Origin: Blastocatellia bacterium
Lineage (GTDB): Bacteria; Acidobacteriota; Blastocatellia; UBA7656
Assembly (NCBI GenBank): GCA_045807725.1
Contig: JBJMGV010000126.1
Location: 28,802 to 92,801, forward strand
DNA length: 64,000 nucleotides
Reading direction: 5' to 3'
Part shown: one piece after another, positions 1 through 64,000 of the stretch
Numbering within the stretch: position 1 is the stretch's first letter
Layout: every line of letters begins with the position of its first letter
Translations under genes and position numbers: made by a program
The notes under the pieces: generated by a model
What the model saw: the letters and a program-made list of their open reading frames with translations, nothing else
What the model was told of the DNA's origin: nothing
The model's database searches: none

Positions 1-391
<391 letters not shown>

Positions 392-425
392 TCACTTTTT
401 ACAAGCGGGCGGCGGATTGCGCAAT

Positions 426-454
426 AAAAAAGCCTCTCTTATCGAGAGGCTTTT
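426..454 (-). terminator. Rho-independent terminator hairpin after tsf
   Basis: aaagcctctc-gataa-gagaggcttt stem-loop followed by a T-tract on the minus strand, immediately 3' of the tsf stop. Confidence 0.55.
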
Positions 455-463
455 TCAGGATCG

Positions 464-1132
464 TTAGCTGCCGAGCAGTTCCTGGACTTCAGCGCCCAGA
501 TCGGCGCTGCGTTTTTCGAGGCCCTCGCCCATCTTGAAGCGGATGAAGCGGCGCACCTTGACGTTCTCGCCGGTCTTGCCGGTTATGGCCGTGACCAGTT
601 GGGCGACCGTGAGGTTCTGATCTTTGACGAACGGCTGCTCCATCAGGACGACTTCCTGATAGAACTTGCCGAGCCGGCCCTCGACAATTTTATCGAGCAC
701 CTGCTGCGGCTTGTTGGCGTTCTTCGGGTCTTGCCGAGCTTGATCGAGAGCGATCTCGCGTTCTTTATCGATCACCTCTGCCGGCACTTCATCCTTGGTG
801 ACGTAGCGCGGCTCGCTGGCGGCGATGTGCATCGCCAGGTCGTGAACGAAGCCGCGAAAGTCATCCGTGCGCGCCACGAAATCGGACTCGCAGTTGACTT
901 CGACCAGCACGCCGATCTTGCCGCCGGCGTGAATGTAGGCATCGACCAGCCCTTCGGCGGTGATGCGGCCAGACTTCTTGGCGGCAGTCGCCTGCCCGCG
1001 CTTGCGCAGAAATTCAATGGCCTTCTCTTCGTCGCCGGCTGATTCGGCGAGCGCCGTTTTGCATTCCATCATGCCAGCGCCGGTCTTCTCTCTCAGTGCT
1101 TTAATTGCTCCTGCTGAAATCGCGTTTGACAT
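464..1132 (-). CDS. tsf: Translation elongation factor Ts
   Basis: [28 protein letters not shown]...; the track ORF is longer, and the internal ATG at 1132 has a GGAGAGGAG RBS. UBA plus EF-Ts dimerisation motifs. Confidence 0.9.
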
Positions 1133-1256
1133 TACTACTTGATTCTCCTCTTGGATATTAAAACCGACACGGAGACGCGGCGACCGGGTGACGCGGGGAA
1201 AGACGCGTGATTCGTCTTGATCTCTTCCCTCGCCGTGTCGCCGCGTCGCGTCTGTT

Positions 1257-2423
1257 TTACTCAGCGGCTTCGGCCTTTTCGATGCCTTTATCGGCAGGAA
1301 ACTGTGCGCCCGGCTCGCGGTCGGTCGCCACCGGAGCCTCTTCGCGGGCGAATGCGCCGGGGACGTGACGTTCCGAAGGCACGGACTCGGCGGGCACACT
1401 CTCTTTCCTATGATCCGATTCGTGATTACCACGATGGCCGGGCTGAGACATCTGCACGTCGTTCTGCGTGATGGTGGCGGCGACTTGCGCGCCCGAAGGC
1501 GCAGCCGCGCCGGTCACAGGCGGCACAGGCGTCTCAGGAATGGGCGGCGCTCCCGGCGGCACGTAAGTCGTACGGCGTCCGCCGCGCCGGTCACGATCAC
1601 CGCGCCCGCCGCGCCCGCGACGATCACGATCACCACGATCACTGCGCTCGCCGCGTTCGGGCCGCTCGCCGCGCGGAGCCGCTTCAGCGCCATCGCCAGC
1701 GCTCTCGCCGGCCTCGCCAGCGTCCGCCGCGCCTTCCTTGAGCATCTGCTGGCCTTCGACAATGGCATCGGCCATCTTGGCGGCGAACAATCGCACGGCG
1801 CGCAAGGCGTCGTCGTTGCCCGGCACGATGTAATCAATGCCGTCCGGGTTGCAGTTGGTGTCAACGATGGCGACGGTCGTGATGCCCAGTTTGTTGGCTT
1901 CGTGGACGGCGATCTCTTCCTTGTTCGAGTCGATGATAAAGATCACGTCCGGCAGGTGGCGCATATCGCGTATGCCGGCGAGGTTCTTCTCAAGCGACGC
2001 GTGCTCGCGGTCGAGTTGCAGGCGCTCTTTCTTGGTAAGCGCCTCGAAGCGACCGTCGGTGCGCATCGCCTCAATGTCCTTCATCTTCTGAATGGACTTC
2101 TGAACCGTTTGGAAGTTGGTGAGCAGGCCGCCGAGCCAGCGCTGGTTGACGTAAAACTGGCTACAGCGTTTCGCTTCTTCGGCCACCGCGTCCTGCGCCT
2201 GTCGCTTGGTGCCGACGAACAGGAAGCTCTTGTTGTCCATCGCCGCCTGGGTGACGAACTTCACGGCCTCTTTGAAGAGGCGCTGTGTCTTTTGAAGGTC
2301 AATAATGTAAATTCCGTTACGCTCGCCGAAGATGTACTCTTTCATCTTCGGATTCCACCGCCTGACCTGATGCCCGAAGTGGACGCCAGCTTCAAGCAGC
2401 TCCTTCATCGTTACAGTAGCCAA
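1257..2423 (-). CDS. rpsB: 30S ribosomal protein S2 with a ~150-aa Arg/Gly/Asp/Pro-rich C-terminal extension
   Basis: [19 protein letters not shown]...WLGGLLTN... core; TTG start preceded by AGGAGG; the long low-complexity tail is part of the same ORF. Confidence 0.9.
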
Positions 2424-2522
2424 TCTTACCTCCTACACGTTGAATTGGTTTATGTACTCGCCGGCCCGCGTTCCAATTGTCCTGCTGGAACAACCAATCG
2501 CAAGAGCCGACAATGGATTTAG

Positions 2523-2603
2523 CGATTTTGGATTGCCGATTTTGGATTGGAGAGACGCGCTGTTGCGTCAGTCCCTTAATCCAAAATCGGCAATCCAAAA
2601 TCG
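2523..2603. repeat. Palindromic intergenic element (GATTTTGGATT arms) between rpsI and rpsB
   Basis: cgattttggattgccgattttggattgg ... ccaaaatcggcaatccaaaatcg, arms of about 25 bp that are perfect inverted complements. Confidence 0.7.
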
Positions 2604-2604
2604 T

Positions 2605-3006
2605 TTAGCGTTTCGAGAACTGGAAGCGTTTACGCGCGCCCTTCTGGCCGTACTTCTTGCGCTCTTTGGCGCGCGGGTCGCGGGTAACGAAGCCGGCGCG
2701 CTTCAGGCGCGTGCGGAATTCGGGATTGAAATCCATCAACGCCCGCGTCACGCCGTGGCGCACCGCGCCCGCCTGACCGGCCTTGCCGCCGCCATCCACA
2801 TTGACCAGGATGTCGAACTTGCCGACGCTGTCGGTAAGGTGCAGCGGCTGGCGGATCACCATGCGATGCACTTCGTTATCAAAATAATCTTCGAGCTTGC
2901 GCTTGTTGACAATAATTTCGCCGGTGCCGGGCTTCATGAAGACGCGCGCCGTCGCGCTCTTGCGGCGGCCCGTGCCGTAGTTCTGAATCGTCTCTGCCAC
3001 GATCAA
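2605..3006 (-). CDS. rpsI: 30S ribosomal protein S9
   Basis: ...[15 protein letters not shown]...[19 protein letters not shown]...[18 protein letters not shown]; exact start (TTG at 3006 or GTG at 3000) uncertain. Confidence 0.9.
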
Positions 3007-3047
3007 CTCTCCTTCAACTCAATTCGGCGGTGGTCGCCGCCGCGCTC

Positions 3048-3488
3048 TTATCGCTTGACCTCGAACGCCTCGGGCTGCTGCGCCTGGTGCGGATGATCCG
3101 TGCCGACGTAGACCTTCAGCTTCTTGCCCATCTGGCGACCGAGCTTATTCTTCGGCAGCATGCCGCGAATGGCCAATTCGAGTATGCGTTCGGGGTGCTG
3201 TTGCAACTGCTTGCGCGCGGTGATCTCTTTCAGACCGCCGGGCCAGCCGGTGTGATGGCGGTAGACTTTGTCCTGCCACTTGTTGCCGGTGAAGACGACC
3301 TTTTCGGCGTTGATGACGATGACGTGATCGCCGACATCAATGTAAGGCGTATAGGTCGGTTTGTTTTTCCCCATCAACAGGCGAGCCGCCTCGGTCGCCA
3401 GCCTCCCAACGGTCTTGCCGTTGGCGTCGATGATAAGCCACTTGCGGCTCTGCTCAAGATTCTTGCCGCTCGGAACGTATGTGCTCAT
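3048..3488 (-). CDS. rplM: 50S ribosomal protein L13
   Basis: MSTYVPS...[23 protein letters not shown]... aligns with L13; internal ATG chosen. Confidence 0.9.
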
Positions 3489-3753
3489 GGTGCGAATCTC
3501 CAAAATAATCGTAAAGAAGACGAACGGATAGGATACGAAATGGCCTTTGTCTTGTCAAGTTAGACGGCGACACGGATTCGAGCCGCGCCGGCAGCCTCAC
3601 GGTCAGGCCATTTCAATCGCTATGTGGAGAACGACAAGGACGACCGAGTCGAGAATGCGCGGGTAATGATGAAAGCTGACGAGCGACTAGCCTCCGCCGA
3701 TTACAACGTACGTGGGATCACAGTCAGAGAAGATCAAGCAGCCACCATCTCGA

Positions 3754-4116
3754 TCAACCGGGAGGCCACGTCAAACTGCGACCGCCGAGCACGTGAGCGT
3801 GCAGATGCGGCACTGACTGGCCCGCCGCATCGCCCGTGTTGATGACGACGCGATAACCGCTTTCGGCAATCTCCATCTGGTTAGCAACCTTGGCCGCGAC
3901 GTAGAGCACGTGGCCCATCAACGAAAGATCGAGCTTCGACATGTCGTTGAGCGATTCCAGGTTGTGCTCGCGCGGGATGACCAGCACGTGGACGGGCGCT
4001 TGCGGGTTGATGTCCTTGATCACCACGACCTGCTCGTCTTGATAGACGTATTCCGCAGGTGTGTCCTTAGCAGCAATGCTACAAAACAGGCAGCTTTGTT
4101 CCGGCATATTTTCCAT
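3754..4116 (-). CDS. HIT-family (histidine triad) nucleotide hydrolase
   Basis: ...CLFCSI...PQAPVHVLVIPREH...HLHAHVLGG HIT motif. Confidence 0.8.
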   Translation of the reverse strand: MENMPEQSCLFCSIAAKDTPAEYVYQDEQVVVIKDINPQAPVHVLVIPREHNLESLNDMSKLDLSLMGHVLYVAAKVANQMEIAESGYRVVINTGDAAGQSVPHLHAHVLGGRSLTWPPG

Positions 4117-4164
4117 AATCGTCTCACTCGTATTATCATCTACGCTTTCGAGCCGAGTCAATCA

Positions 4165-4277
4165 AAAACAGCGGCCAATGACCAGTGGCCAGTGGCCAGT
4201 TTTTGGTTTCAGAGCTTAATCTTGCTTCAATAAAGGATCATGAGAACGACAGCAATTTTACTGGCCACTGGCCACTA

Positions 4278-4285
<8 letters not shown>
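4165..4285. repeat. Heptamer-array palindrome, (CCAGTGG)n ... core ... (CCACTGG)n
   Basis: gaccagtggccagtggccagt ... tggccactggccactac flanking a ~65-bp AT-richer core, between the HIT gene and murA. Confidence 0.6.
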
Positions 4286-5534
<1,249 letters not shown>

Positions 5535-5637
5535 CCCCTCGCACCGTCATCGAACGTGGTTCATTAACAGGTGATGTTAGCACACGCGCCGAAGCGCTGG
5601 ACAGAAAAAGATGCGCCGCGTCATCATCACAGATGTA

Positions 5638-7143
5638 ATGAAACGAATGATAGCTTTTCTTTTATTGACAGTGGCGACTCTTTTATCTGAGCGGACGATG
5701 GCCGGCATCCCGCAGCACGAACATCACGACACGCAACCGCCCGCCGCTCAGCCGCAGACGAAGCCGGCTGACAAGCCGCCCGCCGACTCACACACGCCTG
5801 CGATGCCGTCGCCGAAAGACCAGCACGCCGGCCACGACATTAGTAATCAACATGACATGGAGCATCAGCACGCCGGCATGGCCAGCGACGGGATGATGAG
5901 CACCGTCACCGGCGGGCCTTTCCGGGCGATGAGCGCGATTGGTTCCGGCACAAGTTTGATGCCGGCGTCTGCGCCCGGTTATATGTGGCACTGGATGAAA
6001 GGCGATTGGGTGCTGATGCTGCACGGCAACTTGACCATCGGCTTCAATCATCAAGGCGGCCCGCGCGGCGTCAATAAAGCCGAGTCGCAAAACTGGCTGA
6101 TGCTGATGGCCGAGCGCCCCGCCGGCGGCGGTCAGTTGATGCTGCGCGGTATGTTCTCTGCCGAACCCTGGACCGCTCCGCGTCGCGGCTTTCCTGAGTT
6201 GTTGCAGACCGGCGAAACCTACAAGGGCCGCCCGATCATTGACGCGCAACATCCGCACGATCTGTTTATGGAACTGGCGGCGCAATACACGCTGCCCTTG
6301 TCAGAACATGTCTCGATCAATCTTTATGGCGGCCCGGTCGGCGAGCCGGCGCTCGGCCCCGTCGCGTTTATGCACAGGCCATCGGCGATGGAGAATCCGG
6401 CGGCGGTGCTCGGCCATCACTGGCAGGACTCGACACACATCACGCACGGCGTGTTCACCGCCGGGCTGACGGCGTGGAAGCTTCGCATTGAAGGGTCAAT
6501 CTTTCGCGGCGCGGAGCCAGACGAGAATCGCAAGGACATCGAGATGGGCAAGCTCGACTCGTACAGCGGGCGCGTCTGGTTCACGCCGACGCCGAACTGG
6601 ACGATGCAGCTATCGCACGGTCGCCTGACCAATCCTGAATTGCTCGCGCCCGGCGATCTGGTTCGCACCACTGCCTCGATCCATCACAACAAAACGTGGG
6701 CCGACGGCAACTGGGCGACGAGCCTGATCTGGGGCCGCAACCACGAAACGCATGGCAACTCGAACGCTTACACGTTCGAGTCAACCGTGAACTTCAAAGA
6801 TAAGAACTACCTCTACACGCGGCTTGAGCTTGGCGATAAGAACGGCCTGTTGCAAGAGAACATCTGGGGGCGGCCCGGACTTGAAGACGCGCACGACCAT
6901 CCAGAGGTCGTTCACGTTGCCGATGCTGACCCGCACGATGAATTAGCTGATCGCTGGTTCCGCGTCGGCGCGATGACGTTCGGCGGCGTGCGCGACATCA
7001 TTGCTGACTCAAGGTTGCGTGTCGGCATCGGCGTGGACGTGAGCTTCTATCACGTGCCCGATGGCTTGAAAGCGGTTTACGGTTCGCAGCCCATCGGCTT
7101 TCGCTTCTTCCTGCGCTTGAGGCCGGGCAAGATGCAACATTGA
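5638..7143 (+). CDS. Secreted His/Met-rich protein, possibly a CopB-like outer-membrane metal-resistance protein
   Basis: Signal peptide MKRMIAFLLLTVATLLSERTMA, then HEHHDT...HAGHDISNQHDMEHQHAGMASDGMM, then an ~400-aa region with alternating beta-strand patterns. Confidence 0.55.
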   Translation: MKRMIAFLLLTVATLLSERTMAGIPQHEHHDTQPPAAQPQTKPADKPPADSHTPAMPSPKDQHAGHDISNQHDMEHQHAGMASDGMMSTVTGGPFRAMSAIGSGTSLMPASAPGYMWHWMKGDWVLMLHGNLTIGFNHQGGPRGVNKAESQNWLMLMAERPAGGGQLMLRGMFSAEPWTAPRRGFPELLQTGETYKGRPIIDAQHPHDLFMELAAQYTLPLSEHVSINLYGGPVGEPALGPVAFMHRPSAMENPAAVLGHHWQDSTHITHGVFTAGLTAWKLRIEGSIFRGAEPDENRKDIEMGKLDSYSGRVWFTPTPNWTMQLSHGRLTNPELLAPGDLVRTTASIHHNKTWADGNWATSLIWGRNHETHGNSNAYTFESTVNFKDKNYLYTRLELGDKNGLLQENIWGRPGLEDAHDHPEVVHVADADPHDELADRWFRVGAMTFGGVRDIIADSRLRVGIGVDVSFYHVPDGLKAVYGSQPIGFRFFLRLRPGKMQH

Positions 7144-7273
7144 GCGCGTGAGGTGGCCATCATTTTTTTGAGGGCGGGTGTAACCTTTGCGGCGGGCGCG
7201 GTGTCTGAGTAAGTAGAGGCGGATTGGAGCCTCCGAAAGGATCAACACTTATTCGAGCAGTGGAGAGGTAACA

Positions 7274-7786
7274 ATGAAGCAATTGAGTAGAATTAAAAAG
7301 ATGGCCATCGCGGGCGCGATGGCTTGCGCGCTGGCTGTGCCGGTCGTGATGGCGCAGACCGACGACGGCGCGAAGGGCGGGCGTCACGGCCACTTCGGCC
7401 AGCGTGGCGAGCATGGTGATCGCGGCGGCTTTGGGATGATGGGCTTTCGTCAGCTCGACTTGACTGACGCGCAGAAAGCGCAGCTCAAGCAGATTCACGA
7501 GAACCACCGCCAGGCTCTTGCGCCGGTGATGGAGCAGATTCGCGCCAAGCGACAGGAGATGCGCGCGGCCAGCGAAAGCGGCACGGTCAACGAAGCCGTG
7601 ATCGCGCAGAAGCTCACCGAGATCGCGCCGCTTGAGGCCAAGGTGGTTGCCGAGCGTGCGCGTGTGCGCCAGGAATCACTCGCCGTGCTGACGGCGGAAC
7701 AGAAGGCCAAGCTCGATCAGATGCGCGAGCAGGCGAAGACTCGCTGGGCCGAGCGTCGCGCTAACAAGCAACAGAAAAATCAGTAA
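7274..7786 (+). CDS. Periplasmic LTXXQ-motif protein (Spy/CpxP/ZraP family)
   Basis: Signal peptide; LTDAQKAQL and LTAEQKAKL motifs; coiled-coil basic protein. Confidence 0.7.
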   Translation: MKQLSRIKKMAIAGAMACALAVPVVMAQTDDGAKGGRHGHFGQRGEHGDRGGFGMMGFRQLDLTDAQKAQLKQIHENHRQALAPVMEQIRAKRQEMRAASESGTVNEAVIAQKLTEIAPLEAKVVAERARVRQESLAVLTAEQKAKLDQMREQAKTRWAERRANKQQKNQ

Positions 7787-7848
7787 CTCTCGTGGGCAAG
7801 CCCGTCATCGGATGGGCTTGCCGCTTTTCAAATCATTGAACAGGAGCA

Positions 7849-8466
7849 TTGCTGACAATCGAGATCGAACAGGTTTCGGAGGAGGAGTTGGTGAGGCTGG
7901 CGCGGGCTGGAAGCGAGCCGGCCTTTGAGGAGATCGTGCGTCGCCACAGCCCGCGCGTCTTTCAGATTGCCAGCCGTTATTTTCGTCAGCGTGAGCTGGT
8001 CGAAGAAGCCGCTCAGGAGGCTTTTCTTAAAGCCTACACGCAGCTTTCAACCTACGAAGGGCGCGGCTCGTTTGAAGGCTGGCTGACACGATTGACGACG
8101 AACCTCTGTTTGAACCTGCTGCGCAGCGCCAGGCGGCGACCCGAAGCCACTGTAGCCGACATCACAGACGACGAAGGCGAATGGCTGGACAATCAATTAT
8201 CCGATCTTTCCGCCGTGCGCCACCAGGCGAGCGAGCGCGGGTTGGTCGCGGCTGACCTCGCCGAGAAAGTTCTCAGTGAGATGTCTGCCGACGACCGGCT
8301 GGTGTTGATGTCGCTCGATGGCGACGACCTTTCGGTCAAAGAAGTCTCGGAGATGACCGGCTGGAGCGAGGCCAAAATAAAAACGCAAGCCTCGCGCGCG
8401 CGCCGGCGAATGCGCCAGGCCGTCGAAGCCTTGCTCAGTCACCGATGGCGCGGGCGTTCTTCATAA
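7849..8466 (+). CDS. ECF (sigma-70 family) RNA polymerase sigma factor
   Basis: ...EELVRLARAGSEPAFEEIVRRHSPRVF... region 2 and a region 4 HTH; TTG start in the track, true start uncertain. Confidence 0.85.
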   Translation: MLTIEIEQVSEEELVRLARAGSEPAFEEIVRRHSPRVFQIASRYFRQRELVEEAAQEAFLKAYTQLSTYEGRGSFEGWLTRLTTNLCLNLLRSARRRPEATVADITDDEGEWLDNQLSDLSAVRHQASERGLVAADLAEKVLSEMSADDRLVLMSLDGDDLSVKEVSEMTGWSEAKIKTQASRARRRMRQAVEALLSHRWRGRSS

Positions 8467-8514
8467 CGAAAAAATAAAGCGCAAGCCGAGAGCCTGCGCT
8501 TTACTGGTGAACTC

Positions 8515-9006
8515 ATGCGAGACCAGCACATCACAAGCTTGCTTGAAGAGGAGCCACTCAGCCGTTTGAGCGACGACGAGCGCGCGATGATCGAAGCGCA
8601 CGTCGCGGCTTGCAGCGAATGTTCGCAGTCGTACCGCGCGGCGCGGCTCGCCGAATCATTGATCGTTGCGCGCGCGGCTGAGACGCAGACCGTCTCGCCT
8701 TTCTTCAAGACGCGAGTGATGGCGGCCATACGCGACCGGCAATTGTCGCCGGAGCCGGCAGCGTGGTTAAGAATCTGGCGGGCCGCCGGCAGTCTGCTCG
8801 TAATGATGACGATGCTGGTCATCGTGCTGGTCGGCGTGAGCGTCTTCAACTCGGCGACGACTGCGCTGCCGTCGCCTGACATTGCCATCAATCAAAGTAT
8901 CTATTCGACTGATGAAGTGATCTTCGGCCCGGACGACGCGGGCGAAGAGACTTACGATCAGGTGTTCGGAACAATCTACGGCTCAGAGGACGGCGATGGA
9001 AACTAG
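8515..9006 (+). CDS. Anti-sigma factor (zinc-finger ZAS-like, single TM)
   Basis: HVAACSECSQ motif, a TM helix LLVMMTMLVIVLVGV, immediately downstream of the ECF sigma gene. Confidence 0.7.
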   Translation: MRDQHITSLLEEEPLSRLSDDERAMIEAHVAACSECSQSYRAARLAESLIVARAAETQTVSPFFKTRVMAAIRDRQLSPEPAAWLRIWRAAGSLLVMMTMLVIVLVGVSVFNSATTALPSPDIAINQSIYSTDEVIFGPDDAGEETYDQVFGTIYGSEDGDGN

Positions 9007-9394
9007 CCTCAAAAACAAATGGCAGATTCGCCTGGCGGTGTTGCTCATCTTCATCATCGGCTTTGTCGCCGGCGCGCTGACCGTGAACGTCTACCGCGCA
9101 CGCCATATGGCCTCTGCGCCGGAGGAGCGGCGCGGCAGGTTCGAGCGCGTGATGGAGCAGTTGAACCTGACCGCCGAGCAGCGCGAGCAGGTGAAAGCCA
9201 TTTTCAACGAGGCCCGCGCGCAACTCAGTGAGATGCGCAAAGAGTCGAGGCCGCGATTCCGCGCGATGCGCGAACAGACTCACGAGCGTTTGCGCAACGT
9301 GCTCACGCCCGAACAGTGGGAACAGTTTCAAAAACTCACTGCCGATTTCAAAGAGCATCGTTCCCGCCGAGCCAACCGCAACGACGAGCCATAA
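8996..9394 (+). CDS. Periplasmic LTXXQ-motif protein (Spy/CpxP-like), second copy
   Basis: TM anchor, then LTAEQREQV and LTPEQWEQF motifs; overlaps the anti-sigma stop, so same operon. Confidence 0.7.
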   Translation: METSLKNKWQIRLAVLLIFIIGFVAGALTVNVYRARHMASAPEERRGRFERVMEQLNLTAEQREQVKAIFNEARAQLSEMRKESRPRFRAMREQTHERLRNVLTPEQWEQFQKLTADFKEHRSRRANRNDEP

Positions 9395-9704
9395 GATTCC
9401 GCCAGCGCTCACACCGTCCGCTCTTATGCACTGCCATGTGCGGTGACTCACCTAGCTGCTTGTTATAGATGCGCGAGCCGCCGCGCTGCTGCTTACGAAA
9501 GGAGTAGATGCCAGAGCCACAGACCCTAACTGCATTCATCACCCTGCGTTCATCACTCATCATTCCTCTGACGACATGCGTGCGGCCCGTGTGCTAGATT
9601 ATTCGCGGCCAGCAACGAGCAATGGGATTGCCCACTCAAGCGACGATCTCCGGCCATCATTTTGATTGTGGCGAAGAATACAAAGAGCGCGGGACGTTGA
9701 AGCT

Positions 9705-11144
9705 ATGTCAGAACAAAAGCTGCCTTCTCGATCCGAAGACTTTTCCGAATGGTACAACCAGCTCGTCTTGAAGGCCGAGTTGGCCGATTACGCGCCGGTG
9801 CGCGGCTGTATGATCGTACGGCCTTACGGCTGGGCGCTGTGGGAGAACATTCAGCAGGCGCTCGACCGCCGCTTCAAAGCCACCGGCCACGTCAACGCCG
9901 CTTTCCCTCTGCTCATCCCGCAGAGCTTCATCGAGCGCGAGAAGGCCCACGTCGAAGGCTTCGCGCCCGAACTCGCGGTGGTCACTATCGGCGGCGGCAA
10001 GCAACTTGAAGAGCCGCTCGTCGTGCGCCCGACTTCCGAGACGATCATCGGCTACGCCTACGCGCGATGGATTCAGTCTTACCGCGACCTGCCGGTGCTG
10101 ATCAATCAATGGAACAGCGTCGTGCGCTGGGAGCTGCGCACCAAGATGTTTCTGCGCACGCTCGAATTCTTCTGGCAGGAAGGCCACACCGCGCACGCCA
10201 CCTTTGACGAGGCCGAAGCCGAGACGCGCCAGATGCTCGATGTCTATACGGACTTCGCCGTCAACGAGGCGGCTATCCCGGTGATCCCCGGACGCAAGAC
10301 CGCTTCGGAGCGATTCGCCGGGGCCGATCAGACCTATTCGATTGAAGCGATGATGGGCGATGGCAAAGCCTTGCAGGCCGGCACGTCGCACAACCTCGGT
10401 CAGAACTTTGCGAAGAGTTTCGAGATTCGCTACCTCGACAAGGAAGGCCATCTGCAACATTGCTGGACAACTTCGTGGGGACTTTCGACGCGCTTCATCG
10501 GCGCGATCATTATGGTGCACGGCGACGATCAAGGCTTGATCCTGCCGCCGCGCCTCGCGCCTTATCAAGTCGTCATCGTGCCCATCTTCAAGACGGATGA
10601 AGAGAAGCAGACGGTCATCGAAACCGCGCGACGGCTGATGAAGGAGTTGATTGATGCAGACGTTCGCGTCAAGCTCGATGAGCGCGAGGGGATGACGCCG
10701 GGCTTCAAGTTCAACGACTGGGAGATGCGCGGCGTGCCGCTGCGAATCGAGATCGGCCCGAAGGATGTCGCTAAAAGCTCGGTCGTGCTGGCACGCCGTG
10801 ATAAGCCCGGCAAGGAAGGAAAGTCGTTCGTCGAACAAGCGGGCCTTGCGGCGACAGTGAAAGAAACACTGGCCCTCATACAGCAATCGCTTTACGACCG
10901 CGCGCTGGCTTTCCGCGAAGCGCACACGCAAGCGGTCAGCGACTACGATCAGTTCAAGGCGGCGATTGAACAAGGGTTCGCTTCGGCGCACTGGTGCGGC
11001 AACAGCGATTGCGAAGCGCAGATCAAAGAGCAGACGCGCGCGACGATTCGCTGCATCCCGTTCGCGCAATCGAGCGAGGCGGGCCGCTGCATCCGCTGCG
11101 GCGCAGAGTCACAAGAGCGCGTCATCTTCGCCAGGGCTTATTAA
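9705..11144 (+). CDS. proS: Proline--tRNA ligase, archaeal/eukaryote-like (type 3) with C-terminal Zn-binding domain
   Basis: ...RPTSETIIGYAYARWIQSYRDLP...QAGTSHNLGQNFAK... class II motifs; C-terminal CGNSDC...RCIRCG. Confidence 0.9.
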   Translation: MSEQKLPSRSEDFSEWYNQLVLKAELADYAPVRGCMIVRPYGWALWENIQQALDRRFKATGHVNAAFPLLIPQSFIEREKAHVEGFAPELAVVTIGGGKQLEEPLVVRPTSETIIGYAYARWIQSYRDLPVLINQWNSVVRWELRTKMFLRTLEFFWQEGHTAHATFDEAEAETRQMLDVYTDFAVNEAAIPVIPGRKTASERFAGADQTYSIEAMMGDGKALQAGTSHNLGQNFAKSFEIRYLDKEGHLQHCWTTSWGLSTRFIGAIIMVHGDDQGLILPPRLAPYQVVIVPIFKTDEEKQTVIETARRLMKELIDADVRVKLDEREGMTPGFKFNDWEMRGVPLRIEIGPKDVAKSSVVLARRDKPGKEGKSFVEQAGLAATVKETLALIQQSLYDRALAFREAHTQAVSDYDQFKAAIEQGFASAHWCGNSDCEAQIKEQTRATIRCIPFAQSSEAGRCIRCGAESQERVIFARAY

Positions 11145-11245
11145 GTTTGCACGTTCAGCGAGCCGCGAGCGGTAAGGGTGAGACGACGTGAACAGCGCTT
11201 CGGCGGCCTCCGCTGCAACGCCTTGTTAGACGCCCTTGCAGGCGA

Positions 11246-11503
11246 TCAATAGTGGTATCTGCAAGAAAGGATCCTAATCTTATTCTCTTGTACCTGATAT
11301 ACAAGCCGATGCTCACCGTCTATGCGTCTGGACCAGCATCCTGCCAACTCGTGCTTGAGCGGTTCAGGCTTACCAATCCCCTGAAACGGTTCTTTCTGAA
11401 CTTCCTGGACTAATTTGATAACCCGCAGCGCCTTCTTACGATCTTTCTCAACCCACCAGGCCAAATCCTCAAACGCTAACGGGTCAAATTCCAAGTTTCT
11501 CAC
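11246..11503 (-). CDS. yoeB: YoeB/Txe-family toxin (type II TA)
   Basis: ...GKPEPLKHELAGCWSRRIDGEHRLVY...RILSCRYHY; GTG start; local GC lower than the surroundings. Confidence 0.85.
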   Translation of the reverse strand: MRNLEFDPLAFEDLAWWVEKDRKKALRVIKLVQEVQKEPFQGIGKPEPLKHELAGCWSRRIDGEHRLVYQVQENKIRILSCRYHY

Positions 11504-11693
11504 GAGCGTCCTCTAAAGGGATTCCCTCTTGACGGTCCTTTGCTTCTAAAAGGCGTCGCTTCATAGTCTCGCTCTTCAGCAGGTAGGCGGTCTCTCTTTC
11601 GGATTCGATCTCGCGCCATAGTTGAATCGGGACAATTACTCCAACGGTATTCCCGCTTTCGTCGGATATGTATTGGATTTCAGCCGCGCTCAT
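11484..11693 (-). CDS. yefM: YefM/Phd-family antitoxin
   Basis: MSAAEIQYISDESGNTVGVIVPIQLWREIE...; overlaps the toxin start by about 20 bp. Confidence 0.8.
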   Translation of the reverse strand: MSAAEIQYISDESGNTVGVIVPIQLWREIESERETAYLLKSETMKRRLLEAKDRQEGIPLEDAREKLGI

Positions 11694-11783
11694 TACGCTA
11701 CCTCCTGGCGACAATCACCTTCGAGAAAAATCTATCAAAGCCATACCGTATCTGCAATAGATGCCCCGCAGGCGTTCAAAACT

Positions 11784-12662
11784 TTAAGTTCGCGCGCTCG
11801 GCTGCGGCTTGCTCGGCGGCTTCGGCTCGCAGGTGAGCTTCTCGATTTCATTGTTGATCTCGCCGCCGATGAGGATGACTAAGCCGATCAGGTAGAGCCA
11901 CAGCATCAAGACAATCACTGCGCCCAAGCTACCATAGGTTGCGCTGTAGCTCGGCGCGACGCGCAGGTAGATCGAAAACAACCACGACGCGATGGCCGCC
12001 GCAATGGCCGCGAAGATCGCGCCGGGCGTGAGCCAGCGGCAGCGGCCTTTCAAGTCCGGCCCAAAGCGATAGATCGTTCCCGTCGCCATCACCAGCAGCG
12101 CCAGGCCGAGCAGATTGTCCACCGCCGTCCACCATCCCAGCCAGCTTTCGCTGATGCCTGCGAGCCTGCCCAACCACGCCGGCAGCCGGTCGCTCAACAT
12201 AATGATCGCCGAGCCGACAATGACCACCAGCGACAAACCGATGGTTAGCGCCAGCGCAATCAATCGCACCTTCCAGTAGCTGCGCGTCTCTTTGACTTCG
12301 TAAGCGCGGTTGAGCGTGTCAATCAACGCGGCAGTGCCGGTCGAAGCCGCCCACAGCGTGCCGAGTACGCCGAACGAGAGCAAGCCGCCGCCGCTGTTGC
12401 TGGTCACGTCCTGCAAGGTTTCGCGGACGACGCGCATCGCGTCGGGCGGCGCGAGGCGGCGGATTTCACCGAAGATGCTCTCCTGCACGCCGGGCAGAAA
12501 GCCGATCAGGCTGGTCAGAAAGATCAGCATCGGAAAGAGCGCCAGCAGGAAGTAATAACCCAGCTCGGCGGCGGCGCCGAGGACGTTGTCTTCGCCGCTC
12601 TCGCGCCAGACACGGCGAGCGACGCGCTTCATCACGTCGAAGCTGAATCTCAATCTCCGCAT
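11784..12662 (-). CDS. YihY/BrkB-family (RNase BN-like) inner-membrane protein
   Basis: Six predicted TM segments, ...YYFLLALFPMLIFL... YihY signature; internal ATG chosen. Confidence 0.8.
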   Translation of the reverse strand: MRRLRFSFDVMKRVARRVWRESGEDNVLGAAAELGYYFLLALFPMLIFLTSLIGFLPGVQESIFGEIRRLAPPDAMRVVRETLQDVTSNSGGGLLSFGVLGTLWAASTGTAALIDTLNRAYEVKETRSYWKVRLIALALTIGLSLVVIVGSAIIMLSDRLPAWLGRLAGISESWLGWWTAVDNLLGLALLVMATGTIYRFGPDLKGRCRWLTPGAIFAAIAAAIASWLFSIYLRVAPSYSATYGSLGAVIVLMLWLYLIGLVILIGGEINNEIEKLTCEPKPPSKPQPSART

Positions 12663-12808
12663 GCGCTCCCTCCGCCGTTGCGCCCTGAGGGGCGACGCGG
12701 CGACATGGAGACGCAGCGGAAGAAGGCGACCGCAGACGAATCGCCCATCTTTCCCCGTGTCGCCGTGTCGCCGCGTCGCCGCGTCGTTCTTTCTCCGCGT
12801 CGCCTGGC

Positions 12809-14854
12809 TTACCAGATCTGGCAGCGCTCGCTCTCCGGGCGCACCATCGCTTCGCCGGCCTTGCAATGGAAGGCTTCGGCGAACGCGGGCATATTCGACA
12901 GCGGCCCATTGACGCGGAAACGTCCGAGCGGGTGCGGGTCAATCTGGGTTTGCAGGCGCGCGTACTCTGGCCGCACGTTGCTCGCCCAGATTTGCGCCCA
13001 GCCTAAAAAGAAACGCTGCTCCGGCGTGAAGCCATCAATCTCTTTCGGACGCGGCTTGCCTTCGAGCGACTTCTCGAATGCGGCATAGGCCAGCGTCAAT
13101 CCGCCGAGATCGGCGATGCTCTCACCGGCGACCAGCTTACCGTTTTCGTGCAGGCCGGGTTCGACTTCATAGGAGCTGAACTGGTTGACGATGCATTCGG
13201 TACGCTGCTGAAAGTTCTTCAGGTCTTCCTCAGTCCACCAGTTCGCCAGGTTGCCGGCGGCATCGAACTTTGCGCCTTGATCGTCAAAGCCGTGCGTCAT
13301 CTCGTGACCGATGACCGCGCCCATACCGCCATAGTTGACGGCGTCGTCGGCCTGCGGGTCAAAGAACGGCGGCTGCATAATGCCGGCGGGAAAAACAATC
13401 TCGTTCATCGAAGGGTTGTAGTAAGCGTTCACCGTCGGCGGCGTCATTCCCCATTGCGTGCGATCAACCGGCTGGCCGATGCGGCTGAGATTGTAATTGA
13501 AAGCGAACTGATTGGCGTGCAGCACGTTCAACACGTACGGGCCGCGATCAATCGTGAGCGCCGAGTAATCGCGCCACTTTTCGGGATAGCCGATCTTCTT
13601 GGCAAAGGCTTCGAGCTTGGCGGTGGCGCGCTGGCGTGTCACTTCGCTCATCCACGAAAGCGTCTTCAGGTCACTCTTCAACGCGGCGATCAGGTTGCCG
13701 ACCATTTCGAGCGCACGCGCTTTCGCTTGCGGCGTGAACGTCTTCTCGACGTAAATCTCGCCGAGCGCTTCGCCGAGCGCGCGGTCTGTGGTGCGAACGA
13801 CGCGCTTCCATCGCGGCAACATCTCCTGCGTGCCGGTCAGCACTTTGTTGAAGTTGAAATCTTCCTGCTCGAACTTCGACGAAAGATACGGCGCGGCGAC
13901 ATCGATGAGATGCCAGCGCAGGTAGGTCTTCCAATCGGCGAGCGCGACATCCGTGAGGTCTTTATTGATCGCTTTGAAGAACTCAGGATTGTCAACGTTG
14001 ACCGTCGTAATCTCTGGATGGTCGATCTCTTTGAAATAAGCCGACCACGAAAAGTTCGGCATCATCTCTTTGAGTCCGGCCACGTCCATCTTGTGATAAA
14101 CGGCTTCGGGCTGGCGGCGCTGCACGCGCGTCATCGAGAGTTGCGCCAGTCGCGTCTCGATGCTCATCACGGCTTTGGCTTCGGCTGCCGCTTTATCCGT
14201 ATCGTCGCCCAGCAGAGCAAACATGTTCTGAACGTGAGCGGCGTACGCATCGCGCACCTGCTTCGACTTCGCATCGTCTTTGATGTAGTAATCGCGGTCG
14301 GGCAGTCCGAGTCCGGCTTCGCTGACTTGCGCGATGACCTGCGTGCTGTTCTTGAAATCCTGGCGCGCGCCGACGCCGAAAGGCGCGCGAACGCCGAGGC
14401 TCTGCAAGTGCGCGATGGCTGATTGCAGCGCGGCTGCATCGTTGATCTTCTCGATGCGCGCCAGCTCAGCGGCAAGCGGTTGAATGTTCGCGGCTTCGAT
14501 CTTCTCTGTGTCCATACCGCTGGCGTAGAAGTCGCCGATCTTTTGCACGTTGCCGCCGCGCGTGGCTTTGCTATTCCTGGCCGCATCGTCGAGAATCTCG
14601 CGCAGCCTTTCTTGATTCTGCTCTTCGAGCTTATTGAAATTGCCCCATCGCGGATAAGCCGCAGGGATGGGATTGCGAGCGTTCCAGCCGCCGGTGGCGA
14701 ACTTGAAAAAGTCATCGCAGGGCTTGCAGCTTCGATCAAGGTTCGCCGGATCGAAGCCGTGAACGGTGGATGATTGGTTCGCAAAAGCGACCATGAGTTG
14801 CAACGAAACCAGCGCCACAAGCGTTGTGACGCCAAGGAGAATTCTTAGACGCAT
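12809..14854 (-). CDS. M13-family zinc metalloendopeptidase (neprilysin/PepO-like), secreted
   Basis: Signal peptide; VIGHEMTHGFD zinc motif; ...NAYYNP... and C-terminal ...CQIW. Confidence 0.9.
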   Translation of the reverse strand: MRLRILLGVTTLVALVSLQLMVAFANQSSTVHGFDPANLDRSCKPCDDFFKFATGGWNARNPIPAAYPRWGNFNKLEEQNQERLREILDDAARNSKATRGGNVQKIGDFYASGMDTEKIEAANIQPLAAELARIEKINDAAALQSAIAHLQSLGVRAPFGVGARQDFKNSTQVIAQVSEAGLGLPDRDYYIKDDAKSKQVRDAYAAHVQNMFALLGDDTDKAAAEAKAVMSIETRLAQLSMTRVQRRQPEAVYHKMDVAGLKEMMPNFSWSAYFKEIDHPEITTVNVDNPEFFKAINKDLTDVALADWKTYLRWHLIDVAAPYLSSKFEQEDFNFNKVLTGTQEMLPRWKRVVRTTDRALGEALGEIYVEKTFTPQAKARALEMVGNLIAALKSDLKTLSWMSEVTRQRATAKLEAFAKKIGYPEKWRDYSALTIDRGPYVLNVLHANQFAFNYNLSRIGQPVDRTQWGMTPPTVNAYYNPSMNEIVFPAGIMQPPFFDPQADDAVNYGGMGAVIGHEMTHGFDDQGAKFDAAGNLANWWTEEDLKNFQQRTECIVNQFSSYEVEPGLHENGKLVAGESIADLGGLTLAYAAFEKSLEGKPRPKEIDGFTPEQRFFLGWAQIWASNVRPEYARLQTQIDPHPLGRFRVNGPLSNMPAFAEAFHCKAGEAMVRPESERCQIW

Positions 14855-14983
14855 AGGATTGACCTCAATTGGGATTAAAACTACCGAACAAACTTGAAAG
14901 CAAACTTAAAATTCATGATAACAGGTCGCTGCCGGTTGTGCAGCCACTCGAAGCGGATGATTTAGAGAGCGTCCGCGAATGCT

Positions 14984-15775
14984 TCAGAGCAGAGAGCGAA
15001 TCCAGCCGCCGTCAACGGCAATCGAACTGCCGGTGATGTAACTGGCGCGCTCGGAGACGAGGAACGCGGCCAGCGCCGCGAACTCGCGGGCTTCACCCAG
15101 CCGGCGCATCGGAATGTCTGCCTCCCACCGCGCTTTGACCGCCGAAGGCGCGATGCTTTCTTTAGCGGCGATGGCTTCGGCCAGTTGCTCAACGCGCTCT
15201 GTGCGGGTGTAGCCGGGCAAGATATTGTTGACCGTGACGCCGTGCGCGGCGACTTCGTTCGCAAGCGTCCGCGCAAAGCCCGTGACCGCCGCGCGCAGGC
15301 TGTTCGATAGCATCAGATTATCGACGGGCTGCTTAACCGCTATCGACGTGACATTCAATATGCGACCCCAGCCGCGCTGCTTCATCCCCGGCAAAACGAG
15401 TCGCGTGAAATCAATCACACTGTTGAGCACGAGGCGCGTGGCCGCATCCCAGTCTTCGCGGCTGAGACTGTCGAACTGGCCGGCGGGCGGGCCGCCGCCG
15501 TTGGTCACTAGAATGTCTATGCGCCCGAACCGCTCAAGCCCGCGCGCGACGACGCGCTCAACGTCCGCCGTCACCGACACGTCGGCTGTGATGCCGATGA
15601 CGCGACCCTCAACTTTTGAACTCAGCGAAGCGCACACGTCATTCAGCAGCGACTGGCCGCGCGCGCAGAGCACGAGCGATGCGCCCTCTTCGGCCAACTC
15701 TTCGGCGACGGCGCGACCCAGCCCGCGACTGGCCGCTGCCACCAGCGCCACCTTCCCTTTCAGTCCAAGGTCCAT
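14984..15775 (-). CDS. SDR-family oxidoreductase
   Basis: GKVALVAAASRGLGRA Rossmann motif, ...NVTS...Y...K catalytic pattern. Confidence 0.85.
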   Translation of the reverse strand: MDLGLKGKVALVAAASRGLGRAVAEELAEEGASLVLCARGQSLLNDVCASLSSKVEGRVIGITADVSVTADVERVVARGLERFGRIDILVTNGGGPPAGQFDSLSREDWDAATRLVLNSVIDFTRLVLPGMKQRGWGRILNVTSIAVKQPVDNLMLSNSLRAAVTGFARTLANEVAAHGVTVNNILPGYTRTERVEQLAEAIAAKESIAPSAVKARWEADIPMRRLGEAREFAALAAFLVSERASYITGSSIAVDGGWIRSLL

Positions 15776-15778
15776 CGT

Positions 15779-16153
15779 CTACTTGCGCCTCAAATAATCA
15801 TCCGTCTTATCGAGCCAGTCCTGACGCGGCGGGCTGAAGATGTCTACGTCAAGCGTGTCTTCGAGCGCCTCGGCTTTGTGCGGCAGGTTCGGCGGAATGA
15901 CCAGCACTTCGCCGGCGCGGACGATGACTTCTTCGTCGCCGTCTTCGCCGAGCCAGAAACGCAGCGCGCCTTCAAGAATGTAAGTGAGTTGTTCGTTGTC
16001 GTGCGAATGCTTAGGGACGATGCAGCCTTTGTCGAGGTAGACGTGCGCCAGCATCATCCGCTCGCCGGTGATTAAGCGGCGCTGCAACAGGTCGGACACG
16101 CGCTCCTTCGGCATATCGTCCCAACGGTGAAAAGTCGCTTTCGGTGATTGCAT
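15779..16153 (-). CDS. Cupin-domain protein
   Basis: ...HSHDNEQLTYILEG... cupin motifs; stop lies 3 nt from the SDR start (operon). Confidence 0.7.
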   Translation of the reverse strand: MQSPKATFHRWDDMPKERVSDLLQRRLITGERMMLAHVYLDKGCIVPKHSHDNEQLTYILEGALRFWLGEDGDEEVIVRAGEVLVIPPNLPHKAEALEDTLDVDIFSPPRQDWLDKTDDYLRRK

Positions 16154-16165
16154 GCTCTCTCCCAA

Positions 16166-16320
16166 TTTTAGATTTTAGATTTTCATGGCTTAGCGCTTCG
16201 CGCCGGCGATTTTGGATTTTAGATTATGGGGAAACAGCATTCAATGAAACCTGAGGCATTCTGCCAATCCAAAATCGGCATCCAAAATCCAAAATTGATG
16301 ATGGCATAGCCCGTGCTTAT
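16166..16320. repeat. Palindromic element with (GATTTTA/GGATTTT) arms
   Basis: tttagattttagatttt...gattttggattttagatt ... aatccaaaatcggcatccaaaatccaaaatt; same family as 2523-2603 and 55751-55865. Confidence 0.6.
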
Positions 16321-16378
16321 CAATTAGGTGAGATTAAGGGCGATGAAACTCAGCAACAAGCTAATGGAGGATTCGACT

Positions 16379-18031
16379 ATGAATAGAATAAGAGAGACGA
16401 TAGCGCTGGCGCTCGTCTGCGCGCTGCTCGGTTTAACAACCGTAGCGCAAACGCAGACGCGAGATTGGCAGCGCTCAGACCGTTATGATAATCGGCAGGC
16501 CGGACAGCTCGTCGCGCGCATCGATCAGCGCGCCGCTCGTTTCCAGACGACTGTTGAACGCGCCGTCCGGCAGAGCCGCATGGACAACACCCGCCGCGAA
16601 GACAAAATCACGCAGTTTGTCACGGATTTCCGCGAATCTATCACGCAATTGCGCGCCAGCGTCAATCGCAACCAGGCGAGCAACGCCGATGTGCAGATGG
16701 TGCTTGATCGCGCCGCTCGCATTGACGCGTTCCTGCAAGCGCATCAAGGGCTGACCGGCGTTGACAGCGATTGGCAGATGTTGCGCACCGACCTGGATAG
16801 CCTCGCCGGCGCTTATAACATTGCCTGGAGTTGGAGCGATTATGATCAGCGCTACGGCGAGCAGTGGGGCCGTGAAGGCGGCTGGTATAACCGGGACAAT
16901 AACGTGAATGGGCGCGGCGGCAACTGGAATCGAGGCAACTCGGCGGCGGCTCGTTTGTCGGGCACATTCCAACTAAACGCCTCGCAGAGCGACGACGCGC
17001 GTTCGATAGTCGAACGTGCGGTACGTACGCTTCCGAACAATGACCGCCAGCGCGTTTCCGATGCGCTGATGCGGCGCGTTGACGCTCCCGAAATGCTTTC
17101 GATAGACCGGCAGGGACGCACCGTGATGCTGGCTTCGTCGCGCGTCCCGCAATTGACGTTTGAAGCCGACGGGCAGGAACACACCGAAACCTACCCAAAC
17201 AGCAACCGCACCTCGCGCGTCGTAGCGACGCTCACCGGCGACCAGTTGACGATCAACTCGACGGGCGACCGCGCTACGGATTTCAGCGTCACCTTCGACC
17301 CGATCAACAACGGTCGGCAACTGCGCGTGACGCGCCGCCTCTATAGCGAGCGCCTGAACCAGCCCATCGTCGTGCAGAGCACCTACGATCAGGTCTCGCC
17401 GACGGCGCGTTGGGACATCACGACGGGATCGCCTGCTTATGGCGGTAATCGCTATCCGAATGATCGTGGTGGAAACTACGATTCAAACGACTATATGGTA
17501 GCCGACAGCGCGTTGATCGTCGCGCGGCTCAACGATAGCCTCGACACCACCCGCACGCGCGCCGGCGACCGCTTCAGCTTAACGGTCGTGTCGCCGCCGG
17601 AATACCGCGACGCGACGATTGAAGGTCACATCATCGATACCAACCGTTCGGGCCGCGTGACGGGCCGCGCCGAGCTGGCGATGGCCTTCGATTCGATCCG
17701 TATGCAGAATGGGCGCACGGCCCGCTTTGACGGCACGCTCGACAGCGTCCGCACCGCGAACGGCGAAACGCTGCGCGTTGACACTGAAGGCACGGTCAGA
17801 GACGACAGCAGCCAGACCAACAAGACCGTGACGCGTGCGGCGATTGGCACGGCGGTCGGCGCGCTGATCGGCGCGATTGCGGGTGGCGGCAAAGGCGCTG
17901 CTGTCGGCGCAGTAGTCGGCGGCGGAGCCGGGGCCGGCTCGGTCTTCGTTCAGGGCCGCAACGATCTTCAGTTGACGCCCGGAACCGAAATTACCATCCG
18001 CGCATCTGCCCCCAACCGTCGAGCGATGTGA
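16379..18031 (+). CDS. Secreted hypothetical protein with C-terminal glycine-zipper segment
   Basis: Signal peptide MNRIRETIALALVCALLGLTTVAQTQ; Asn/Arg/Gly-rich; C-terminus AIGTAVGALIGAIAGGGKGAAVGAVVGGGAGAG. Confidence 0.6.
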   Translation: MNRIRETIALALVCALLGLTTVAQTQTRDWQRSDRYDNRQAGQLVARIDQRAARFQTTVERAVRQSRMDNTRREDKITQFVTDFRESITQLRASVNRNQASNADVQMVLDRAARIDAFLQAHQGLTGVDSDWQMLRTDLDSLAGAYNIAWSWSDYDQRYGEQWGREGGWYNRDNNVNGRGGNWNRGNSAAARLSGTFQLNASQSDDARSIVERAVRTLPNNDRQRVSDALMRRVDAPEMLSIDRQGRTVMLASSRVPQLTFEADGQEHTETYPNSNRTSRVVATLTGDQLTINSTGDRATDFSVTFDPINNGRQLRVTRRLYSERLNQPIVVQSTYDQVSPTARWDITTGSPAYGGNRYPNDRGGNYDSNDYMVADSALIVARLNDSLDTTRTRAGDRFSLTVVSPPEYRDATIEGHIIDTNRSGRVTGRAELAMAFDSIRMQNGRTARFDGTLDSVRTANGETLRVDTEGTVRDDSSQTNKTVTRAAIGTAVGALIGAIAGGGKGAAVGAVVGGGAGAGSVFVQGRNDLQLTPGTEITIRASAPNRRAM

Positions 18032-18054
18032 TAAGTCGCTTGACGCTCGCAGAA

Positions 18055-18093
18055 GCAAAGAGAGGAGAGCTTGAACGGCTCTCCTCTCTTTGC
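18055..18093 (+). terminator. Hairpin terminator after 16379..18031
   Basis: gcaaagagaggagagc-ttgaac-ggctctcctctctttgc, a 16-bp perfect stem. Confidence 0.5.
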
Positions 18094-18319
18094 TTGCGCC
18101 GGAGGCGCATCAAGAAGGTAGCCAGAGGTTTCACCTCTGGAACCGGCGGCATCAACCCTTCCCGCGTTGAAGACGCGGTAGACGTTCTGGCGCTCCTTCA
18201 GAGCGCGGCGACTGTGTGCGATGTGTTACAGACGTTGCACGTCTCCTGTCCAGACGTTGCACGTCTGGCTACCTTCTCCCTGCCGCTTCGCGGCAACACA
18301 GCTATTTCAAAAACACGCT

Positions 18320-19165
18320 TTAAAACTTCAAGGCGTGCAGGTAATCGTAGCTGATCTTGATGCTGTCGAAAGGTGAGCCGGGCGTCTCGTCCTGCTCGAC
18401 GAAGAAATGTTTGATGCCCGCCTTCTTTGCCTGCGGCAATAGTTGCTTGAAATCAATCACGCCGCGTCCGACTTCGGTAAAAAACTTCTTCGGCGTGTTG
18501 TCCATATCTTTGACGTGCGCCAGCGCGAAACGTCCGGGCTGCGCCGCAAAGTACTTCGCCGGCGACTGACCGGCCTTGGTGATCCAGTAAAGATCAAGCT
18601 CCATCTTGACGAGCTGCGGGCTGGTCTCTTTGAGCATCAAGTCGTAGGGCACGACGCCGTTGATCGCCGGGAACTCGAAGTCGTGATTGTGATAGGCCAA
18701 CTGCACGCCGGCCTTTCGACAGGTCTCGCCGGCTTTGTTCAGGGACTCGATGACGCCCTTGTAATCGTCGAGCGTCTTGCGCTCATCGGGGTTCAGGTAA
18801 GCGAGCACGAGATAACGATGGCCGATGACGTGCGCCGCCTCGATCAACTGGTCGAGGTTCTGGCGCAGCCCCTGCAATTGCGTGTGCGCTGACGGCGCGG
18901 TCAGGTTGTTCTTATCGAGGATGGCTTTGACCTGCTGCGGCGTGCGGTTGTAGTAACCGGCGAACTCGACTTCTTTGTAGCCGAGAGCGGCGACGCGCTG
19001 GAGCGAGCCTTCAAAATCTTTCTCAAGCTCGCGGCGCACGGTGTAGAGCTGCAGGCCGATGCGGTCAATGCCGCTTTTGACGTAACTGCCCAGGCCGTCT
19101 CTCGCAAGCAGGCCACAGGCGAGGCCGCCCGCCATTGCGGTGATGAATTGTCTGCGATGAATCAC
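18320..19165 (-). CDS. Sugar phosphate isomerase/epimerase (xylose-isomerase-like TIM barrel), Tat-exported
   Basis: RRQFITAMAGG Tat motif; AP-endonuclease-2 / xylose-isomerase-like fold motifs (...HVKD..., ...EQDE...). Confidence 0.85.
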   Translation of the reverse strand: MIHRRQFITAMAGGLACGLLARDGLGSYVKSGIDRIGLQLYTVRRELEKDFEGSLQRVAALGYKEVEFAGYYNRTPQQVKAILDKNNLTAPSAHTQLQGLRQNLDQLIEAAHVIGHRYLVLAYLNPDERKTLDDYKGVIESLNKAGETCRKAGVQLAYHNHDFEFPAINGVVPYDLMLKETSPQLVKMELDLYWITKAGQSPAKYFAAQPGRFALAHVKDMDNTPKKFFTEVGRGVIDFKQLLPQAKKAGIKHFFVEQDETPGSPFDSIKISYDYLHALKF

Positions 19166-19309
19166 GCTCGGTCCCTCCGATTGATTGAAGATTGCATTCA
19201 GCGATTGATGACAAGCTGCGCGGACTAATCAAACCACAAAAGCTCACGCGTCGCCAGCCACGCGGCGCAAACCGTTTCGCGCTTCACTGATTGACCGCGA
19301 GCGTGAGAG

Positions 19310-19437
19310 AATCGCTTCTCGCCATTAAGAATTATGCAGCCATTCACGCCGCTAAGGATTATGCAACCGTTCGCGCCGCTAAGAACTATGCAGCCGTTCG
19401 CGCCGCTAAGGATTATGCAGCCGTTCACGCCGCGTAG
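19310..19437. repeat. 30-bp tandem repeat x4
   Basis: attatgcagccattcacgccgctaagg(a/a)... repeated four times with few substitutions. Confidence 0.75.
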
Positions 19438-19544
19438 CGGCGGGTGAGTTTAGCCAGGCGTTTCAACGCCTGGAAGTCAACGGCGCGGTGATCGCGTCGC
19501 GTCAGCGACGCCTGAATGCCCGCCGATTCAAGCGTCGCTGACGC

Positions 19545-19735
19545 GACGCCATCGCATTATGCTGATAGGTGCAGGCACTAAAGTACCTGCCTAAATTCAT
19601 CTGCCGCTACGCGGCTTTCAATGCAGGCATTGAAATGCCTGCCTAAATTCAATTGCCGCTACGCGGCTTTCGGTGCAGACACTAAAGTGCCTGCTTAAAT
19701 TCATCTGCCGCTACGCGGCTTGTTGAAATGATTTT
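19545..19735. repeat. ~58-bp tandem repeat x3, each unit containing a hairpin
   Basis: ggtgcaggcactaaagtacctgcctaaattcatctgccgctacgcggctttc x3; internal gcaggca-N6-tgcctgc stem. Confidence 0.75.
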
Positions 19736-19759
19736 TTTCTCTAGCCGGAGACAACAGAT

Positions 19760-20386
19760 ATGAAGGCCTTACAAACCATCTCAGTCCTTGCGGTCATAAT
19801 CGCAATAGCAAATGCCAGCCAGTGGCAATCTTTATTCGATGGCAAGACGATGCGCGGCTGGCAGTTGAAAGCCGTGCACGGCGGGCGCGGCGGCGTCTGG
19901 TTGAGCGAAGGCGGCGCGCTCGTCGCCAATCAAGACACAGATCACACGGGCGGGCTGCTCGGCACTGAGGCGCAGTTTTCCAACTTTGAAATCGAACTGG
20001 AGTTCAAAGCCGACTATCCCGTAGACACCGGCCTCTTCCTGCGCACGCGACCCGATGGTATGGGCTATCAGGTGACGATTGATTACCGTGATGACGGTTT
20101 CGTCGGCAGCCTCTACGCGCCAGCGGAAGGCGGCTTCCTTGTTCAGTACAAAGACTGGCAGAAAGCTTACCGCAAGGACGGCTGGAACAAACTGCGGGCG
20201 CGCATCACCGGCCAGCCGGCGCACATCACCGCGTGGCTCAACGGCGTGCAGACGATTGACTTCACCGACACGCGCGAGCGTTATCCCGCGAGCGGCTACG
20301 TCGGCTTGCAGGTGCACGGCGGCGAAGGCGCATGGGGCAACACGAGCCGCGCCCGCTTTCGCCACATCCGCATCCGCTCGTTATAA
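19760..20386 (+). CDS. DUF1080 (3-keto-disaccharide hydrolase-like) secreted protein
   Basis: Signal peptide; ...FDGKTMRGWQ...; ...GYVGLQVHGGEG...RFRHIRIR. Confidence 0.85.
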   Translation: MKALQTISVLAVIIAIANASQWQSLFDGKTMRGWQLKAVHGGRGGVWLSEGGALVANQDTDHTGGLLGTEAQFSNFEIELEFKADYPVDTGLFLRTRPDGMGYQVTIDYRDDGFVGSLYAPAEGGFLVQYKDWQKAYRKDGWNKLRARITGQPAHITAWLNGVQTIDFTDTRERYPASGYVGLQVHGGEGAWGNTSRARFRHIRIRSL

Positions 20387-20544
20387 CATCAGCGTGACGC
20401 CGCCCCGTTTCAAAAGACTGTCCATTACAGCACGGATTTTTATGCCGCGATGAGTTTTATTGATCAACTTTTGCGGCGCAGCGACCGTACAACAGGGCAA
20501 AGCGCAAACATATACAGCAGTCTTAACCCAGAGGATGAGGCGGC

Positions 20545-21684
20545 ATGAAATTCAGTAAGCTGATACTCAAGAATATTCTGCGTAACAAGCGGCGCTCGCT
20601 GTTGACCATCTCCAGTCTGATCGTGTCGCTGTTCCTCATCATCACGCTGGCAACGATACTCACCGAATTCTCGCGCGGAACGGAAGAGGCCAACCCGTCG
20701 CGGCTGATCACGCGCCACAACGTCTCGCTCGCCTTTCCGATGCCGGCGGCTTACCGCCAACGCATCGCGGCTATTCCCGGCGTCAAGGACGTGATGCGGT
20801 TCAGTTGGTTCGGCGGCATCTACAAAGACGAGAAAAACTTCTTCGCCAACTTCGCCTGCGACGCCGAAAAACTACGCGGCATTATGACCGAGCTGAAGAT
20901 GTCGGACGCCGAGTGGCAAGCCTTCGTCAGTGATCGGCAGGGCGCGGTTGTCGGCAAGAAGCTCGTGCAGCTTTATGGCTTCACGCCCGGCCAGCGCGTC
21001 ACCTTGAAAAGCCCGATCTACAACGCCGATGTCGAGTTCATCATTCGCGGCGTCTGCACGGGCGGCGACGAAAAGTCGCTCTACTTTCATCACGACTACC
21101 TCAACGAGTTGGTCCCGGCGTGGGCCAAAGACAAGTCGGGTATGTTCAACATACTCGCCAACAGCCCGGCGGACGTGCCGCGCATCGCACAGGCGGTCGA
21201 TTCGATGTTCATCAACACCGATGCGCCGACGAAGACCGAAAGCGAACGCGAGTTCGGTTTGAGCTTTCAAGCCATGATGGGCAACGTCAAGCAGTTTATG
21301 TATGGCATTATGGGCGCGATCACGTTTTCGCTGCTGCTGGTGATGGCCAACACAATGGCGATGAGCGTCCGCGAGCGCACGCGCGAAGTCGGCACGCTCA
21401 AGGCTCTCGGCTTTCAGCGCGGCACTATCGCGTGGCTCTTTGTCGGCGAGTCGCTGGTGATGGCGCTGTTGGGCGCGGCGCTCGGCGTGGCGCTGGCGGT
21501 GATGATCTTCCGCGCGGTCGATATGAGCCTCTACATTCCCAATTTTGCATCGTTCAAGCCAGCCCCCGAAACGCTCGCTGCCGCGTTCGTCCTGGCGCTG
21601 GTGATCGGCGTGTCGAGCGTCGTCATTTCGGCTTATCGCGTATCGGGGCTGACCATCGCGGACGCCTTGCGGAGCACGGAATAA
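20545..21684 (+). CDS. ABC transporter permease (FtsX/MacB-like)
   Basis: N-terminal TM, large periplasmic domain, C-terminal FtsX four-TM bundle. Confidence 0.85.
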   Translation: MKFSKLILKNILRNKRRSLLTISSLIVSLFLIITLATILTEFSRGTEEANPSRLITRHNVSLAFPMPAAYRQRIAAIPGVKDVMRFSWFGGIYKDEKNFFANFACDAEKLRGIMTELKMSDAEWQAFVSDRQGAVVGKKLVQLYGFTPGQRVTLKSPIYNADVEFIIRGVCTGGDEKSLYFHHDYLNELVPAWAKDKSGMFNILANSPADVPRIAQAVDSMFINTDAPTKTESEREFGLSFQAMMGNVKQFMYGIMGAITFSLLLVMANTMAMSVRERTREVGTLKALGFQRGTIAWLFVGESLVMALLGAALGVALAVMIFRAVDMSLYIPNFASFKPAPETLAAAFVLALVIGVSSVVISAYRVSGLTIADALRSTE

Positions 21685-21685
21685 T

Positions 21686-22849
21686 ATGGCTTTGCCTCTC
21701 AAATACAATCTGCGTAACCTGACCGTGCGCAAGAGCACGACGCTGGCCACCGCATTCACCATCGGCCTGACGATTGCGGTCTACCTGATGGTGATGGCGC
21801 TGGCGCGCGGCATCGATTTAACGCTGGCAAGCAGCGGCGAGCCGATGAACCTGATCGTTGTGCGCAACGGCAGCACAGCGGAGTTGAACAGCGCGGTGTC
21901 GCGCGAACAGCTCGACAGCTTGAAGTTTCTCGACGGCATCAGCCGTGAAGGCGAGCAGCCGCTGGCCTCGCCCGAAATGATTACGCTGATCTATAAAGCG
22001 CGCAGAGGAATGAGCCAGGGATCGAACATCACGATTCGCGGCGTCGGCCCGATGTCAACAAAGCTGCGTTCGGGATTCAAGCTCGTCAGCGGGCGAATGT
22101 ACCAGCCGGGGATGACCGAAGCCGTCGTCTCGCGCCGAATCGCCGAGCGCTTTCAAGGGATGGATGTCGGCGACAAGTTTCGCATACAGGCGACCGATTA
22201 TACGGTCGTCGGATTGTTCGACGCCGGCGGCAAAGCCTTTGAATCTGAAGTGTGGGTGGACGTGAATTCACTTTCGAGCACGACTAAGCGCGAGACCTAT
22301 TCGTCGGTGCTCTTGCGCGTCACAGACAGCGCGGCGATGGAGCAACTGGCCAAACGCATCTCCGACGATCAGCGCCTGCAACTCAAGGCCGTCTCCGAGC
22401 GCAAGTTTTACGAAGATCAGCAGGGCGCGGCTTCAGGCGTGTTGAAAGGGCTGGGCACGTTCGTCGCCTTCATTATGGCGGTGGGCGCAGCCTTCGCCGG
22501 GATGAACACGATGTACGCGGCAGTCTCGCGGCGCACCAAAGAGATCGGCACGTTGCGCGTGCTCGGCTTCAACCGCCGCAGCATTCTCGTGGCGTTCATA
22601 CTGGAATCGGTCGCTATCGCCGTGATCGGCACAATCATCGGCATCGTGCTGGCGTTGCCGCTCAATCTGGTTTCGACCGGCACATCGAACTTCACCAACT
22701 TTTCAGAGATCGCGTTCAACTTTCGCGTGACGCCTGACTTGATGATTTCGGCGCTGATCTTCGGCGCGGGCATCGGCCTTGTCGGCGCGCTGCTGCCTTC
22801 GATTCGCGCCTCGCGCTTTCAGATCGTTGACGCGCTGCGCTCGTCGTGA
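21686..22849 (+). CDS. ABC transporter permease (FtsX/MacB-like), second
   Basis: Same architecture; ...TLRVLGF... motif. Confidence 0.85.
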   Translation: MALPLKYNLRNLTVRKSTTLATAFTIGLTIAVYLMVMALARGIDLTLASSGEPMNLIVVRNGSTAELNSAVSREQLDSLKFLDGISREGEQPLASPEMITLIYKARRGMSQGSNITIRGVGPMSTKLRSGFKLVSGRMYQPGMTEAVVSRRIAERFQGMDVGDKFRIQATDYTVVGLFDAGGKAFESEVWVDVNSLSSTTKRETYSSVLLRVTDSAAMEQLAKRISDDQRLQLKAVSERKFYEDQQGAASGVLKGLGTFVAFIMAVGAAFAGMNTMYAAVSRRTKEIGTLRVLGFNRRSILVAFILESVAIAVIGTIIGIVLALPLNLVSTGTSNFTNFSEIAFNFRVTPDLMISALIFGAGIGLVGALLPSIRASRFQIVDALRSS

Positions 22850-22910
22850 TCGAACAGAGTTTTCATCGCACGACTTGATAACGGCATCTGTTCAACGAAG
22901 GGTTGTAATA

Positions 22911-24287
22911 ATGACTACAGGAATAAAAAGCGCACAGGGAAGCAATGACCTCAACGACAAGCTGAAGAGTCTGCGCATCGACCGCTCGACGCGGGCCGCG
23001 CCGTCTTCATCGAACCGCTCGCCAAAGAAGTTGCTGCTCGCGCTGTCGGTGCTGATCGCGCTCTTGGCCGTCGGCTATGCGTACTTCTCGGCAGCGCCGA
23101 AAACTGTGAGCGTCGCCGAGGTAAAGACCGAAAACGGCGCGGCGGCGGGCGGCACAACGTTGGCCGTATCGGGCTACGTCGTCGCACATCATAAGATCGC
23201 CGTCGGCGCAAAGGTGATGGGCCGCGTCGCCTGGATCGGCGTCGAAAAAGGCGACCGCGTTCAGCAAGGCCAAACGCTAGTGCGATTGGAAAACGAGGAG
23301 TTTCGCGCGCAAGTCGCGCAGGCCCGCGCCAATCTCGCAGCGGCGCAAGCGCGATTCGATCAATTGCGCGCCGGCTCACGCCCGCAAGAGAAGATGAAGG
23401 ACCGCGCCGGCGTCATTCAAGCCGAAGCCAACTTCAGAAACGCGCAAGCCGAGTTCGAGCGCATCGAGAAATTACATCGCACCGGCGTCGCCTCAAGGTC
23501 CGATTTAGATCGCGCGACGATGCAACGCGACAGCGCCGGTGCCCTGCTCGAAGCGGCGAAACAGACTTCGCAGATGACCGACATCGGCCCACGCACCGAA
23601 GAGATTCGCGCCGCCGAAGCGCAGGTTCAGCAGATGAAGGCGGCGCTCGATTACGCCGAAACGCAACTGGCCAGCACCGACATCAAAGCGCCGGTGACGG
23701 GCACGGTCTTGCAGCGCATCGTCGAGCGCGGCGAGATGGTGACGCCGTCGGCGTTCGGCGAGTCAGGCGCGCGCACGTCGGTCGTCGCGCTCGCAGACCT
23801 CAACGACTTGCAGATCGAACTCGACATCAGTCAGGCCGACTTTGCGAAATTGAAGATGGGCCAGCGCGCCGAGATTATCCCTGAAGCCTTCCCGAATCTG
23901 CGCTATCAAGGATTCATCGAAGAGATCGCGCCCGAAGCCAATCGCGCCAAAGCGACCGTGCAGGTCAAGGTCAAAGTCGAAAACCCCGACGAACAGTTGC
24001 GCCCTGAGATGAACGCGCGCGTCAACTTTCTGGCCGACGCCAAACCCAACACGGACGCGACCGCAACCATCAACCGCGTGCTCGTACCCAAGGCGGCTAT
24101 TGTGACCAGGGACGGCGCGGACTTCGTCTTTGTCGTCAAAGGCAACAAGGTCGAGCAGCGCGTCATCCGTCGCGGCGAAGAGACCGGCGATGCATACGTT
24201 GTCTTCGAGGGCTTGAGCGGCGGCGAAACGGTTGTCACCGACGGCGCAGATCAACTGCGTGACGGCAGCAGGATCAAAGAAAAGTGA
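22911..24287 (+). CDS. HlyD-family efflux periplasmic adaptor (membrane fusion protein)
   Basis: TM anchor, long coiled-coil, beta-barrel; internal ATG at 22911. Confidence 0.85.
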   Translation: MTTGIKSAQGSNDLNDKLKSLRIDRSTRAAPSSSNRSPKKLLLALSVLIALLAVGYAYFSAAPKTVSVAEVKTENGAAAGGTTLAVSGYVVAHHKIAVGAKVMGRVAWIGVEKGDRVQQGQTLVRLENEEFRAQVAQARANLAAAQARFDQLRAGSRPQEKMKDRAGVIQAEANFRNAQAEFERIEKLHRTGVASRSDLDRATMQRDSAGALLEAAKQTSQMTDIGPRTEEIRAAEAQVQQMKAALDYAETQLASTDIKAPVTGTVLQRIVERGEMVTPSAFGESGARTSVVALADLNDLQIELDISQADFAKLKMGQRAEIIPEAFPNLRYQGFIEEIAPEANRAKATVQVKVKVENPDEQLRPEMNARVNFLADAKPNTDATATINRVLVPKAAIVTRDGADFVFVVKGNKVEQRVIRRGEETGDAYVVFEGLSGGETVVTDGADQLRDGSRIKEK

Positions 24288-24293
24288 GGAGCT

Positions 24294-24995
24294 ATGCGAG
24301 AAGCGATTGTGCGAATACGCAACGTGAGCAAGCGATACGCGCGAGAAGGGTTTGAAGTCGTCGCGCTTGATAACGTCAGTCTCGATATCGAGCGCGGCGA
24401 TTTCGTGGCGCTGATGGGGCCGTCGGGTTCGGGCAAGTCAACCTTGCTGAACCTGATTGCCGGCATTGATCGCTCGACCGAGGGCGAAGTGGACGTGCTC
24501 GGCACAGACCTGGCGCGGCTCAACGAGAGTCAACTCGCGGCGTGGCGCAACACACACGTCGGCTACATCTTTCAGACCTTCAACCTGATTCCCGTGCTGA
24601 CGGCTTACGAGAATGTCGAGCTGCCATTGTTGTTGACGCATCTATCAAGGAGCGAGCGCCGCCGCAACGTCGAAACCGCGCTCGATCTGGTAGACCTGAC
24701 CGACCGTATCAGCCATCGCCCGAATCAACTGTCGGGTGGCCAGCAGCAACGCGTCGCCATCGCGCGAGCGCTGGTGATGGACCCTGATCTTTTGCTGGCC
24801 GACGAGCCGACCGGCAACCTCGACGCGCGCGCCGGCGAAGAAGTGTTGAACATCCTGGCGACGCTCAACCGCGAACTCGGTAAGACGATTGTGATGGTGA
24901 TGCACGACCCGCACGCCGCCAGCTTCGCTATGCAGGAACACCATCTCGAAAAAGGTGTCCTGCTCGAAGACCGGCCCGCGCTGGTCAGTTCGTAA
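24294..24995 (+). CDS. ABC transporter ATP-binding protein (MacB/LolD-type)
   Basis: GPSGSGKST Walker [16 protein letters not shown] signature, [11 protein letters not shown] Walker B. Confidence 0.9.
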
Positions 24996-25079
24996 TCAAG
25001 CGAACCACTGAATAAAGAAATGCCCACCTCGCATCATAAACGAGGTGGGCATTCTTACGTCGCCTGATTCTTTTCGCTC

Positions 25080-26246
25080 TTATCCGGTCTGCCCGGCCAG
25101 CCGGACGACTTTTTCCGCCGCGTCTTTCATCCCTGAAGCCGTCACAAAGCCGAGGCCCGATTCGTCGATCAGGCGACGGCCTTCTTCGACGTTCGTGCCT
25201 TCGAGGCGGACGACCACCGGCACGTCGATGCCGATGTTTCGAGCTGCCGCGATGACGCCGCTCGCCACCATATCCGTGCGCACGATGCCGCCGAAGATGT
25301 TAATCAACACCGCCTTCACGTTCTCGTCGCTCAACAGAATGCGAAAGGCGTTCTCGACCCGCGCCTGCGATGCGCCGCCGCCAACATCGAGAAAGTTCGC
25401 CGGCTCGCCGCCCGCCAGCTTGATGATGTCCATCGTCGCCATCGCTAAGCCTGCGCCGTTCACCATACAGCCGATGTTGCCGTCGAGCTTGATGTAGTTC
25501 AGATCATACTTCGATGCTTCGATCTCCAGCGGCTCCTCTTCGTTGAGGTCGCGCAGCTCGGCGTAGTCTTTGTGACGATACAAAGCGTTGTCGTCAAAGT
25601 TGAGCTTGGCGTCGAGCGCGTACAGCTCGCCGTCTTCTGTGAGCAGGAACGGGTTGATCTCCGCAAGCGAGCAATCCAGCTCGACGTAAGCGCGGTAGAG
25701 CGAGGTCATAAACTTCACGGCCTTGCTCACAGATTCGTTCGGGATGCCGATGCCGAAGGCGAGCTTGCGCGCTTGAAAGGCTTGCAGCCCGACCGCCGGG
25801 TCAATGGCTTCTCTCAAAATCTTCTCAGGCTCGCGCGCGGCGACCTCTTCAATCTCCATGCCGCCCGCTGACGACGCCATAAAGACGAGCTGTGAGATGG
25901 CGCGGTCTAACACGATGCCGAGATAAAACTCCTGCTTGATCTTCAAGCCTTCTTCGATCAAGACGCGGCGCACGGTGCGGCCTTCGGGGCCGGTCTGGTG
26001 CGTGATCAGTTGCATACCGAGTATCTGCCGCGCCAGCGTTTCGGCCTCTTCAGCCGTGCGCGCAAGCCTTACGCCGCCGCCTTTGCCGCGCCCGCCGGCG
26101 TGTATCTGCGCCTTAACGACGACCGGCAATCCGAGCTTCTCGACAACGGCGCGAGCTTGCTCCGGCGCGTCTACGACTTCGCCGCGCGGGACCGTCACGC
26201 CATACTTGGCCAACAGTTGCTTACCCTGATATTCATGGATTTTCAT
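25080..26246 (-). CDS. sucC: Succinate--CoA ligase (ADP-forming) beta subunit
   Basis: [17 protein letters not shown]..., an ATP-grasp domain and a CoA-ligase domain. Confidence 0.95.
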
Positions 26247-26350
26247 AGTCAGTGGTCAGTGGTCAGTGGTCAGTGGTCAGTGGTTGGCATTCAGTATAAT
26301 GATGATCGCGCTAATAAATCTTACACTGAATACTGCCTACTGCTTCCTGT
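26247..26350. repeat. Heptamer array (GTGGTCA x5) plus AT-richer core
   Basis: agtcagtggtcagtggtcagtggtcagtggtcagtggttggc... followed by ctgcctactg repeats. Confidence 0.5.
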
Positions 26351-26357
26351 CTACTGC

Positions 26358-28634
26358 CTACTTGATTGCATTGGCCGCTCCTCTTTGAAATGTCAGCACG
26401 TAGACGCCGCTTGAAAAGCTGCCGGCGTAAACGCGGTCGCGTTCAAACGGGTCGAACGACAGCGTCCAGACGCGCGTGGTCGGCAGCTCCGCGCCGCCGA
26501 TGGCGTCGAGCCGCTCCCACGAATAGCCTTTGTCGGTCGAGCGGTAGACGCCGCCCTTCGAGTATTCGGCGACCAGCACTTCGTCGGGGTTGGCCGGGTT
26601 GAAGACGACCGACGTGAAGTCGCCCGCCGGCAATCCACCGCCGCGCCGCACCCACGTGCGCCCGCCGTTGGTCGAGCGAAAGAGGTTCTGGTTAGTGCCC
26701 AGCAGAATCGTCGCCGGATCATTGGGCGCTTGCGCGACCGACTTCACCGACATATCACTGGGGCCGCGATCAATGTGCGCCCAGGTCGCGCCGCCGTCTT
26801 CAGAAATGTAGAGGCCCGCCTTTGTGCCGACCAGTATGCGCTTCGGCGTGTCCTTATGCGTCGAGACCGAATAGACGCGCCCATTCGCGTCGTAGCCGAC
26901 GAGGTAGACTTTCTCCCAGCCTTTGCTTTCATCAAAGGTGCGGTAAAGCCCGTCCATCGTCGCCGCCAGCAGCCCGCGCCGGCCTTCGCTGTCGCTGAAG
27001 CTGGTGATGTCGTCCACCTGCTTCGTCAATTCAAACAGCGACGGGCCGAGCGGTTCTGTAGGCTCGACTACTTTAGGCTTCTTCGGCGCGCGCGATGATT
27101 TCGATGACTTCTTTGACCCGCGCGACTTCTGTGCAACCATCACGACCGGCACGGCGCGGTATTGGCCGACGCCTTGCAAAGCGGGCGCGGCAGGCGCGTC
27201 GTTAGCGGCGCGGCGACGGCGCGTCGGCTTCTTCACCGGCTTCTCGGGCTTCGTCGTTTGATTGCCGACGAATGACCAGCTTGCGCCTCGGTCGCTTGAG
27301 CGGAAGACACCGGTGTTCGTGCCCGCATAGATCACGCTCGGGTTGTCGGGCATTTGATAAAAGGCGAACACGTCGCGTGCGCCTAAGCCGCGTGACGACG
27401 ATTGCCACGATTCGCCGCCGTCGCCGGAAACAAAGATGCTGCCGGCGGAGCCATCGTGAAAGACGCTGGCGAGCAAACGCCCGCGCTCCTGCGCGTCGGG
27501 CAGTATCGCCAGAATGTGCCGATGAATGAAGCCGATGTTGGCTTCGGCGAAATCGTCGCCGAGGTTGTTGGATTCGAGCACGCCGTAATCATCCGTAGCA
27601 ATCAGCACGCGCTGTGGCTTGTCGGGCGTGACGATGACCGAACGAATGACGTGGCTCTTCGAGGTAATGAGCATCCAGCGCTTGCCGCCGTCTTTGCTGC
27701 GCCACAGTCCTTCGCTCGTGCCGGCGAAGATGATGTTCGGATTGGTCGGGTGCGGCAACAGGTAATAGGTGCGCCGCGCCGTGAAAGGGATGCCCGGTAT
27801 CTTGTTCCAGTGCTCGCCACCCGTATTCGAGCGATAGATGCCGCTGCACGCGTTCAGATAAACAAGGTCGGGATTGGTCGGATCAACCGAGACGCCGAAG
27901 ATGTCGGAATCATCAATGACGCCGTTGCCCTTATAGCCGGTCTGCTTCCAGGTGACGCCGCCGTCTGTGGTCTTCCAGGGCAGGTGCCACGTGCCGACGT
28001 AAATCTGATTAGGATCGCGCGGGTGTATGGCGATGGACTCGATGTTGTGAATCTCTTTGTCGCCTTCGGGCGAGATGCGCTGCCACGTCTTGCCGGCGTC
28101 GGTCGAGCGCCAGGTTCCGTTCAGCTTCGGGTCGTCGTTGGCGCTGCCGGCCATCACGATGTTGGAATCTGACGGCGCGATAGCCAAGCTACGGACGGAT
28201 AACTTCTTCGTCCCGTCGAGCAGCTTCCAGTGCTCGCCGCCGTCTTCGCTCTTAAAGACGCCGCCGTCCACATCGCGCGCCACCGCCCACGCGCCGACAT
28301 AAAGCGTGCGGCTGTCGTGCGGGTCGATGGCAATGCTGTCTATCGAGAGGCCGCGCTCGCCTATCCCCGGCTTCACCCTGCGCCAAGTACGCGCGCCATC
28401 GGTCGAGCGAAAGAGCTGGCCGTCGCTCGTGCCGAGATAGAGCAGGTTGCTATTGTCGGGCGCAGCCACCAGCGTGCGCACGTCGCCGCCCCACGGGCCG
28501 GTAACTTCCCACTGACGAATCTCTTTCTCGTTTGTAGTGGTAGTTACGTCGTGCGGGCCGTCGGCTCTGGCGGGCACGAGCGACACTGCGAGCGCAAAGA
28601 CTAACGCGAGGAGGGGGAGGTTTCGGATTCTCAT
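26358..28634 (-). CDS. Secreted BNR/Asp-box repeat protein (sortilin/Ycf48-like beta-propeller) with Lys-rich insert
   Basis: Signal peptide; repeated S-x-D-x-G-x-T-W motifs (STDGARTW, SEDGGEHW, STDAGKTW, TTDGGVTW, SKDGGKRW, STNGGRTW...). Confidence 0.8.
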   Translation of the reverse strand: MRIRNLPLLALVFALAVSLVPARADGPHDVTTTTNEKEIRQWEVTGPWGGDVRTLVAAPDNSNLLYLGTSDGQLFRSTDGARTWRRVKPGIGERGLSIDSIAIDPHDSRTLYVGAWAVARDVDGGVFKSEDGGEHWKLLDGTKKLSVRSLAIAPSDSNIVMAGSANDDPKLNGTWRSTDAGKTWQRISPEGDKEIHNIESIAIHPRDPNQIYVGTWHLPWKTTDGGVTWKQTGYKGNGVIDDSDIFGVSVDPTNPDLVYLNACSGIYRSNTGGEHWNKIPGIPFTARRTYYLLPHPTNPNIIFAGTSEGLWRSKDGGKRWMLITSKSHVIRSVIVTPDKPQRVLIATDDYGVLESNNLGDDFAEANIGFIHRHILAILPDAQERGRLLASVFHDGSAGSIFVSGDGGESWQSSSRGLGARDVFAFYQMPDNPSVIYAGTNTGVFRSSDRGASWSFVGNQTTKPEKPVKKPTRRRRAANDAPAAPALQGVGQYRAVPVVMVAQKSRGSKKSSKSSRAPKKPKVVEPTEPLGPSLFELTKQVDDITSFSDSEGRRGLLAATMDGLYRTFDESKGWEKVYLVGYDANGRVYSVSTHKDTPKRILVGTKAGLYISEDGGATWAHIDRGPSDMSVKSVAQAPNDPATILLGTNQNLFRSTNGGRTWVRRGGGLPAGDFTSVVFNPANPDEVLVAEYSKGGVYRSTDKGYSWERLDAIGGAELPTTRVWTLSFDPFERDRVYAGSFSSGVYVLTFQRGAANAIK

Positions 28635-28929
28635 TGACTACTGCGACTCCTTACATTGGGAATCTTAGCACACGGGCCGCAAGCGCCCGAAGCTAGATTC
28701 ATGATCGGCCTTTCGATTGAGGATGAACTATACAATGGCGGGCCGACGAGCGGAAGGCGGAAAGGCGCAATGTCGAAAAGTTGCAAGACAAGCGCGCGTT
28801 TCGAGCCGCAAAACTGAACCGGGAATGCGTTAATGCGCGGCTGACGCGCGCGGTCAATCGCGCCCCGGCGCGGTCGCCGCGACATCACGCCGCGACATCA
28901 AGTTGCTGTGGCTTCCGGCCTGCCACCGC

Positions 28930-30501
28930 TTATGGCGCTTTCGCCTTGGGCGTCGTCGCCGGCGGCTTCGCGGGCGTAGTCGCGGGAGCCTTGGCGGGCG
29001 CGGACTTGGGCGCGGCGGGCTTCGGTATGATGAACGGAAACAGCAGGAGAGCAGGCGGAGGAAAGTCCACCGTGAAGGGCACGTCGCCCGAAATGCCGGT
29101 CGCTTCCCACGACGACATGGGAACCGTCGCTATCTGTTCCTTACCGCTGCCACAGTTGCCCGGACACAAGTCCACTGTATCTTTAACCGTATAACTGATG
29201 TCGGGCATGACGACGAGTTGTGTGCCGGTGTCGAAGATCGTAACTGACCCCTTGGCGATGCGCGCGTCGTCCTGCGGCGAAGGAGTCGCGCCGACGGGAT
29301 TGGCGGCTTGATCCTTGCCGATGCCGCCGGCAATGTTGCCGGGTATCTCGCCGATCACGTTGAAGTTCATTTGATTCGCCCCTGTCCAATCATCTATGGC
29401 TTTGATCTCAGACGGAATGAGCGTGGTGATGTCGAGCTTTAAGAAGCCAGTTGCGGCAGGAACCGTCGGCGGGCTGGCAGTGAGCTTTGCCTTTAGCGCG
29501 TTCAAGAGAAAATCGGTCGTAGCGGCTGTGGTCTTCGACGCGGTAAAGTCAGCGCCGAAGGTCTTCGAGAGGTCTTGTATAGAGCTGCTGCCGCCGAAGG
29601 CCCACGTGCTCCAGAGTGGGAGCACCCGTGAGCTTACGGCGATGCCAATGCCCAACATAATTATCGGCCACATATCTTTGCGCATATCCATCGCCATTCC
29701 AGTTGATAGCAGCGGGGTACAAAAATCCGGGCCGCAGCTCGCTGAAGCGCCCTTCCAGCTTTTTGCGTTCGGGGCGTCGCGTTCCACGGCGGCCATCGGA
29801 ACGTCCTCCTGGCGCTGAAGGTGTTGCGGGGCGCTGCCGCCGCCTTGCTGAACGACGTGCGCCAGCTCGTGCGAAAGCAACTGCCGCCCGCCGGCGCTCG
29901 CCGGCTGATACTTGTCGGCGGCGAAGACAATGTTGCGGCCATAAGTGTAGGCATGCGCATTCAGCTCTTTGGCCGAGCGCGACGCGTCGGCGTCGGCGTG
30001 AATGCGGACCTGGCTGAAATCCTGTCCAAAGCGCGGCTCCATAAAATTGCGGGTGGCGGCGTCCAGAGGTTGACCGGATGAATGCAATACGGAAGAGGCG
30101 AGGGAGGGCAGGCCGGTGGGTTCCTGTCCGCCGGCCTCGACTCGCTGAATCGGCAAAGGCTTGTGCTCCTGACCGGACGGCGGCGTCTGACAGGTCGGGC
30201 AATCGCTGCCGCAGGCACAAGCGCGCTGCACTTGCGGCTCAGGCAAGCGCATCACGCGCTCAGCGATATGGTCGGCCTCGCGCTCGTAACGGTCGCCCGG
30301 CGTGCTTATGGCCAGCTTCGCCTGAATGCCTGTCGATGAGATGGGATTCACTGGGACGCGGCTGAACTCGTGATCGAAGCGCGCGGCTTCAGGACTAGCG
30401 TATCCCTGCGCGTCCTCACGTCGAGATAGCAGGGGACGCGGCGCAGGTTCAAGCAACATCTTCGGTTGAAGCGGACTCGATTTCTGAGCGTAGCTTCTCA
30501 T
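28930..30501 (-). CDS. DUF4157 (zincin-like HExxH) domain protein with an uncharacterised ~250-aa C-terminal region and a Pro/Ala/Lys tail
   Basis: ...ATRNFMEPRFGQDFSQVRIHADADASRSAKELNAHAYTYGRNIVFAADKYQPASAGGRQLLSHELAHVVQQ matches the DUF4157 signature; ATG at 30501 with a GGAGGG RBS. Confidence 0.75.
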   Translation of the reverse strand: MRSYAQKSSPLQPKMLLEPAPRPLLSRREDAQGYASPEAARFDHEFSRVPVNPISSTGIQAKLAISTPGDRYEREADHIAERVMRLPEPQVQRACACGSDCPTCQTPPSGQEHKPLPIQRVEAGGQEPTGLPSLASSVLHSSGQPLDAATRNFMEPRFGQDFSQVRIHADADASRSAKELNAHAYTYGRNIVFAADKYQPASAGGRQLLSHELAHVVQQGGGSAPQHLQRQEDVPMAAVERDAPNAKSWKGASASCGPDFCTPLLSTGMAMDMRKDMWPIIMLGIGIAVSSRVLPLWSTWAFGGSSSIQDLSKTFGADFTASKTTAATTDFLLNALKAKLTASPPTVPAATGFLKLDITTLIPSEIKAIDDWTGANQMNFNVIGEIPGNIAGGIGKDQAANPVGATPSPQDDARIAKGSVTIFDTGTQLVVMPDISYTVKDTVDLCPGNCGSGKEQIATVPMSSWEATGISGDVPFTVDFPPPALLLFPFIIPKPAAPKSAPAKAPATTPAKPPATTPKAKAP

Positions 30502-30841
30502 AAGCCCTTCCCTCCTGCTGTCACGTTTCGGACGGCTAACGCCAACGATCTCTTGCCGGATTATACACTCTTGCTTTTCATTTGTGGCAAAAATGATGAT
30601 GCAATGTAGATATAGCCATACGGCGTCGTCTGGGCGGCGCATTCATCAACGCCGCCTCGGCAAGCAAGCGTCGTTGTACGCCGGCGGAGCAGAGCCGGCG
30701 CGGGCGGCATCCTTGACTTATCTTGTATCGCTCGTGAAGAATAAGTCGGAACGAGAAGGCACGAAAGCGTTATTCATTGCGCCGGTCACGCTTCTCGGCT
30801 CTTCAGTCGTTGATGAATTGCTTTTTGAATGATTCACGTGT

Positions 30842-30915
30842 GCGCCCGTAGCTCAGTCGGATAGAGCATCGGTCTTCTAAACCGAGGGTCGCAGGTTCGA
30901 GTCCTGCCGGGCGTA
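30842..30915 (+). tRNA. tRNA-Arg (anticodon TCT)
   Basis: GCGCCCGTAGCTCAGTCGGATAGAGCATCGGTCTTCTAAACCGAGGGTCGCAGGTTCGAGTCCTGCCGGGCGTA; cloverleaf with a 7-bp acceptor stem, a TPsiC-loop TTCGAGT and an anticodon loop CTTCTAA. Confidence 0.85.
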
Positions 30916-30965
30916 TCTTTAACTTTCGCTACTTGTTCGCTTCCTATCGTCCCGCGTAGTCGAAC

Positions 30966-31133
30966 ATGGATGTTTCCGGTTACGACCTTCTCGCCGCCCT
31001 GGCCATCGCGTTTCCGGCGTTGTTGCTCGTGCTCGCGCTGTTCGAGCCGGGCCTGCCCTACAAAATCAACTCGGCGCAATCGCTGCCGCGCTCATCGCAA
31101 CCAGGGGATTCAACCCCGGCCTTTTGCACCTGA
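30966..31133 (+). CDS. Possible 55-aa small membrane protein or gene remnant downstream of the tRNA
   Basis: MDVSGYDLLAALAIAFPALLLVLALFEPGLPYKINSAQ...; one TM helix; below the ORF-track length cutoff. Confidence 0.25.
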   Translation: MDVSGYDLLAALAIAFPALLLVLALFEPGLPYKINSAQSLPRSSQPGDSTPAFCT

Positions 31134-31177
31134 CATCTACACTGAATCCTGTATCCTGAATCCTGTATCCTGTCTTT

Positions 31178-31906
31178 ATGCGGTTACGAGTCGTCACCTA
31201 CAACATTCATAAGTGTCGAGGGATGGATAGGCGCGTGCAGCCCCGGCGCATCATTGACGTGCTCGGCGAATTGAACGCCGACATCATCGCCTTGCAGGAA
31301 GTGCTCTCGATCCCCGATGGCAAGCCCGAAGACGATCAAGCCCGCTTCATCGCCGAGCAGCTCAAGCTGTCGCACACGGTCGGCGGCACGCGCCGGCTGC
31401 GCGGCGGTATTTATGGCAACGTCGTGCTGAGCCGCTGGCCCATTACCGCAACGCAGAATTATGACATCAGCGTGCGCGGGCGCGAGCAGCGCGGCTGCCT
31501 GCGCGCCGATGTTGAAGTCATCCAGGGCAGTCCGCTGCACGTCTTCAACGTCCACCTCGGCACGGCCTACCTTGAACGGCGTCATCAAGGGCGGCGCTTG
31601 ATTGACGAAGCCATCCTCAACAACCGCGAATTGAACGGACCGCGCTTGATGCTGGGCGATTTCAACGAGTGGACGCGCGGGCTGGCCTCACGGCTGCTGG
31701 CCTCGCACTTGGTCAGCGCGGACGTGCGATTGCACCTGCCGCGCCGGCGCACCTATCCCGGCGTCTTGCCGCTACTGCATCTCGATCACATCTACTATGA
31801 GGATTCGTTAGAGCTGGAAGCGTTGACGCTCTATCGCACACGGCTGTCGCTGATGGCTTCGGATCACCTGCCGCTGGTCGCCGACTTTCAGGTGCGGTTA
31901 GATTGA
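31178..31906 (+). CDS. Endonuclease/exonuclease/phosphatase (EEP) family protein
   Basis: ...VVTYNIH...DIIALQEV...GDFNE...SDHLPLVADF. Confidence 0.8.
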   Translation: MRLRVVTYNIHKCRGMDRRVQPRRIIDVLGELNADIIALQEVLSIPDGKPEDDQARFIAEQLKLSHTVGGTRRLRGGIYGNVVLSRWPITATQNYDISVRGREQRGCLRADVEVIQGSPLHVFNVHLGTAYLERRHQGRRLIDEAILNNRELNGPRLMLGDFNEWTRGLASRLLASHLVSADVRLHLPRRRTYPGVLPLLHLDHIYYEDSLELEALTLYRTRLSLMASDHLPLVADFQVRLD

Positions 31907-31930
31907 CTGGCTTCGACGCTCATTCATTGC

Positions 31931-34255
31931 TCATTCATTCGAGCCGTCGGTGCGTGAAGCGAGGCGGGCGATCACCAGCGCCAGTTCAAGCGGGTCGGCG
32001 GGCTTGGCGACGTGCATCTGGTAGCCGGCGGAGATGGCGCGCAAGCGGTCTTCGGCGCGCGCGTAAGCGGTCAACGCTACCGCCGGTGTTTTGCCGCGCG
32101 TCGGCGCAAGCTCACGAATCTGCCGCATCAGTTGATAGCCATCTTCGCCCGGCATCTCGATGTCGCTGATGATAATGTTGGGCGGCCATTCCTGAAACAC
32201 GCCGACCGCTTCCCGGCTCGACGCGCACGCCCGCACCTGCGCGCCGAATTGTTCGATCATAAGGCGCAACATATCGCGCGTGTCCGGCTCGTCGTCAACG
32301 ATCAGCACGCGCAGGCCCGAAAGGTCGGGCGCATTCTGCGACGACGTGAGCGGCGGACTCATCGCGGCGCGCTCCGCGTCGTAGCCTTCGCTGTGCAATG
32401 CCATCAACGGCAGTCTCACGGTAAAGACCGCGCCGTGATCTTGCCCGGCGCTCGCCGCCGTCACCGTGCCGCCGTGCAGCTCGATTAAATGGCGAACAAT
32501 CGCCAGCCCCAGCCCCAGCCCGCCGTGTATGCGCGTGCTGGTCGAGTCGCCTTGACGGAAGCGATCAAAGACGAACGGCAGCAGCTCGCTTTGTATGCCC
32601 TGGCCGGTGTCTGTGACGACGATTTCGGCGTGCGAGTCGGCCTGTTGCAATCGCACCTCTATGCGCCCGCCGCGCGGCGTGAACTTGACGGCGTTCGACA
32701 GCAGATTCCAGACCACCTGTTGCAAGCGGTTGCCGTCGCCCGACACCGGCGCGGTGTGCGGATCGAGAATCGTCTGCACACGTATCTCTTTGGCGTCCGC
32801 CGCCGGGCGAACGGAATCGAGCGCCGATTCAATGATCGAGGCGATATCTATGGGCTGCACGTTCAATCGCAGCTTGCCGGTGATGATGCGCGACACGTCG
32901 AGGATGTCTTCGACGATCTGCGCCTGCACCTTGGCGTTGCGCTCGATGGTTTCGAGCGCGCGCTCCGTCGTCGCCTCGTCGAAGCTGCGGTTGCGCAGCA
33001 TATGTGACCAGCCGACGATGGCATTCAACGGCGTGCGTAGCTCGTGCGAGACGGTGGCGAGAAACTCGTCCTTCAAACGATTGGCATCTTCGGCCAGCGC
33101 CCGCGCCCGCTGCGCTTCGGCCAGCAACCGTTCGCGCTCACGTTCGGCCTGCTTGCGCTCGCTGATGTCGCGGGCAATGGTCGAAGCGCCGGTGAGCGTG
33201 CCATTCGGCCCTTTGATCGGCGAGATGGTCAGCGCTACGTCAACTCGCTCGCCGCTTTTCTTGACGCGAATCGTTTCGTAATGATGAACACGATTGCCGC
33301 TTCTGAGCTGTTCCAGGATGCGGTCAATGTCGTCCTGTTCGGGATCGACCAACAGGCGTATGTGCTTGCCGACGACCTCTTCGGCGCGATAGCCATAGAG
33401 CCGTTCAGCGCCCGTGTTCCAACTGACGATGGTGCCGTCGAGTCGCTTGCCGATGATGGCGTCTTCGGACGATTCGACAATCGAGGCGACGAAGCTGAGC
33501 GCCTCTTCGACGCGGCGGCGCTCACTGATGTCGCGGAAGACGAGCACGACGCCCGACAACTGGCCCTGATCATCCTTGATCGGCGCGCCGCTATCATCAA
33601 TCGGAACATCAGAGCCGTCTTTCCGAATCAGCACTGTGTGATTGGCCAGCCCGACGATGACGCCCTCGCGCAGCACCTTGTCAACCGGACTTTCGACCGG
33701 CTGGCGCGTCCCTTCATTGACAATGACGAAGACCTCGGCGAGGGGCCGGCCTATCGCTTCGCCGCGCCTCCATCCGGTCAGCGATTCAGCCACAGGGTTG
33801 ATGAAGGTGATGCGCCCTTCGGTGTCGGTGGCGATCACCGCGTCGCCGATGCTGCCCAGCGTGATGGCCAGCAGCTTGCGGTTCTCGCTGAGCGCGGCGG
33901 TGTTCTCTTCGCCGCGCCGCCGTGCGCGGTGCAAGCCTTCGCTTAAAGCCGAGATGGCGCTGCAAACGAACAGGAAGGTCAACAGGCCGATGGCCGTGCC
34001 TGCGTCACGCACGAACCACGAATTATCCGGCGGCAGCCAGCGATAGAGCGAGATGATGCTGCCGAGCAGCGTCGCCAGCAATCCCGGCCCCAGTCCGCCA
34101 AACCAGGCGCTTAAGGCGACGCCGAGAAAGAACGTGATGAAGGGAAATTCGTTGCCGATGACCGGCTCAAGCGCCCAGCGCAGCAAGGCCGCCATCGCCG
34201 TCACCACGACGGCAACGCCATAACATAACAGGGGCGAGCGCGCTTGTTTGGCCAT
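31931..34255 (-). CDS. Hybrid sensor histidine kinase/response regulator: DUF4118-like membrane domain, 2x PAS, HisKA, HATPase and REC
   Basis: ...LATVSHELRTPLNAI... H-box; G1/G2 boxes; C-terminal LIVDDEPDTRD...D receiver. Confidence 0.9.
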   Translation of the reverse strand: MAKQARSPLLCYGVAVVVTAMAALLRWALEPVIGNEFPFITFFLGVALSAWFGGLGPGLLATLLGSIISLYRWLPPDNSWFVRDAGTAIGLLTFLFVCSAISALSEGLHRARRRGEENTAALSENRKLLAITLGSIGDAVIATDTEGRITFINPVAESLTGWRRGEAIGRPLAEVFVIVNEGTRQPVESPVDKVLREGVIVGLANHTVLIRKDGSDVPIDDSGAPIKDDQGQLSGVVLVFRDISERRRVEEALSFVASIVESSEDAIIGKRLDGTIVSWNTGAERLYGYRAEEVVGKHIRLLVDPEQDDIDRILEQLRSGNRVHHYETIRVKKSGERVDVALTISPIKGPNGTLTGASTIARDISERKQAERERERLLAEAQRARALAEDANRLKDEFLATVSHELRTPLNAIVGWSHMLRNRSFDEATTERALETIERNAKVQAQIVEDILDVSRIITGKLRLNVQPIDIASIIESALDSVRPAADAKEIRVQTILDPHTAPVSGDGNRLQQVVWNLLSNAVKFTPRGGRIEVRLQQADSHAEIVVTDTGQGIQSELLPFVFDRFRQGDSTSTRIHGGLGLGLAIVRHLIELHGGTVTAASAGQDHGAVFTVRLPLMALHSEGYDAERAAMSPPLTSSQNAPDLSGLRVLIVDDEPDTRDMLRLMIEQFGAQVRACASSREAVGVFQEWPPNIIISDIEMPGEDGYQLMRQIRELAPTRGKTPAVALTAYARAEDRLRAISAGYQMHVAKPADPLELALVIARLASRTDGSNE

Positions 34256-34764
34256 AGCTATCGTAAAGCGATCATCGACGCCTCGCCCTGCGCGCACACT
34301 GACGATTATAGAAAGAGAAAGCGACGTGCGCTGCGCATAGCAACACAGCGACCACGACCGCTAAGGTCAAGCGGTGCTAGCGCAATGAGGGCGAAGAATA
34401 CGATGATGCTCACGCAAACAAACTGAGCGGCGGGGTTCTTGCTGTGTCCACGTTCAGCGACCCCCGACCAGCGCAAAGATTAGCAGACTGACGAGAAACC
34501 ATCCAAGAAAATTGCGCGCCGGAACGCCTCAGTACGCGCCCCGCATTCGTTCAGTCGTCGCGCCTTCTCGCTTGATGAGAGGGGAAACGTGGCAACGATC
34601 ACGTTCGGGTAACGCACGGCGGCATAGATTAGCTCGACGCGAGCGCGCCTGGCGGGCGGCAAGAATCGCGTGACGATGAAGAGGCTGGCGCTGTAAGCAA
34701 GCAAGCCTCTGCCGGCGCGACTCCACCTGCTCTCGTTCAAGGATGTAGGTCTTCACAGCCATCG

Positions 34765-35688
34765 CTAATCAAGCAGGTCGGCGAGCGCGGCGCCCAGCGT
34801 CTCGAAGCGAAAGCGGTAGCCGGCGGCGATGACCGCGCGGGGCAGAACGCGCTGGCTTGAGAGCAACACGGCAGCCATCTCGCCCATCGCCGCGCGCAAG
34901 CCGAACTCCGGCACAGGCACAAAGGCGGGGCGATGCAGCGCGCCGGCGAGTTGGCGCGTGAACTCATCGTTCGTTACCGGCGCGGGCGCTGTGCCATTGA
35001 CCGGCCCTTTGATCGCCGCGTTCGCCAGCGCGTAACGGTAGATGCCAACGATGTCGGCGATGTGAATCCAGGGCAGCCACTGACGGCCACTGCCGAGCTT
35101 GCCGCCGAGTCCGAGCTTGAATGGCAGCATCATCTTTTCGAGCGCGCCGCCTTCGCGGCTCAGAACAACACCTGTGCGCGCCAGCACAACGCGAATGCCT
35201 GCGGCCTTGGCCTGCTCGGCCTCGCGCTCCCACTCGATACAGACTTCAGGCATAAAGCCTTCGCCCGGCGGCGACAGTTCATCAAGCGATTCGTCGCCGC
35301 GATCTCCGTAAAAGCCTATGGCTGAGCTGCTGATGAAGACGGCAGGCTTCGTAGGCATAGCGCGCAGGCCGCTGACCAGATGCCGCGTGCTGAGAACGCG
35401 TGAATCGCGTATGCGCCGCTTCTGTTCGTCGCTCCAGCGTCGCGCCGCGATAGGCTCGCCCGCCAGGTGAATCACCGCGTCAACGCCGATCATCACGTCA
35501 TCATCGGGAGGCCCGCCGAGCGCGTCCCATCGGCGCATCTCTGTGACCGGCACGCCGCGCGCGTTTTCGGGCGAGCGCGATAACCCAATGACGGTGTGGC
35601 CATCGTCGAGCAGAGATTGGCAGAGGTGGCGACCGATCAACCCGGTCGCTCCCGTCACCAGAATTCGCGTCGCTTTCGGCTCGCTCAC
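34765..35688 (-). CDS. TIGR01777/YfcH-family NAD-dependent epimerase/dehydratase (DUF1731 C-terminus)
   Basis: ILVTGATGLIGRHL Rossmann motif; ...WIHIADIV... Confidence 0.85.
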   Translation of the reverse strand: MSEPKATRILVTGATGLIGRHLCQSLLDDGHTVIGLSRSPENARGVPVTEMRRWDALGGPPDDDVMIGVDAVIHLAGEPIAARRWSDEQKRRIRDSRVLSTRHLVSGLRAMPTKPAVFISSSAIGFYGDRGDESLDELSPPGEGFMPEVCIEWEREAEQAKAAGIRVVLARTGVVLSREGGALEKMMLPFKLGLGGKLGSGRQWLPWIHIADIVGIYRYALANAAIKGPVNGTAPAPVTNDEFTRQLAGALHRPAFVPVPEFGLRAAMGEMAAVLLSSQRVLPRAVIAAGYRFRFETLGAALADLLD

Positions 35689-35759
35689 TTTAAACTCCTC
35701 GGCGGCAATGGCCAGTTGCTATCTTCTCCGCTGTTCGTTACTAGCCTAGACAGTCACGC

Positions 35760-35845
35760 TTAAATTGTCAAGATTTTTTCTAGACCAAAGCTGGACAAAT
35801 CATTGAATTTGCGTTAAGTTGTTCAAGAATTATCTTGACAGCTCA
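35760..35845. promoter_or_regulatory. Divergent promoter region with three TGTCAAGA-like repeats (candidate operator) and a TTGACA -35 box
   Basis: aattgtcaagatttt, agttgttcaagaatt, and the inverted tatcttgaca, upstream of the MerR/B12 regulator gene. Confidence 0.35.
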
Positions 35846-35860
35846 GAGAGGCTACTCAGA

Positions 35861-36778
35861 ATGCAGGAGATGACCACGGAAGAATCACCATCGCAGGTCG
35901 GCAAGTATCGCATCGGCACAGTGACACGATTGACGGGTCTGTCGGCGGACGTGGTGCGCGTGTGGGAGCGGCGCTATGGCGCGATCCGCCCGCAACGCAG
36001 CGAGGCGGGCACACGGCTCTATTCCGACGCCGACATCGCGCGGCTCAGGCGTTTGCGGCAAGCGGTCGAGAAGGGCTACAGCATCAGCCGGGCGGCGCGG
36101 CTTTCGGACGACGAGCTGACCGCCGCCGTCAGCGTGGTCGCGCAGGCGGCGGACGCCTCCGGCCCTTACGCGCTCGTACGCGAGCGGTTCCTGGCTGCCA
36201 TCAAGCAGATGGATGTAGTGACGGCAGACCTGGAGATGAGCCGCGCGGCAACGCTCTTTCCGGCGCGCGACCTGATCAATCAAATCGTCACGCCGTTGCT
36301 GGCGGAGATCGGCGAGCGCTGGGCACACCGCGAGTTCGGCGTCGCGCACGAACACGTCGCCACCAATCTGCTGCGCAACCTGCTCAGCTCGCTCATACGG
36401 CTCTACCCGCCCGACCGCCACGCCGAGACCATAGTGCTGGCGACGCCCGCCGGCGAGCGGCACGAATTCGGCATCCTTCTGGCGGCGCTGGTGGCGGCGA
36501 CGCGGGGCTGGCGCGTGGTTTATGTCGGCGCTGATCTGCCCGCCGCCGAAATCGCTTATGCGATGCGGCTGACGAAGTCGCGTTACCTGGCGCTGAGCCT
36601 GGTCAACGAGCACCCGGAAGCAGCAGAGGAGATGAACGCGCTCGCTCAACAACTATCAACCGGCGTGCGCGTATGGGTCGGCGGCGGCGAAGCCATCAAG
36701 TACCGCGACCAGCTTCATCAACTGAACTGGATTCTCATCCGCGACCTCGACGACCTCGACGACCGCTTGCGAAGGTAG
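35861..36778 (+). CDS. MerR-family transcriptional regulator with C-terminal cobalamin-binding domain (CarH/LitR-like)
   Basis: YRIGTVTRLTGLSADVVRVWERRYG HTH, followed by a B12-binding Rossmann-like domain (...VVYVGADLP...). Confidence 0.8.
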   Translation: MQEMTTEESPSQVGKYRIGTVTRLTGLSADVVRVWERRYGAIRPQRSEAGTRLYSDADIARLRRLRQAVEKGYSISRAARLSDDELTAAVSVVAQAADASGPYALVRERFLAAIKQMDVVTADLEMSRAATLFPARDLINQIVTPLLAEIGERWAHREFGVAHEHVATNLLRNLLSSLIRLYPPDRHAETIVLATPAGERHEFGILLAALVAATRGWRVVYVGADLPAAEIAYAMRLTKSRYLALSLVNEHPEAAEEMNALAQQLSTGVRVWVGGGEAIKYRDQLHQLNWILIRDLDDLDDRLRR

Positions 36779-36782
36779 TAGT

Positions 36783-36998
36783 CAGAGCGTATCTGAGAAG
36801 CCCTGAAGGGGCGCGATTCAATAGCCCAGCCCAACGGGCTGGGTACACCCAGCGACCATTCGGCAAGCCCTGAAAGGGCGTAATAGGTGATCGGTTATTG
36901 CGCCCTTTCAGGGCTTGGCGGTTAGCCCCGCCGCTCACCCAGGGCGCTGCCCTGGGCTGTCGAATCCCGCCCCTTCAGGGCTTCTCAGATACGCTCTA
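36783..36998. repeat. ~220-bp MITE-like palindromic element, copy A
   Basis: Terminal inverted repeats agagcgtatctgagaagccctgaaggggcg ... cgccccttcagggcttctcagatacgctctatag; internal aagccctgaaagggcg hairpins; about 90% identical to the inverted copy at 53003-53222. Confidence 0.65.
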
Positions 36999-36999
36999 T

Positions 37000-37335
37000 A
37001 GTTCACGATGCAATAGTTGATGCAAGCTCCGTCAGGAGCGCAATGTTTATAGTAACGCGGGCGGTTTAATCTTCAAGCTCCGTCAGGAGCGCGATGTTTA
37101 TAGCCAACGATGCAATAGATCAAACAAGCTCCGTTAGGAGCGCGATGTTCATAGCTCACGATGCCACAGATGATGCAAGCTCCGTTAGGAGCGCAATGTT
37201 TATAGATATGGCAGAAGGATGTGACGAAGCCCCGTAGGGGCGCGATGTTGACATCACGCTCCTGACGGAGCTTGCTTCTTCTATTGCATCGGTAACTATA
37301 AACATTGCGCTCCTGACGGAGCTTGGGGAACTATC
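37000..37335. repeat. ~51-bp tandem repeat array (4-5 units plus inverted units)
   Basis: Unit gatgcaagctccgtcaggagcgcaatgtttatag plus a ~21-bp variable linker; each unit has a gctcc-gtca-ggagc hairpin. Confidence 0.7.
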
Positions 37336-37445
37336 AGCTATCAACTGATCACTGGCCACTAACCAATGACCACTGACAACCGGCCAGTGGCCATTGACAA
37401 CCGGCCACTGACTACTGGCCACTGGCCAGTGGTCACCACTCCTGG
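37336..37445. repeat. (CCAGTGG/CCACTGG)-type heptamer array
   Basis: cactggccactaaccaatgaccactgacaaccggccagtggccattgacaaccggccactgactactggccactggccagtggtcacc. Confidence 0.6.
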
Positions 37446-37505
37446 CACATTCGTTGCTCCTTCACGACTGGCTGAAGCAATTTGCATTGAAAGCGAGCAA
37501 AGTGG

Positions 37506-38633
37506 ATGGCCAGCACGGTACAGGCGATTGATTCTGTTAAGCCGAAGTCGAATGGCGCGCACTCGACGGCGGTAAAGACGGCGCGCGAGTTGGTTGAGCA
37601 CGGCCAGCGCGCGCGGTGGTGGCGGCGGCGCGGCACGAAACAGAAAGGTTTTTGGTATGAAGATTACAAAGGCTGCCGCATTAACGATCAATCCCAGCTT
37701 GAGCGCATACGGGCGCTTGTCATTCCACCGGCCTGGACTCACGTCCGCATCGCGCCTTCTCCGCGCAGTCGCTTGCAAGTGGTCGGCATAGACACGGCAG
37801 GCCGCATTCAGTATAAGTACCACCCGTCTTTCGCGGCGCGACAACAGCAGAAGAAATACGCCAAGATCGAACGCTTCGGCGAAGCGCTGCCGGCCTTGCG
37901 TCGCGTGACCAATGAGCACATCGCGCTCAATGGCTTTCCGCGTGAGCGCGTGCTGGCCATCATCATTCGTTTAATCAACGATCTCTACCTGCGCGTCGGC
38001 TCCGAGATGAGCGTCAAGCGTTACCGCACCTATGGCGTGACGACGCTGCGCAATCGCCACCTTGATATCAGGCGTGGTGGGCAACTCGTCTTTAGCTTCG
38101 TCGGCAAACATCACATACGCCACCGCCGCATCATCGTGGATGAAGAACTGGCGACGGTGATGCGCGACTTGAAGGCGTTGGGCGGGCCGAAGCTGTTCGA
38201 GTACACCGACGACAACGGCAAGATTAAACCCATCACGCCGCGCGACGTGAACGACTACATCAAAGCGGCGGCGGGTCCGGAGTTTTCCGCGAAAGACTTT
38301 CGCACGTGGGGCGGCTCGCTGCTGGCGGCGATACGGCTGGCCGAGATCGGGCAGGCCGAAAACGAGCGACAACTGAAGCGCAACATCGTGCAGGCGGTCA
38401 AGCAAGTCGCCGAGCACCTCGGTAATACGCCGACCGTCTGCCGCAGTTGCTACATTCACCCGGCGGTCATCGAGCGGTACAACGAAGGCGTGACGCTCGA
38501 AGCCTTCAGGCCAAAACGCAGCCGCCGCATACGTCGCTTGCAGCCTGAATACGAGCCTGAGGAGTTAGCGTTGCTGAAGCTCTTTCAGACGAGCGGCAGG
38601 GCGATGAATGTGACCGAGAAGCAAGCGGCCTGA
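37506..38633 (+). CDS. DNA topoisomerase IB (poxvirus-like bacterial TopIB)
   Basis: ...KDFRTWGG... and ...CRSCYIHP... (catalytic Tyr) motifs; the size (375 aa) fits bacterial TopIB. Confidence 0.8.
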   Translation: MASTVQAIDSVKPKSNGAHSTAVKTARELVEHGQRARWWRRRGTKQKGFWYEDYKGCRINDQSQLERIRALVIPPAWTHVRIAPSPRSRLQVVGIDTAGRIQYKYHPSFAARQQQKKYAKIERFGEALPALRRVTNEHIALNGFPRERVLAIIIRLINDLYLRVGSEMSVKRYRTYGVTTLRNRHLDIRRGGQLVFSFVGKHHIRHRRIIVDEELATVMRDLKALGGPKLFEYTDDNGKIKPITPRDVNDYIKAAAGPEFSAKDFRTWGGSLLAAIRLAEIGQAENERQLKRNIVQAVKQVAEHLGNTPTVCRSCYIHPAVIERYNEGVTLEAFRPKRSRRIRRLQPEYEPEELALLKLFQTSGRAMNVTEKQAA

Positions 38634-38655
38634 CGGGCGCGCACGGTTCGATGAA

Positions 38656-38695
38656 GGCAAAAAGGCCGTAGCGCGAACCTCTTCGCGCTACGGCC
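38656..38695 (-). terminator. Strong hairpin terminator between convergent topIB and DUF4383 genes
   Basis: ggccgtagcgcgaa-cctc-ttcgcgctacggcc, a 14-bp stem with a T-tract on the minus strand. Confidence 0.6.
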
Positions 38696-38719
38696 TCGCT
38701 GACTAATTCGCTGTGATTG

Positions 38720-39136
38720 CTAACTGCGAGCGTCTGCGAGCCGCGCCGCTGTCATAAAGCCGGCGATCAGGAAGATGACGCCCAGCGCGATGTGAATGAC
38801 GTGATCCATCGTGCCGAGTTCGAGCATGCCGGGAATGACACGCAGCAGGCGGTCATCGTGCGGGCCGGGGACGCCGTGCGACGGCTCACCCGCATGGCCA
38901 GCAATGAAGCCGACAACGCCGAGCAGGCCATACACCGCGCCGAAGATGATGCAGAACAATCGCGCCTGCGCCAGTGTGCCTTTCAATCCGAAGTAGAGCG
39001 ACACCGCACCCGATACCAGATGCACGATGTCGTGCGTAACGCTCAGGTGAGTGCCCATCAGGCCGGGCGCAGCGAACCCCACGAGTCCCACAAGAATGAA
39101 CACAATCCCTAAGATGGTTGCGATCCTTTTTGCCAT
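38720..39136 (-). CDS. DUF4383-family membrane protein
   Basis: Four TM helices, ...HDIVHLVSGA...GHAGEPSHG... pattern. Confidence 0.65.
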   Translation of the reverse strand: MAKRIATILGIVFILVGLVGFAAPGLMGTHLSVTHDIVHLVSGAVSLYFGLKGTLAQARLFCIIFGAVYGLLGVVGFIAGHAGEPSHGVPGPHDDRLLRVIPGMLELGTMDHVIHIALGVIFLIAGFMTAARLADARS

Positions 39137-39249
39137 ATTCTTCTCCTTTCGAGTTAGCAGTCAAGCAGGCTCTCGCCTGCCGTTAATGAGAAACCGAAGA
39201 TGGCTTATGAGTACGGGTGCAAAAGTCTCGAATCATAAATCTCATTCGT

Positions 39250-39627
39250 TCACCGCTCGCCTTCGACCTGCTTGATCTCGACGCGCTCGCGTTTAATGTC
39301 GAGCCGCAACCTGCCATAGAGACTCATATACTGATTGGCGATCCACACCAGCGCGAAGCCGCCGATCAGGTAGCCGCGCCAATCCTCGTAGAGCAATGTG
39401 TAGCGCGTGATGATGAGAAAGAAAGCCGTCACATAATGGCTGAAACAGTACTCGCAGGTGAACAGGTAAAAAAATTTTCGCTCGATCAGTCGCCGGCATC
39501 TCTCGCTCCGCTTGACGCAGTACTCGCGCGGCTCGCGAAAGACTTCTTCGTGCGTCACCGTCCACGCGATGCAGGCGATGGGCACGGCCAGAATGAACAG
39601 CCAGGCGATCTGCAAACCTAAAGGCAT
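39250..39627 (-). CDS. Hypothetical small membrane protein with Cys-rich segment
   Basis: TM helices at both ends; YCVKRSERC...FTCEYCFSH. Confidence 0.45.
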   Translation of the reverse strand: MPLGLQIAWLFILAVPIACIAWTVTHEEVFREPREYCVKRSERCRRLIERKFFYLFTCEYCFSHYVTAFFLIITRYTLLYEDWRGYLIGGFALVWIANQYMSLYGRLRLDIKRERVEIKQVEGER

Positions 39628-39841
39628 CCGTTCTCCGCTTGGTTATGACTGAGCGTCCAGTGAGTAAGGCTAAACTACCTGCGCGGCAAGGGCGCGTCAA
39701 GCGCGCGGCTGATGTTGTTGGCCGACATAGCCGGCGGCTGGCGCTCGAATTACTATTGTCGGCCCGTCGCCGCCGGCTTATGATAGAGCGCATCTTCGCA
39801 CTGCCTCCCACAACATTCCTTTCAATCAAGGACGAAAGCAG

Positions 39842-40279
39842 ATGAGCGCACGACTGACGCGACGAGTGGTGATAATGATAATAGTAAGCTCGCTCACATT
39901 GAGCCTGACGGCCTGCGACGGCTCGAAGACGACGGTGATCGAGCAAGCGCCGCAGGTGACGGCGGCCAATGAGATCGCGGCGATGGCGCGGCTGTCGGCC
40001 ATTGGCCGCGCCGAGGTGGCTTACCAGACAGAAACGGGCGGCCAGTATGCAACGCTTGACGAACTGGTCGAGCGCCGCATGGTCAACGACCCGGCGCAGG
40101 GCAAGCTGACCGGCTACAAGTTCGAGATTAAAATCACCGCGCACGGGTTTGAAGCGACGGCGACGCCCGAACGTTATGGCATCAGCGGCAAGCGGTCGTT
40201 CTACGTTGACGAGCAGAACGCGATGCGCGGCGCGGATCGCAATGGCGCGGCGGCGACGGCGTCAGACCCGCAAGTCTAG
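39842..40279 (+). CDS. Lipoprotein with pseudopilin-like domain
   Basis: Lipobox LSLTAC; ...AIGRAEVAYQTETGGQYATLDELV... resembles type IV pilin/pseudopilin globular domains. Confidence 0.55.
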   Translation: MSARLTRRVVIMIIVSSLTLSLTACDGSKTTVIEQAPQVTAANEIAAMARLSAIGRAEVAYQTETGGQYATLDELVERRMVNDPAQGKLTGYKFEIKITAHGFEATATPERYGISGKRSFYVDEQNAMRGADRNGAAATASDPQV

Positions 40280-40323
40280 CACGGCGCTTGCGCGAAACAG
40301 GCCGGTGTGGCTGAATTGAAGCG

Positions 40324-40674
40324 ATGCCGGAGCGCGAAGACTTCTCAACCGTTCAATACCTCTACCTGACGACGACGGGTCGCACGACGGGCCTCGCGCG
40401 CGAGATCGAAATCTGGTTCGTCACGCACGCGGGCCGCTTCTACATTCTCGCCGAACATTTTCACCGCACCCAGTGGGTCAAGAACATTCTCGCTAATGCG
40501 CAAGTCGGCGTGCGCGTGAATGGGCGCGAGTTCGCGGCGACTGCGCGCGTGCTCGATGAGCAGAGCGATGCGCCTCTCTACCAGTTGGCGCAACAACTCG
40601 AACATGAAAAGTATGGCTGGGGCGACGGCCTGCCTGTCGAGATCACACCCATTGAGAGTACGGTGGCCGTTTGA
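40324..40674 (+). CDS. Nitroreductase-family deazaflavin (F420)-dependent oxidoreductase (DUF385-like)
   Basis: ...LYLTTTGRTTGLAREIEIWFV... Confidence 0.6.
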   Translation: MPEREDFSTVQYLYLTTTGRTTGLAREIEIWFVTHAGRFYILAEHFHRTQWVKNILANAQVGVRVNGREFAATARVLDEQSDAPLYQLAQQLEHEKYGWGDGLPVEITPIESTVAV

Positions 40675-40738
40675 GCGCGACGCGCCGAATGGGTAAACTG
40701 CATAAGCGAGACGCACTGCACACACCAAGGAGAAGATT

Positions 40739-41137
40739 ATGGCAGAAGGAATCCCGGAGAAATTTCGTGACCTGTTCGACAAGAAAGCATTCGCCCACGT
40801 TGTGACGATGATGCCCGATGACACGCCGCAAGTCACTCCCGTCTGGGTGGATTACGATGGCACTCACATCATCATCAATTCGGCGCGCGGACGGCAGAAG
40901 GACCGCAACCTGCGACGCAATCCGAATGTGGCGCTCTCGATACAAGACCCGGACAATCCTTATCGTTACCTCGAAGTTCGCGGGCGTGTGACCGAGATTA
41001 CTGAAGACGGCGCGGACGAGCACATCGATAAAATGGCCAAGAAGTATATGGGCGTTGATCGTTATCCCGGTCGCTCGCCCGGCGAAGTGCGCGTCATCTA
41101 CAAGATCGAGCCGCAGCACTTTACGTCTATGGGATAA
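40739..41137 (+). CDS. PPOX-class (pyridoxamine 5'-phosphate oxidase-like) F420-dependent oxidoreductase
   Basis: ...FAHVVTMMPDDTPQVTPVWVDYDGTHIIINS... Confidence 0.7.
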   Translation: MAEGIPEKFRDLFDKKAFAHVVTMMPDDTPQVTPVWVDYDGTHIIINSARGRQKDRNLRRNPNVALSIQDPDNPYRYLEVRGRVTEITEDGADEHIDKMAKKYMGVDRYPGRSPGEVRVIYKIEPQHFTSMG

Positions 41138-41139
41138 GA

Positions 41140-41340
41140 AAACAGGATTCAGGAGTCAGGATTCAGGAGTCAGAAGTCAGAAGAGAGAAGTCAGAAGTCA
41201 GGAGTCAGAATTCAGAATGAATGAGGAAGTCGGCTAACGCCTCTGCCTCTATTCTAACTTCTAAACGCTCCCTTCCTTTTCCATTCTGACTTCTGACTTC
41301 TGACTCCTGTCTTCCTCCCTCTTGTCCCTCTTCACTTCAA
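41140..41340. repeat. Heptamer-array palindrome, (AGTCAGA/AGTCAGG)n ... core ... (TCTGACT)n
   Basis: caggagtcaggattcaggagtcagaagtcagaag...gaagtcagaagtcaggagtcagaattcaga ... ttctgacttctgacttctgactcctg. Confidence 0.6.
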
Positions 41341-44018
41341 AAGTACGCGATGCGGCGCGTCGGCGTCAGGTCGGCCAAGCGCGCGACGCGTATGCGCGCG
41401 TCAACGATCTTTGCGCCCTGCGCCAGCACCTTCACGGGATTGGCGTCCATCTCTTGAATGTGCGGGCAGATTTCAAGCAGCACAGAAACGCGCAGGATCA
41501 ATTCCTTCAGCGCCGTTTCGTCCGCCGCCGGCATACCGCGCCAGCCGCGCAGCAAGGCCGTGCCTTTCACTTCGTTCAGCATATCCTGCACGTCTACATC
41601 AGTGAGCGGATTGATGCGGAAGGCCACGTCGTTCAACAACTCGACCAGTATGCCGCCGCTGCCATAGACGACCAGCGGCCCGAAGGTCGGGTCGAGCGTC
41701 GCGCCGACGACGACTTCAACGCCGCCCGTCACCATCTCCTGCACGATCATTCCTGACAACTCATCGCCGAGCCGTTCTTGTAATTCTTCGCAAGCCGCGC
41801 GCACCTGTCGTTCGCTGGTCAGGTTCAAGCGCACGCCGCCCACTTCGGTCTTGTGAAGGATGCGCGGGCCGACCGCTTTCAACACGACAGGGTAGCCGAT
41901 GGCTCTCGCGGCCTTCACCGCTTCATCGGGCTTAGTGACCAGCTTTGATTGCGCCATCGTGATGCCGACGGCATTGAACAAATCCTGCAACTCGACCGGA
42001 CTCAACCAACCGTCGCCGCGTTCAAGCGCCTGTTCGACGATGCGACGCGCTTCGTCTACGTTGATGGTGTCGAACAAGGGCAACACACCCAATGGCCGCT
42101 GTCGCCATTCGCCATAGGCCGTCACCTTCGCCAACGCTTTCGCCGCCGCTTCGGGGAAAGAGTAACTCGGAATGCTGGCCAGTATCTCCGGCGCGCCTTT
42201 CGCGGACATAAAGTTGGCGATGACCGGCTTGCCGCCCGCGCTCTTTGCGCCTTCGACAATCGCCGCCGCCACCGGCTCAGCCTGCGCGATCAACGGCGGA
42301 ATAAAAATGACGATCAGCGCATCCACGCGCTCATCAGCAAGCAACGCGCGCATTGCTCGCTGATAATCAGCCGACCTCGCCGAAGCGATCATATCTACGG
42401 GATTGGCGACGCTCGCCGCCGGCGGCAGGAACGAACGCAACTCGGCTACGGTCGCATCGGTCAGCGTCGGCAGTTCAAGCCCATTCGCTTCGCAGGCGTC
42501 GGCGGCGAGGATGCCCGGCCCGCCGGCATTTGTAAGGATAGCTACACGCCGGCCCTGAGGCACGGGCTGATGCGCGAGCAGGTTCGCCACGTCGAACAAC
42601 TCTTCGAGCGTGTCTGTGCGGATGATGCCGGCTTGTCGAAAGAGCGCATCGACGGCGCGATCCGTAGAAGCCAGCGCCCCCGTGTGCGAAGAGGCGGCGC
42701 GCTGACCGGCCTGCGAGCGGCCCGACTTGACGACGACAATGGGCTTCGAGCGGGCGATGCGCTTGGCGATGCGCCCGAAGTTGCGCGGATTGCCGAACGA
42801 TTCGAGATAAAGGAGGATGACATCCGTGCGCGGGTCTTCGGCCCAATACTGAATCAAGTCGTTGCCCGACACATCGGCCTTGTTGCCGACCGACACGAAC
42901 GTCGAGATGCCGATGTTGAGGTCGCGCGCGTAATCCAAAATAGCGAGGCCGAGCGCGCCGCTCTGCGTTGACATAGCGACGCGGCCCGCCGGCGGATAGA
43001 CCGGCGAGAAGGTTCCGTTGAGCGCGACTTCGGGGTCTGTGTTGATGATGCCCATACAATTGGGGCCGATCATTCGTACGCCTGCGCCGCGCACTTTTTC
43101 GAGTATCGCGGCTTCGAGCGCGCGCCCTTCGACGCCGGTTTCGCCGAAGCCCGCCGTGATGACGACCAGCCCGCGCACGCCTTTGGCAATGCAATCATCA
43201 ATCGCCGCTTCAACACGCGCAGCCGGCACGACGACGATGGCGAGGTCCACTTCATCGGGTATCTCGGTGACGCGAGCGTAAGCGCGCACCGAGCCGACGA
43301 CGCGGGCGCTCTCATTCACCGGATAGACGACGCCTTGAAAGCCGGCGCTCACGAGGTTGTGAAAGACCTCCGCGCCGATCTGACCGCGACGACGACCCGC
43401 GCCGATGACCGCGACAGATTTCGGCTCGAAGAAGACTTTCATCGAAGCCGAGGCCGCCGCCTGCCCGCGCCGCGCCAGCTTCTCTTCCAGTTCCGGCGTC
43501 GGCGCGAGCGAAAAGGTGACGCAGAATACGCCGCCGTCCAACCGCCGCTCGACCTGAAAACCCGTGTTCAAAAATACGTCCATCATCTTGCGGTTGTCAC
43601 CGAGCACATAAGCCTCGAACGTCTTGATGCCGTTTTCGCGCGCGATGATCACCAGCCGTTCGAGCATACGCGTAGCGATGCCGCGCCCTTGCAGCGCGTC
43701 TTCGGTGAGAAAGGCGACTTCGCCGCGCTCGTGGACTTCCTGGTCGCGGTAGTAGCGCGCGACGGCGACGATGCGGCCCGCGTGTTCGCCGACCAGCGCA
43801 AAGGTGTTGTGATAATCGACCGCGCAAAGCTGCACGGCCTTGTCGTGACTCAGTTCGGGCAGCGGGCTGAAGTAGCGGAAGTAGACGCTGCGCGGCGACA
43901 GCCGCTTGTGAAACTCCATCAGCGCGCTGACATCGTCGGGACGAATCGGGCGCAGGCGCAAGGTCGAGCCATCGCGCAATAGCGTGTCGGATTCATATCG
44001 TGCAGGATAATTGCTCAC
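41337..44018 (-). CDS. Bifunctional GNAT acetyltransferase / NDP-forming acyl-CoA synthetase (Pat-like protein-lysine acetyltransferase architecture, GNAT N-terminal)
   Basis: N-terminal GNAT (...VAFLTEDALQGRGIATRML...), then CoA-binding, succinyl-CoA-synthetase-like and ATP-grasp domains; 893 aa. Confidence 0.85.
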   Translation of the reverse strand: MSNYPARYESDTLLRDGSTLRLRPIRPDDVSALMEFHKRLSPRSVYFRYFSPLPELSHDKAVQLCAVDYHNTFALVGEHAGRIVAVARYYRDQEVHERGEVAFLTEDALQGRGIATRMLERLVIIARENGIKTFEAYVLGDNRKMMDVFLNTGFQVERRLDGGVFCVTFSLAPTPELEEKLARRGQAAASASMKVFFEPKSVAVIGAGRRRGQIGAEVFHNLVSAGFQGVVYPVNESARVVGSVRAYARVTEIPDEVDLAIVVVPAARVEAAIDDCIAKGVRGLVVITAGFGETGVEGRALEAAILEKVRGAGVRMIGPNCMGIINTDPEVALNGTFSPVYPPAGRVAMSTQSGALGLAILDYARDLNIGISTFVSVGNKADVSGNDLIQYWAEDPRTDVILLYLESFGNPRNFGRIAKRIARSKPIVVVKSGRSQAGQRAASSHTGALASTDRAVDALFRQAGIIRTDTLEELFDVANLLAHQPVPQGRRVAILTNAGGPGILAADACEANGLELPTLTDATVAELRSFLPPAASVANPVDMIASARSADYQRAMRALLADERVDALIVIFIPPLIAQAEPVAAAIVEGAKSAGGKPVIANFMSAKGAPEILASIPSYSFPEAAAKALAKVTAYGEWRQRPLGVLPLFDTINVDEARRIVEQALERGDGWLSPVELQDLFNAVGITMAQSKLVTKPDEAVKAARAIGYPVVLKAVGPRILHKTEVGGVRLNLTSERQVRAACEELQERLGDELSGMIVQEMVTGGVEVVVGATLDPTFGPLVVYGSGGILVELLNDVAFRINPLTDVDVQDMLNEVKGTALLRGWRGMPAADETALKELILRVSVLLEICPHIQEMDANPVKVLAQGAKIVDARIRVARLADLTPTRRIAYF

Positions 44019-44261
44019 GTGTGGTCTCCAGAAAATGGGATGTTCCAGCGGTATGATTTCAAATTATACGCCAGGAGCGTCGAATCAACGAACGGTTATT
44101 TGGCAGACAGGCCGCCGCTTTGTGACGCGCGAAACTACGGGCGGTTGATTGGCGCACGGCGCGCTCGCAGATTAAACTGATAGTGACGCTGGCGAGTACA
44201 TTCCGAACCGATTATCGGCATCCACCTGCTAATCACTTTTTACTTCAGAAAAGGAGATGAT

Positions 44262-44672
44262 ATGAGAATAGTGATGACTTCACGAAATCTGATTCGGGCC
44301 GCGAGCCTGTTGGCATTGCTGCTGACATTCAGCGTCGCGGCGGACGCGCAGAGGGGCCGCTGGCAGAGCCTCGGCACGGCCTACGTCGATGGCGCGCGGG
44401 ATCGCGATATGATTCGCGTGAACGCGCGCGGAGCCTTCACGGCGCTGCAACTGGGAATCAAAGGCGGCGAGATCGAATTCCAGCGCGTCGTCGTTCACTT
44501 TGAAAACGGCGGCCAGCAAGAGCTTGAAGTCCGCGACCGCATCCCCGCCGGCGGCAAGACGCGCATCATTGATTTGAGCGGCGAGCGGCGTCGCATCGAG
44601 AGCGTCGAGTTCTGGTACAGCAAGCCGACCTGGCGCACTAGGCCGCGCGTTCAGGCTTGGGGACGACGCTGA
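44262..44672 (+). CDS. Secreted hypothetical protein
   Basis: Signal peptide ...LLALLLTFSVAADAQ; no recognisable domain. Confidence 0.45.
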   Translation: MRIVMTSRNLIRAASLLALLLTFSVAADAQRGRWQSLGTAYVDGARDRDMIRVNARGAFTALQLGIKGGEIEFQRVVVHFENGGQQELEVRDRIPAGGKTRIIDLSGERRRIESVEFWYSKPTWRTRPRVQAWGRR

Positions 44673-44765
44673 AGATGGTATCAGCCTGAACAAAGAAAAC
44701 GGCTGCCACTATCATAAGCCTGGTGGCAGCCGCTCTGTCGCTAAACCAGCGAAATGTAATCTTGC

Positions 44766-45980
44766 TTACCGATCCGCGTCCTGCGGGATGAGCTTGTAGG
44801 CGGTTCCCTTGAATTTGAAGATGACGCGGGCGTCGTGAGAGAACCCTTTAAGGAACGGCTCGATCTTCGCGTCTCTGGCCAGCAGGCTGTGATAGACATC
44901 GCTGTCACGAATGATCGTCACCGGCTTGTCTTTATCAGGATTGAAATCTTTATCGGTCCACACGTCGCCGCGCAGCAAGAAGAGATGATTGCCGATTCGG
45001 CGCGACACCGAGGGCGTCGCCGCAGCGGCTTCAGAAGTCGAGCGGAACGGTTGCATGCCGGAGACGCTGGCCGACGGTTCGTCACGGTGGTCGCGCCCTG
45101 CTTCAGCGACACGGCTTGGCGGTGGTGGTGGCGGCGCGATGTTGCCGGCTACATCACTGTCAGCGCGCTTGGCGCGGCTCGCAGTAGCCGTCGCGTCCTT
45201 CGTTTCCTGCTTCTCTTTGGTCTGATCCTTCGCCACTTCGCTGGCCTGCGGCTGCGCCGTTTCAGAGGCGGGCGCGGCGCTGGGCTGGGCTGGAGCCTCG
45301 GTCTTCGCAGTAGTCTGGTCGGCGGGCTTCGGCTCAGGAGTCTGTGCGAGAGCCGGCGCGCCGCCGCTTACGCCATCCGCGACCGAAGTTGATTGAGATT
45401 GCGCTTCTTTCTTGTCGTCGGTCGCAGGCTTCTCACTCGTCCCTGTGCTACCTTGTGCCTTCGCCTCGTGGCTGTTGTTTGTGGTCGCCGCTTCACCGGG
45501 CGCGTTCGCCGGGGTCATTGCTCTTGCGGTCAGATCACCTGACGGCGGGCCGGATTCGGTAGCTCCGGCAGTTGGGTTATTCGGCGTCGCGCGGTGCGAC
45601 AAAATCAACGGCAAGGTGACGGCGAGCACAACCAAAGCGGCGGCGGCCATCGCCCACTGCGGCACGGTCAGCGCGCCGAGCCATTGCCGAATCGGAGAAG
45701 CGCCGCGCGCTTGCCCGACTACGGCGACGCCGTGCGCTCTCACCTGATCGGCTTGCGCCATTCGTGTTAAAGCGACGATGGTTTTGCGGCAGGGTGAGCA
45801 CGCGGCGAGGTGATTCTCGTAGCTCGCCTGCTCGCTCTCCTTCAGGCTGCGCTCGACATAGGCGTTGGCCAGATCGGCGTCGAATTCCCGACAAAGCGGC
45901 AGCTCTTTGCCCGCCGCGCTGCCTTGCGCGCGCAGCAGTCTGTCGATTGTGTCATCCTGCGTTTTCGGGAACATCTTCAT
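44766..45980 (-). CDS. Anti-sigma factor (ZAS-type Zn motif, TM, long Ala/Pro/Thr-rich periplasmic region)
   Basis: HLAACSPC motif; TM WAMAAAALVVLAVTLPLIL; directly downstream of the sigma gene. Confidence 0.65.
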   Translation of the reverse strand: MKMFPKTQDDTIDRLLRAQGSAAGKELPLCREFDADLANAYVERSLKESEQASYENHLAACSPCRKTIVALTRMAQADQVRAHGVAVVGQARGASPIRQWLGALTVPQWAMAAAALVVLAVTLPLILSHRATPNNPTAGATESGPPSGDLTARAMTPANAPGEAATTNNSHEAKAQGSTGTSEKPATDDKKEAQSQSTSVADGVSGGAPALAQTPEPKPADQTTAKTEAPAQPSAAPASETAQPQASEVAKDQTKEKQETKDATATASRAKRADSDVAGNIAPPPPPPSRVAEAGRDHRDEPSASVSGMQPFRSTSEAAAATPSVSRRIGNHLFLLRGDVWTDKDFNPDKDKPVTIIRDSDVYHSLLARDAKIEPFLKGFSHDARVIFKFKGTAYKLIPQDADR

Positions 45981-46042
45981 CCTTCAGGGTCGCTCCATCC
46001 CAGAGAACGGCGGCGAGCGACCTGCTTGCGGAATTATTTCCG

Positions 46043-47020
46043 CTAGTGTTGAACAACAGCGCTGCCGGCGCTTTTGGCCGGCTTGTCTTCGTTGCGCTCG
46101 CTCGCATCGAAGAGATAATCGCGCACGTTGTGGTTCATCTCTTCGGCGGCGAGTTGGATGGCTTCGCTGACTTCGCGGCGGTTGAAGCGGTGGTCGCGCG
46201 CCAGGCTTTTTTCGACCAGCTTGCGCACACGCTTCTGTACTTTTGTCAGCCAGCGGCTGATCGTCGCTTCGTGAACGTCGAACAACTGGCCAATCTCGCG
46301 CAGCGTCATCTCTTCGTAATAGTAGTAAGCCAGCAGCAACCGCTCGCGCGATTCAAGCTCTTGAATGGCGCGACGCAACGCATCGGCGACGCCCAGGCGA
46401 TAACGGTCGTTGATGAACGAGACTTCAGGCACAACCGGATGTTCGACCGCGCCGGCGCTGGCCAGCCGATCCATATCTTCAGGCTCCTCGGTCTGCACCA
46501 ATCGACTGGTCTGCCGGTGCTGATCGGCGGAGAGCTGAAAGACGACTGCCCGCAGCCAGCCGCGCAGCGAGCCGCGACCGGAATAGAACGAGAACTTGCT
46601 GACGCGCACGCCCGCTGATTCGCGCAGGCCGTAGAGTTCAGCAAAAGTCGAATCGGCCAGTTGCTCTGCCGCCCCGGCGTCCTGTGTCATCGTCCGCGCA
46701 ATGTTGATGAGATAAGAGCGATAGTCGCGGTAGAAGTCGGCCCACGCCGCTTCATCGCCGCGCGCACAGGCGACCGCCAGCGCAAGGTCGTCGCTGTTGA
46801 GCGAGGCGAAGTAATCGGCGACCGACTGCCGCGCTTCAGGGCTGGGGCCGGGGTTGCCGACCGTCTGTTCGATCACGGCAGCGAGGTACTTTTTCGCAGA
46901 GGCGTGCAGCGCCGCGGCCAGCTCCGCTTCGCCGACGCTGTAGGGCTGGCGTATGCGCGCCGCGACTTCTTTGATCTCGTTGTTGAACGCTTTATGAAAG
47001 TCTTCAACCGTCATCGTCAA
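46043..47020 (-). CDS. Sigma-70 family RNA polymerase sigma factor (ECF-like with N-terminal extension)
   Basis: Region 2 ...AEQLADSTFAELYG...; region 4 ...EEMTLREIGQLFDVHEATISRWL... Confidence 0.8.
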   Translation of the reverse strand: MTMTVEDFHKAFNNEIKEVAARIRQPYSVGEAELAAALHASAKKYLAAVIEQTVGNPGPSPEARQSVADYFASLNSDDLALAVACARGDEAAWADFYRDYRSYLINIARTMTQDAGAAEQLADSTFAELYGLRESAGVRVSKFSFYSGRGSLRGWLRAVVFQLSADQHRQTSRLVQTEEPEDMDRLASAGAVEHPVVPEVSFINDRYRLGVADALRRAIQELESRERLLLAYYYYEEMTLREIGQLFDVHEATISRWLTKVQKRVRKLVEKSLARDHRFNRREVSEAIQLAAEEMNHNVRDYLFDASERNEDKPAKSAGSAVVQH

Positions 47021-47106
47021 TCCGGGCGCTCGTCTGATCTTGCACGCTGGTGGAACGTTATGCTTGAGGCGAGACTATGCTAACACAAAACCGGCGGGTT
47101 TGCGTA

Positions 47107-47216
47107 GGACAGGATGCAACCACAGATGAACACGATGAACACAGATTTGAAGAAGGCGGAAATTTCACCTCCTCCATTATCTGTGTCCATCTGTGTTCAT
47201 CTGTGGTTGCTATTCT
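47107..47216. repeat. Heptamer-array palindrome (ATGAACAC)
   Basis: gcaaccacagatgaacacgatgaacacagat ... atctgtgtccatctgtgttcatctgtggttgc. Confidence 0.6.
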
Positions 47217-47232
47217 CTCGATGAGAGAACGA

Positions 47233-47796
47233 CTACGATTTCGTTTTCGCGGGCTGGGTCTGTCTTGCGGCGCGAGCCTGCTTCATAAAGCTGTCGGCGA
47301 TCTTGCCATAGACAGTGCCGAACAGCGAGCCGACTTTGCCGCTGGCGACGACGATGCGGGTCTTTGAATCGATCACCGTGAACGGGAACTCGATGGTAAA
47401 CGGCAAGCGGTCAACTTCGATCCACAGTTCGGCGTCATCGGCGTCTTTGGTAATCACGAAGCCGAGTTCTTGAAAATCGCGGCGGTGTTGCAACGCGCCT
47501 TCGAGCGATTTGCGGCTCATATACGCGCTGTCCGAACGCACGAAGATGAGGCGCGCGACGGCCAGTATTGCCTGCGGATTTTTTTGCGCGCGCGCCGTCG
47601 CAAGATGATTCGCGCGCTGCGCTTCTTCATCGCCAGCCGCTTGCGATTGAGCGTGACTTACGCGAGTCGCGCCGTGCGTCGGCTCGGTTAAAAAGAGCGA
47701 GACGGCAACAATCAGCAGCCAGATCAGCACACACAGGGCCGCCAGTTGATAGGCATTGATGAGCAACCCGATACCGTTCTTAACTCTTGCGCGCAT
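47233..47796 (-). CDS. Hypothetical membrane-anchored protein
   Basis: N-terminal TM LAALCVLIWLLIVAVSLFL; no known domain. Confidence 0.45.
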   Translation of the reverse strand: MRARVKNGIGLLINAYQLAALCVLIWLLIVAVSLFLTEPTHGATRVSHAQSQAAGDEEAQRANHLATARAQKNPQAILAVARLIFVRSDSAYMSRKSLEGALQHRRDFQELGFVITKDADDAELWIEVDRLPFTIEFPFTVIDSKTRIVVASGKVGSLFGTVYGKIADSFMKQARAARQTQPAKTKS

Positions 47797-47933
47797 AGAT
47801 CACCTCCGTTGAAGTCAGCTTTATCAAATCATCTTTCACCGTTCAAAGAATAAGCGATGAAAGAGCCGCGCGGGTGTCGGCGTGTGGCACTTTCGCAAGT
47901 GTCACAGGCAGCGAAGGTGAGAATGAAAACAGG

Positions 47934-48845
47934 TTACGACGCGGGCCGGGCAACAAACGATTTGAAGCGGCGCAACTCGTCGAGAGAGGTATCAGAGATG
48001 ATGCGGAAGACGCGGGCGCGACAGCCTGCGGGCAACTGCCTGGCCGTGAGCGCGTCGCTGATAACCAATGTGCTTGTGGCCAATCCTCGCTGCCAGCCGC
48101 GCCGGCGGGCGTCGCGCAGGTCGAGCGCGTCGGCATCAACACCGGCAGCGACCAACATCGTGTGCGCCCACTTCAAGAACTCCGGCCAGCGCGAGACGAC
48201 CGTGACGAGCGCGTCGTCAGCCGGTCGCTCTTCGCCTTGCATCGACTGCGGAACCGAGCGCAATCGCAAAACCGTCAGCGGCGTGTTGGCAGGCAACTGC
48301 TCGCGCGCTTGCTCGGCGTGCGCGAACATCACGGCGACGGCAGCGCCTGCTAGATTAGCCGCGCAACCGTCGAGCGATGCGCCCGCCGTGCGTAAGCCGG
48401 TCGCCTCTTCGATCTCGGCCATCAGGATGCGGCGCAGCTCGGCGTCCGGCTCAACGACGAGAAAGTGATCCGGCGGCTGCGCGTCGAAGAAGCGGCGCAC
48501 GCTCTGCTGCATCTCGGCCAGCGTGTAGCCGCGCTCGCGGGCGATTTGAAAGAGCGTGGCGACGACCTGATCCAGTTCAAGCGGCTGGTCGAGCGCGCGC
48601 CCGCTGACCGGCTCGCGCACATAGATGCCGCTGCCCTTGCGGAACTCGACCCAGCCGCGCTCGGCCAGGTCGCGGTAAGCGGCGCTGACGGTGTTGGCGT
48701 GGATTTGAAAACGCTGCGCCAACTCGCGTGTGCTCGGCAGACGCTGGCCCGGCTTGAGGTCATAGCTAACGATGCCGAGCAGGATTTGCGTCGCCAGTTG
48801 CTCACGCAACGGCACGTCGTTGTTCTTCGATAGCCAGATGCGCAT
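47934..48845 (-). CDS. GntR-family transcriptional regulator with C-terminal ligand-binding domain
   Basis: ...LPSTRELAQRFQIHANTVSAAYRDLAERGWVEFRKGSGIYV... wHTH. Confidence 0.75.
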   Translation of the reverse strand: MRIWLSKNNDVPLREQLATQILLGIVSYDLKPGQRLPSTRELAQRFQIHANTVSAAYRDLAERGWVEFRKGSGIYVREPVSGRALDQPLELDQVVATLFQIARERGYTLAEMQQSVRRFFDAQPPDHFLVVEPDAELRRILMAEIEEATGLRTAGASLDGCAANLAGAAVAVMFAHAEQAREQLPANTPLTVLRLRSVPQSMQGEERPADDALVTVVSRWPEFLKWAHTMLVAAGVDADALDLRDARRRGWQRGLATSTLVISDALTARQLPAGCRARVFRIISDTSLDELRRFKSFVARPAS

Positions 48846-48847
48846 AC

Positions 48848-48935
48848 GGAAGAAAGTGATAAGTGATGAGTGATGAGTAATGAGTGATGAGTAAGAAGCA
48901 TTGAGGGCTGCTCTACACTCATCACTCATCACTGC
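48848..48935. repeat. Heptamer-array palindrome, (GTGATGA)n ... (CTCATCA)n
   Basis: gtgataagtgatgagtgatgagtaatgagtgatgagtaag ... ctacactcatcactcatcactg. Confidence 0.6.
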
Positions 48936-48937
48936 CG

Positions 48938-50227
48938 TCAGATCACCGTGCCGTCAGCGATGACGCCGTGCTTCGGGACGATGACGATGCCGTCGCGGAT
49001 GAAGTAGCCGTCGCCATCGTAGTTCTGGTGGCGCGCTTCGTTGGCGATCTGCACGCCTGCGCCGATGCGCGCGTTCTTATCAATGATGGCGCGGCGGATG
49101 TAGCAGTTCGGGCCGACGCCAACCCTCGGATAGCCGCGATCAATGTCGGACTGCATCTGCTCAATCGTCTGATAGAAGTCCGCGCCCATCATCAACACGC
49201 CTTCCAGCCGCGCGCCGTGCTCGACGCGGCTGCGTATGCCGAGGACTGAATCGGTCACGGTCGCGCCGTTGATGATGCAGCCTTCCGTGATGATCGAGCT
49301 TTGAATGCGACAATCCAAAAGCTTCGAGCCGGGCAGGTAGCGCGGGCGCGTGTAGATCGGCGCTCTGGCGTCGAAGAAGTTGAACGGCGGCAGCGGCAGC
49401 GTCATCTCGATATTGGCGCGATAGAAGGCGCTGATCGTACCGATGTCTTCCCAGTAACCGTCGAACAGGTGCGCCTGTACGTTGAAGCGCGACAGCGCGT
49501 GCGGCAGTATCTCTTTGCCGAAATCAATCGCGTTGGGCAGGTCATTCATCATCAACTGTTCGAGCACCGCTTTGCGAAAAACATAGATGCCCATCGAAGC
49601 GAGAAACGGACGCCGCGCCGCCTGATCCGGCGATAGCCCCAGCACGCTCGTGTCCACGCGCATAGGATTGAGCGCCTCGCCCTTCGGCTTCTCGCTGAAC
49701 TCGGTGATGCGCCCCGCCTCATCAATCTTGAGCAGGCCGAAGCTCGACGCTTCATCGTCGCGGGCGGCAGTGACGGCGACGGTGATGTCTGCGCCGGTCT
49801 CTTCGTGGCGGCGCAGGAACTCGCGGTAATCCATGCGGTAGAGGTGATCGCCAGCCAGAATCAACACGGTCTCACCCGAATAATCTTGCAGGTGCGCCCA
49901 CGACTGGCGCACGGCGTCGGCAGTGCCCTGGAACCAGTCGGGACTTTCGGGCGTGATCTCGGCGGCGATGATTTCGGCAAAGCCGTTGGAGAACGGGCTG
50001 AAGCGATAGGTGCGCGAGATGTGGCGGTTGAGCGAAGCCGAGTTGTACTGCGTCAGAATGAAGATGCGGCTCACATCCGAGTTGATGCAATTCGACACCG
50101 GGATGTCTATGAGACGATACTTGCCGCCGAGCGGCACGGCGGGCTTGGCGCGCAAGCGGGTCAGCGGGAACAAGCGCTGGCCGACGCCGCCGCCCAGAAT
50201 GATTGCCACCACGTCACTCATATCCAT
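48938..50227 (-). CDS. glgC: Glucose-1-phosphate adenylyltransferase
   Basis: ...ILGGGVGQRLFPLTRLRAKPAVP... and the full GlgC fold. Confidence 0.95.
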   Translation of the reverse strand: MDMSDVVAIILGGGVGQRLFPLTRLRAKPAVPLGGKYRLIDIPVSNCINSDVSRIFILTQYNSASLNRHISRTYRFSPFSNGFAEIIAAEITPESPDWFQGTADAVRQSWAHLQDYSGETVLILAGDHLYRMDYREFLRRHEETGADITVAVTAARDDEASSFGLLKIDEAGRITEFSEKPKGEALNPMRVDTSVLGLSPDQAARRPFLASMGIYVFRKAVLEQLMMNDLPNAIDFGKEILPHALSRFNVQAHLFDGYWEDIGTISAFYRANIEMTLPLPPFNFFDARAPIYTRPRYLPGSKLLDCRIQSSIITEGCIINGATVTDSVLGIRSRVEHGARLEGVLMMGADFYQTIEQMQSDIDRGYPRVGVGPNCYIRRAIIDKNARIGAGVQIANEARHQNYDGDGYFIRDGIVIVPKHGVIADGTVI

Positions 50228-50446
50228 CGTCAGTTCCTCCTATAGAGCCATTTTGAACTGCGTGCAAAGTATAACTGCGCGTATAGACTGCGTAAAAGCC
50301 GAAGCGGCAGGAACGGCGCAGCGCGCGACAAGCCCGTCCCACAGCGACCGCCTTGCGGCCCTGCCGGTTGCCACTTTTACTGCACGACCAGTATGCTATC
50401 AATTACTGTGCGACGACGTGTGAGGATATTAGTGAAGGAAAATTGA

Positions 50447-50983
50447 ATGGCGGCAACGCGCGGCAAGACGATCTGCTTCATCGATAACGCGAACATCTTC
50501 CACGGCCAGGCCGACAACTGGCGCATCGATTGGGAGAAATTCCAGCGCCTCCTTGAAGAGAAGGGCGAGATATGGCAGACCTACTGCTTCGCGTCTGAAA
50601 CCGACCCGCCCAGCGACGGCGCGACGGCCTTTTATCAATTCCTCAAAGAGAGCCTGCGCTGGGAAGTGCGGCTTTACACGCTCGGCAAGAAGACCGTGCG
50701 TTGCGGCGACTGCGGCCACGAGCACACGACTTACGCCGAGAAGGGCGTTGATGTGGGGCTGGCGACAACGATGCTGATGCTGGCCGTCAATCAAGCCTAC
50801 GACACAGCCATACTGGTCTCAGGCGACCGCGATTACATCGAGACCGTACATCACATCAAGAGCCGCGGCCTGCGCGTCGAAGTCATCTCGTGGCGGGCCG
50901 GCTTGAGCAACGACCTCGAAGCCGAATCCTCCGCGCCCGTCGTCTACCTCGACGACCTGCGGAAGCAGATAGAGAAACAGTGA
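50447..50983 (+). CDS. NYN-domain (LabA-like) protein with Zn-ribbon insertion
   Basis: ...ICFIDNANIF... and ...AILVSGDRDY... NYN motifs; CGDCGHEH insert. Confidence 0.7.
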   Translation: MAATRGKTICFIDNANIFHGQADNWRIDWEKFQRLLEEKGEIWQTYCFASETDPPSDGATAFYQFLKESLRWEVRLYTLGKKTVRCGDCGHEHTTYAEKGVDVGLATTMLMLAVNQAYDTAILVSGDRDYIETVHHIKSRGLRVEVISWRAGLSNDLEAESSAPVVYLDDLRKQIEKQ

Positions 50984-51404
50984 CCAGTGGTCAGTGGTCA
51001 GTGGTCAGTTGATAGTTGATAGTTGACAGTTGATTGTTGATTGTTGTGAGTTGTGAGCGGTGAGTTGATAGTTGTGAGTTGATAGTTTCCCAAGCTCCGT
51101 CAGGAGCGCAATGTTTATAGATATAGCTGAAGGATGTGACGAAGCTCCGTCAGGAGCGAGATGTTTATAGTTACCGATGCAATAGATGATGCAAGCTCCG
51201 TCAGGAGCGGGATGTTGACATTGCGCCCCTACGGGGCTTCGTCCTTTCTATCAGCCATTTCTATAAACAGGTCGTCCCTACGGGACTCACTGGTCACTGG
51301 CAACTCATAACTATCAGCTCACAACTATCAGCTCACAAGTATCACCTATCAACTATCAACTGACCACTGGCCACTAGCCACTAGTCACTGATCACTAACC
51401 ACTG
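50984..51404. repeat. Composite palindromic repeat region: heptamer arrays flanking ~51-bp tandem units
   Basis: (GTGGTCA)n, (GTTGATA/GTTGTGA)n, three caagctccgtcaggagcg...tttatag units, an inverted unit, then mirrored heptamer arrays. Confidence 0.7.
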
Positions 51405-52343
51405 ATGAACGATCTTCTTCACATCAATGAAAGAGTGCGCCGCGCGATAGAGACGAATCGAGCCGTGGTGGCGCTTGAGTCAACCGTGATCGCACACGGC
51501 TTGCCGCGCCCGCTCAATCTCGAAACCGCGCACGCCTGCGAAGCCGCCGTGACGCGTGAAGGCGCAAGTCCGGCGACCATCGGCATCGTCGCCGGGCGAT
51601 TGACGGTCGGGTTGAGTGACGAAGAGGTCGCGCGCTTTGGCGACGGGCAAGCGCCGGACGGCGGCGCGATTGAAAAGGTCGGCTTGAATAACATGGCCGG
51701 CGTCATCGAGCGTCGCGCCTGGGGCGCAACTACCGTAGCCGCGACGATGCGGATTGCCGCGCTTGCCGGCCTGCGAGTCTTTGCCACAGGCGGCATCGGC
51801 GGCATTCATCGCGGCGCGGGCGAAACGTTCGACGTATCCGCAGACCTGACTGCGCTCGGTCGCCTGCCGCTGGTCTGCGTCTGCGCCGGCGCGAAAGCGA
51901 TTCTCGATCTACCCAAGACCGTCGAGTACCTGGAAACGCTCGGTGTGCCGATTGTAGGTTATCGCACAAACGAGTTCCCTGCCTTCTACTCCCCGACGAG
52001 CGGCCTCGGCGTAGACATCAAAGTGGATTCGCCGGAAGAAGCCGCCCGTGTGGCGTTGAATCACTGGCGCACGGGTGGCGCGTCGGCAGTGCTGGTCTGC
52101 GCTCCTGTGCCTGAGCCGCACGCGATGGCTCACGAAGAAGTTGACTGCGCTGTCGAGCAAGCCATCGTCTTAGCCGAACGCAGCGGCATTCGCGGCAAAG
52201 CATTAACGCCTTTCCTGCTGGCCCGCTTGAAAGAGTTGACCGCAGGCCACACGCTCGATGCGAATCGCGCCTTGCTCGTGAATAACGCGGAGATCGCCGC
52301 GCAAATTGCCGTGCATCTGGTCAATCTGTCGCGGCAAGGTTGA
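51405..52343 (+). CDS. psuG: Pseudouridine-5'-phosphate glycosidase
   Basis: ...VVALESTVIAHGLPRP...FATGGIGGIHRG... PsuG signature. Confidence 0.9.
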   Translation: MNDLLHINERVRRAIETNRAVVALESTVIAHGLPRPLNLETAHACEAAVTREGASPATIGIVAGRLTVGLSDEEVARFGDGQAPDGGAIEKVGLNNMAGVIERRAWGATTVAATMRIAALAGLRVFATGGIGGIHRGAGETFDVSADLTALGRLPLVCVCAGAKAILDLPKTVEYLETLGVPIVGYRTNEFPAFYSPTSGLGVDIKVDSPEEAARVALNHWRTGGASAVLVCAPVPEPHAMAHEEVDCAVEQAIVLAERSGIRGKALTPFLLARLKELTAGHTLDANRALLVNNAEIAAQIAVHLVNLSRQG

Positions 52344-52911
52344 GCATCATCTGTTCGCCCGCTAACGTGTGCCGCCCGGTCAATCGCTGCTCGTGTTCAA
52401 GCAGCCACTTCTTGCGCCACAGCCCGCCGCCATAGCCGCAGAGGTCGCCATCGGCGCGAATCACTCGATGACAAGGGATGACGATGGCCAGGCAGTTGCG
52501 GCCATTGGCTCGACCGACGGCGCGCACGGCGCGCGGGTTACCGACTTGCTCGGCGAGTTGCAGGTAAGACCACGTCCGGCCCGGTGCAATCGTCTGTAGC
52601 TTTGCCCACACATCGCGCTCAAAGGCTGTGCCGCCGATGACCAGCGGAATCGTAAACGATAGCGAGCGGCCCGCGAAATAATCCTCCAGTTCGCGGCTGA
52701 TCTGATTGAGGTGAGCGTTATTGCCCGGCACAACCTCGCATTGAACGCGCGACTGTATGCCGGTGATCTCACTCTCCAGTTCGCGGCGGTCTACGAATTC
52801 GAGCAGGTGCAGTCCGTCCTGATCGGCTAAGGCGAGCATCGCACCGAGCGGCGTTTCGATTTGACGTGAGTGTAAGCGGGGCGTCGTCGTAGGCGTTGGC
52901 AGCTTGTCCAT
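52321..52911 (-). CDS. ogt: Methylated-DNA--protein-cysteine methyltransferase
   Basis: ...IPCHRVIRADG... active-site PCHR motif; C-terminus overlaps the psuG end convergently. Confidence 0.8.
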   Translation of the reverse strand: MDKLPTPTTTPRLHSRQIETPLGAMLALADQDGLHLLEFVDRRELESEITGIQSRVQCEVVPGNNAHLNQISRELEDYFAGRSLSFTIPLVIGGTAFERDVWAKLQTIAPGRTWSYLQLAEQVGNPRAVRAVGRANGRNCLAIVIPCHRVIRADGDLCGYGGGLWRKKWLLEHEQRLTGRHTLAGEQMMLNLAATD

Positions 52912-52917
52912 AACCGT

Positions 52918-53284
<367 letters not shown>

Positions 53285-53285
<1 letters not shown>

Positions 53286-53313
53286 TTGACAAGCGGCACG
53301 GCTTCACTATAAT
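53285..53313 (+). promoter_or_regulatory. Near-consensus sigma-70 promoter for the CCP-fusion gene
   Basis: TTGACA, a 16-17 nt spacer, TATAAT; followed by a caggagg RBS and ATG at 53363. Confidence 0.55.
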
Positions 53314-53362
53314 CGCTTCACCCAAACGCATCTCGATCAGACGCATCAGGAGGATTGCATCC

Positions 53363-55750
53363 ATGACCGCATCGGCTAGTCCTGCTCCACTGGCAGAGCC
53401 GCGCACGTCTCGGCGACCGCGCCGTCTCTGGCTCAAGGCGTTGTTGACGCTCATCGTTCTACTCGTCATCGGCTTTATCGCGCTCGGCGCGTGGCCTGCG
53501 CCCAAAGACTTCGCTGGCGAAGAAGGACTCACCGGCGTCAACCCTAATGGCGGCGGCCTGCGTCGTCCGTTCCCGGCAATGGTTCTACGCGACGATAACG
53601 ACACCAACAACGCGAAGTTCAAAGAGCGCGCAGAGCTTGGCCGCTTGCTCTTCTTCGATCCGATTCTTTCAGGTGATAACACGATCTCGTGCGCGACCTG
53701 CCATCATCCCGACCTCGGCTTCGGCGATGCGCGCGGGCTGGCGATGGGCAAAGGCGGTCACGGGCTTGGCGTGGAGCGCGCGGGCGGCGCGGACGTGAAG
53801 CGCGGCGCGCCGACAATCTGGAATTCGACTTACAATCACTTGCAATTCTGGGATGGCCGCGCCCGCGACCTCGAAGAACAGGCTGAAGGGCCGATCAAGA
53901 GCGATGTCGAGATGAACGAAAAGCCCGACACGCTGGTCAGCGAGCTAAAGAACATTCCTGACTACACGCAGAAGTTCGACTCGGCCTTCGGCGGCGCGAG
54001 CGGATCGGGCATCACATTTGAAAACGTCACCAAAGCCGTCGCCGCCTTCGAGCGCACGCTGACAGCTAACAACGCGCCGTTTGATCGTTATGCCGCAGGC
54101 GACCGCTCGGCAATAACGGCGGCGCAAGTGCGCGGCTTCGACCTCTTTCGTTCGGGCCGCACGCGTTGCTTCGAGTGTCACGGCATCCCGACGTTTGCCA
54201 ACCGCGACTTCAAGATCGTCGGCGTGCCTGATCTTGATGCGAGTAATCCAGACTACGGTCGCTTCGACGTGACGAAAGGCGAAGGCAACAAGTACGCCTT
54301 CAAAGTGCCGACGCTGCGCAATGTCGTCTTGAATGCGCCGTATATGCACAACGGCGCATTCAAGACGCTCGAAGAAGTGCTCGACTTCTACGCGGCGGGC
54401 GGCGGGCCGGGCGCTGGCTTCAAAGCCGCGAAGGTGGACGACAAGATTCACACCTACTCGATCACGGCGGAAGAGAAGCAAGACCTGATCGCCTTCCTTT
54501 ACGCGCTGGTGGATGAATCGAACCTGCCGCAGTTCCCTGAGCGCGTGCCATCGGGCCTATCGGTCGTGCCGCGCCTTCATAATCCCGCGCGCGATCTGGT
54601 AGCGAAATACAACACCGGCTCTCCGAAAGAAGAGATGGCCAGCCGCGCGCCGCAAACCATCACCGTCAAGTCGGGCGAATCGATTCAAGCGGCGGTCAAC
54701 CGCGCGCGACCGGGCGACACCATCGAAGTGAGGCCCGGCCTCTACCACGAAGAGATCAAGATTGACCTCGACAACATCACGCTCAGGGGAGTGGTTGACG
54801 CAGGGGCAGCATTCAGTAACGCCACCTTGGGTCGCAATAATCCCCCGTCCGCCTGGAAGCCCGATCAGCCTGTGCTCGATGGCGAAAAGAAGTTATCCGA
54901 TGGGGTGCTCACAACTGGCAGCAACTTTACTATCGAAAATTTCACGGTACGGAACTACATCGCCAATGGCGTGGTCGCGCAACACGCCCGCAACGTGACG
55001 TTCCGCAATTTGGAGATTGATACGACGGGACTCTACGGCGTCTACCCTGTCAGTTGCACCGGCGTCGAGATTGATCGTTGCGTGGCGACAGGCATTGCCG
55101 ACGCGGCGCTCTACGTCGGCCAGTCGCGCGACATACGCGTTCACGACAGCGAAGCCTTCGCCAACGTCACCGGCATCGAGATTGAAAACTCGATCAACGC
55201 CATTGTCGAGAACAACTACGTACATGACAACGCGGGCGGCGTACTGGTCTTCGTGCTGCCGAACAATGTCTCGAAGGTCGGGCGCGATTGCGTCGTCCGC
55301 AACAACCGCATCATCGAAAACAACCACGCCAACTTCGGCAATCCGAACGCGATTGTCTCAAACGTGCCGCCCGGCTCAGGCATACTGGTGATGGCAGCGG
55401 ACAACACCGAAGTCACCGGCAACGAGATTCGCGGCAACCAGAGTTACGGCGTGCTGGTGTGCGGCCTCGAAATCGCTTTCCCGAAAGGCACATCGTTCGA
55501 TGTCGGGGCGACGCCGGAAAATACGTTCATCCACGACAACACCTATACCGAAAACGGCAAAGCGCCTTCGGACAAATACAAGGAAGGCGGCATACCGGGA
55601 GCCGATCTGGTCTGGGATTTGTCGGGCTGGTCGAACCGTTGGAGCGAAAGACAGGCGACGCGCGCTACGCCCATCCTGAATGCGAACTGGCCGACCTTTG
55701 CGCGCCGCGCCGAGTGGCGACTGCTGAAGTTGATGGAGAAATACCTGTGA
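53363..55750 (+). CDS. Membrane-anchored di-heme cytochrome c peroxidase (CCP/MauG family) fused to right-handed parallel beta-helix (NosD/pectin-lyase-like) domain
   Basis: ...LFFDPILSGDNTISCATCHHP... and ...RCFECHG... heme motifs; C-terminal beta-helix repeats from ...GDTIEVRPGLYHEEI... onward. Confidence 0.8.
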   Translation: MTASASPAPLAEPRTSRRPRRLWLKALLTLIVLLVIGFIALGAWPAPKDFAGEEGLTGVNPNGGGLRRPFPAMVLRDDNDTNNAKFKERAELGRLLFFDPILSGDNTISCATCHHPDLGFGDARGLAMGKGGHGLGVERAGGADVKRGAPTIWNSTYNHLQFWDGRARDLEEQAEGPIKSDVEMNEKPDTLVSELKNIPDYTQKFDSAFGGASGSGITFENVTKAVAAFERTLTANNAPFDRYAAGDRSAITAAQVRGFDLFRSGRTRCFECHGIPTFANRDFKIVGVPDLDASNPDYGRFDVTKGEGNKYAFKVPTLRNVVLNAPYMHNGAFKTLEEVLDFYAAGGGPGAGFKAAKVDDKIHTYSITAEEKQDLIAFLYALVDESNLPQFPERVPSGLSVVPRLHNPARDLVAKYNTGSPKEEMASRAPQTITVKSGESIQAAVNRARPGDTIEVRPGLYHEEIKIDLDNITLRGVVDAGAAFSNATLGRNNPPSAWKPDQPVLDGEKKLSDGVLTTGSNFTIENFTVRNYIANGVVAQHARNVTFRNLEIDTTGLYGVYPVSCTGVEIDRCVATGIADAALYVGQSRDIRVHDSEAFANVTGIEIENSINAIVENNYVHDNAGGVLVFVLPNNVSKVGRDCVVRNNRIIENNHANFGNPNAIVSNVPPGSGILVMAADNTEVTGNEIRGNQSYGVLVCGLEIAFPKGTSFDVGATPENTFIHDNTYTENGKAPSDKYKEGGIPGADLVWDLSGWSNRWSERQATRATPILNANWPTFARRAEWRLLKLMEKYL

Positions 55751-55865
55751 CGATTTTGGATTTTAGTTTTTGGATTGACGGAGAGCCGCAGGGATAGCCG
55801 AGGGCGATTTCCCTTAATCCAAAATCGCCGGCGCGAAGCGCTAAGCTATGAAAATCTAAAATCTG
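55751..55865. repeat. Palindromic element with (GATTTTGGATT) arms
   Basis: cgattttggattttagtttttggatt ... aatccaaaatcgcc ... aaaatctaaaatc. Confidence 0.6.
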
Positions 55866-55873
55866 GAGAATTC

Positions 55874-56755
55874 ATGTCGAAAGCTACTGCCGCCGTCGAA
55901 GCTGTCGAAGCAACCGAACAACCATCCAACGCGGTGCTCGCCGCGCCGCTTGCAGGCGCGTGTTTGGCCGAGTTCATCGGCACGTTCGTCGTCATTCTCG
56001 TTGGCGATGGCGCGGTCGCGGCGGCGGTCTTTGCCGGTGCGATTGATGGCTGGGGCGTCGCCGTGTTGTGGGGCCTAGCGGTGACGTTCGGCATCTATGT
56101 CGCCGGGCCGGTGTCGGGCGCACACTTCAACCCGGCAGTGACCATCACGATGGCGCTGTTTCGCGGCTTCCCGGCCAAACGTATTTTGCCTTACATTTTC
56201 AGCCAGATCGTCGGAGCGTTCACCGCAGCGGCCTGCGTCTACTGGCTGTGGCACGGCTTCTGGCAAGCGACGGCGGAAAAGCTCGGCGTCACGATAGGCG
56301 AGCCGGGCAGCCAAAAACTGATGGCCGTCTTTTCGTGCTTCTATCCCAATCCCGGCGGCATCGGTGTTGACGCGGCGGCGATGGCGAAGGTCAGCGCGCC
56401 GGGCGCGTTCTTTGTCGAAGTCGTGCTGACGGCCTTTCTCTTGCTGATGATCTTCGCGTTGACGGAGCCGGACAATCCCGGTTTGCCGCAGGCGGGGCTG
56501 GGGCCGATCTTCATCGGGTTGACGGTGACGGCCATCGTCGGCATCGGCGGCGCGTTGACAATGGATGCGGTGAACCCTGTGCGTGATTTCGGGCCGCGTC
56601 TGTTTGCGTATGTCGCGGGCTTCGGCCAGATCGCCTTCCCCGGCCCGCGCGGCAATGAATGGTGGCTCTACATCGTCGCGCCGATCATCGGCGGTCCGCT
56701 CGGCGCTGCCGGCTACAAGTACCTCGTGCGCCGCTTCCTGCCGGCGACGAATTAG
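55874..56755 (+). CDS. MIP-family channel (aquaporin/aquaglyceroporin)
   Basis: Six TM helices; HFNPAVT first NPA box; ...AVNPVRDFGPRL second box (NPV variant). Confidence 0.85.
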   Translation: MSKATAAVEAVEATEQPSNAVLAAPLAGACLAEFIGTFVVILVGDGAVAAAVFAGAIDGWGVAVLWGLAVTFGIYVAGPVSGAHFNPAVTITMALFRGFPAKRILPYIFSQIVGAFTAAACVYWLWHGFWQATAEKLGVTIGEPGSQKLMAVFSCFYPNPGGIGVDAAAMAKVSAPGAFFVEVVLTAFLLLMIFALTEPDNPGLPQAGLGPIFIGLTVTAIVGIGGALTMDAVNPVRDFGPRLFAYVAGFGQIAFPGPRGNEWWLYIVAPIIGGPLGAAGYKYLVRRFLPATN

Positions 56756-56973
56756 CCGCGCTATAGTCCCGACATTTAGTAGGCAGACTCCAACACCCGT
56801 GGGCAGGACTCTGCCTGATGGGCGCGGTCTATTTCATCTTCCGTTCGCAGTGACGGAGGCGGTCGGCTTGCGCGGCGCGGGAACGGCTGCGGGGTGGCCG
56901 GGGTTCGATTCAGCCCGAAGCGTTTGTGATGAATGATACGTTAACGCAATGCTGGCGACGAGACATGCGGCAG

Positions 56974-57384
56974 TTAGTTTTTGAAGAGCTTATCGAAAGC
57001 CGAGCGCGGATCTTTCATCGCCGAGGTCGCTGTCGTCGTTTCGCGCTCGATGGTCTTGCGCGGCTCGAACACAGCACAAACATTGCGCTCGTCTTTTTTG
57101 ACGACGCGTTCGGTGATCGGCTTGCGACACTGAAAGCGCGCGCCGGGATCAAAGCTCACGCAGTTCTTACAGGTGCGCAGATCGGTGTTGCATTTCGGGC
57201 ATTGCTGATCGAGGGCGATGCCGCCGACCTCGATGTTGATCATCTGGCCGCAGAGGTTGCAGCGCGTCACTTCGCGGAAGGCCGGCATCTTTGGCGCGCG
57301 TATGTCACTTTTTTGCGGAGCCGGGCGCGACCTCTGCTCCTGGCCATCATCTTGATAGCCACGCTGTTTATACTTTCTGTCCAT
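56974..57384 (-). CDS. Hypothetical basic protein with double Zn-ribbon (CxxC x4)
   Basis: ...CNLCGQ...CPKCNTDLRTCKNC...; ATG at 57384 with an AGGAGA RBS. Confidence 0.5.
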   Translation of the reverse strand: MDRKYKQRGYQDDGQEQRSRPAPQKSDIRAPKMPAFREVTRCNLCGQMINIEVGGIALDQQCPKCNTDLRTCKNCVSFDPGARFQCRKPITERVVKKDERNVCAVFEPRKTIERETTTATSAMKDPRSAFDKLFKN

Positions 57385-57802
57385 AGAAATCTCCTGTTTG
57401 ATTACAACAGACCTTGATTTTCCTGAGTCTGTGATGAGTCGGTCAGTTGGTAAAGCAAGTCGTCTGCCGCAGTCCGAGAGGCTCTCGGCTATTGTCACTG
57501 AGTGAACCTGATTTGTTCGGGAGTTCCAAGATCGAATCAATGTGACATTATCGTTATACATCATCGGCACGCGGTAAGCAACGGAAATCGGCTAAAGCGA
57601 TGCCCTCAATCGTGATTTCGCTTTACTCTAATGCAGCGCGGCGCGTCGGTAAAATAGGCTGCACAGCGGAAGCCATACGGTCGCTTGTCATACCTGTTGG
57701 CGTAGGCGTCCACATTATCGCCTCATCGGATTGATTAAACGTCACGTCTTGACTAAGGTTCAGTTAGGTTGCGCCGGCGCGGCGGCTTGTTGAACTTGCC
57801 GC

Positions 57803-57831
57803 TTGACATCGCCGGCGAGGTTACGCATAAT
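57803..57831 (+). promoter_or_regulatory. Sigma-70-like promoter (TTGACA-17-CATAAT) for the phe leader
   Basis: cttgacatcgccggcgaggttacgcataatg. Confidence 0.5.
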
Positions 57832-57865
57832 GCCGGCCTGGCTGTCACCGCAGCTTCATCACGCA

Positions 57866-57994
57866 ATGAGTTCACGCAACACACAAATGGTAATCAACTG
57901 GCGCAGCCGCACGGCGGGCGCTGACTTCGCGTTTCGCTTTAGCTTTTATTTTAGCTTTAGCGCCGCACACCGAGCGGGGAGCGCGATGACCTGA
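57866..57994 (+). CDS. Phe-rich leader peptide (pheL-like), ~35-42 aa depending on start
   Basis: ...MVINWRSRTAGADFAFRFSFYFSFSAAHRAGSAMT: six Phe codons in the 12-codon window FAFRFSFYFSFS. Confidence 0.5.
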   Translation: MSSRNTQMVINWRSRTAGADFAFRFSFYFSFSAAHRAGSAMT

Positions 57995-58022
57995 AGCCGC
58001 AGAGCACATCGCTAAGGTTCAC

Positions 58023-58056
58023 GAAGCCCGCTCCCTCGTCGGAAGGAGCGGGCTTC
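58023..58056 (+). terminator. Attenuator terminator hairpin between the leader peptide and pheA
   Basis: gaagcccgctcc-ctcgtcgga-aggagcgggcttc followed by gtgtttc; the leader segment gagcgggga can pair alternatively with cccgctc. Confidence 0.5.
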
Positions 58057-58099
58057 AAGTGTTTCAGGGACGAGTTCAATCGCAAAAGAGAGTTGACCG

Positions 58100-58978
58100 A
58101 TGAATACGGCAAGCCACCCAATCCGAGCCGCCTTTCAGGGCGAGCGCGGCGCGTTCAGCGAAGACGCGGCGCGGCAACTGCTCGGCAACGCAGTCGAGAC
58201 GGTTGCCTATCGCAGCTTCGACGATATGTTCGACGCCGTGTCGAGCGGTGCTGCCGATGCGGCGGTTGCGCCGATTGAAAACAGCCTCGCCGGCTCGGTC
58301 ATTAAAAACTACGACCTGCTCGAAGAGCGCGACTTGACGATCATCGGCGAAACCAGCGTGCGCATCATTCACAACCTCATCGCGCCGCGCGGCGTCGGCC
58401 TTGATGACGTGCGCCACGTCTATTCGCACCCGGTCGCGCTGGCGCAGTGCGAGAAGTTCTTGCGCGCGCGCCCGCAATTTGCCGTCGAAGTCGCTTACGA
58501 CACCGCCGGCAGCGTCAAGATGGTCGTTGACAATAACCGCCGAGACGAAGCGGCGATTGCCGGCGCGACCGCCGCCGAAGTTTATGGCGCGCAAATCATC
58601 GCCGCCGGCATCGAAGACAACGCCGAAAACTACACCCGCTTTCTGCTGCTCGCGCGGCCAGAACGCGCGGCAGCGATTCCTTTGCTCTACCGCGACGGCG
58701 AGCGCAAAACGACGGTCGTCTTTCGCGTCGCCAACCGGCCCGGTTCGTTGTTTCGCGCGCTGGCGGTCTTCGCCCTGCGCGACATTGATCTAACCAAGAT
58801 TGAATCGCGGCCCATCGCAGGCCGCCCGTGGGAGTATTCATTCTATCTCGACCTGATCGGCGACCAGCACGAGCCGCGCATCGAGCGCGCGCTCGCGCAC
58901 CTCGGCGAGATGATCGAGAGCATACGCGTGCTCGGCAGCTATCCAAGACACAGTCACGAGGGAGGGATTGAACAATGA
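58100..58978 (+). CDS. pheA: Prephenate dehydratase (with C-terminal ACT domain)
   Basis: ...[12 protein letters not shown]...TRF...ESRP... PDT signature. Confidence 0.9.
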
Positions 58979-59994
58979 TTATCGCAATGCGCTCGGACGC
59001 GACCGAAGAGCAGATCGAATTCGTCTGCGAGAGCATACGTAACTATGGCTACAAACCGCACGTGATTCGCGGCGAAGAGCGCGTCGTCATCGGCGCGATT
59101 GGTCAAGGCGATAAGAAAGACCACCTGCAAGCGCTGCGCTCCGTCGATGGCGTCGAAAACGTCGTGCCCATCCTGCAACCGTATAAGGTCGTGGGCCGCG
59201 AACTGAAACAGGCGAAGACCATCGTGCGCGTCGGCGACCTGGAGATCGGCGGCTCAGGCTTGGTCGTGATGGCCGGGCCGTGTTCGGTCGAGACGCGCGA
59301 GCAGTTGATGGAAACGGCTGAAGGCGTCAAGGCCGCCGGCGCGCAGGTCTTGCGCGGCGGCGCGTACAAGCCGCGCACCTCGCCTTATGATTTTCAGGGG
59401 CTTGAAGTCGAGGGCCTCAAGCTGCTGGCCGAAGCCCGCGAGCACACCGGCCTGAAGATCATCACCGAAGTCGTCACCACTGAAGACACGGAACTGGTCG
59501 CCGAGTACGCCGACATCCTGCAAGTCGGCGCGCGCAACATGCAGAACTTCGCGCTGCTCAAGCGGCTCGGTCGCGTCAATAAGCCTGTGCTGCTGAAACG
59601 TGGTATGAGTTCGACGATTAAAGAACTGCTGCTGTCTGCCGAATACATCGCCACGCACGGCAACGATCAGGTGATGCTGTGCGAGCGCGGCATACGCACC
59701 TTCGAGACGGCGACGCGCAACACGCTCGATCTCGCCGCCGTGCCGTTGCTCAATGAGCTGAGCCACCTGCCCGTCGTCGTTGATCCGTCGCACGCCACCG
59801 GCAAGCGCAGCCTGGTGCGCCCGGCGGCGAAGGCAGCGATAGCGATTGGCGCGGACGGCCTCATCATCGAAGTCCACCCGCGCCCGCACGAAGCCTGGTC
59901 GGACGGGCCGCAGTCGGTGACGCCGCAGATGTTCGCCGAGATTATGGAGGACGTGCGCCGCTACGCCGCGATGGAATCGCGCCACGTCAATTGA
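58975..59994 (+). CDS. 3-deoxy-7-phosphoheptulonate (DAHP) synthase, type I-beta with N-terminal regulatory domain
   Basis: KDO8PS/AroA-Ibeta fold (...[11 protein letters not shown]...GARNMQN...VVDPSH...); start overlaps the pheA stop (ATGA). Confidence 0.9.
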
Positions 59995-60130
59995 CTCGCG
60001 GAGGCGGGACAACGTGCGACGAAGATTGCGGCGGATGGAACCGGCCCCGCAAGCCGTCCGTACTTGACGGCGAATCCTCCTCTGCTTAAAGCAAGAGAGA
60101 TTCAAATCCAACCCGAACGCGGAGGAGTTT

Positions 60131-60772
60131 ATGCGAACCTTTACCCTTGCCTTGCTAATACTGTTGCTTGCCGGGTCTATCACTAGCGTCGGAGCGCAGC
60201 AGGCCGCGCCCACGGCGGATGATCCGCGTATGACCGCCGACGAACGCGCCAAGGTGGTTAAGTGGATGAACGATACTCAAAAAGAGTATCTCGACCGACT
60301 CGAACACGTCAGCGAGGCGCAATGGAACTGGCGACCCGCGCCATTCCGCTGGACGGTCGGCGAAGTCGCCGAACACATCATGCTCACGGAAGCCCGCCTC
60401 TTCGCCTCTGTCGAAAAGGCGCTCGCCGCGCCGACGAATCCCGACTGGCAGGCTAAGACTAAAGGCAAAGATGTCTTTATCGAGCGGGCGCTGCCGAATC
60501 GGGGCGTACGCGTGCAAGCGCCCATCGAAATTCGCCCGACCGGCAAGCTATCGCGTGAAGAGGTCATCCGCCGCTACAAAGAACTGCGCGCCCGCGCCCT
60601 CGCCTTCGCCGAGAAGACCGACGCGCCGCTGAAGGCGCACACGGTCGAGCATCCGTTCCGTGTCTTCAACACGCTGAACGCCTATGATTGGCTGCTCTAC
60701 ATTCCGCTGCACAATGAGCGGCACAATAAACAGATGGCCGAAGTGATGGCCGCGCCCGGCTATCCGAAATAG
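60131..60772 (+). CDS. DinB/YfiT-like (DinB_2) family protein, secreted
   Basis: Signal peptide; ...WTVGEVAEHI... and ...YIPLHNERHNKQ... four-helix metal-binding family motifs. Confidence 0.75.
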   Translation: MRTFTLALLILLLAGSITSVGAQQAAPTADDPRMTADERAKVVKWMNDTQKEYLDRLEHVSEAQWNWRPAPFRWTVGEVAEHIMLTEARLFASVEKALAAPTNPDWQAKTKGKDVFIERALPNRGVRVQAPIEIRPTGKLSREEVIRRYKELRARALAFAEKTDAPLKAHTVEHPFRVFNTLNAYDWLLYIPLHNERHNKQMAEVMAAPGYPK

Positions 60773-60969
60773 TCGCGGGCCCAGCTTTCTTATCCTTCGC
60801 GGTAAGTTGCGCCACTCGAATAATTTTGAACCCCGGCTCAGGTTTTACCGTAAAATTCTGCACGGATGCTCAGAATTTTCTTGACACCGGCGACGCGCGA
60901 AATTAGCATTGTAGCGCTCGGAATCTCGGCTCAATAGTGGTCGCAGCGCCCTCCGAAGGAGACAACGTG

Positions 60970-62403
60970 ATGAACTTAAGAAGGCTGACCCTCCCCTTTC
61001 TGCTCACGGCATTGGCATCGCTCGGCATTGCCTTCGTGACTTCAACCAGCGCCAGTTCGGGCAAAGAAGTCACCTTCAATAAAGACGTCGCGCCGATCTT
61101 CTATAAGAACTGCGCGGAATGTCACAAGCCCAACGACATCGCGCCAATGTCGCTGATCTCTTACAAAGAAGTCCGCCCGTGGGCGCGCTCGATCAAAGAG
61201 AAAGTCATCACCCGCGAGATGCCGCCATGGAGTCCCGATCCGAAATACGGCCAGTTCAGCAACGACCACCGCCTGAGCGATAAAGACGTTCAGACCATCG
61301 TTGCCTGGGTGGACGGCGGCGCGAAAGAAGGCGACGCGAAAGACCTGCCGCCCGCGCCCGAATTCACCAGCGGCGGCTGGGAACTCGGAAAGCCCGATCA
61401 GATATTCTCGATGAAAGAAGAGTTCATCGTGCAGCCGGGCCAGCCCGACACGATTCAGAACTTCATCATCCCGACCAACTTCAAAGAAGATAAGTGGATT
61501 CAGTCGGCTGAGATTCTGCCGGGCAACAAGAGGATCGTTCATCACGTCATCGCCTTCATCCAGACGCCTGAGATGATTGCGAAGCTGCGCTCTGCCGAGG
61601 GCCAGCGCCGCATCGGCGAGATGACGAAAGTCTTCTACCGCGACGGCACGCTGATTAAAGCTAAGGCCGACGCGCCGATCATTGATAATGGATGCAGCGA
61701 TGCGAGCGGCGGCTCGGCTTTCCCGCGCCCGAAGGCAGCCGAAGGCGGCGATGCCTTTGGCCTCTTGCTCGCGGGTTACGCGCCGGGCAAAGGGCTTGAT
61801 GTGTGGCCGGCGGGCACGGCTAAGAAAGTCGCCGCCGGTTCGATGATTGTCTTCCAGATTCACTACTCGGCGTTTCGCGGCAAGTTCGTGCAGGCGGAAA
61901 AAGACATGACCAGCATCGGCCTGCACTTTACATCGCAGCCGCCGCAGCACTCGCTCAACACCATCGGCATACAGAATCACTACTTCAAGATTCCCGCCGG
62001 TGTGACCGACCACGAAGTGACGGCCTGCTACACCTTCGACAGCGACGTGAAGCTGATGAGCTATATGCCGCACATGCACCTGCGCGGCAAGGATATGAAG
62101 TACGATGTGATCTATCCCGATGGCCGCAAAGAGACGCTGCTGTGGGTTCCGAAGTTCAGCTTCAACTGGCAGACGATGTATTACCTGAAGAAGCCTGTGT
62201 CGATACCCAAAGGCACCAAGATGATCATCACCGCGCACTACGACAACTCGGCGAAGAACAAGTACAACCCCGACGCGACGAAGGACATTCGCTGGGGTGA
62301 TCCGACATATGAAGAGATGATGATCGGCTGGATGGATTATTACGTAGACGCGCCGGCGACGCCCGACAAGGCCGCCGCGTCGGCGCGCACGGCGCGCAAG
62401 TAG
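60970..62403 (+). CDS. Secreted mono-heme cytochrome c (PSCyt-like) fused to a copper type II monooxygenase-like (PHM/DBH-like) domain, paralog 1
   Basis: VAPIFYKNCAECHKPNDIAPMSL heme site; HH(191-192), H in QIHYS, MPHMHLRGKDM, EEMMIGWMD spaced like the CuH/CuM ligands. Confidence 0.65.
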   Translation: MNLRRLTLPFLLTALASLGIAFVTSTSASSGKEVTFNKDVAPIFYKNCAECHKPNDIAPMSLISYKEVRPWARSIKEKVITREMPPWSPDPKYGQFSNDHRLSDKDVQTIVAWVDGGAKEGDAKDLPPAPEFTSGGWELGKPDQIFSMKEEFIVQPGQPDTIQNFIIPTNFKEDKWIQSAEILPGNKRIVHHVIAFIQTPEMIAKLRSAEGQRRIGEMTKVFYRDGTLIKAKADAPIIDNGCSDASGGSAFPRPKAAEGGDAFGLLLAGYAPGKGLDVWPAGTAKKVAAGSMIVFQIHYSAFRGKFVQAEKDMTSIGLHFTSQPPQHSLNTIGIQNHYFKIPAGVTDHEVTACYTFDSDVKLMSYMPHMHLRGKDMKYDVIYPDGRKETLLWVPKFSFNWQTMYYLKKPVSIPKGTKMIITAHYDNSAKNKYNPDATKDIRWGDPTYEEMMIGWMDYYVDAPATPDKAAASARTARK

Positions 62404-62547
62404 CCACCGTAGTCTTTCGTTCGGGGCGGCCCGCAGCGTCGCCCCGAATTCCGTTTCAGTTTTAAGTTCAACAGTGGATTCGCCATTCGGGGCAATGCCG
62501 CAGCGCCGCCCCGCCAAGAGGCCGCCAGTCACCAAGCGGAGGAGTCA

Positions 62548-63990
62548 ATGAAGAAAGCTATCACCATCGTGTTCGCCGCCGCGTTCGTCGCCGCGCTCTG
62601 TTTCGCCTTTTCGCCGGCGACCAGCGCCGCCGGCCCGAGCAAACGCGAAGTCACCTTCTCGAAAGACATCGCGCCGATCTTTTTCAAGAACTGCGCCGAG
62701 TGTCACAAACCCAACGACATTGCGCCGATGTCTCTGCTCACGTTCAAAGAGGCGCGTCCGTGGGCGCGCTCGATCAAAGAAAAGGTCGCCACCCGCGAGA
62801 TGCCGCCCTGGAGTCCTGACCCGCACTACGGCCAGTTCACCAACGAGAAGCGGCTGACGGACAAAGAAGTCGAGACTATCGTTGCCTGGGTCGATGGCGG
62901 CGCGAAGGAAGGCAATCCGAAAGACCTGCCGCCGACGCCTGAGTTCGCCAAAGGCGGCTGGACGATTGGCAAACCCGACGCCGTCTTCGAGATGGGCGAA
63001 GAGTGGACGATTAATCCGAACGCGCCCGACAACTACATCAACTTCTTCATGCCGACGAACTTTAAAGAAGATCGTTGGGTGCAGGCGGCTGAGATACTGC
63101 CCGGCAATCGCAAGGTCGTGCATCACGTCATCGCCTTCATCCAGTCGCCGCAGATGATGGCCAAGCGCGCCGAAGCCGCGAAGAACGGCGGCAAGGTCGG
63201 CGGGCGCACGGCGGACGGCAAGCTGTTTTATCTCGACGGCACGCTGCGCCGCGTCAAGATGGACGCGCCGGTGACGGACGACGCATGCAGCCAGCAGCAG
63301 CCGACCGGCGGGCGTCGCATCGGCGGCGGCGGCGACGAGAACGAAGGCGCGCTGCTTGGCGGTTACGCGCCGGGTCTCGAAGCGGCGGTCTACCCGGCGG
63401 GCGTCGCCAAGCGGCTGCCGGCAGGCTCGACCATCATGTTTCAGGTGCACTATTCGAGCTTCCGTGGCGCGCTCGACAAGCCCGAAAAAGACCGCACGAA
63501 GATCGGCCTGATCTTCGCCAAAGAGCCGCCCGATAAGATGGCCGTGACGTTTGCGGCGGCCAACGTGATGTTCAAGATTCCGGCGGGCTCAGAGAGTCAC
63601 GAAGTCACCGCTTGCCAGACTGTGCCGGCAGACGTTCAAGTGCTCAACTACATGCCGCATATGCATCTGCGCGGCAAGGATATGAAGTACGAAATCATTT
63701 ATCCCGACGGCAAGCGCGAGACAGTGCTGTGGGTTCCGAAGTTCAACTTCAACTGGCAGGCTGCCTACGTGCTGAAGGAGCCATTGAAGGTGCCGAAGGG
63801 GTCGAAGCTGATCGTCACCGCCCACTACGACAACTCGAAGAAGAACAAGTACAACCCCGACCCGGCGAAAGATGTGCGTTGGGGCGATCCGACCTATGAC
63901 GAGATGATGATTGGCTGGCTCGACATCATGGTCGATAACCCGATGAAGAAGCCGAAAGCCGATCCGGCAGCGGGCGGCGGCCAGAAGTAA
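62548..63990 (+). CDS. Cytochrome c / copper-monooxygenase-like fusion protein, paralog 2
   Basis: ~60% identical to paralog 1; the same CAECH, HHVIAF, QVHYS, MPHMHLRGKDM and DEMMIGWLD motifs. Confidence 0.65.
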   Translation: MKKAITIVFAAAFVAALCFAFSPATSAAGPSKREVTFSKDIAPIFFKNCAECHKPNDIAPMSLLTFKEARPWARSIKEKVATREMPPWSPDPHYGQFTNEKRLTDKEVETIVAWVDGGAKEGNPKDLPPTPEFAKGGWTIGKPDAVFEMGEEWTINPNAPDNYINFFMPTNFKEDRWVQAAEILPGNRKVVHHVIAFIQSPQMMAKRAEAAKNGGKVGGRTADGKLFYLDGTLRRVKMDAPVTDDACSQQQPTGGRRIGGGGDENEGALLGGYAPGLEAAVYPAGVAKRLPAGSTIMFQVHYSSFRGALDKPEKDRTKIGLIFAKEPPDKMAVTFAAANVMFKIPAGSESHEVTACQTVPADVQVLNYMPHMHLRGKDMKYEIIYPDGKRETVLWVPKFNFNWQAAYVLKEPLKVPKGSKLIVTAHYDNSKKNKYNPDPAKDVRWGDPTYDEMMIGWLDIMVDNPMKKPKADPAAGGGQK

Positions 63991-64000
63991 GCTGCCTTAC

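Follow-up and report, generated by a model that had tools for sequence, protein, structure and literature searches.

The gene at positions 37506 to 38633 on the plus strand of the window, the whole stretch of 64 kb of DNA from a soil Blastocatellia (Acidobacteriota) bacterium, encodes a protein of 375 amino acids that an earlier note on this DNA had described as a poxvirus-like bacterial type IB DNA topoisomerase (TopIB). This description is borne out by Pfam domains, by a match to a solved structure and by mapping of the catalytic residues. Both motifs pointed out in that note are present in the translated reading frame, KDFRTWGG at residue 263 and CRSCYIHP at residue 312. Pfam profiles detect the catalytic core in residues 110–327 (PF01028, Topoisom_I; 1.3e-38, 133.1 bits against a cut-off of 23.7) and the bacterial N-terminal domain in residues 48–96 (PF21338, Top1B_N_bact; 4.1e-18, 65.3 bits against a cut-off of 27), the latter over the full length of the profile. 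The closest solved structure is TopIB of Deinococcus radiodurans (PDB 2f4q, E=1.1e-68, query residues 38–348), followed by the enzymes of variola (1e-12) and vaccinia virus (7e-9), and the fold can be regarded as settled through the sequence match to 2f4q. Each sequence criterion that was tested places the protein in the poxvirus-like TopIB family of bacteria.

Is the active site complete? Counting along the alignments places R163 opposite R137 of D. radiodurans TopIB and R130 of the poxvirus enzyme, K201 opposite K174 and K167, K263 opposite K236 and K220, R266 opposite R239 and R223, N307 opposite N280 and H265, and the nucleophile Y316 opposite Y289 and Y274, respectively. In the comparison with the D. 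radiodurans and vaccinia enzymes, which had been proposed as a check on the assignment, the Arg-Lys-Arg-His/Asn-Tyr set is thus found in full with no residue missing. The residue numbers of the reference enzymes agree with those in the literature except for the Lys/Arg pair of D. radiodurans, which is given there as 235/237 (PMC2666729), a numbering that we regard as an error. Across 31 aligned orthologs none of the six residues varies, and the ratio of non-synonymous to synonymous substitutions (dN/dS) against three close orthologs is 0.10–0.15, indicating purifying selection. Residues and selection together fully support a catalytically intact protein, which would presumably be active. By the established mechanism of the family the enzyme would relax positive and negative supercoils without ATP. 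Tyr316 would attack one strand of the DNA, giving rise to a covalent 3'-phosphotyrosyl intermediate, and the duplex would then swivel before the strand is resealed. R163, K201, R266 and N307 would stabilise the transition state.

Upstream of TopIB lies a gene on the same strand (35819 to 36778) for a regulator of the CarH/LitR type, in which Pfam recognises a MerR-type helix-turn-helix domain and a B12-binding domain (MerR-B12 in the following). Downstream, TopIB converges with a gene for a DUF4383 protein, and between the two is a hairpin (38662 to 38697) with a perfect stem of 15–16 bp. Its predicted minimum free energy as RNA is about -38 kcal/mol on either strand, with z scores of -3.2 and -4.5. 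The earlier note had called this element a strong bidirectional terminator, which is right insofar as the hairpin forms on both strands, but a canonical intrinsic terminator is found for the minus strand only. It is on this strand, which serves the DUF4383 gene, that a U-tract (UUUUU) follows the stem, whereas on the strand of TopIB the terminator scan found none, and the stem continues into CGCUGAC.

The 727 bp between the stop codon of the regulator and the start codon of TopIB are filled to a large part by repeats, and the arrangement described previously, in which TopIB sits immediately downstream of an element resembling miniature inverted-repeat transposable elements (MITEs), a 51-bp array and a CCAGTGG array, is present as described. 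The MITE-like element (36784 to 36997; 214–218 bp) begins just past the stop codon of the MerR-B12 gene and is palindromic, with 102-nt arms that are 79% complementary. A second copy in the opposite orientation is located at about 53005–53230 and is about 93% identical, as judged by eye from the alignment. With its terminal inverted repeats, a size too small to code for a protein and dispersed near-identical copies, two of them in the window, the element shares the features of bacterial MITEs and REP-like repeats. The copy at about 53 kb is bordered by TATA on both flanks, the copy at TopIB by TA or TATA on one flank only. Both arms of the TopIB-side copy contain a match to the Rfam family Acido-Lenti-1 (RF01687; gathering score 37), at 36799–36843 on the minus strand (41.0 bits) and at 36938–36982 on the plus strand (40.9 bits), and further matches in the window are found at 53164–53208 and 19428–19473. 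Weinberg et al. (2010, PMC2864571) listed Acido-Lenti-1 as a probable non-coding RNA that occurs in Acidobacteria and Lentisphaerae. In contrast to the catalogued RNA, it is here a module of a palindromic dispersed repeat and has no tie to TopIB. That an Acido-Lenti-1 "sRNA" can be part of such an element bears on how this Rfam family is to be read.

The MITE-like element is followed by an array of 51-bp stem-loop units (36997 to 37325; core CAAGCTCCGTCAGGAGCGCAATGTTTATAG), which belong to a dispersed repeat family and consist of four direct units (36997–37205), a variant stem-loop in the centre (37226–37250) and two inverted copies (37251–37325). Each unit forms a short GC stem-loop, followed by AATGTTTATAG. 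From 37326 to 37440 extend heptamer arrays, first of the AACTATC type and then of the CCACTGG/CCAGTGG type (37344–37431), which correspond to the right flank of a composite element family that is also found at 50985–51405. Such heptamer arrays occur as inverted pairs around intergenic cores. The repeat motifs are far above chance, as shuffled sequences give an expectation of 0.00–0.13 matches. Intergenic heptamer direct repeats have been described for Beggiatoaceae, cyanobacteria and Bacteroidetes in a study in which Acidobacteria are not mentioned (PMC4679880).

Where else is this TopIB found? A genome scan yielded 16 TopIB loci, nearly all of them in metagenome-assembled genomes of Blastocatellia or Pyrinomonadaceae with 63–82% identity, and including one locus of Chthonomonadaceae with 56% identity. 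A protein database search with a limit of E<=1e-20 gave over 6,500 relatives. The best 120 have 66–90% identity and all contain both domains; the named sources among these 120 are DNA topoisomerases IB of Blastocatellia or Pyrinomonadaceae. An exact-sequence look-up gave no record of an identical protein. The enzyme family is already annotated in the class, and orthologs of up to 90% identity are already public. The view that poxvirus-like TopIB is sporadic in bacteria holds at the large scale but not within this lineage, where the gene is common. As to the distribution among relatives, which the earlier note had singled out for checking, no fewer than 120 clusters have an identity of 66% or above, and those with a named source come from Blastocatellia or Pyrinomonadaceae.

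The gene order around TopIB is also widely shared. Searches with the neighbouring proteins of the window (tblastn) recovered it in 12 of the 16 loci of the genome scan, and it is present in all four loci of relatives with 84–90% identity, giving 16 of 20 in total. The conserved order runs from an SDR epimerase (DUF1731) through an optional MerR-B12 regulator, TopIB, DUF4383 and a 125-aa protein to an acetyltransferase/CoA-ligase gene; the regulator is conserved next to TopIB in the majority of the syntenic loci. The four non-syntenic loci (L009, L011, L013 and L014) are the more distant ones. Moreover, the GC content of TopIB (0.60) and the GC content at third codon positions (GC3, 0.75) equal the values of the neighbouring genes. 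This native composition and the synteny in 16 of 20 loci mark TopIB as a chromosomal gene of Blastocatellia that is old and has been inherited vertically, not as a recent arrival, and horizontal arrival is rejected on the same grounds. An origin from a phage or plasmid was considered as well. Matches in phages are weak and partial, and the homologs on plasmids or secondary replicons (378 records) all have less than 60% identity and reside on large secondary replicons of other phyla, so that they were judged uninformative for this locus.

How then are the repeats related to TopIB? The orthologous spacers, measured from the stop codon of MerR-B12 to the start codon of TopIB, form a graded series: 69 bp without repeats in L021, 215 bp with nothing but an inverted pair of heptamer arrays in L020, 338 bp with heptamers, 51-bp-type units and a central palindrome in L018, and the 727 bp of the window with MITE-like element, 51-bp array and heptamer arrays. 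Short spacers are also found in L007, L010 and L012, in which motif and heptamer scans counted zero repeats; L010 nonetheless has heptamer-like repeats beside the promoter described below. Even genomes with about 90% identity in TopIB differ in their repeat content, and throughout the series the repeats lie upstream of the conserved promoter and 5' untranslated region. The pattern is that of a site that was empty at first and was then filled by one insertion after another; dispersed elements would have inserted between the stop codon of the regulator and the TopIB promoter, producing a lineage-specific pile-up.

The same repeat families are dispersed well beyond this site. Further copies of the 51-bp unit are found in the window at 51091–51216, within the composite element at 50985–51405 and together with flanking heptamer arrays, and heptamer arrays occupy several other intergenic gaps of the window. 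The genes beside these other repeat sites are NYN/Indigoidine_A-like (PsuG-like), Ogt/cytochrome c peroxidase, HIT/EPSP synthase and SucC/BNR. In a metagenome scan the 51-bp core was detected in at least 120 contigs from soil, and among the 80 loci with the unit that were examined (335 kb) none contains TopIB, a count that is supportive rather than exhaustive, as many of these contigs are short and the median length of the longer flank is 1.7 kb. The repeats are genome-wide intergenic elements that stand beside TopIB by chance, with no specific functional tie to it.

These observations bear on the suggestion of the earlier note that the topoisomerase came in together with the neighbouring repeats or has them as its substrate. 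It would then be cargo of adjacent mobile DNA, or an enzyme that processes the repeats, for example through cleavage at CCCTT or resolution of cruciforms. Such a link could be seen in the repeats abutting the gene and in the many homologs on large plasmids and secondary replicons. Moreover, the MITE-like element contains four copies of CCCTT in its stem-loops, about 18 per kb as compared to 1 per kb in the window, and poxvirus TopIB cleaves at CCCTT (PMC2666729). Arrival with the repeats is largely refuted by the empty orthologous site in L021 and the short spacers of other relatives, the preserved synteny and native composition, and the dispersal of the same repeat families beside unrelated genes. 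A cargo gene might be bracketed by terminal repeats, but here the repeats are on the upstream side only, with the terminator hairpin alone downstream; neither atypical composition nor a patchy distribution is seen, and in the 80 metagenome loci and at the other repeat sites of the window repeat and gene do not travel together. For an action on the repeats there is no support either, as CCCTT is confined to the MITE stem-loops and absent from the 51-bp and heptamer arrays, and the enrichment was judged coincidental. Furthermore, the authors who studied the bacterial enzymes considered it conceivable that these prefer CCCTT modestly at most (PMC2666729). Taken together, cargo or processing is very improbable, and the idea that the topoisomerase is tied to repeats or mobile DNA can be dropped.

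What distinguishes the locus is found between the repeats and the start codon. Promoters recognised by sigma-54 (RpoN) have the consensus TGGCAC-N5-TTGC. The sequence TGGCACATTCGTTGCT at 37443 to 37458 on the plus strand, which starts 63 nt upstream of the ATG and 2 nt after the end of the heptamer arrays, matches the -24 and -12 elements and their spacing exactly, and also its strand and its position relative to the start codon fit a sigma-54 promoter of TopIB. Transcription would start near 37468–37470. It is the only strict match to TGGCA[CT]-N5-TTGC on either strand of the 64-kb window, and in the 283 kb of the window and the related loci combined 16 of 17 strict matches are located directly upstream of TopIB and on its strand. 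The motif is present in all 16 syntenic loci, about 45–65 nt from the start codon where this distance was measured. In an alignment of 15 of these loci, from which the duplicate L019 was left out, the ten core bases are conserved to 0.99 as compared to 0.41 in the 25 nt upstream and 0.53 in the 25 nt downstream. The four non-syntenic loci lack the motif, and nothing convincing for sigma-54 was found in the TopIB locus of a Granulicella plasmid. A promoter scan found no sigma-70-like promoter on the plus strand between 36700 and 39300. This suggests that TopIB has an autonomous, activator-dependent promoter of the sigma-54 type, from which it would be transcribed alone and which sigma-54 itself probably uses.

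Alternatively, the TGGCAC-N5-TTGC motif may not be a functional sigma-54 promoter, and TopIB may be co-transcribed with the CarH/LitR-type regulator or expressed from a housekeeping promoter that escaped recognition. It could be held in favour of this view that neither an rpoN signature (RpoN box) nor one of an enhancer-binding protein (GAFTGA) is present in the window or the 283 kb of related loci, and that in L021 the regulator and TopIB are separated by only 69 bp, for which no terminator was noted. No upstream activator site was recognised for the predicted promoter either. However, L001, L002 and L008 retain the motif although they lack MerR-B12 and their upstream gene is divergent, the near-complete conservation of the core stands out from that of its flanks, the motif has the right strand and distance to the ATG in every syntenic locus, and in the window 727 bp of hairpin-rich DNA lie between the two genes. 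A non-functional motif is therefore unlikely, albeit by no means as improbable as a link of TopIB to mobile DNA, and a sigma-54-type promoter of its own is the preferred reading.

A literature search that combined sigma-54 or RpoN with TopIB yielded no description of a TopIB gene with a sigma-54 promoter. The nearest mention comes from a transcriptome study of Bradyrhizobium, which lists TopIB among the genes whose expression changed in the double rpoN mutant only (PMC13207237), and nothing usable was found on sigma-54 in Acidobacteria. As far as these searches show, the promoter is undescribed for TopIB and the sole element of modest novelty at this locus.

Could the repeats, though dispersed, have been co-opted locally? 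They might block read-through from MerR-B12 or provide bendable or activator-binding DNA for the sigma-54 promoter. Repeat modules are found in the spacer of at least seven related loci (the window, L001, L002, L015 and L018–L020), the heptamer arrays stop just a few nt short of the -24 element, and the terminator scan detected terminator-like stem-loops with T-rich tails inside the 51-bp units. In addition, looping of the DNA to an activator further upstream is a well-established requirement of sigma-54 promoters. Against co-option, the spacer of L021 is devoid of repeats and those of L007 and L012 are short, sequences and heptamer types vary among genomes, and the same modules also occupy other intergenic gaps, where there is no sigma-54 site, all of which is rather what is expected from neutral insertion passed on by descent within one sub-clade. 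Co-option is hence improbable, although less so than cargo or processing; since repeat modules occupy the TopIB spacer in several genomes, elements that are otherwise bystanders may have a local regulatory or insulating side-effect.

When would such a gene be expressed? Given a promoter of the sigma-54 type, expression of TopIB would be off unless an enhancer-binding activator fires, presumably in response to a particular inducing condition. Three of the loci provide a hint. In L018–L020 the MerR-B12 gene is divergent from an operon of epimerase, a protein of unknown function, photolyase, phytoene synthase and phytoene desaturase, which we take to be a typical light-response cluster; in the window the place of the photolyase and carotenoid genes is taken by a PAS hybrid histidine kinase. 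The presence of photolyase and carotenoid genes in the block would point to a stress-induced role of TopIB, and it is conceivable that the enzyme helps to deal with DNA topology or damage, for instance upon exposure to light or UV. To our knowledge, bacterial TopIB is known from its biochemistry and has no clear physiological role. It could be imagined that in Blastocatellia it is not a housekeeping gene but a tightly gated one that depends on sigma-54 and an activator and sits in a conserved block beside a B12-dependent light regulator of the CarH/LitR type, a proposal that we hold tentatively and at slightly less than even odds. If true, it would for the first time offer a way into the physiology of bacterial TopIB through its regulation. 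Tight control of TopIB would also fit the toxicity of Pseudomonas aeruginosa TopIB upon expression in E. coli (PMC2666729).

Taken as a whole, we consider it about 85% probable that the locus contains a presumably working, vertically inherited TopIB in a fixed neighbourhood, with its own promoter of the sigma-54 type, which sigma-54 would actually use, and with repeats that are bystanders. The added value of these findings is small and consists of the strong conservation of a sigma-54-type promoter and of the position next to a CarH/LitR-type regulator, the gene being otherwise a routine ortholog. A conserved, apparently activator-dependent promoter nevertheless makes the question of when and why TopIB is expressed experimentally approachable in Acidobacteria.

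Among known TopIB enzymes, those of vaccinia and variola virus (PDB 1a41, 2h7f) resemble the protein chiefly in the catalytic core. The core aligns and R130, K167, K220, R223 and Y274 of the viral enzymes are matched, but the position of His265 is taken by Asn307 and little similarity is found outside of the core. The sequence analysis gave no evidence for CCCTT specificity of the protein. TopIB of D. radiodurans (PDB 2f4q/3m4a), the prototype of poxvirus-like bacterial TopIB, has the same two-domain layout and the same catalytic residues and likewise carries Asn in place of the poxvirus His. In contrast to the D. radiodurans enzyme, the protein described here has about 37 additional residues at its N-terminus and, beyond the residues 38–348 that align with 2f4q, an acidic C-terminal tail (QPEYEPEELALLKL) that is conserved in the lineage, with Y349, E352, E353, A355 and L356 invariant among the orthologs. 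The genomic context also differs, and a predicted sigma-54 promoter is present; Deinococcus is not known to have sigma-54. P. aeruginosa TopIB belongs to the same family and has the same Asn-type arrangement of the active site, a likeness at the level of the family rather than of aligned sequences; this enzyme relaxes DNA, requires Mg2+ and is rendered inert by exchange of the active-site Tyr for Phe (PMC2666729).

In relatives at about 90% identity (L018, 1-4662; L020, 1-4785), the counterpart of the window's type IB topoisomerase gene (TopIB, 37506-38633) is immediately adjacent to a light-response cluster, an operon in which an SDR epimerase (DUF1731) is followed by photolyase, phytoene synthase and phytoene desaturase. 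In the window, as in these relatives, the epimerase (34765-35688, minus strand) is transcribed divergently from a CarH/LitR-type MerR-B12 regulator (35819-36778, plus strand), but a PAS hybrid histidine kinase (31931-34297) stands where these relatives have the photolyase and the two phytoene genes.

Between the -12 element of the predicted sigma-54 promoter and the ATG, TopIB has a 5'UTR of about 40 nt (37459-37505) containing ATTTGCATYGAAAGCGAGCA, which is conserved in the 5'UTRs of closer relatives (L001, L002, L015, L018, L020 and L021); in some of these it encloses a CTCGCTT/AAGCGAG inverted repeat that is broken in the window. Two non-syntenic Pyrinomonadaceae loci, L011 and L013, are devoid of the sigma-54 motif and carry immediately 5' of TopIB a gene for a CT398/HP0958-family protein with coiled-coil and zinc-ribbon (5093-5842 and 5015-5791, respectively). 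One member of this family is an RpoN chaperone of Helicobacter, and the placement of TopIB behind such a gene may be coincidence. In TopIB itself, C-terminal to and outside the Pfam catalytic domain, the acidic tail QPEYEPEELALLKL (residues ~345-358; 38539-38579) is kept among Blastocatellia orthologs with Y349, E352, E353, A355 and L356 invariant, and could be a partner-binding motif.

Acido-Lenti-1 (RF01687) is listed in Rfam as a probable sRNA. Rfam matches lie at 36799-36843 (minus strand), 36938-36982 (plus), 53164-53208 (plus) and 19428-19473 (minus). Since the motif forms the arms of a MITE-like palindromic element of about 218 bp, present in the window in two copies of about 93% identity to each other, this 'RNA family' seems to be, at least in part, a dispersed repeat module. 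A further repeat pile-up occupies a 594-bp intergenic gap, where two tandem arrays adjoin an Acido-Lenti-1 match: four copies of a 27-bp unit at 19326-19433, and 2.9 copies of a 52-bp unit at 19570-19721 that carry GC stem-loops such as TGCAGGCACTAAAGTGCCTGC.

Tandem heptamer arrays occupy many intergenic gaps, in the window at 4169-4290, 26248-26362, 41149-41314, 48855-48905, 50985-51405 and 52924-53275, and in L011 at 4940-5005. Another (31142-31173) lies in a 535-bp gap together with a tRNA gene (30842-30915, plus strand; Rfam, 73 bits). The heptamer varies by site (CAGTGGC, GTCAGTG, TCAGAAG, AATGATG, AGTTGAT, GAGGTCA), and as the arrays are inverted pairs flanking a core, long hairpins can form. 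Comparable heptamer repeats are known from cyanobacteria, Beggiatoaceae and Bacteroidetes (PMC4679880).

Follow-up and report, generated by a model that had tools for sequence, protein, structure and literature searches.

Among the described systems closest to the locus analyzed here, MauG of Paracoccus denitrificans, the tryptophan tryptophylquinone maturase (PDB 3L4M), and MbnH, which generates kynurenine within the copper protein MbnP (PDB 6E1C), each oxidize a partner protein whose gene lies close by (PMC11951088). By general agreement, MauG-type enzymes are told from canonical ones by the heme ligand pair, His/Tyr versus His/Met (PMC11892367; PMC6405878), and a Met at heme 2 defines the scavenging bCCPs (PMC11892367). 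MauG-type enzymes are generally poor peroxidases (PMC11892367); BthA, despite its Tyr ligation, retains peroxidase activity (PMC6405878). NosD is the periplasmic beta-helix protein of the NosDFY system of N2O-reductase maturation (PDB 7O0Y). Proteins of the TIGR03805 family ("beta_helix_1") form two-gene pairs, in some cases fusions, with the di-heme c-type cytochrome family TIGR03806 / SO2930; the TIGR03805 family has no known function, and membership therefore tells nothing of mechanism. Lastly, bacterial MIP channels, including those of the GlpF type, are documented H2O2 conduits (So-AqpA, Lactobacillus GlpF1-4), and bacteria possess H2O2-exporting peroxiporins (PMC6912568).

The window, that is the whole stretch of 64,000 nucleotides that was analyzed, belongs to a Blastocatellia metagenome-assembled genome of a soil acidobacterium. 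The locus consists of two genes on the + strand, a fusion gene and a MIP gene, whose products bear consecutive NCBI accessions, MFL6216493.1 (795 aa) and MFL6216494.1 (293 aa). Its features are the following:

53286..53313, + strand: sigma-70-type promoter (TTGACA 53286-53291, 16-nt spacer, TATAAT 53308-53313)
53348..53353, + strand: ribosome-binding site AGGAGG, 9 nt before the ATG, read from the sequence
53363..55750, + strand: fusion gene, uninterrupted ORF of 795 aa, exact protein MFL6216493.1
53420..53494, + strand: Arg-rich stretch and 23-residue hydrophobic helix, residues 20-44, RRLWLKALLTLIVLLVIGFIALGAWP
53606..54562, + strand: di-heme CCP/MauG-family domain with an MbnH-like C-terminal extension, residues ~82-400 (PF03150, E 1e-54)
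53690..53704, + strand: heme-binding motif 1, C110-A-T-C-H114, peroxidatic heme (motif position)
54167..54181, + strand: heme-binding motif 2, C269-F-E-C-H273, six-coordinate electron-transfer heme (motif)
54389..54391, + strand: codon TAC of Tyr343, predicted sixth ligand of heme 2, His/Tyr (alignment)
54683..55579, + strand: right-handed parallel beta-helix, residues 441-739 (TIGR03805 beta_helix_1)
55751..55863, no strand assigned: nested palindrome in the operon spacer, inverted repeats with arms CGATTTTGGATT / AATCCAAAATCG and others
55874..56755, + strand: GlpF-derived MIP-family channel of 293 aa (PF00230, E 4e-42; MFL6216494.1)
56781..56834, + strand: hairpin (inverted repeat, arms 56781-56791 / 56806-56816) and weak terminator-like site

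The best explanation of this layout is a two-gene operon under a strong, conserved sigma-70 promoter. The promoter, described as near-consensus by an earlier sequence-only reading, matches all 12 of the 12 consensus positions, and TTGAC[ATG]-16-TATAAT is kept 60-100 nt 5' of the start codon in nearly all Blastocatellia orthologues; the GGAGG of the ribosome-binding site is likewise conserved across the orthologue alignment. The MIP ATG lies 123 nt past the fusion stop on the same strand, and no promoter-like or terminator-like site was found on the + strand of the spacer. A longer, TTG-started MIP ORF from 55775 is an ORF-caller artefact, the NCBI product being 293 aa long. Downstream of the MIP gene, the hairpin and the terminator-like site (56812-56824, then a T-rich tail) likely mark the end of the transcript, and the next gene is convergent. 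As for the palindromic element reported between the two genes, its inverted repeats are real and fold as RNA at -44 kcal/mol (z -2.45). Further copies occur in the window at 2523-2603 and 16207-16295, and the element, found in the relative L078, is missing from the closest relative (L113, 15-nt spacer). It is one copy of a dispersed mobile or REP-like repeat and not a dedicated control site.

The fusion protein comprises an N-terminal hydrophobic helix, a MauG-type di-heme domain, a TIGR03805 beta-helix, and a C-terminal helix. Pfam analysis reports CCP_MauG (residues 88-248, E 1e-54), Beta_helix (residues 515-647), and NosD (residues 523-699), which, together with the TIGR03805 match and the single uninterrupted ORF, bears out the fusion proposed earlier. 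The frameshift artefact joining two genes, which the same reading had named among its possible refutations, has practically no chance of being the explanation: apart from the window belonging to a metagenome-assembled genome, nothing favors it, and it is refuted by over 100 homologues (69-89% identity), full length and drawn from separate assemblies, with an identical Pfam combination. The 120 best homologues are all full length with the same domains (120/120). Assemblies of JGI, ENA, NCBI, and Logan yield over 100 clusters with the 775-820-aa architecture, which is also present in long-read MAG contigs as long as 7.9 Mb, and conservation runs unbroken through the linker and both domains in a 38-sequence alignment. 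The fused genes, which form ~8 full-length clusters at 50% identity, group as one clade and are found in Acidobacteriota, Chloroflexota, Marinimicrobia, Hydrogenedentota, Nitrospirales, and Thermoanaerobaculia. By these sequence comparisons, the CCP/MauG-beta-helix fusion is genuine, widespread, and so far uncharacterized.

At its N-terminus, the 23-residue hydrophobic segment LWLKALLTLIVLLVIGFIALGAW comes after the Arg-rich stretch, AlphaFold predicts a helix at residues 20-43, and W44 and P45 vary little or not at all across the family. Residues 20-44 are a probable signal anchor, or possibly an uncleaved-looking signal peptide, cleavage after "ALG" being another possibility. Membrane anchoring through this helix is plausible, and the protein probably faces the periplasm on an inner-membrane tether. 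The AlphaFold model of the full-length fusion has a pLDDT of 55.7, too low to reveal the domain interface.

The di-heme domain returns its best PDB match with Geobacter CcpA/MacA (E 1.5e-56), and the canonical bCCPs of Geobacter, Pseudomonas, and Shewanella are its most similar relatives (~30-35% identity), sharing the fold and the peroxidatic pocket. Alignment with Geobacter CcpA equates the inter-heme W163 and the distal-pocket residues Q173, P177, and E183, located 3' of heme motif 1, with bCCP residues; all four are invariant in the 38-sequence alignment. The sixth ligand of heme 2 sets the enzyme apart: the segment "LDFY" aligns with "ILFY" of MauG, which ends at chain residue 294, and with "IDIY" of MbnH, whereas the Shewanella bCCP shows "NTM" in the same column, and Tyr343 is invariant in 36/36 relatives, whether fused, split, or stand-alone. 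Neither the distal His that activatable bCCPs carry (H133) nor its loop is conserved, no dedicated high-potential donor is evident in the operon, and a further 400 aa of beta-helix are present. Since the heme-2 ligand is Tyr343 and not the Met of true peroxidases, the domain would be a MauG-type oxidant generator rather than a canonical scavenger. It shares with MauG the PF03150 di-heme c domain, the inter-heme Trp, the distal Gln/Pro/Glu, the counterpart of Tyr294, the predicted use of H2O2 as oxidant, and a partner encoded beside the enzyme. It differs from MauG by its N-terminal membrane helix, by the Ca-site Asn of MauG and bCCP being replaced by Gly148, by its fused beta-helix partner devoid of an invariant Trp pair, and by the absence of mau genes. 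NCBIfam analysis places it below both family cutoffs (TIGR04039 MbnH, the best match, 221.5 bits for a cutoff of 363; TIGR03791 MauG, 218.5 bits for an equivalog cutoff of 444). For its C-terminal 90 residues, among them the "FY..GG" and "LTDES" segments, MbnH 6e1c is the top match (E 3.5e-15), and a TonB-dependent receptor follows the split Gammaproteobacterial loci, as MbnT does in mbn operons. However, the partner has a different fold from MbnP, and no MbnP-like or methanobactin genes occur among the neighboring genes examined.

The similarity to true peroxidases and the intact peroxidatic pocket raise an alternative, in which the MIP channel exports cytoplasmic H2O2 for reduction to water by the di-heme domain, the electrons being supplied by periplasmic carriers or by the quinone pool, and the beta-helix is no more than a scaffold or anchor. 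The N-terminal anchor resembles that of membrane-bound peroxidases, of which E. coli YhjA is one. Cytochromes c and a cupredoxin, which are classical bCCP donors, adjoin related systems, and both the activity of Tyr-ligated BthA (PMC6405878) and the exporting peroxiporins (PMC6912568) provide precedents. Against it, with Tyr in place of Met the potential of heme 2 drops far beneath those of cytochrome c and cupredoxin donors, enzymes of the MauG type are generally poor peroxidases (PMC11892367), and the third, quinol-oxidizing heme is missing from the fusion protein, whose only CxxCH motifs are those of C110 and C269. As most family members lack a MIP gene and the invariably paired beta-helix with its conserved polar groove is given no role, we regard this detoxification or respiration module as unlikely, albeit credible.

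The beta-helix domain passes the TIGR03805 cutoff (228.7 bits for 141.5, NCBIfam) and, like that family, is exported and pairs with an exported di-heme cytochrome c; however, its partner is a CCP_MauG-family enzyme and TIGR03806 is not matched. The earlier assignment to a NosD/pectin-lyase-like beta-helix is correct at the level of the fold and only there: NosD scores 38 bits for a cutoff of 300 with 12% identity, and nosF, nosY, and nosZ are all missing from the operon-adjacent genes that were examined. In Gammaproteobacteria and Bacteroidetes, the di-heme protein and the beta-helix are encoded by adjacent, unfused genes. The stand-alone beta-helix relatives P0149, P0159, and P0170 have a CCP_MauG gene directly upstream (3/3 sampled), and the stand-alone di-heme gene P0146 has a beta-helix gene downstream. 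Gene order thus shows that the beta-helix, fused or next door, is the obligate genomic partner of the di-heme clade. In several lineages, small electron carriers lie near the pair: a cupredoxin, a monoheme cytochrome c, a c4-like cytochrome, or, where the beta-helix is split off, a cytochrome c domain carried by it. Successive coils bear conserved polar motifs (TGLY558GVYP, GIAD580AALY584VGQS588, GIE606IE608N, YVH621D622N, K638, NNxxNF), and no Trp or Cys of the domain is invariant, which leaves no evident target of the TTQ/CTQ or kynurenine kind.

These coils also bear on a further reading, in which the beta-helix binds or processes a polymer such as an acidic polysaccharide, oxidative chemistry comes from the di-heme domain, and the MIP channel imports a small neutral product rather than peroxide. 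The analogy is with RoxA, a di-heme rubber oxygenase, and the fusion protein returns a weak RoxA-like Pfam match. The nearest structures are alginate epimerases and lyases (AlgE4 2PYG, 8JA4), RbmB, and PL6/PL31 lyases (PL31 6KFN), and the conserved Tyr/Asp/Glu/Lys/Asn residues align on successive coils as in beta-helix enzymes. In other phyla, TonB-dependent receptors, a polysaccharide deacetylase, and a T9SS-secreted CotH protein adjoin the system, and relatives of the MIP channel occur in polyol or sugar contexts, one of them behind a PQQ-type sugar dehydrogenase. However, these neighbors change from phylum to phylum, and an inner-membrane tether would confine the enzyme to the periplasm, where extracellular polymers are out of reach. 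None of the AlgE4 catalytic residues Y149, D152, H154, and D178 is conserved (they align with N535, V538, a gap before A539, and V563, respectively). No CAZy-type family is significant by sequence against the beta-helix, similarity to the mannuronan C5-epimerases and alginate lyases being marginal (E 4e-5 for a sub-profile). We consider such a polymer-processing machine decidedly improbable.

The MIP channel finds its best PDB match in E. coli GlpF (E 1e-50), with which it has Trp48, Arg206, and the Asp that follows the second Asn-Pro motif in common. It differs from GlpF by its selectivity filter, W-V-D-R instead of W-G-F-R, by its motifs NPA/NPV, the second being altered, and by its linkage to a di-heme enzyme and not to glycerol kinase. 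The filter residues are conserved in every fusion-linked MIP orthologue. A MIP gene lies directly downstream in 19/24 close fusions and is missing in 5/24; reciprocally, the fusion lies upstream in 41/41 close MIP orthologues (at least 69% identity, with readable upstream DNA). The MIP gene is absent from all 30 distant or split systems, and therefore the channel is not required for the core function of the enzyme; the co-conservation that the sequence-only reading had proposed to check holds within the Blastocatellia clade and fails in the distant fusions. Besides, in eight Nitrospirae loci a TIP2;1-like MIP gene with an H-I-A-R filter comes directly after a Tyr-type di-heme gene that stands alone, a chance pairing being unlikely since there is roughly one MIP gene per genome. 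The link is thus tight but clade-specific, with an independent recurrence in Nitrospirae.

Its restriction to one clade could reflect inherited gene order without coupling, the fusion acting alone, as in most phyla, and the channel being an ordinary glycerol or water facilitator that shares the transcript by accident. The flanks in that clade are also syntenic, with psuG on the upstream side and genes for a Cys-rich protein and two membrane proteins on the downstream side, MIP-less fusions nest within it, and the four sampled stand-alone di-heme relatives have no MIP gene beside them. Against this stand the reciprocal link, its persistence where the upstream synteny differs (L010, L015, L017), spacers down to 7-21 nt among orthologues, the specific derived filter shared by the linked channels, and the second, unrelated MIP type joined to a related di-heme gene in Nitrospirae, which leave mere inheritance only a slim chance.

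We therefore give about an even chance to an operon that encodes a MauG/MbnH-type di-heme enzyme fused to a dedicated beta-helix partner and a MIP channel for a small neutral cargo. By analogy with the family, H2O2 would bind the five-coordinate N-terminal heme in the intact Gln173/Pro177/Glu183 pocket, and Trp163 would share the oxidizing equivalents with the His/Tyr343-ligated heme 2, yielding a long-lived bis-Fe(IV)-type oxidant that extracts electrons through hole hopping. Either residues within the fused beta-helix or a ligand bound in the conserved polar groove of this domain (Tyr558, Asp580, Tyr584, Glu606/608, His621/Asp622, Lys638) may be the target, and the channel, adjoining the enzyme in the inner membrane, would pass H2O2 between cytoplasm and periplasm. 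On the other hand, a substrate fused to its own modifying enzyme would allow a single turnover, and the electron carriers near the pair also fit an ordinary donor-to-peroxidase cycle. Of the two activities proposed earlier, a MauG-like di-heme acting on something that the beta-helix holds fits better than peroxide export and periplasmic reduction, because the heme-2 ligand is a Tyr, as in MauG, MbnH, and BthA, and the beta-helix is an obligate partner.

Regarding the cargo, the nearest non-linked MIP relatives (56-59% identity, W-V-A-R filter) adjoin genes of an FGGY kinase, an aldo/keto reductase, and a Zn-dependent alcohol dehydrogenase, which points to a polyol-type cargo for this lineage. 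These contexts and the absence of the channel from distant fusions count against H2O2 handling, for which the independent Nitrospirae pairing provides indirect support. H2O2 is most likely the cargo, with a small neutral reaction product as the alternative, and the channel may reveal how MauG-type enzymes obtain their peroxide.

The fusion of a di-heme CCP/MauG domain with a beta-helix, and the MIP (aquaporin-family) channel gene that follows it after a spacer of 123 nt, lie in a region organized as follows.

51405-52343, forward strand: PsuG-like pseudouridine glycosidase, upstream neighbour
52321-52911, reverse strand: Ogt/MGMT DNA-repair methyltransferase, upstream neighbour divergent from the predicted operon
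53286-53313, forward strand: promoter TTGACA-16-TATAAT, matching the consensus at 12/12 positions
53363-55750, forward strand: fusion gene, a single open frame of 795 codons
55751-55863: intergenic palindrome, copy of a dispersed repeat with arms CGATTTTGGATT / AATCCAAAATCG, up to 26 nt perfect
ATG 55874 to 56755, forward strand: MIP gene, 293 aa, PF00230 E 4e-42
56974-57570, reverse strand: Cys-rich protein gene, convergent, with three CxxC pairs and a 136-aa core

The shared strand, the short spacer, the conserved adjacency and the absence of an internal terminator or promoter mark the fusion and MIP genes as a predicted two-gene operon. The MIP gene is followed by a hairpin, a weak terminator-like site and then a gene in convergent orientation. 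The exact proteins are recorded at NCBI from a Blastocatellia MAG as MFL6216493.1, "parallel beta-helix domain-containing protein", and MFL6216494.1, "MIP/aquaporin family protein". The near-consensus promoter that the sequence-only reading had placed upstream of the pair is borne out: nearly every Blastocatellia orthologue has the same hexamers and spacing 60-100 nt 5' of the start codon while the flanking sequence has diverged, so that this is a truly conserved promoter and no accidental match. In the 5' leader, clade-wide alignment keeps only this promoter and the ribosome-binding site, with no conserved operator, and neither leader nor spacer returns a riboswitch or known RNA, the sole Rfam matches being Acido-Lenti-1 motifs within the upstream repeat. 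The palindromic element noticed between the two genes is present, but it is not an operon-specific control site. Further copies of its family lie at 2523-2603 and 16207-16295 of the window, a similar palindromic insertion is found in a relative of the locus (L078, 4845-4985), and the closest relative has instead a 15-nt spacer with a ribosome-binding site. Neither a T-tract nor a promoter-like site was found in it. A role as operon-specific regulator or terminator is thus ruled out for this dispersed repeat, which is missing in the nearest relative and has no T-tract, and the palindrome is best read, from its sequence and distribution, as a REP-like insertion tolerated within the predicted operon.

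Other repeats and neighbours of the locus can be described separately. A self-complementary dispersed repeat of ~215 nt (53009-53227) lies just upstream of the promoter, with a second copy at 36784-37001 (84% identity) and a single motif at 19428-19473. Each ~215-nt copy holds the Rfam Acido-Lenti-1 motif as inverted pairs (RF01687; 39-41 bits vs a gathering score of 37), and the window has 13 occurrences of the core GCCCTGAARGGGCGC vs 0.64 expected. In this genome, the "Acido-Lenti-1 RNA" thus seems to belong to a MITE/REP-like element and not to be an sRNA gene in its own right. The ~215-nt repeat is bracketed by inverted arms of the (AATGATGAA)n type (52924-52961 and 53244-53275; 31 nt, 94% complementary), located between the promoter and the divergent ogt gene; these arms may be the termini of the element or a duplicated target. 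The ogt and psuG-like genes overlap convergently by 23 nt. The Cys-rich protein matched no Pfam or NCBIfam family; its gene follows the MIP gene in almost all Blastocatellia loci, even with different upstream genes.

Pfam analysis of the fusion reports a di-heme CCP_MauG domain (residues 88-248, E 1e-54) and Beta_helix/NosD repeats (residues 515-699). The N-terminus carries a stretch rich in Arg and a hydrophobic helix of 23 residues. All of the 120 best database clusters, drawn from independent JGI, ENA, NCBI and Logan assemblies, are full length with the same domain set (69-89% identity), and an exhaustive search counted in 50%-identity representatives returns ~8 full-length clusters along with many single-domain relatives. 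Among species-representative genomes, the fused gene is found in Blastocatellia, other Acidobacteriota, Chloroflexota, Marinimicrobia, Hydrogenedentota, Nitrospirales and Thermoanaerobaculia. This conserved architecture rules out a frameshift or chimera, so that the fusion first read from the DNA is genuine and the probability that it is an assembly artefact is negligible. No neighbour of the fused genes is common across phyla outside Blastocatellia.

The two halves are separate adjacent genes in Bacteroidetes and in Gammaproteobacteria (Woeseiaceae, Steroidobacteraceae, Microbulbifer, Reinekea), the first encoding a ~400-aa di-heme protein and the second a ~500-aa TIGR03805 beta-helix with a C-terminal monoheme cytochrome c domain. 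Loci with an adjacent arrangement are L043-L051, L058, L151, L153 and L156. Directly upstream of each of three randomly chosen stand-alone beta-helix relatives is a CCP_MauG gene; one of the three comes after a fused gene, and another precedes a cupredoxin and MsrAB. One of four stand-alone di-heme relatives has a beta-helix gene downstream. In a neighbour-joining tree, all fused proteins form one clade and the split pairs another, with the stand-alone proteins outside. The di-heme and beta-helix parts are obligate genomic partners, in a classic Rosetta-stone relationship.

Around these related systems, the Gammaproteobacterial split pairs have a c4-like di-heme cytochrome gene 5' and a TonB-dependent receptor or aldehyde dehydrogenase gene 3'. 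Beta-helices with a terminal monoheme cytochrome c (CxxCH) are encoded at L045 (6991-8487) and L058 (7984-9459) and occur in P0271-P0390, and this cytochrome-c-tailed split form is very abundant in marine metagenomes. At L156 (GCA_040960375.1) the gene order is CCP_MauG, beta-helix, cupredoxin and MsrA/MsrB; at L152 the fused gene is followed by a second, stand-alone beta-helix gene; and at L039 a monoheme cytochrome c gene lies 65 nt upstream of the fusion.

The di-heme domain has the two CxxCH motifs of MauG-type proteins (C110ATCH and C269FECH) within a PF03150 fold. Its closest solved structures overall are Geobacter CcpA/MacA (E 1.5e-56), MbnH (1.9e-40) and MauG (~1e-25), so the canonical peroxidases are nearest by overall similarity, yet they differ at the Tyr/Met residue that decides the chemistry. 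The segment "...PYMHNGAFKTLEEVLDFY343" aligns to "PYMHNGVFTDLRTAILFY294" of MauG and to "...VIDIY" of MbnH, and at the Tyr343 column the Shewanella bacterial cytochrome c peroxidase has "EEAVNTM", with Met as ligand. Tyr343 is invariant in 36/36 fused, split and stand-alone relatives. Tyr343, not Met, is therefore the predicted sixth ligand of the six-coordinate heme, and the His/Met ligation of canonical bacterial peroxidases is missing from the alignment, in which the Met column holds Tyr. The inter-heme Trp163 and the distal Gln173, Pro177 and Glu183, which align to "FWDGRA...EQA.GP....VEM" of Geobacter CcpA, are also invariant, and peroxide activation should thus be intact. H133, at the distal-His position of activatable peroxidases, is variable, and Gly148 replaces the Ca-site Asn in the fusion. 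For the last 90 residues of the domain, MbnH is the best match (E 3.5e-15 vs 1e-5 for other structures). The domain nonetheless scores 221.5 bits vs a cutoff of 362.85 for TIGR04039 (MbnH) and 218.5 bits vs 443.85 for TIGR03791 (the MauG equivalog). No mau cluster with methylamine dehydrogenase subunits was found, the window neighbours being ogt, psuG, MIP and the Cys-rich protein, and no MbnP-like gene lies in the window neighbourhood or the related loci. MauG and MbnH are the likeliest working analogues of the fusion, which falls in neither equivalog.

His/Tyr vs His/Met ligation divides MauG-type enzymes from canonical scavengers, the former having low-potential hemes, forming a bis-Fe(IV) oxidant and being poor peroxidases (PMC11892367; PMC6405878). 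Small electron carriers are found beside related systems (a cytochrome c domain, a c4-like cytochrome, a cupredoxin and a monoheme cytochrome c). These cytochromes and the cupredoxin equally suit a peroxidase cycle, and that the locus is a scavenger or respiratory module is an unlikely alternative.

The second half of the fusion scores 228.7 bits over residues 441-739 with TIGR03805, "beta_helix_1" (cutoff 141.5), and the split beta-helix homologue from L045 scores 173.9 bits. The adjacent or fused di-heme cytochrome c partner associated with TIGR03805 is present, although of the CCP_MauG type and not TIGR03806. By profile score the beta-helix is assigned as a bona fide member of TIGR03805, a family for which we know of no function and whose TIGRFAMs description already notes pairing or fusion with a di-heme cytochrome. 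The NosD family TIGR04247 returns 38.4 bits vs a cutoff of 300, and no nosDFY or nosZ genes lie among the neighbouring genes examined. Membership of MauG proper, MbnH and NosD is ruled out by scores well under the curated cutoffs. A sequence-profile search of the beta-helix against the PDB reports only an N-terminal cap motif and a marginal match with AlgE4 (2PYG), whose Y149, D152, H154 and D178 fall in the profile alignment on N535, V538, a gap before A539, and V563. The catalytic residues being not conserved, an active site of the AlgE4/AlgG mannuronan epimerase/lyase type is ruled out.

Polar residues are kept in fused and split members at the same position of five successive coils, within the motifs TG(L/V)Y558G..P; D580AA.Y584.G.S588; GIE606.E608N; (H621 D622) N623; K638; and N653 N654..N657, and we infer that they would line up into a single stripe or groove like that of beta-helix enzymes. 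The beta-helix has no Trp or Cys that is invariant among fused and split members. A model of the domain built on a mixed fused/split alignment is confident (pLDDT 81.8, pTM 0.82), and its further structural neighbours are RbmB, rhamnogalacturonan lyase, and PL31 and PL6 lyases. With lyases among these neighbours, a polymer-processing machine with product uptake is one alternative reading of the locus, which we regard as decidedly unlikely. The full-length AlphaFold model, with a pLDDT below 50 in the di-heme half, allows no interdomain interface to be read, and the beta-helix domain model alone is usable.

The MIP has the PF00230 domain, NPA and NPV motifs and an Arg at the GlpF-206 position, and its closest structure is E. 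coli GlpF (E 1e-50). Its TIGR00861 score of 165.5 bits vs a cutoff of 171.25 leaves it outside the GlpF-type aquaglyceroporins. While the selectivity filter of GlpF is W-G-F-R (Trp48/Gly191/Phe200/Arg206), that of the window MIP is W-V-D-R, and this filter and the NPV second motif are strictly conserved in all linked orthologues; the GlpF and AqpZ reference sequences used for filter numbering returned the textbook filter residues. The unlinked MIP relatives of 56-59% identity have a W-V-A-R filter and an NPA motif. GlpF is linked to glycerol kinase, whereas the window MIP follows the di-heme fusion and not glpK. Both AQP8 and bacterial channels of the GlpF type have been listed among H2O2 conduits (PMC6912568).

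The MIP neighbour proposed for the fusion proves to be co-conserved with it within the Blastocatellia clade. Among close fusions (at least 60% identity, with at least 1 kb of downstream sequence), 19/24 have an MIP gene immediately downstream on the same strand, and the others (L014, L016, L019, L020, L022) are nested in the same clade; distant fused or split loci have none (0/30). Conversely, a metagenome scan with the MIP finds the fusion directly upstream of 41/41 orthologues of at least 69% identity with readable upstream DNA, with gaps of 7-655 nt. MIPs of 56-67% identity have no fusion upstream, and their contexts are a FGGY kinase fragment, a Zn-dependent alcohol dehydrogenase, an aldo/keto reductase or a PQQ-type sugar dehydrogenase. 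The block of fusion, MIP and Cys-rich protein is kept despite different upstream genes (L010, L015, L017). One MIP of 67% identity (L123) shares the W-V-D-R/NPV filter without a fusion; upstream of it (2073-4604) is encoded an 843-aa GSDH protein, a PQQ-type sugar dehydrogenase that also has PKD and dockerin domains, so that here too an exported redox enzyme precedes this type of channel.

A parallel arrangement occurs in Nitrospirae, where eight loci from MAGs (L053-L057, L060, L064, L065) have a stand-alone Tyr-type di-heme gene, 44-45% identical in its product to the window's domain, directly followed by a different, short MIP gene. This MIP (217-229 aa) has an H-I-A-R filter, and the structure that it matches best is that of plant TIP2;1, an ammonia-permeable channel (E 2.5e-42). 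Filters of the TIP and AQP8 types are linked to the passage of H2O2 and ammonia; to our knowledge, no sequence signature defines the peroxiporin class. These loci are flanked by an RmlC-like cupin gene upstream and a QueD/PTPS-like gene downstream. None of four other stand-alone di-heme relatives sampled has an MIP beside it. The presence of two unrelated MIP types beside related di-heme genes makes chance hard to invoke, and it is improbable that the MIP adjacency is non-functional synteny.

The best-supported explanation, to which we give an even chance, is a composite of a tethered MauG-type oxidant generator joined to its partner and a presumably co-transcribed channel. The fusion would be tethered to the inner membrane as a periplasmic generator permanently attached to its partner domain; heme 1 would activate peroxide and the oxidizing equivalents would be parked on the His/Tyr heme 2, the electrons then coming from the beta-helix itself or a ligand bound in its groove. 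The MIP would pass a small neutral molecule through the inner membrane, H2O2 being the obvious candidate as the one co-substrate common to all family members. Against this composite explanation, the MIP appears dispensable in most lineages from its gene distribution, its ancestry is polyol-type, the small electron carriers of related systems would suit a peroxidase cycle just as well, a protein substrate fused to its enzyme would allow just one turnover, and the interface is not visible in the poor full-length model.

A bolder proposal, which we consider quite improbable, sees the fusion as a self-contained machine for periplasmic oxidation, of an undescribed kind, with a dedicated peroxiporin feeding cytoplasmic H2O2 to the MauG-type domain. 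In one version, the bis-Fe(IV) oxidant would install a protein-derived redox cofactor in the beta-helix, for instance a Tyr-derived one at the invariant Tyr558/Tyr584/Lys638 stripe; this would turn the beta-helix into a novel oxidoreductase akin to quinoproteins and would account for the cytochrome c and cupredoxin partners found in other lineages. In the other, the oxidant would act directly on a polymer in the beta-helix groove, as a heme-based counterpart of the copper LPMOs.

The fusion architecture is already visible in databases, uncharacterized. Literature searches returned nothing relevant on a CCP-aquaporin operon, beta-helix with MauG, SO2930/2931, TIGR03805, or Nitrospira CCP with aquaporin, and the literature searched links neither a beta-helix with a CCP/MauG enzyme nor a CCP with an aquaporin operon. 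New here are the MauG-type assignment, the demonstration of an obligate di-heme/beta-helix partnership, the MIP linkage, which is reciprocal within one clade and marked by a derived filter, and the convergent Nitrospirae pair. MauG-type di-heme enzymes perform unusual long-range protein oxidation, and we know of only three with assigned or partly assigned roles (MauG, MbnH and BthA). The locus defines a large, phylogenetically broad and uncharacterized MauG-type branch in which the partner, being fused, is unambiguous, so that the substrate question can be approached directly. The reciprocal MIP link and its recurrence in Nitrospirae offer a testable answer to where periplasmic H2O2-dependent oxidants obtain their peroxide in vivo and, if the self-contained machine were true, the Nitrospirae pair would make channel-fed peroxide a general solution for MauG-type enzymes. 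Soil Acidobacteria and marine Gammaproteobacteria carry the family in abundance, so that its chemistry may play a part in the periplasmic redox biology or polymer turnover of those habitats.

Follow-up and report, generated by a model that had tools for sequence, protein, structure and literature searches.

The closest described counterparts of the locus reported here are the pheL-pheA system of Escherichia coli (Rfam Phe_leader) and gammaproteobacterial pheL, in which a short ORF with Phe codons and alternative terminator and antiterminator structures lie 5' of pheA, and in which starvation leads to ribosome stalling and stalling to read-through (PMC3082878, PMC11802643). Gurvich et al. found pheL in Gammaproteobacteria only, although Bacteroides and Desulfobacterium offered possible further cases (PMC3082878). 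In Corynebacterium glutamicum, the aroR leader, with Phe and Tyr codons, responds to Phe limitation by ribosome-mediated attenuation of DAHP synthase (the aroF operon), as Neshat et al. 2014 are summarised in PMC11802643. Predicted leader-peptide attenuators of Actinobacteria and the Bacillus His leader are further, independent instances of the classical mechanism outside Proteobacteria that were recognised by comparative genomics (PMC1262725, PMC2965389). A preliminary description of the DNA studied here held that such attenuation is rarely documented outside Proteobacteria and Firmicutes. This needs tempering, since leader-peptide attenuators are experimentally known in Actinobacteria, including the Phe-Tyr-Phe aroR leader of the C. 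glutamicum DAHP synthase operon according to the same summary (PMC11802643, citing Neshat 2014), and are predicted in Bacteroides (PMC3082878).

In a 64 kb stretch of DNA from a Blastocatellia bacterium (64,000 nucleotides, hereafter the window), we found upstream of pheA a module that is very probably a ribosome-mediated leader-peptide transcription attenuator, tying the pheA-DAHP synthase operon to charged tRNA-Phe and, in many members of the family, also to charged tRNA-Tyr. The preliminary description had likewise read the locus as an attenuator of the E. coli pheL/pheA kind, and this reading is supported by the conserved parts, the conserved frame and the covarying helices in relatives. 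There is, however, no sequence or structure homology to E. coli pheL (no Rfam leader match at E up to 10). The leader here has 42 aa as compared to 15 in pheL, Phe is found at every second codon with Tyr mixed in where pheL has runs of three, the 5' strand of the antiterminator lies within the ORF upstream of the stop codon, there is no conserved 1:2 protector hairpin, and the phylum is Acidobacteriota. The aroR leader differs in its phylum (Actinobacteria) and in its much shorter motif (Phe-Tyr-Phe), and in the published summary pheA lies outside its operon; we would not expect the two leaders to be related in sequence. The Actinobacteria attenuators and the Bacillus His leader serve other amino acids and operons and share no sequence similarity with the leader described here.

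The pheA gene (58100-58978, + strand) encodes a prephenate dehydratase (PF00800, 1.4e-59) with a C-terminal ACT domain (PF01842, 7.4e-10; Pfam). Unlike E. coli pheA, it has no chorismate mutase domain, and its operon adds a gene for a type I-beta DAHP synthase (58975-59994, + strand; PF00793, 5.4e-81) with an N-terminal ferredoxin-like regulatory domain (PF18152, 7.1e-21), whose ATG overlaps the pheA stop codon (ATGA). The operon thus joins a Phe branch enzyme to the enzyme for the common aromatic precursor. Its composition is as first described, and in relatives the DAHP synthase gene lies directly 3' of pheA wherever the contig of a leader locus extends far enough. The gap before pheA, previously put at about 700 bp, is an untranslated gap of about 530 to 715 bp, depending on the start chosen for the divergent upstream gene, and conservation with the nearest relatives (L001 and L002) extends up to 57596. 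The TTGACA-17-CATAAT promoter was found where it had been described and is the sole promoter-like site in 57000-58600; the same scan gave no promoter-like site between the terminator hairpin and pheA. A GCC discriminator follows CATAAT, and the transcript is predicted to start near 57838. All 43 relatives for which enough sequence is available on the 5' side have TTGAC[ATG]-17/18-[CGA]ATAAT ahead of the leader.

Table 1. Predicted features of the leader region upstream of pheA (positions in the window).
Feature	Position	Strand	Sequence or composition	Basis
Sigma-70-type promoter	TTGACA 57803-57808, 17 nt, CATAAT 57826-57831	+		11/12 consensus matches
Leader ORF, 42 codons plus TGA (57992-57994)	57866-57994	+	MSSRNTQMVINWRSRTAGADFAFRFSFYFSFSAAHRAGSAMT	
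Putative regulatory codon run, codons 21-32	57926-57961	+	FAFRFSFYFSFS (F-A-F-R-F-S-F-Y-F-S-F-S), read as TTC GCG TTT CGC TTT AGC TTT TAT TTT AGC TTT AGC	5 TTT, 1 TTC, 1 TAT
Antiterminator 5' strand, inside leader ORF	57972-57988	+		fold, RNAalifold, co-variation
Antiterminator inner-helix 5' strands	57979-57982; 57983-57988	+	GAGC; GCGAUG	
Antiterminator inner-helix 3' strands	58007-58012; 58017-58020	+	CAUCGC; GUUC	
Terminator left arm	58023-58034	+	GAAGCCCGCTCC	folding, covariation
Terminator loop	58035-58044	+		folding, covariation
Terminator right arm	58045-58056	+	GGAGCGGGCTTC	folding, covariation
Terminator tail	58057-58069	+	AAGUGUUUCAGGG	folding, covariation

The module is present in 51 of 80 related pheA loci; a 52nd locus, cut by a contig end (L064), is a weak partial match only. 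From 5' to 3' it consists of a promoter, an ATG, an F-x-F(/Y) run, a G-rich segment, a stop codon and a terminator with a T-tract, followed by pheA and the DAHP synthase gene. All carriers are of Acidobacteriota type, from Blastocatellia as well as Terriglobia and Thermoanaerobaculia, and none of the Myxococcota or Chloroflexota loci from the same search has the module. The comparisons below use a set of 44 sequences, made up of the window and 43 of the 80 pheA loci, which were found by a codon scan. A covariance model, constructed with the held-out loci set aside, recovered L012, L016, L019, L055, L068, L041, L066 and L058, and it found only one site in the window and no Myxococcota or Chloroflexota locus. 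Spacing among the loci is confined to narrow ranges: the last Phe codon ends 10-13 nt before the G-rich segment, 13-17 nt separate this segment from the stop codon, and the terminator follows after a further 23-32 nt. The preliminary description had named the absence of the Phe run or the hairpin from relatives as evidence against an attenuator; both have been kept at about 50 independent pheA loci of Acidobacteriota, and with them the reading frame, the place of the stop codon and the alternative pairing. In a metagenome search with the pattern TTTAGC-N8-12-GGAGCGGGG, none of the loci listed (at least 120) had a pheA gene in its vicinity or a leader that we found convincing. We regard these matches as chance because only 15 bases were specified, and the search as uninformative.

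The ATG that comes first downstream of the predicted start of transcription is at 57866 and has a homologous ATG in L001 and L002. From these features of the sequence, this is likely the leader start, giving a 42-aa peptide in preference to a 63-aa ORF that begins with TTG. An in-frame ATG at 57830 (MPAWLSPQ...) was rejected as the leader start: it overlaps the –10 box and precedes the site where transcription is predicted to begin, and some relatives share it only because a –10 box followed by G reads ATAATG. The Phe-alternating short ORF of the preliminary description therefore needed a new start at ATG 57866, while its codon run stands as the densest occurrence of Phe in the window. Among about 93,000 stretches in the six frames of the window, six Phe codons in 12 stop-free codons are found at this locus alone. 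The run ends in the hexamer TTTAGC (57956-57961). Another Phe-rich frame in the window is 'FGFLFLFN' at 52983 (– strand), and the frame at 62449 ('FRFSFKFN') was set aside as the T-tract of the terminator after the gene at 60937-62403.

An in-frame ATG giving a peptide of 28-52 aa is present at 43 of the 44 loci. The aligned position of the stop codon is fixed and its identity varies (TGA in 21, TAG in 13, TAA in 10 of the 44 loci). Relatives keep the Phe positions, with Tyr codons mixed among them in many family members, but differ in the residues between these positions and in the N-terminus. The share of TTT among Phe codons is 75% in the leaders, 47% in the pheA genes next to them and 25% in the coding sequences of the window; in the leaders TTT is three times as frequent as TTC, whereas the neighbouring pheA genes are near parity. 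The varied stop codons together with the kept frame and ATG, the Phe positions and the TTT bias point to selection on translation rather than on an RNA motif, and we infer from this pattern that the leader ORF is translated. No Shine-Dalgarno sequence is present at the leader ATG of the window, and most relatives are likewise without one; by a crude count, about half of the large ORFs in the window also lack one. When two of the leader peptides were compared with Pfam and NCBIfam (E up to 10), there was no match.

The terminator is a 12-bp GC hairpin of –29.1 kcal/mol (z = –5.1 against shuffles). It begins 28 nt past the TGA of the leader, close to the 30 nt first estimated, and ends 43 nt before pheA; the ribosome-binding region of pheA (58084-58099) is not sequestered by it. 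Across the 44 sequences, 96% of cells are paired and 7 of the 12 pairs have double changes. The covariation score is 0.506 as compared to 0.205 in shuffles, which reach the observed score in 0 of 500 cases, and it is at most 0.16 when the partners are slid. The U-rich stretch that had been described behind the hairpin is weak in the window, where the tail offers only UGUUU and is not called by a consensus terminator scan. The tail of L001 and L002 is similarly limited to GUUUU, six nt after the stem. In contrast, forty-odd relatives have canonical T-tracts, and in several of these the T-tract abuts the pheA ATG. The short U run in the window, together with the failed scan, suggests that the hairpin may be a poor intrinsic terminator in this genome.

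The preliminary description also proposed that a leader segment pairs with the left arm of the terminator. We found that GAGCGGG (57972-57978) is complementary to CCCGCTC in this arm (58027-58033; CCCGCUC in the RNA, common to both helices), and that the pairing co-varies across three clades. Folding gave the mutually exclusive structures that had been suggested: the terminator at the energy given above and, sharing its left arm, an antiterminator (57969-58037) of –24.2 kcal/mol. The leader stop codon sits in the apical loop of this antiterminator stem-loop. In two clades, RNAalifold on transcripts without the right arm predicts the outer helix between the segment within the ORF and the left arm. 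A GCGAU:AUCGC inner helix is predicted in 15 clade-A sequences, and at the same position clade B has GUUCG:CGAAC or GUUCC:GGAAC. Strand and arm match in each of three clade-specific versions (GGAGCGGG/CCCGCTCC, GAGGGGY/RCCCCTC and GCGGGGT/(R)CCCCGC), and an arm swap between clades costs 2-5 kcal/mol. At 42 of the 44 loci, the nascent RNA is predicted to fold as the antiterminator. Within clades, the antiterminator covaries modestly, with a single compensatory pair and a score that 5 of 500 shuffles reach, and shuffles of the duplex at each locus are weak singly (z about –0.2 to –3.2, mean –1.8) because a G-rich strand readily pairs with a C-rich arm. The case for the antiterminator is therefore made by its conserved position and co-variation and not by single-sequence energies. 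The cross-clade MAFFT alignment (A1) sets the clade A and clade B antiterminator strands two columns out of register, so we assessed the antiterminator on per-clade alignments (A2 and A3) and by arm-swap energies.

A 1:2 protector hairpin is a feature of the E. coli trp/phe type of attenuator, and the general mechanism does not require one. Neither the fold of the window nor RNAalifold on two clades predicts a conserved protector or pause helix, and candidate CCGC:GCGG protector pairs in clade A change on one side without compensation (A3). The naked RNA is thus predicted to read through by default, unlike in E. coli trp/phe.

The sequence and its comparison with relatives establish which parts make up the module, in what order and at what distances, and show that the frame is conserved and that both alternative helices covary. 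How these parts would work depends on Phe and Tyr supply, on the geometry of the ribosome footprint and on timing, which we infer from the arrangement as follows. A strong constitutive promoter would start the transcript near 57838, and the 42-codon leader would be translated as RNA polymerase moves ahead. When Phe is scarce, the ribosome would stall at one of the six Phe codons (57926-57958). A stall at the last of these would place the front edge of the ribosome just short of the G-rich segment 57972-57988, and the 10-13 nt between them in the family fit a stalled ribosome well. The freed segment could then pair with 58007-58033 as it emerges, forming a long antiterminator that uses up the left arm of the terminator, and polymerase would continue into pheA and the DAHP synthase gene. 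When Phe is plentiful, the ribosome would cross the G-rich segment to the stop codon and occupy or melt the 5' strand of the antiterminator while the right arm of the terminator is transcribed; the 12-bp terminator would then form and transcription would end 5' of pheA. A ribosome halted at the stop codon would cover the inner helix but reach no further than the 3' edge of the outer strand; any blocking of the antiterminator from this position would therefore rely on the inner helix, sterics and timing.

We weighed this reading against one in which the alternative hairpins are real and their reader is an RNA-binding protein or small molecule that recognises UUUAGC/UUU repeats, the ORF being incidental. 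TTTAG is invariant in 44 of 44 sequences and the final C of TTTAGC is present in at least 90%; Ser has six codons, so selection at the peptide level does not explain this near-invariance at the nucleotide level. The scarcity of Shine-Dalgarno sequences would also suit such a reader. However, an open frame with an in-frame ATG and a fixed-position stop that uses all three codons is conserved across clades, Phe codons persist next to codons that change, Terriglobia and Thermoanaerobaculia leaders have the Phe codons and lack TTTAGC, and there is no Rfam riboswitch or T-box match at E up to 10. A reader other than the ribosome is on balance very unlikely. We also consider it very improbable that in the genome from which the window comes the switch, its U-tract having decayed, works chiefly by Rho-dependent polarity or by effects on mRNA stability and translation in place of intrinsic termination. 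The hairpin is intact at –29.1 kcal/mol, as are the antiterminator and the spacing, canonical T-tracts are kept in forty-odd relatives, and the hairpin leaves the pheA ribosome-binding region free, even though the terminator scan does not call AAGUGUUUCAGGG and L001 and L002 share the short GUUUU set six nt from the stem.

Another possibility is that the product of the ORF is itself functional, a small hydrophobic peptide whose gene has a terminator of its own, and that pheA is expressed independently or by constitutive read-through, with no amino-acid switch. Such a peptide would leave the antiterminator pairing and its co-variation without purpose, and it would have to accommodate an N-terminal half that is unconserved and a C-terminal 'conservation' that tracks RNA pairing. 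The length of 28-52 aa does exceed that of classical leaders, alternating F-x-F would make an amphipathic beta-strand, and some attenuator leader peptides and RNAs act in trans, as do peTrpL and rnTrpL in Sinorhizobium (PMC7298713, PMC7968998). Yet every instance of the element is linked to pheA-DAHP synthase, pheA has no promoter-like site of its own behind the hairpin, with the T-tract abutting its ATG in several relatives, and the peptides match nothing in Pfam or NCBIfam; we find this explanation very unlikely. Attenuation by a ribosome translating the leader is the most probable reading.

When we compared 57000-58600 with all 4227 families of Rfam 15 (cmscan, E up to 10), we found only four weak unrelated matches, and a scan of the whole window at gathering thresholds returned only tRNA and Acido-Lenti-1, with no leader, T-box or riboswitch. 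A survey by Lopatovskaya and colleagues is said to cover attenuation across bacteria. Aside from that survey (Lopatovskaya et al. 2010, Mol Biol 44:128), we found no report in the literature of a Phe leader in Acidobacteria. We lean slightly towards the view that the module represents an undescribed, phylum-wide Acidobacteriota RNA/uORF family (Blastocatellia, Terriglobia, Thermoanaerobaculia), in which one leader that reads Phe and Tyr governs DAHP synthase and the Phe-branch enzyme through a two-state, default-on switch without a protector and with a nucleotide-invariant UUUAGC. The UUUAGC could, for example, present a UAG in the –1 frame that discards ribosomes that have slipped on the hungry U-rich run.

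Taken together, these data describe a concrete, testable cis-regulatory element, of which nature offers about 50 sequence variants. To our knowledge, gene regulation has hardly been studied in Acidobacteriota, a phylum that ranks among the most abundant in soil. The mechanism is a known one and overturns no concept; what the element would add is an independent origin of the leader-peptide solution. The covariance model can be used to annotate genomes in which the leader is unannotated intergenic sequence or a 'hypothetical' small ORF. For these bacteria, the arrangement of the sequence suggests that DAHP synthase and prephenate dehydratase would stand under one putative Phe/Tyr-sensing leader.

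The short Phe-rich ORF claimed upstream of pheA in the preliminary description is present, and of the ~93,000 12-codon stretches without a stop in the window (all six frames), only those at this locus contain six Phe codons. The first ATG past the predicted transcript start is at 57866 and is common to L001 and L002, the nearest relatives of the window. The best relatives of the window pheA protein are in Blastocatellia MAGs (Acidobacteriota), at no more than 84% identity. When we scanned 700 nt upstream of each of 80 pheA loci from species-representative genomes, we found that a stop-free stretch in which every other codon is Phe lies 130–260 nt upstream of pheA in nearly all Acidobacteriota-type loci (for example FAFAFSFFSFS, FGFGFYFYFYFS and FRFSFFSFS), while the 700 nt upstream of the Myxococcota and Chloroflexota pheA loci from the same search held no such stretch. 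The Phe run and the hairpin described below are thus conserved in relatives, as the preliminary description had proposed to check.

We aligned the window with 43 of the 80 loci, picked by codon scan, and found an in-frame ATG giving a peptide of 28–52 aa in 43 of the 44 (the last is truncated at a contig end). Phe stays in place along the run, with variation in the residues that separate it (A, R, S, G, Y) and throughout the N-terminal half. The leader stop occupies one aligned position, yet 21 loci use TGA there, 13 TAG and 10 TAA. Phe codons in the leaders are 75% TTT (179:61); the share is 47% in the neighbouring pheA genes and 25% in the genes of the window, a difference that codon-level selection would account for. 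Tyr codons are also common in the regulatory run, as in FYFYFS or the SYYYFSFS of locus L019. The window leader has no Shine-Dalgarno sequence, nor, by a crude count, do about half of the large ORFs in the window. Locus L018 (2700–3000) has a leader enlarged by tandem repeats (FFRFS x4) and, past its terminator, tandem copies of GCAGTTTTTGGAGAG; these repeats suggest that the Phe run and T-tract grow by slippage or duplication. Locus L068 (2843–2984) is a degenerate member of the family whose run has shrunk to SFSFSW (two Phe, one Trp), with promoter, G-rich segment and terminator all intact.

Domains and gene overlap bear out the pheA-DAHP synthase operon, and DAHP synthase directly follows pheA in every leader locus with a long enough contig. 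The promoter had also been correctly recognized: it is the sole promoter-like site within 57000–58600, and TTGAC[A/T/G]-17/18-[C/G/A]ATAAT followed by GCC lies 5' of the leader in each of the 43 relatives whose sequence reaches far enough; therefore the leader has its own conserved promoter. Directly 3' of this promoter, in the first ~30 nt past the –10 box, clade B loci (L042–L079, for example L048 and L076) carry a conserved inverted repeat, GTCATAAA-N5-TTTATCAA, which might serve as the operator of a DNA-binding regulator or fold as a hairpin at the RNA 5' end; the window, which belongs to clade A, lacks the repeat and has GCCNGCCAAGCT there. On the other side, ~200 nt (57597–57800) separate the promoter from a conserved upstream block ending at 57596. 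This stretch has no Rfam match and is missing from L001, in which 15 nt separate the two blocks; at that position L002 shows a gap of similar size (~240 nt).

Features of the probable attenuator, its operon and other RNA motifs in the window
Feature	Position	Strand	Details
Promoter TTGACA-17-CATAAT	57803-57831	+	11/12 consensus positions
Leader ORF codon run FAFRFSFYFSFS	57926-57961	+	frame ends TGA 57992-57994
Antiterminator helix, window	57972-57978 : 58027-58033		GAGCGGG : CCCGCUC
Antiterminator helix, window	57979-57982 : 58017-58020		GAGC : GUUC
Antiterminator helix, window	57983-57988 : 58007-58012		GCGAUG : CAUCGC
Terminator hairpin	58023-58034, 58045-58056	+	left arm GAAGCCCGCTCC, right arm GGAGCGGGCTTC; -29.1 kcal/mol
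pheA	start 58100	+	43 nt past hairpin; PDT + ACT domains
Type I-beta DAHP synthase	58975-59994	+	ferredoxin-like regulatory domain; overlaps pheA stop
Antiterminator version 1			intra-ORF GGAGCGGG; terminator left arm CCCGCTCC
Antiterminator version 2			intra-ORF GAGGGGY; terminator left arm RCCCCTC
Antiterminator version 3			intra-ORF GCGGGGT; terminator left arm (R)CCCCGC
Acido-Lenti-1 RNA motif	19428-19473	-	above Rfam gathering threshold
Acido-Lenti-1 RNA motif	36799-36843	-	above Rfam gathering threshold
Acido-Lenti-1 RNA motif	36938-36982	+	above Rfam gathering threshold
Acido-Lenti-1 RNA motif	53164-53208	+	above Rfam gathering threshold

The GC-rich hairpin, placed by the preliminary description ~30 nt past the leader stop, begins 28 nt past it (z = –5.1 vs dinucleotide shuffles). 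Of the U-rich stretch claimed behind it, the sequence is there (AAGUGUUUCAGGG), but it is too U-poor for the terminator scan to call. Between its small ORF and pheA, every leader locus has a GC-rich hairpin of 12–17 bp (–20 to –35 kcal/mol); almost all relatives have a T-tract 3' of it, for example CAAAGTTTTTGG or CTTTTGATTTT. In the cross-clade alignment of the 44 sequences, terminator cells are 96% paired and 7 of 12 pairs have changes on both sides; covariation is 0.506, as compared to 0.205 when shuffled (0 of 500 reach 0.506) and at most 0.16 with partners slid. In six loci (L045, L052, L061, L062, L074, L076), only 5–11 nt lie between the hairpin end and the pheA ATG, and because the T-tract abuts the pheA start a ribosome-binding site of its own does not fit in between. 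In these relatives, the G-rich right arm might also act as a sequestered Shine-Dalgarno, so that control would extend to translation; the window's 43-nt spacer makes this idea inapplicable there.

A G-rich segment complementary to the terminator left arm starts 10–13 nt past the last Phe codon and ends 13–17 nt before the leader stop. It exists in three clade-specific versions, each fitting its own clade's arm: when arms were swapped, own-clade pairing was best (–16.1, –15.4 and –15.8 kcal/mol vs –11 to –14 for foreign arms). For transcripts ending before the right arm, RNAalifold gave the antiterminator helix in both large clades, with an additional inner helix, GCGAU:AUCGC, in clade A. Clades B and C have ~97% pairing over the seven core pairs, and four of their sequences carry one compensatory change, AU to CG. 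We also folded nascent RNA from 13 nt past the start of the last Phe codon to the left-arm end, and the left arm pairs with the intra-ORF segment in the minimum-energy fold of 42 of 44 loci, the two exceptions stemming from the definition used for the last Phe codon. In the window, 57969–58037 folds at –24.2 kcal/mol into three stacked helices with the leader stop codon in the apical loop. The proposed pairing of a gagcgggga-type segment with the left arm is thus upheld by window fold, RNAalifold and arm swap, and both of the mutually exclusive structures, this fold and the 58023–58056 hairpin, are predicted.

A covariance model built from the 44 sequences strongly recovered L012, L016, L019, L055 and L068, and found two Thermoanaerobaculia loci (L041, L066) and one Terriglobia locus (L058) at lower score; the contig-cut L064 gave a weak partial match (E = 0.15). 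It matched one site only in the window and none in any Myxococcota or Chloroflexota locus. The attenuator is conserved across several Acidobacteriota classes. In L012 (~2400–2980), L016 (~2340–2998) and L019 (~1680–2287), the Phe run is further upstream of pheA, behind a DJ-1/PfpI-like gene that, being inserted between attenuator and pheA, has become part of the putatively Phe-attenuated operon.

The last Phe codon and a Ser AGC form TTTAGC (window 57956–57961; alignment columns 43–48), which contains a UAG in the –1 frame. All 44 Blastocatellia-type leaders have TTTAG, and at least 90% of them also have the closing C, with variable flanks; Terriglobia and Thermoanaerobaculia versions lack the hexamer. 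Serine has six codons, and the nucleotide invariance is unaccounted for by the peptide or the two helices.

Elsewhere in the window, the four Acido-Lenti-1 copies score 39–41 bits, two of them convergent and about 95 nt apart. Two tandem paralogous genes (60937–62403 and 62548–63990; ~480 aa), both with an N-terminal CAECH heme-binding motif, are separated at ~62425–62475 by a terminator-like hairpin, GGGGCG...CGCCCC, with a T-tract; the Phe-rich frame there is a spurious product of that T-tract.

The anatomy fits the classical attenuation model. Whichever Phe codon occupied its A site, a stalled ribosome would have the G-rich segment just beyond its front edge, so that the antiterminator would form as the left arm emerges and the polymerase would continue. 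A ribosome reaching the stop would melt or occupy the antiterminator 5' strand during right-arm synthesis, and the terminator would form. We infer translation, footprint geometry, timing and the response to Phe and Tyr; the parts with the distances between them, and the covariation, are seen in the sequences and agree with ribosome-mediated attenuation, and this mechanism, put forward in the preliminary description, is the best-supported explanation and very probably correct. The likeness it drew to E. coli pheL/pheA holds for the working, but not for the sequence family. Unlike E. coli trp and phe, the Acidobacteriota leader has no conserved protector (1:2) hairpin that we could find, and therefore read-through is predicted for untranslated RNA; the outer antiterminator strand would also lie at the terminating ribosome's trailing edge, not under the ribosome.

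The leader region had no leader, T-box or riboswitch match in Rfam (all families, E up to 10), and the two leader peptides scanned matched nothing in Pfam or NCBIfam. pheL is catalogued in Gammaproteobacteria only, with possible cases in Bacteroides and Desulfobacterium (Gurvich et al., PMC3082878), and leader peptides were known in Proteobacteria and Actinobacteria only before a report in Firmicutes (PMC2965389). Leader-peptide control of DAHP synthase has a precedent in C. glutamicum aroR-aroF, which has a Phe-Tyr-Phe motif and is Phe-responsive (PMC11802643). In the literature searched, outside the survey of Lopatovskaya et al. (2010), we found no report of a Phe leader in Acidobacteria. 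Thus, the element is apparently an undescribed addition to a known class, the ribosome-mediated attenuators. The mechanism itself is textbook. What gives the finding its value is the phylum in which it occurs, a large and clear-cut family, pheA and DAHP synthase under one common control, codon runs that mix Phe with Tyr, and an invariant, unexplained UUUAGC.

Follow-up and report, generated by a model that had tools for sequence, protein, structure and literature searches.

Tandem Blastocatellia genes for predicted exported haem c proteins with a PHM/DBH-type copper core, at the start of a conserved paralog array

The DNA analyzed here was a 64-kb stretch from the genome of a soil acidobacterium of the Blastocatellia (the window), which carried two tandem, same-strand open reading frames for fused cytochrome c proteins (Table 1), as the initial annotation had described. 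Gene 1 most likely started at the ATG at 60970, with a ribosome-binding site (AAGGAG) 8 nt upstream, and GGAGGAG was found upstream of the gene 2 start. The gene 1 product matched P0001, a database protein named 'c-type cytochrome [Blastocatellia bacterium]', at 100% identity. Identity between the two proteins was 60% across 458 aa, in agreement with the earlier estimate of about 60%, and no further copies of the family were found inside the window. The N-terminus of both products was hydrophobic and signal-like, consistent with the signal peptides that had been proposed for them, and the gene 1 leader stretch had low pLDDT in both structure models. Two long antisense open reading frames, 61042-62535 and 62545-63450, were rejected as genes.

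Upstream of gene 1, the sigma-70-like promoter match was a pattern only, and such matches were no commoner than in shuffled sequence. The spacer between the genes folded as RNA to -60.2 kcal/mol (z -3.7), a value that 0 of 200 shuffles equaled. Its two hairpin units were direct copies of each other, and its 3' portion was kept in L007 and L008, two related loci.

Table 1. Positions of the two genes and of the features within and around them (window coordinates).
Feature	Position	Strand	Details
Sigma-70-like promoter match TTGACA-17-TAGCAT, 5' of gene 1	60881..60909	+	consensus scan, 10/12
Gene 1 (clade alpha), cytochrome c / PHM-like copper protein, predicted exported	60970..62403	+	ORF, 477 aa
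Gene 1 predicted signal peptide, MNLRRLTLPFLLTALASLGIAFVTSTSAS	60970..61056	+	residues ~1-29; read straight from sequence
Gene 1 mono-haem cytochrome c domain	61060..61359	+	residues 31-130; CAECH 61111-61125; MPPW 61219-61230
Gene 1 CuH-type domain	61372..61935	+	residues ~135-322; H191-H192 61540-61545; H298 61861-61863
Gene 1 CuM-type domain	61936..62355	+	residues ~323-462; H368, H370 62071-62079; M450 62317-62319
DNSxxNxxNPD loop, family-specific, in gene 1 CuM-type domain	62242-62274	+	
Intergenic spacer, structured	62404..62547	+	GC-rich hairpin units 62420-62448 and 62489-62515, then gene 2 RBS
Gene 2 (clade beta), cytochrome c / PHM-like copper protein, predicted exported	62548..63990	+	ORF, 480 aa
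Gene 2 haem and HH motifs		+	CAECH 62692-62706; MPPW 62800-62811; HH 63121-63126
Gene 2 H, HxH and M motifs		+	H301 63448-63450; HxH 63658-63666; M453 63904-63906

Each protein had a single CAECH motif (residues 48-52 in gene 1 and 49-53 in gene 2), which bore out the mono-haem assignment, and the MPPW motif of gene 1 held the putative axial Met84. Both proteins thereby showed, by sequence, the CxxCH motif and distal Met of class I c-type cytochromes. The PF00034 profile scored 21.9 bits in gene 2 and 19.5 bits in gene 1, against a cut-off of 21.3. The description of this domain as PSCyt-like was not upheld: a PF07635 (PSCyt1) search returned nothing at E<=1 for either protein, and the best structural match was PccH instead. 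When modeled from the diverse alignment A2, the haem domain reached a pLDDT of ~90, and this model superseded an earlier one built on the shallow alignment A1, in which the pLDDT of the domain was below 50. Conservation was followed in 150 representatives with pairwise identity below 50%, taken from the ~9,170 clusters at 50% identity that make up the bacterial family. CxxCH was present in 111-112 of 112 and M84 of MPPW in 124 of 125; the haem domain was nearly always present, as representatives without an aligned haem domain were truncated fragments, bar two.

The remainder of each protein was assigned to the fold of peptidylglycine alpha-hydroxylating monooxygenase (PHM) and dopamine beta-hydroxylase (DBH). 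PF03712 exceeded its gathering cut-off of 23 in both proteins (33.0 bits in gene 1, where the match covered residues 357-468, and 27.5 bits in gene 2). The modeled catalytic core was a two-domain beta-sandwich (double jelly-roll), with PHM as its best structural match; DBH and PHM structures filled the first 30 places of the Foldseek ranking (E 1e-14 to 4e-10), ahead of a further match at 4e-6. Aligned by hhalign with PDB-verified rat PHM, the family profile gave a probability of 95.7% and an E of 3.5e-9 over 270 columns. These profile and structure searches led to PHM/DBH rather than to an unrelated fold, and such highly significant matches, together with the PF03712 scores, indicated that the HH, H, HxH and M motifs did not occur by chance. 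A variable insert of ~65 aa (residues ~199-262) followed the HH motif of gene 1 and was missing from the C- and D-type paralogs.

The resemblance of the His/Met motifs to the CuH and CuM sites, which had been noted from spacing, extended to all six ligands. At the CuH site, H191/H192 aligned with rat PHM H107/H108 and H298 with H172, while at the CuM site H368/H370/M450 aligned with H242/H244/M314. An alignment with DBH agreed for the CuM ligands, placing H368, H370 and M450 at DBH H412, H414 and M487 (DBH numbering from PMC4846438). Second-sphere residues were also in register, with PHM Q170 at Q296, Q272 at Q401 and E313 at E449. Among the representatives, the ligands were essentially invariant, both for CuH (H191 in 141/142, H192 in 142/142, H298 in 151/151) and for CuM (H368 and H370 each in 152/152, M450 in 146/147); the mean column identity of alignment A2 was just 38%. 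In the D-type paralog, M450 had disappeared along with the rest of the CuM site, which indicated that structure alone does not account for the retention of these residues.

Detection of the CuH-side domain came via fold and profile-profile alignment only. PF01082, the N-terminal CuH domain model with which the initial annotation was to be checked, matched neither window protein at E<=1, and in P0149 and P0133, two distant relatives, its scores of 20.5 and 17.0 bits fell short of the cut-off (30). Neither the single sequence nor the close-homolog profile A1 found a significant match among PDB sequences (DBH at E 0.19 and 1.4, besides spurious ADP-ribosyl cyclase matches), and a search with P0149 gave nothing. 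No NCBIfam family was matched apart from trivial haem-motif matches.

The window ended 10 nt past the gene 2 stop, and this edge, together with the arrays of relatives, indicated that the array extends beyond the two genes that open it. In Blastocatellia this conserved array comprises 4-6 paralogs, of which genes 1 and 2 are the first; their adjacency, as initially annotated, was correct, but they did not form a simple pair. A genome scan with the close-homolog alignment A1, biased toward the close Blastocatellia subfamily, recovered 252 family members across 84 loci, a single locus holding as many as 6 copies within 17 kb. L007 and L008 were syntenic with the window, and their arrays went on with a B-type copy, which bears a DUF3471 tail, and a D-type copy, which kept the haem and lost the CuM ligands, M450 included. 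Beyond the window edge the array is predicted to run on as in L008, with a DUF3471-tailed paralog of ~645 aa, a CuM-less copy of ~425 aa and then, on the opposite strand, a gene for a DUF5122 propeller. Since genes 1 and 2 fell into separate orthologous clades (alpha and beta), each common to other Blastocatellia genomes, the duplication was old, and not recent as had been supposed. The paralogs of the array probably differ in substrate or role. The gene neighborhoods of related loci gave no consistent partner or substrate clue, and one apparent neighbor family (F4) was an artefact arising from an antisense open reading frame within the array genes.

We consider it fairly probable that genes 1 and 2 encode periplasmic, O2-activating copper monooxygenases, each reduced by its own haem c, as part of an old conserved array. 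Each protein begins with a predicted Sec-type leader. Next comes a mono-haem cytochrome c domain resembling PccH, in which CAECH would hold the haem and axial ligation would come from His52 and probably from Met84 of the invariant MPPW. The domain is connected by a short linker to the PHM/DBH-type core of two beta-sandwich domains, the first with a CuH-type site (H191, H192, H298) and the second with a CuM-type site (H368, H370, M450). The haem may draw electrons from a periplasmic or respiratory pool and hand them to CuH, thus standing in for the ascorbate of the animal enzymes. From CuH the electrons would pass to CuM, which would bind O2 and hydroxylate a C-H bond of the substrate. The near-obligate fusion of both domains strengthened this putative replacement of ascorbate by haem c.

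The same haem-copper architecture, with electrons passing from haem c to copper, might instead belong to an oxidoreductase and not a C-H hydroxylase, such as an H2O2-making cytochrome c:O2 oxidase, an H2O2-using peroxidase or peroxygenase, or a reductase of a small anion (e.g. nitrite), a reading that we regard as unlikely. It draws on the finding that about half of the sampled relatives had an N-terminal one-Cys AhpC/TSA-like (Prx/GPx-like) domain, with one conserved Cys in G(T/S)xCP, a distal GC, and CxxC in just 4 of 57. AhpC/TSA, cytochrome c and PHM-like domains together formed the commonest architecture of the wider family, which could reflect peroxide or thiol chemistry and not simple monooxygenation. 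The three-domain proteins have the cytochrome c / PHM-like module in common with the window proteins, down to the same ligands, but only they have the thioredoxin-fold domain, as AhpC-TSA, Redoxin and Thioredoxin domains were found in neither window protein. The name 'thiol-disulfide isomerase', carried by the close homologs P0061, P0067 and P0088, originates from these relatives and was inapplicable to the window proteins because they have no thioredoxin-fold domain. A 529-aa AhpC-TSA protein in another related locus (L004) was not homologous to the window proteins. Also in keeping with an oxidoreductase were a di-haem cytochrome c peroxidase fusion whose position 5 kb upstream is syntenically conserved, the missing PHM-type substrate anchor, the lack of a conserved partner enzyme or substrate-related neighbor among the loci, and the existence of PHM crystals with copper-bound nitrite (PDB titles). 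However, a strict HxH...M motif accompanied by the Q170/Q272 equivalents marks the site at which PHM and DBH activate O2 and hydroxylate their substrates, and the CBM48, DUF3471 and alpha/beta hydrolase accessory domains of relatives suggested organic substrates.

Within monooxygenase chemistry, it appears improbable that these are true bacterial peptidylglycine alpha-hydroxylating enzymes, which would act in the periplasm on the C-terminal glycine of peptides for amidation or for glyoxylate release (nutrition), although PHM was the best structural match. The neighborhoods of some relatives would fit such a role. At 17-18 related loci the array adjoined Tat-exported amidohydrolase_2 and PA-domain proteins, and at others it adjoined S15, M48 and S9 peptidases; the B-type paralog carries DUF3471, a domain usually attached to beta-lactamase-type peptidases. 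However, these neighboring hydrolases were absent from the window's own lineage, and no PAL-type (NHL) lyase gene was present in the Pfam-annotated neighborhoods. The residues that anchor the substrate in PHM differed as well. R240, which in PHM pairs with the carboxylate of the substrate through a salt bridge (PMC12164859), aligned with a variable hydrophobic position (M366), N316 with I452 and Y318 with W454, and all of these columns varied across the family. Since the anchors were not conserved, the proteins are, by this residue test, PHM-like in predicted chemistry and not peptidylglycine hydroxylases, and their substrate is unlikely to be a C-terminal glycine anchored in the PHM manner.

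Least probable, in our assessment, is a non-catalytic role as c-type cytochromes with a jelly-roll binding module or as copper-binding or trafficking proteins, in which the likeness to PHM would be structural only: the clan of the PHM fold includes non-copper proteins such as PNGase F, paralog class D has lost its CuM ligands, and the PGAP name is just 'c-type cytochrome'.

Reading the proteins as haem-reduced copper monooxygenases has consequences for the view of this enzyme class. Animal enzymes of this core type make noradrenaline and amidated peptide hormones, and for PHM and DBH the route of electrons to CuH and across to CuM has long been debated. Comparative surveys regard both as eukaryotic copper enzymes (PMC7435645; PMC8812541), a view contradicted by a bacterial family of this size that retains every ligand and in nearly all cases has a cytochrome c fused to it. 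Searches of the full-text literature turned up neither a study of bacterial cytochrome c / PHM-like proteins nor biochemical data for any family member, and papers on NHLRC2 and minviopeptin proved unrelated. Should the haem be the physiological reductant, the family would consist of PHM-type enzymes independent of ascorbate and would give the Acidobacteriota and Planctomycetota, both abundant in soil, a new class of periplasmic oxygenases that may take part in organic matter turnover; the covalent haem would also serve as an intrinsic probe, both spectroscopic and kinetic, of the electron route to CuH and then CuM. A conserved array of paralogs in which one member is left without CuM is, in addition, a natural experiment in enzyme diversification.

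A broader proposal can be put forward only tentatively, and we hold it with considerable doubt. The family may be a large class of bacterial haem-copper monooxygenases, in which PHM-type O2 activation is wired to the periplasmic electron pool via a PccH-like cytochrome. The arrays of 4-6 paralogs, including the CuM-less copy with a His-Cys-His site, might then act together in the oxidative attack on recalcitrant organic matter in soil, similar to LPMOs and their haem partners, and the family could be the bacterial source of eukaryotic PHM and DBH.

Comparison with known systems places the two halves of these proteins in different company. PccH of Geobacter sulfurreducens (PDB 4RLR), a periplasmic electron carrier (PMC13591261), resembled the haem domain in its mono-haem cytochrome fold, with a sequence match that was by itself not significant (E 0.09-0.2); PccH stands alone as a 129-aa protein involved in taking up electrons from electrodes, while the window proteins have the domain joined to a predicted copper enzyme. 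PHM, the PAM catalytic core (PDB 1SDW, 1PHM, 4E4Z), shared just 17-18% identity with the window proteins, which differ from it in their N-terminal cytochrome c and in the insert past HH, in the anchors and in the undetected PF01082; they are also bacterial, predicted to be periplasmic, presumably ascorbate-independent, and have no PAL partner. DBH, whose relatives include tyramine beta-monooxygenase and MOXD1, has an N-terminal DOMON domain and a C-terminal dimerisation domain. Compared with DBH (PDB 4ZEL), the window proteins have a c-type cytochrome at the N-terminus and are without the dimerisation domain. Haem-to-copper pairs are known from cytochrome c-fused copper nitrite reductases and from cellobiose dehydrogenase, in which a cytochrome domain reduces LPMOs. 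Their copper folds (cupredoxin and LPMO immunoglobulin-like) are unrelated to the one described here, and the analogy is one of mechanism only: a haem domain, either built in or dedicated to the task, would deliver electrons one at a time to a mononuclear copper center, where a small molecule is activated.

Two adjacent genes with about 60% identical products had been placed here by the initial annotation, and the plus-strand ORFs and the protein alignment agreed with it, the 60% identity extending across 458 residues. Each protein had a hydrophobic, signal-like N-terminus, as read from the sequence, and a single CAECH motif; the gene 1 product was a 100% match to the database entry 'MAG: c-type cytochrome [Blastocatellia bacterium]'. 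The gene 2 stop was located 10 nt before the window end. The 144-nt spacer between the genes showed unusually strong RNA folding (z -3.7) and contained a repeated hairpin unit. In L007 and L008, two related loci, the equivalent spacer also carried hairpins, of a different sequence. Antisense ORFs within both genes were rejected as artefacts of high G+C content, and an apparent family across loci was false, consisting of these antisense ORFs inside array genes, grouped by clustering.

Features of the array and its surroundings (window positions unless a locus is named)
Feature	Position	Strand	Remarks
CCP_MauG (di-haem cytochrome c peroxidase, E 1e-54) + right-handed beta-helix/NosD-like domain	53363-55750	+	795 aa; synteny kept in L007, L008
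DinB_2 superfamily protein	60131-60772	+	Signal-like N-terminus; directly upstream of array; arrangement kept in L007, L008 only
Promoter-like match	60881-60909		Consensus scan; no enrichment over shuffled sequence
Gene 1	60970-62403	+	ORF, 477 aa; likeliest start ATG 60970, AAGGAG 8 nt upstream
Antisense ORF	61042-62535	-	497 aa; rejected
Hairpin units	62420-62448, 62489-62515		Two direct copies, GC-rich (GGGGCG...CGCCCC)
Antisense ORF	62545-63450	-	301 aa; rejected
Gene 2	62548-63990	+	ORF, 480 aa; GGAGGAG upstream
B-type paralog	L007:11054-12976, L008:10947-12893	+	Full ligand set; C-terminal DUF3471 (39.8 bits, cut-off 29.3)
D-type paralog	L007:12979-14259, L008:12896-14161	+	Also last array gene of 11 other loci
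Tat-signal amidohydrolase_2 + Tat-signal PA-domain protein (~460 aa)	L001:4530-7173		Directly upstream of array; 17-18 loci (also L009, L013, others)
DUF5122 beta-propeller protein (E 3e-65)	Example L055:4646-6262	-	Convergent to array end; L007, L008

Both proteins very probably consist of a PHM/DBH-type copper core with a fused cytochrome c. A PHM/DBH-like C-terminal domain had been proposed, and Foldseek, PF03712 and a profile alignment to rat PHM agreed on it. The best 30 Foldseek matches were all DBH or PHM (E 1e-14 to 4e-10), with the next at 4e-6. An AlphaFold2 model from close homologs was confident for residues 140-460 only, while a second, from a diverse alignment, reached a mean pLDDT of 86.6 (haem domain ~90) and a pTM of 0.82. 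Of the two Pfam profiles suggested for the copper domain, PF03712 (Cu2_monoox_C) scored above its cut-off of 23 in both proteins (33.0 bits in gene 1, 27.5 in gene 2), and PF01082 gave no match at E<=1 in either. The N-terminal domain had been called PSCyt-like, a label that was not upheld, as PF07635 likewise had no match at E<=1 in the two proteins; Pfam cytochrome c models scored at, or slightly under, their cut-offs. No NCBIfam family covered either protein.

The rat PHM core sequence was confirmed against PDB 4e4z, and a profile of family members 34-60% identical to gene 1 was then aligned to it (95.7% probability, E 3.5e-9, 270 columns). H191, H192 and H298 of the gene 1 product corresponded to the CuH ligands H107, H108 and H172 of PHM, and H368, H370 and M450 to the CuM ligands H242, H244 and M314; Q296, Q401 and E449 matched second-sphere Q170, Q272 and E313. 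A phmmer alignment to DBH gave the same ligand equivalences for H262, H263, H412, H414 and M487 (numbering per PMC4846438). When the C-terminal domain was searched against 1.84 billion cluster representatives, 9,167 clusters were matched at E<=1e-3, of which 1,177 reached E<=1e-30. In the best 150 of these, H191 was conserved in 141/142, H192 in 142/142, H298 in 151/151, H368 and H370 each in 152/152, and M450 in 146/147. The His/Met motifs originally read as reminiscent of copper sites aligned one-to-one with PHM and were nearly invariant. Also essentially invariant were a DNSxxNxxNP loop specific to the family and residues W400, Q401 and Y404; mean column identity of the diverse alignment was only 38%. 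These sequence comparisons indicated that the copper-ligand columns are under strong constraint.

Among the representatives, 111-112 of 112 carried CxxCH and 124 of 125 had the MPPW-motif methionine M84. A haem domain did not align in 41 representatives, and 39 of those were truncated fragments; the haem/copper fusion was thus almost obligate, which is the main, indirect argument for haem as the electron donor to CuH. Fold, haem motif and ligand set, the domain fusion, the array and the age of its paralogs are all demonstrated by these analyses. In the mechanism inferred beyond them, both proteins would bind haem and copper, electrons would pass from haem to CuH and on to CuM, and O2 activation would be followed by substrate hydroxylation. 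We regard this full haem-copper monooxygenase mechanism as moderately probable.

The leading alternative is that the proteins act as oxidoreductases (oxidase, peroxidase or anion reductase), a possibility raised by the AhpC/TSA fusions of relatives. The longer representatives scanned mostly had an additional N-terminal AhpC/TSA domain, which explains why some homologs are named 'thiol-disulfide isomerase'. In these three-domain relatives (P0123, P0133-P0136 and others), the domain had one conserved Cys, within the motif G(T/S)xCP, along with a conserved GC further on, with CxxC in only 4 of 57; it looks peroxiredoxin- or GPx-like rather than TlpA-like. P0123 contained the entire three-domain unit twice, and other representatives added ankyrin repeats, an alpha/beta hydrolase, EF-hands or CBM48. 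Gene neighbourhoods were inconsistent across loci; Tat-signal proteins preceded some arrays, peptidases or sulfatases lay near others, and the window lineage had none of these amidohydrolase_2, PA-domain, peptidase or sulfatase neighbours.

A genome scan, with one genome per GTDB species, recovered members of the close subfamily from MAGs of Blastocatellia and further Acidobacteriota, and relatives of 33-40% identity from Planctomycetota, Puniceicoccaceae and Bryobacteraceae. Clustering of all ORFs from 86 loci yielded 252 family members in 84 loci, with a maximum of six copies in 17 kb. Gene 1 orthologs were 85% (L007) and 90% (L008) identical, and the window shared with both loci an upstream CCP_MauG fusion, aquaporin, prephenate dehydratase, DAHP synthase and secreted DinB_2 protein. 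In L007 and L008, the alpha and beta copies were followed by a 641-649 aa copy with C-terminal DUF3471 and then a 422-427 aa copy; by synteny, a B-type paralog is expected just past the window end. In a neighbour-joining tree with six resolved clades (alpha, beta, gamma, B, C, D), gene 1 belonged to alpha and gene 2 to beta, both of which also held orthologs from several genomes; the duplication is therefore older than the divergence of these genomes, not recent as first suggested. C-type copies (~410 aa) kept all ligands and lacked a ~65-aa insert after the HH motif. D-type copies kept CxxCH and M84 and had lost both CuM histidines and the methionine, and their CuH triad was usually His-Cys-His, the middle position (H192) being most often Cys, else Ser, Arg or Trp. 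They could be thiolate-ligated copper or haem-only electron-transfer partners, or pseudo-enzymes. Blastocatellia-like arrays of 47-63% identity also occurred in MAGs titled 'uncultured Clostridia' or 'Heliomicrobium' (L024, L025, L028, L040, L052, L067, L068), labels that are probably wrong.

The domain was already flagged in databases, one homolog bearing the JGI name 'copper type II ascorbate-dependent monooxygenase-like protein'. Surveys treat PHM and DBH as eukaryotic enzymes (PMC7435645, PMC8812541), and our full-text literature search found no study of a bacterial cytochrome c/PHM-like family. A true peptidylglycine hydroxylase is a less likely reading than the oxidoreductase, as is a non-catalytic role. 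The DUF5122 protein and the PAL half of PAM are both propellers, but of unrelated repeat families. R240 of PHM pairs with the carboxylate of the substrate in a salt bridge (PMC12164859), whereas gene 1 has M366 in a variable, hydrophobic family column, and PHM N316 and Y318 are replaced by I452 and W454. The family, as judged from these residues, is therefore not PHM proper, sharing its cofactor architecture but not its mode of holding peptidylglycine.
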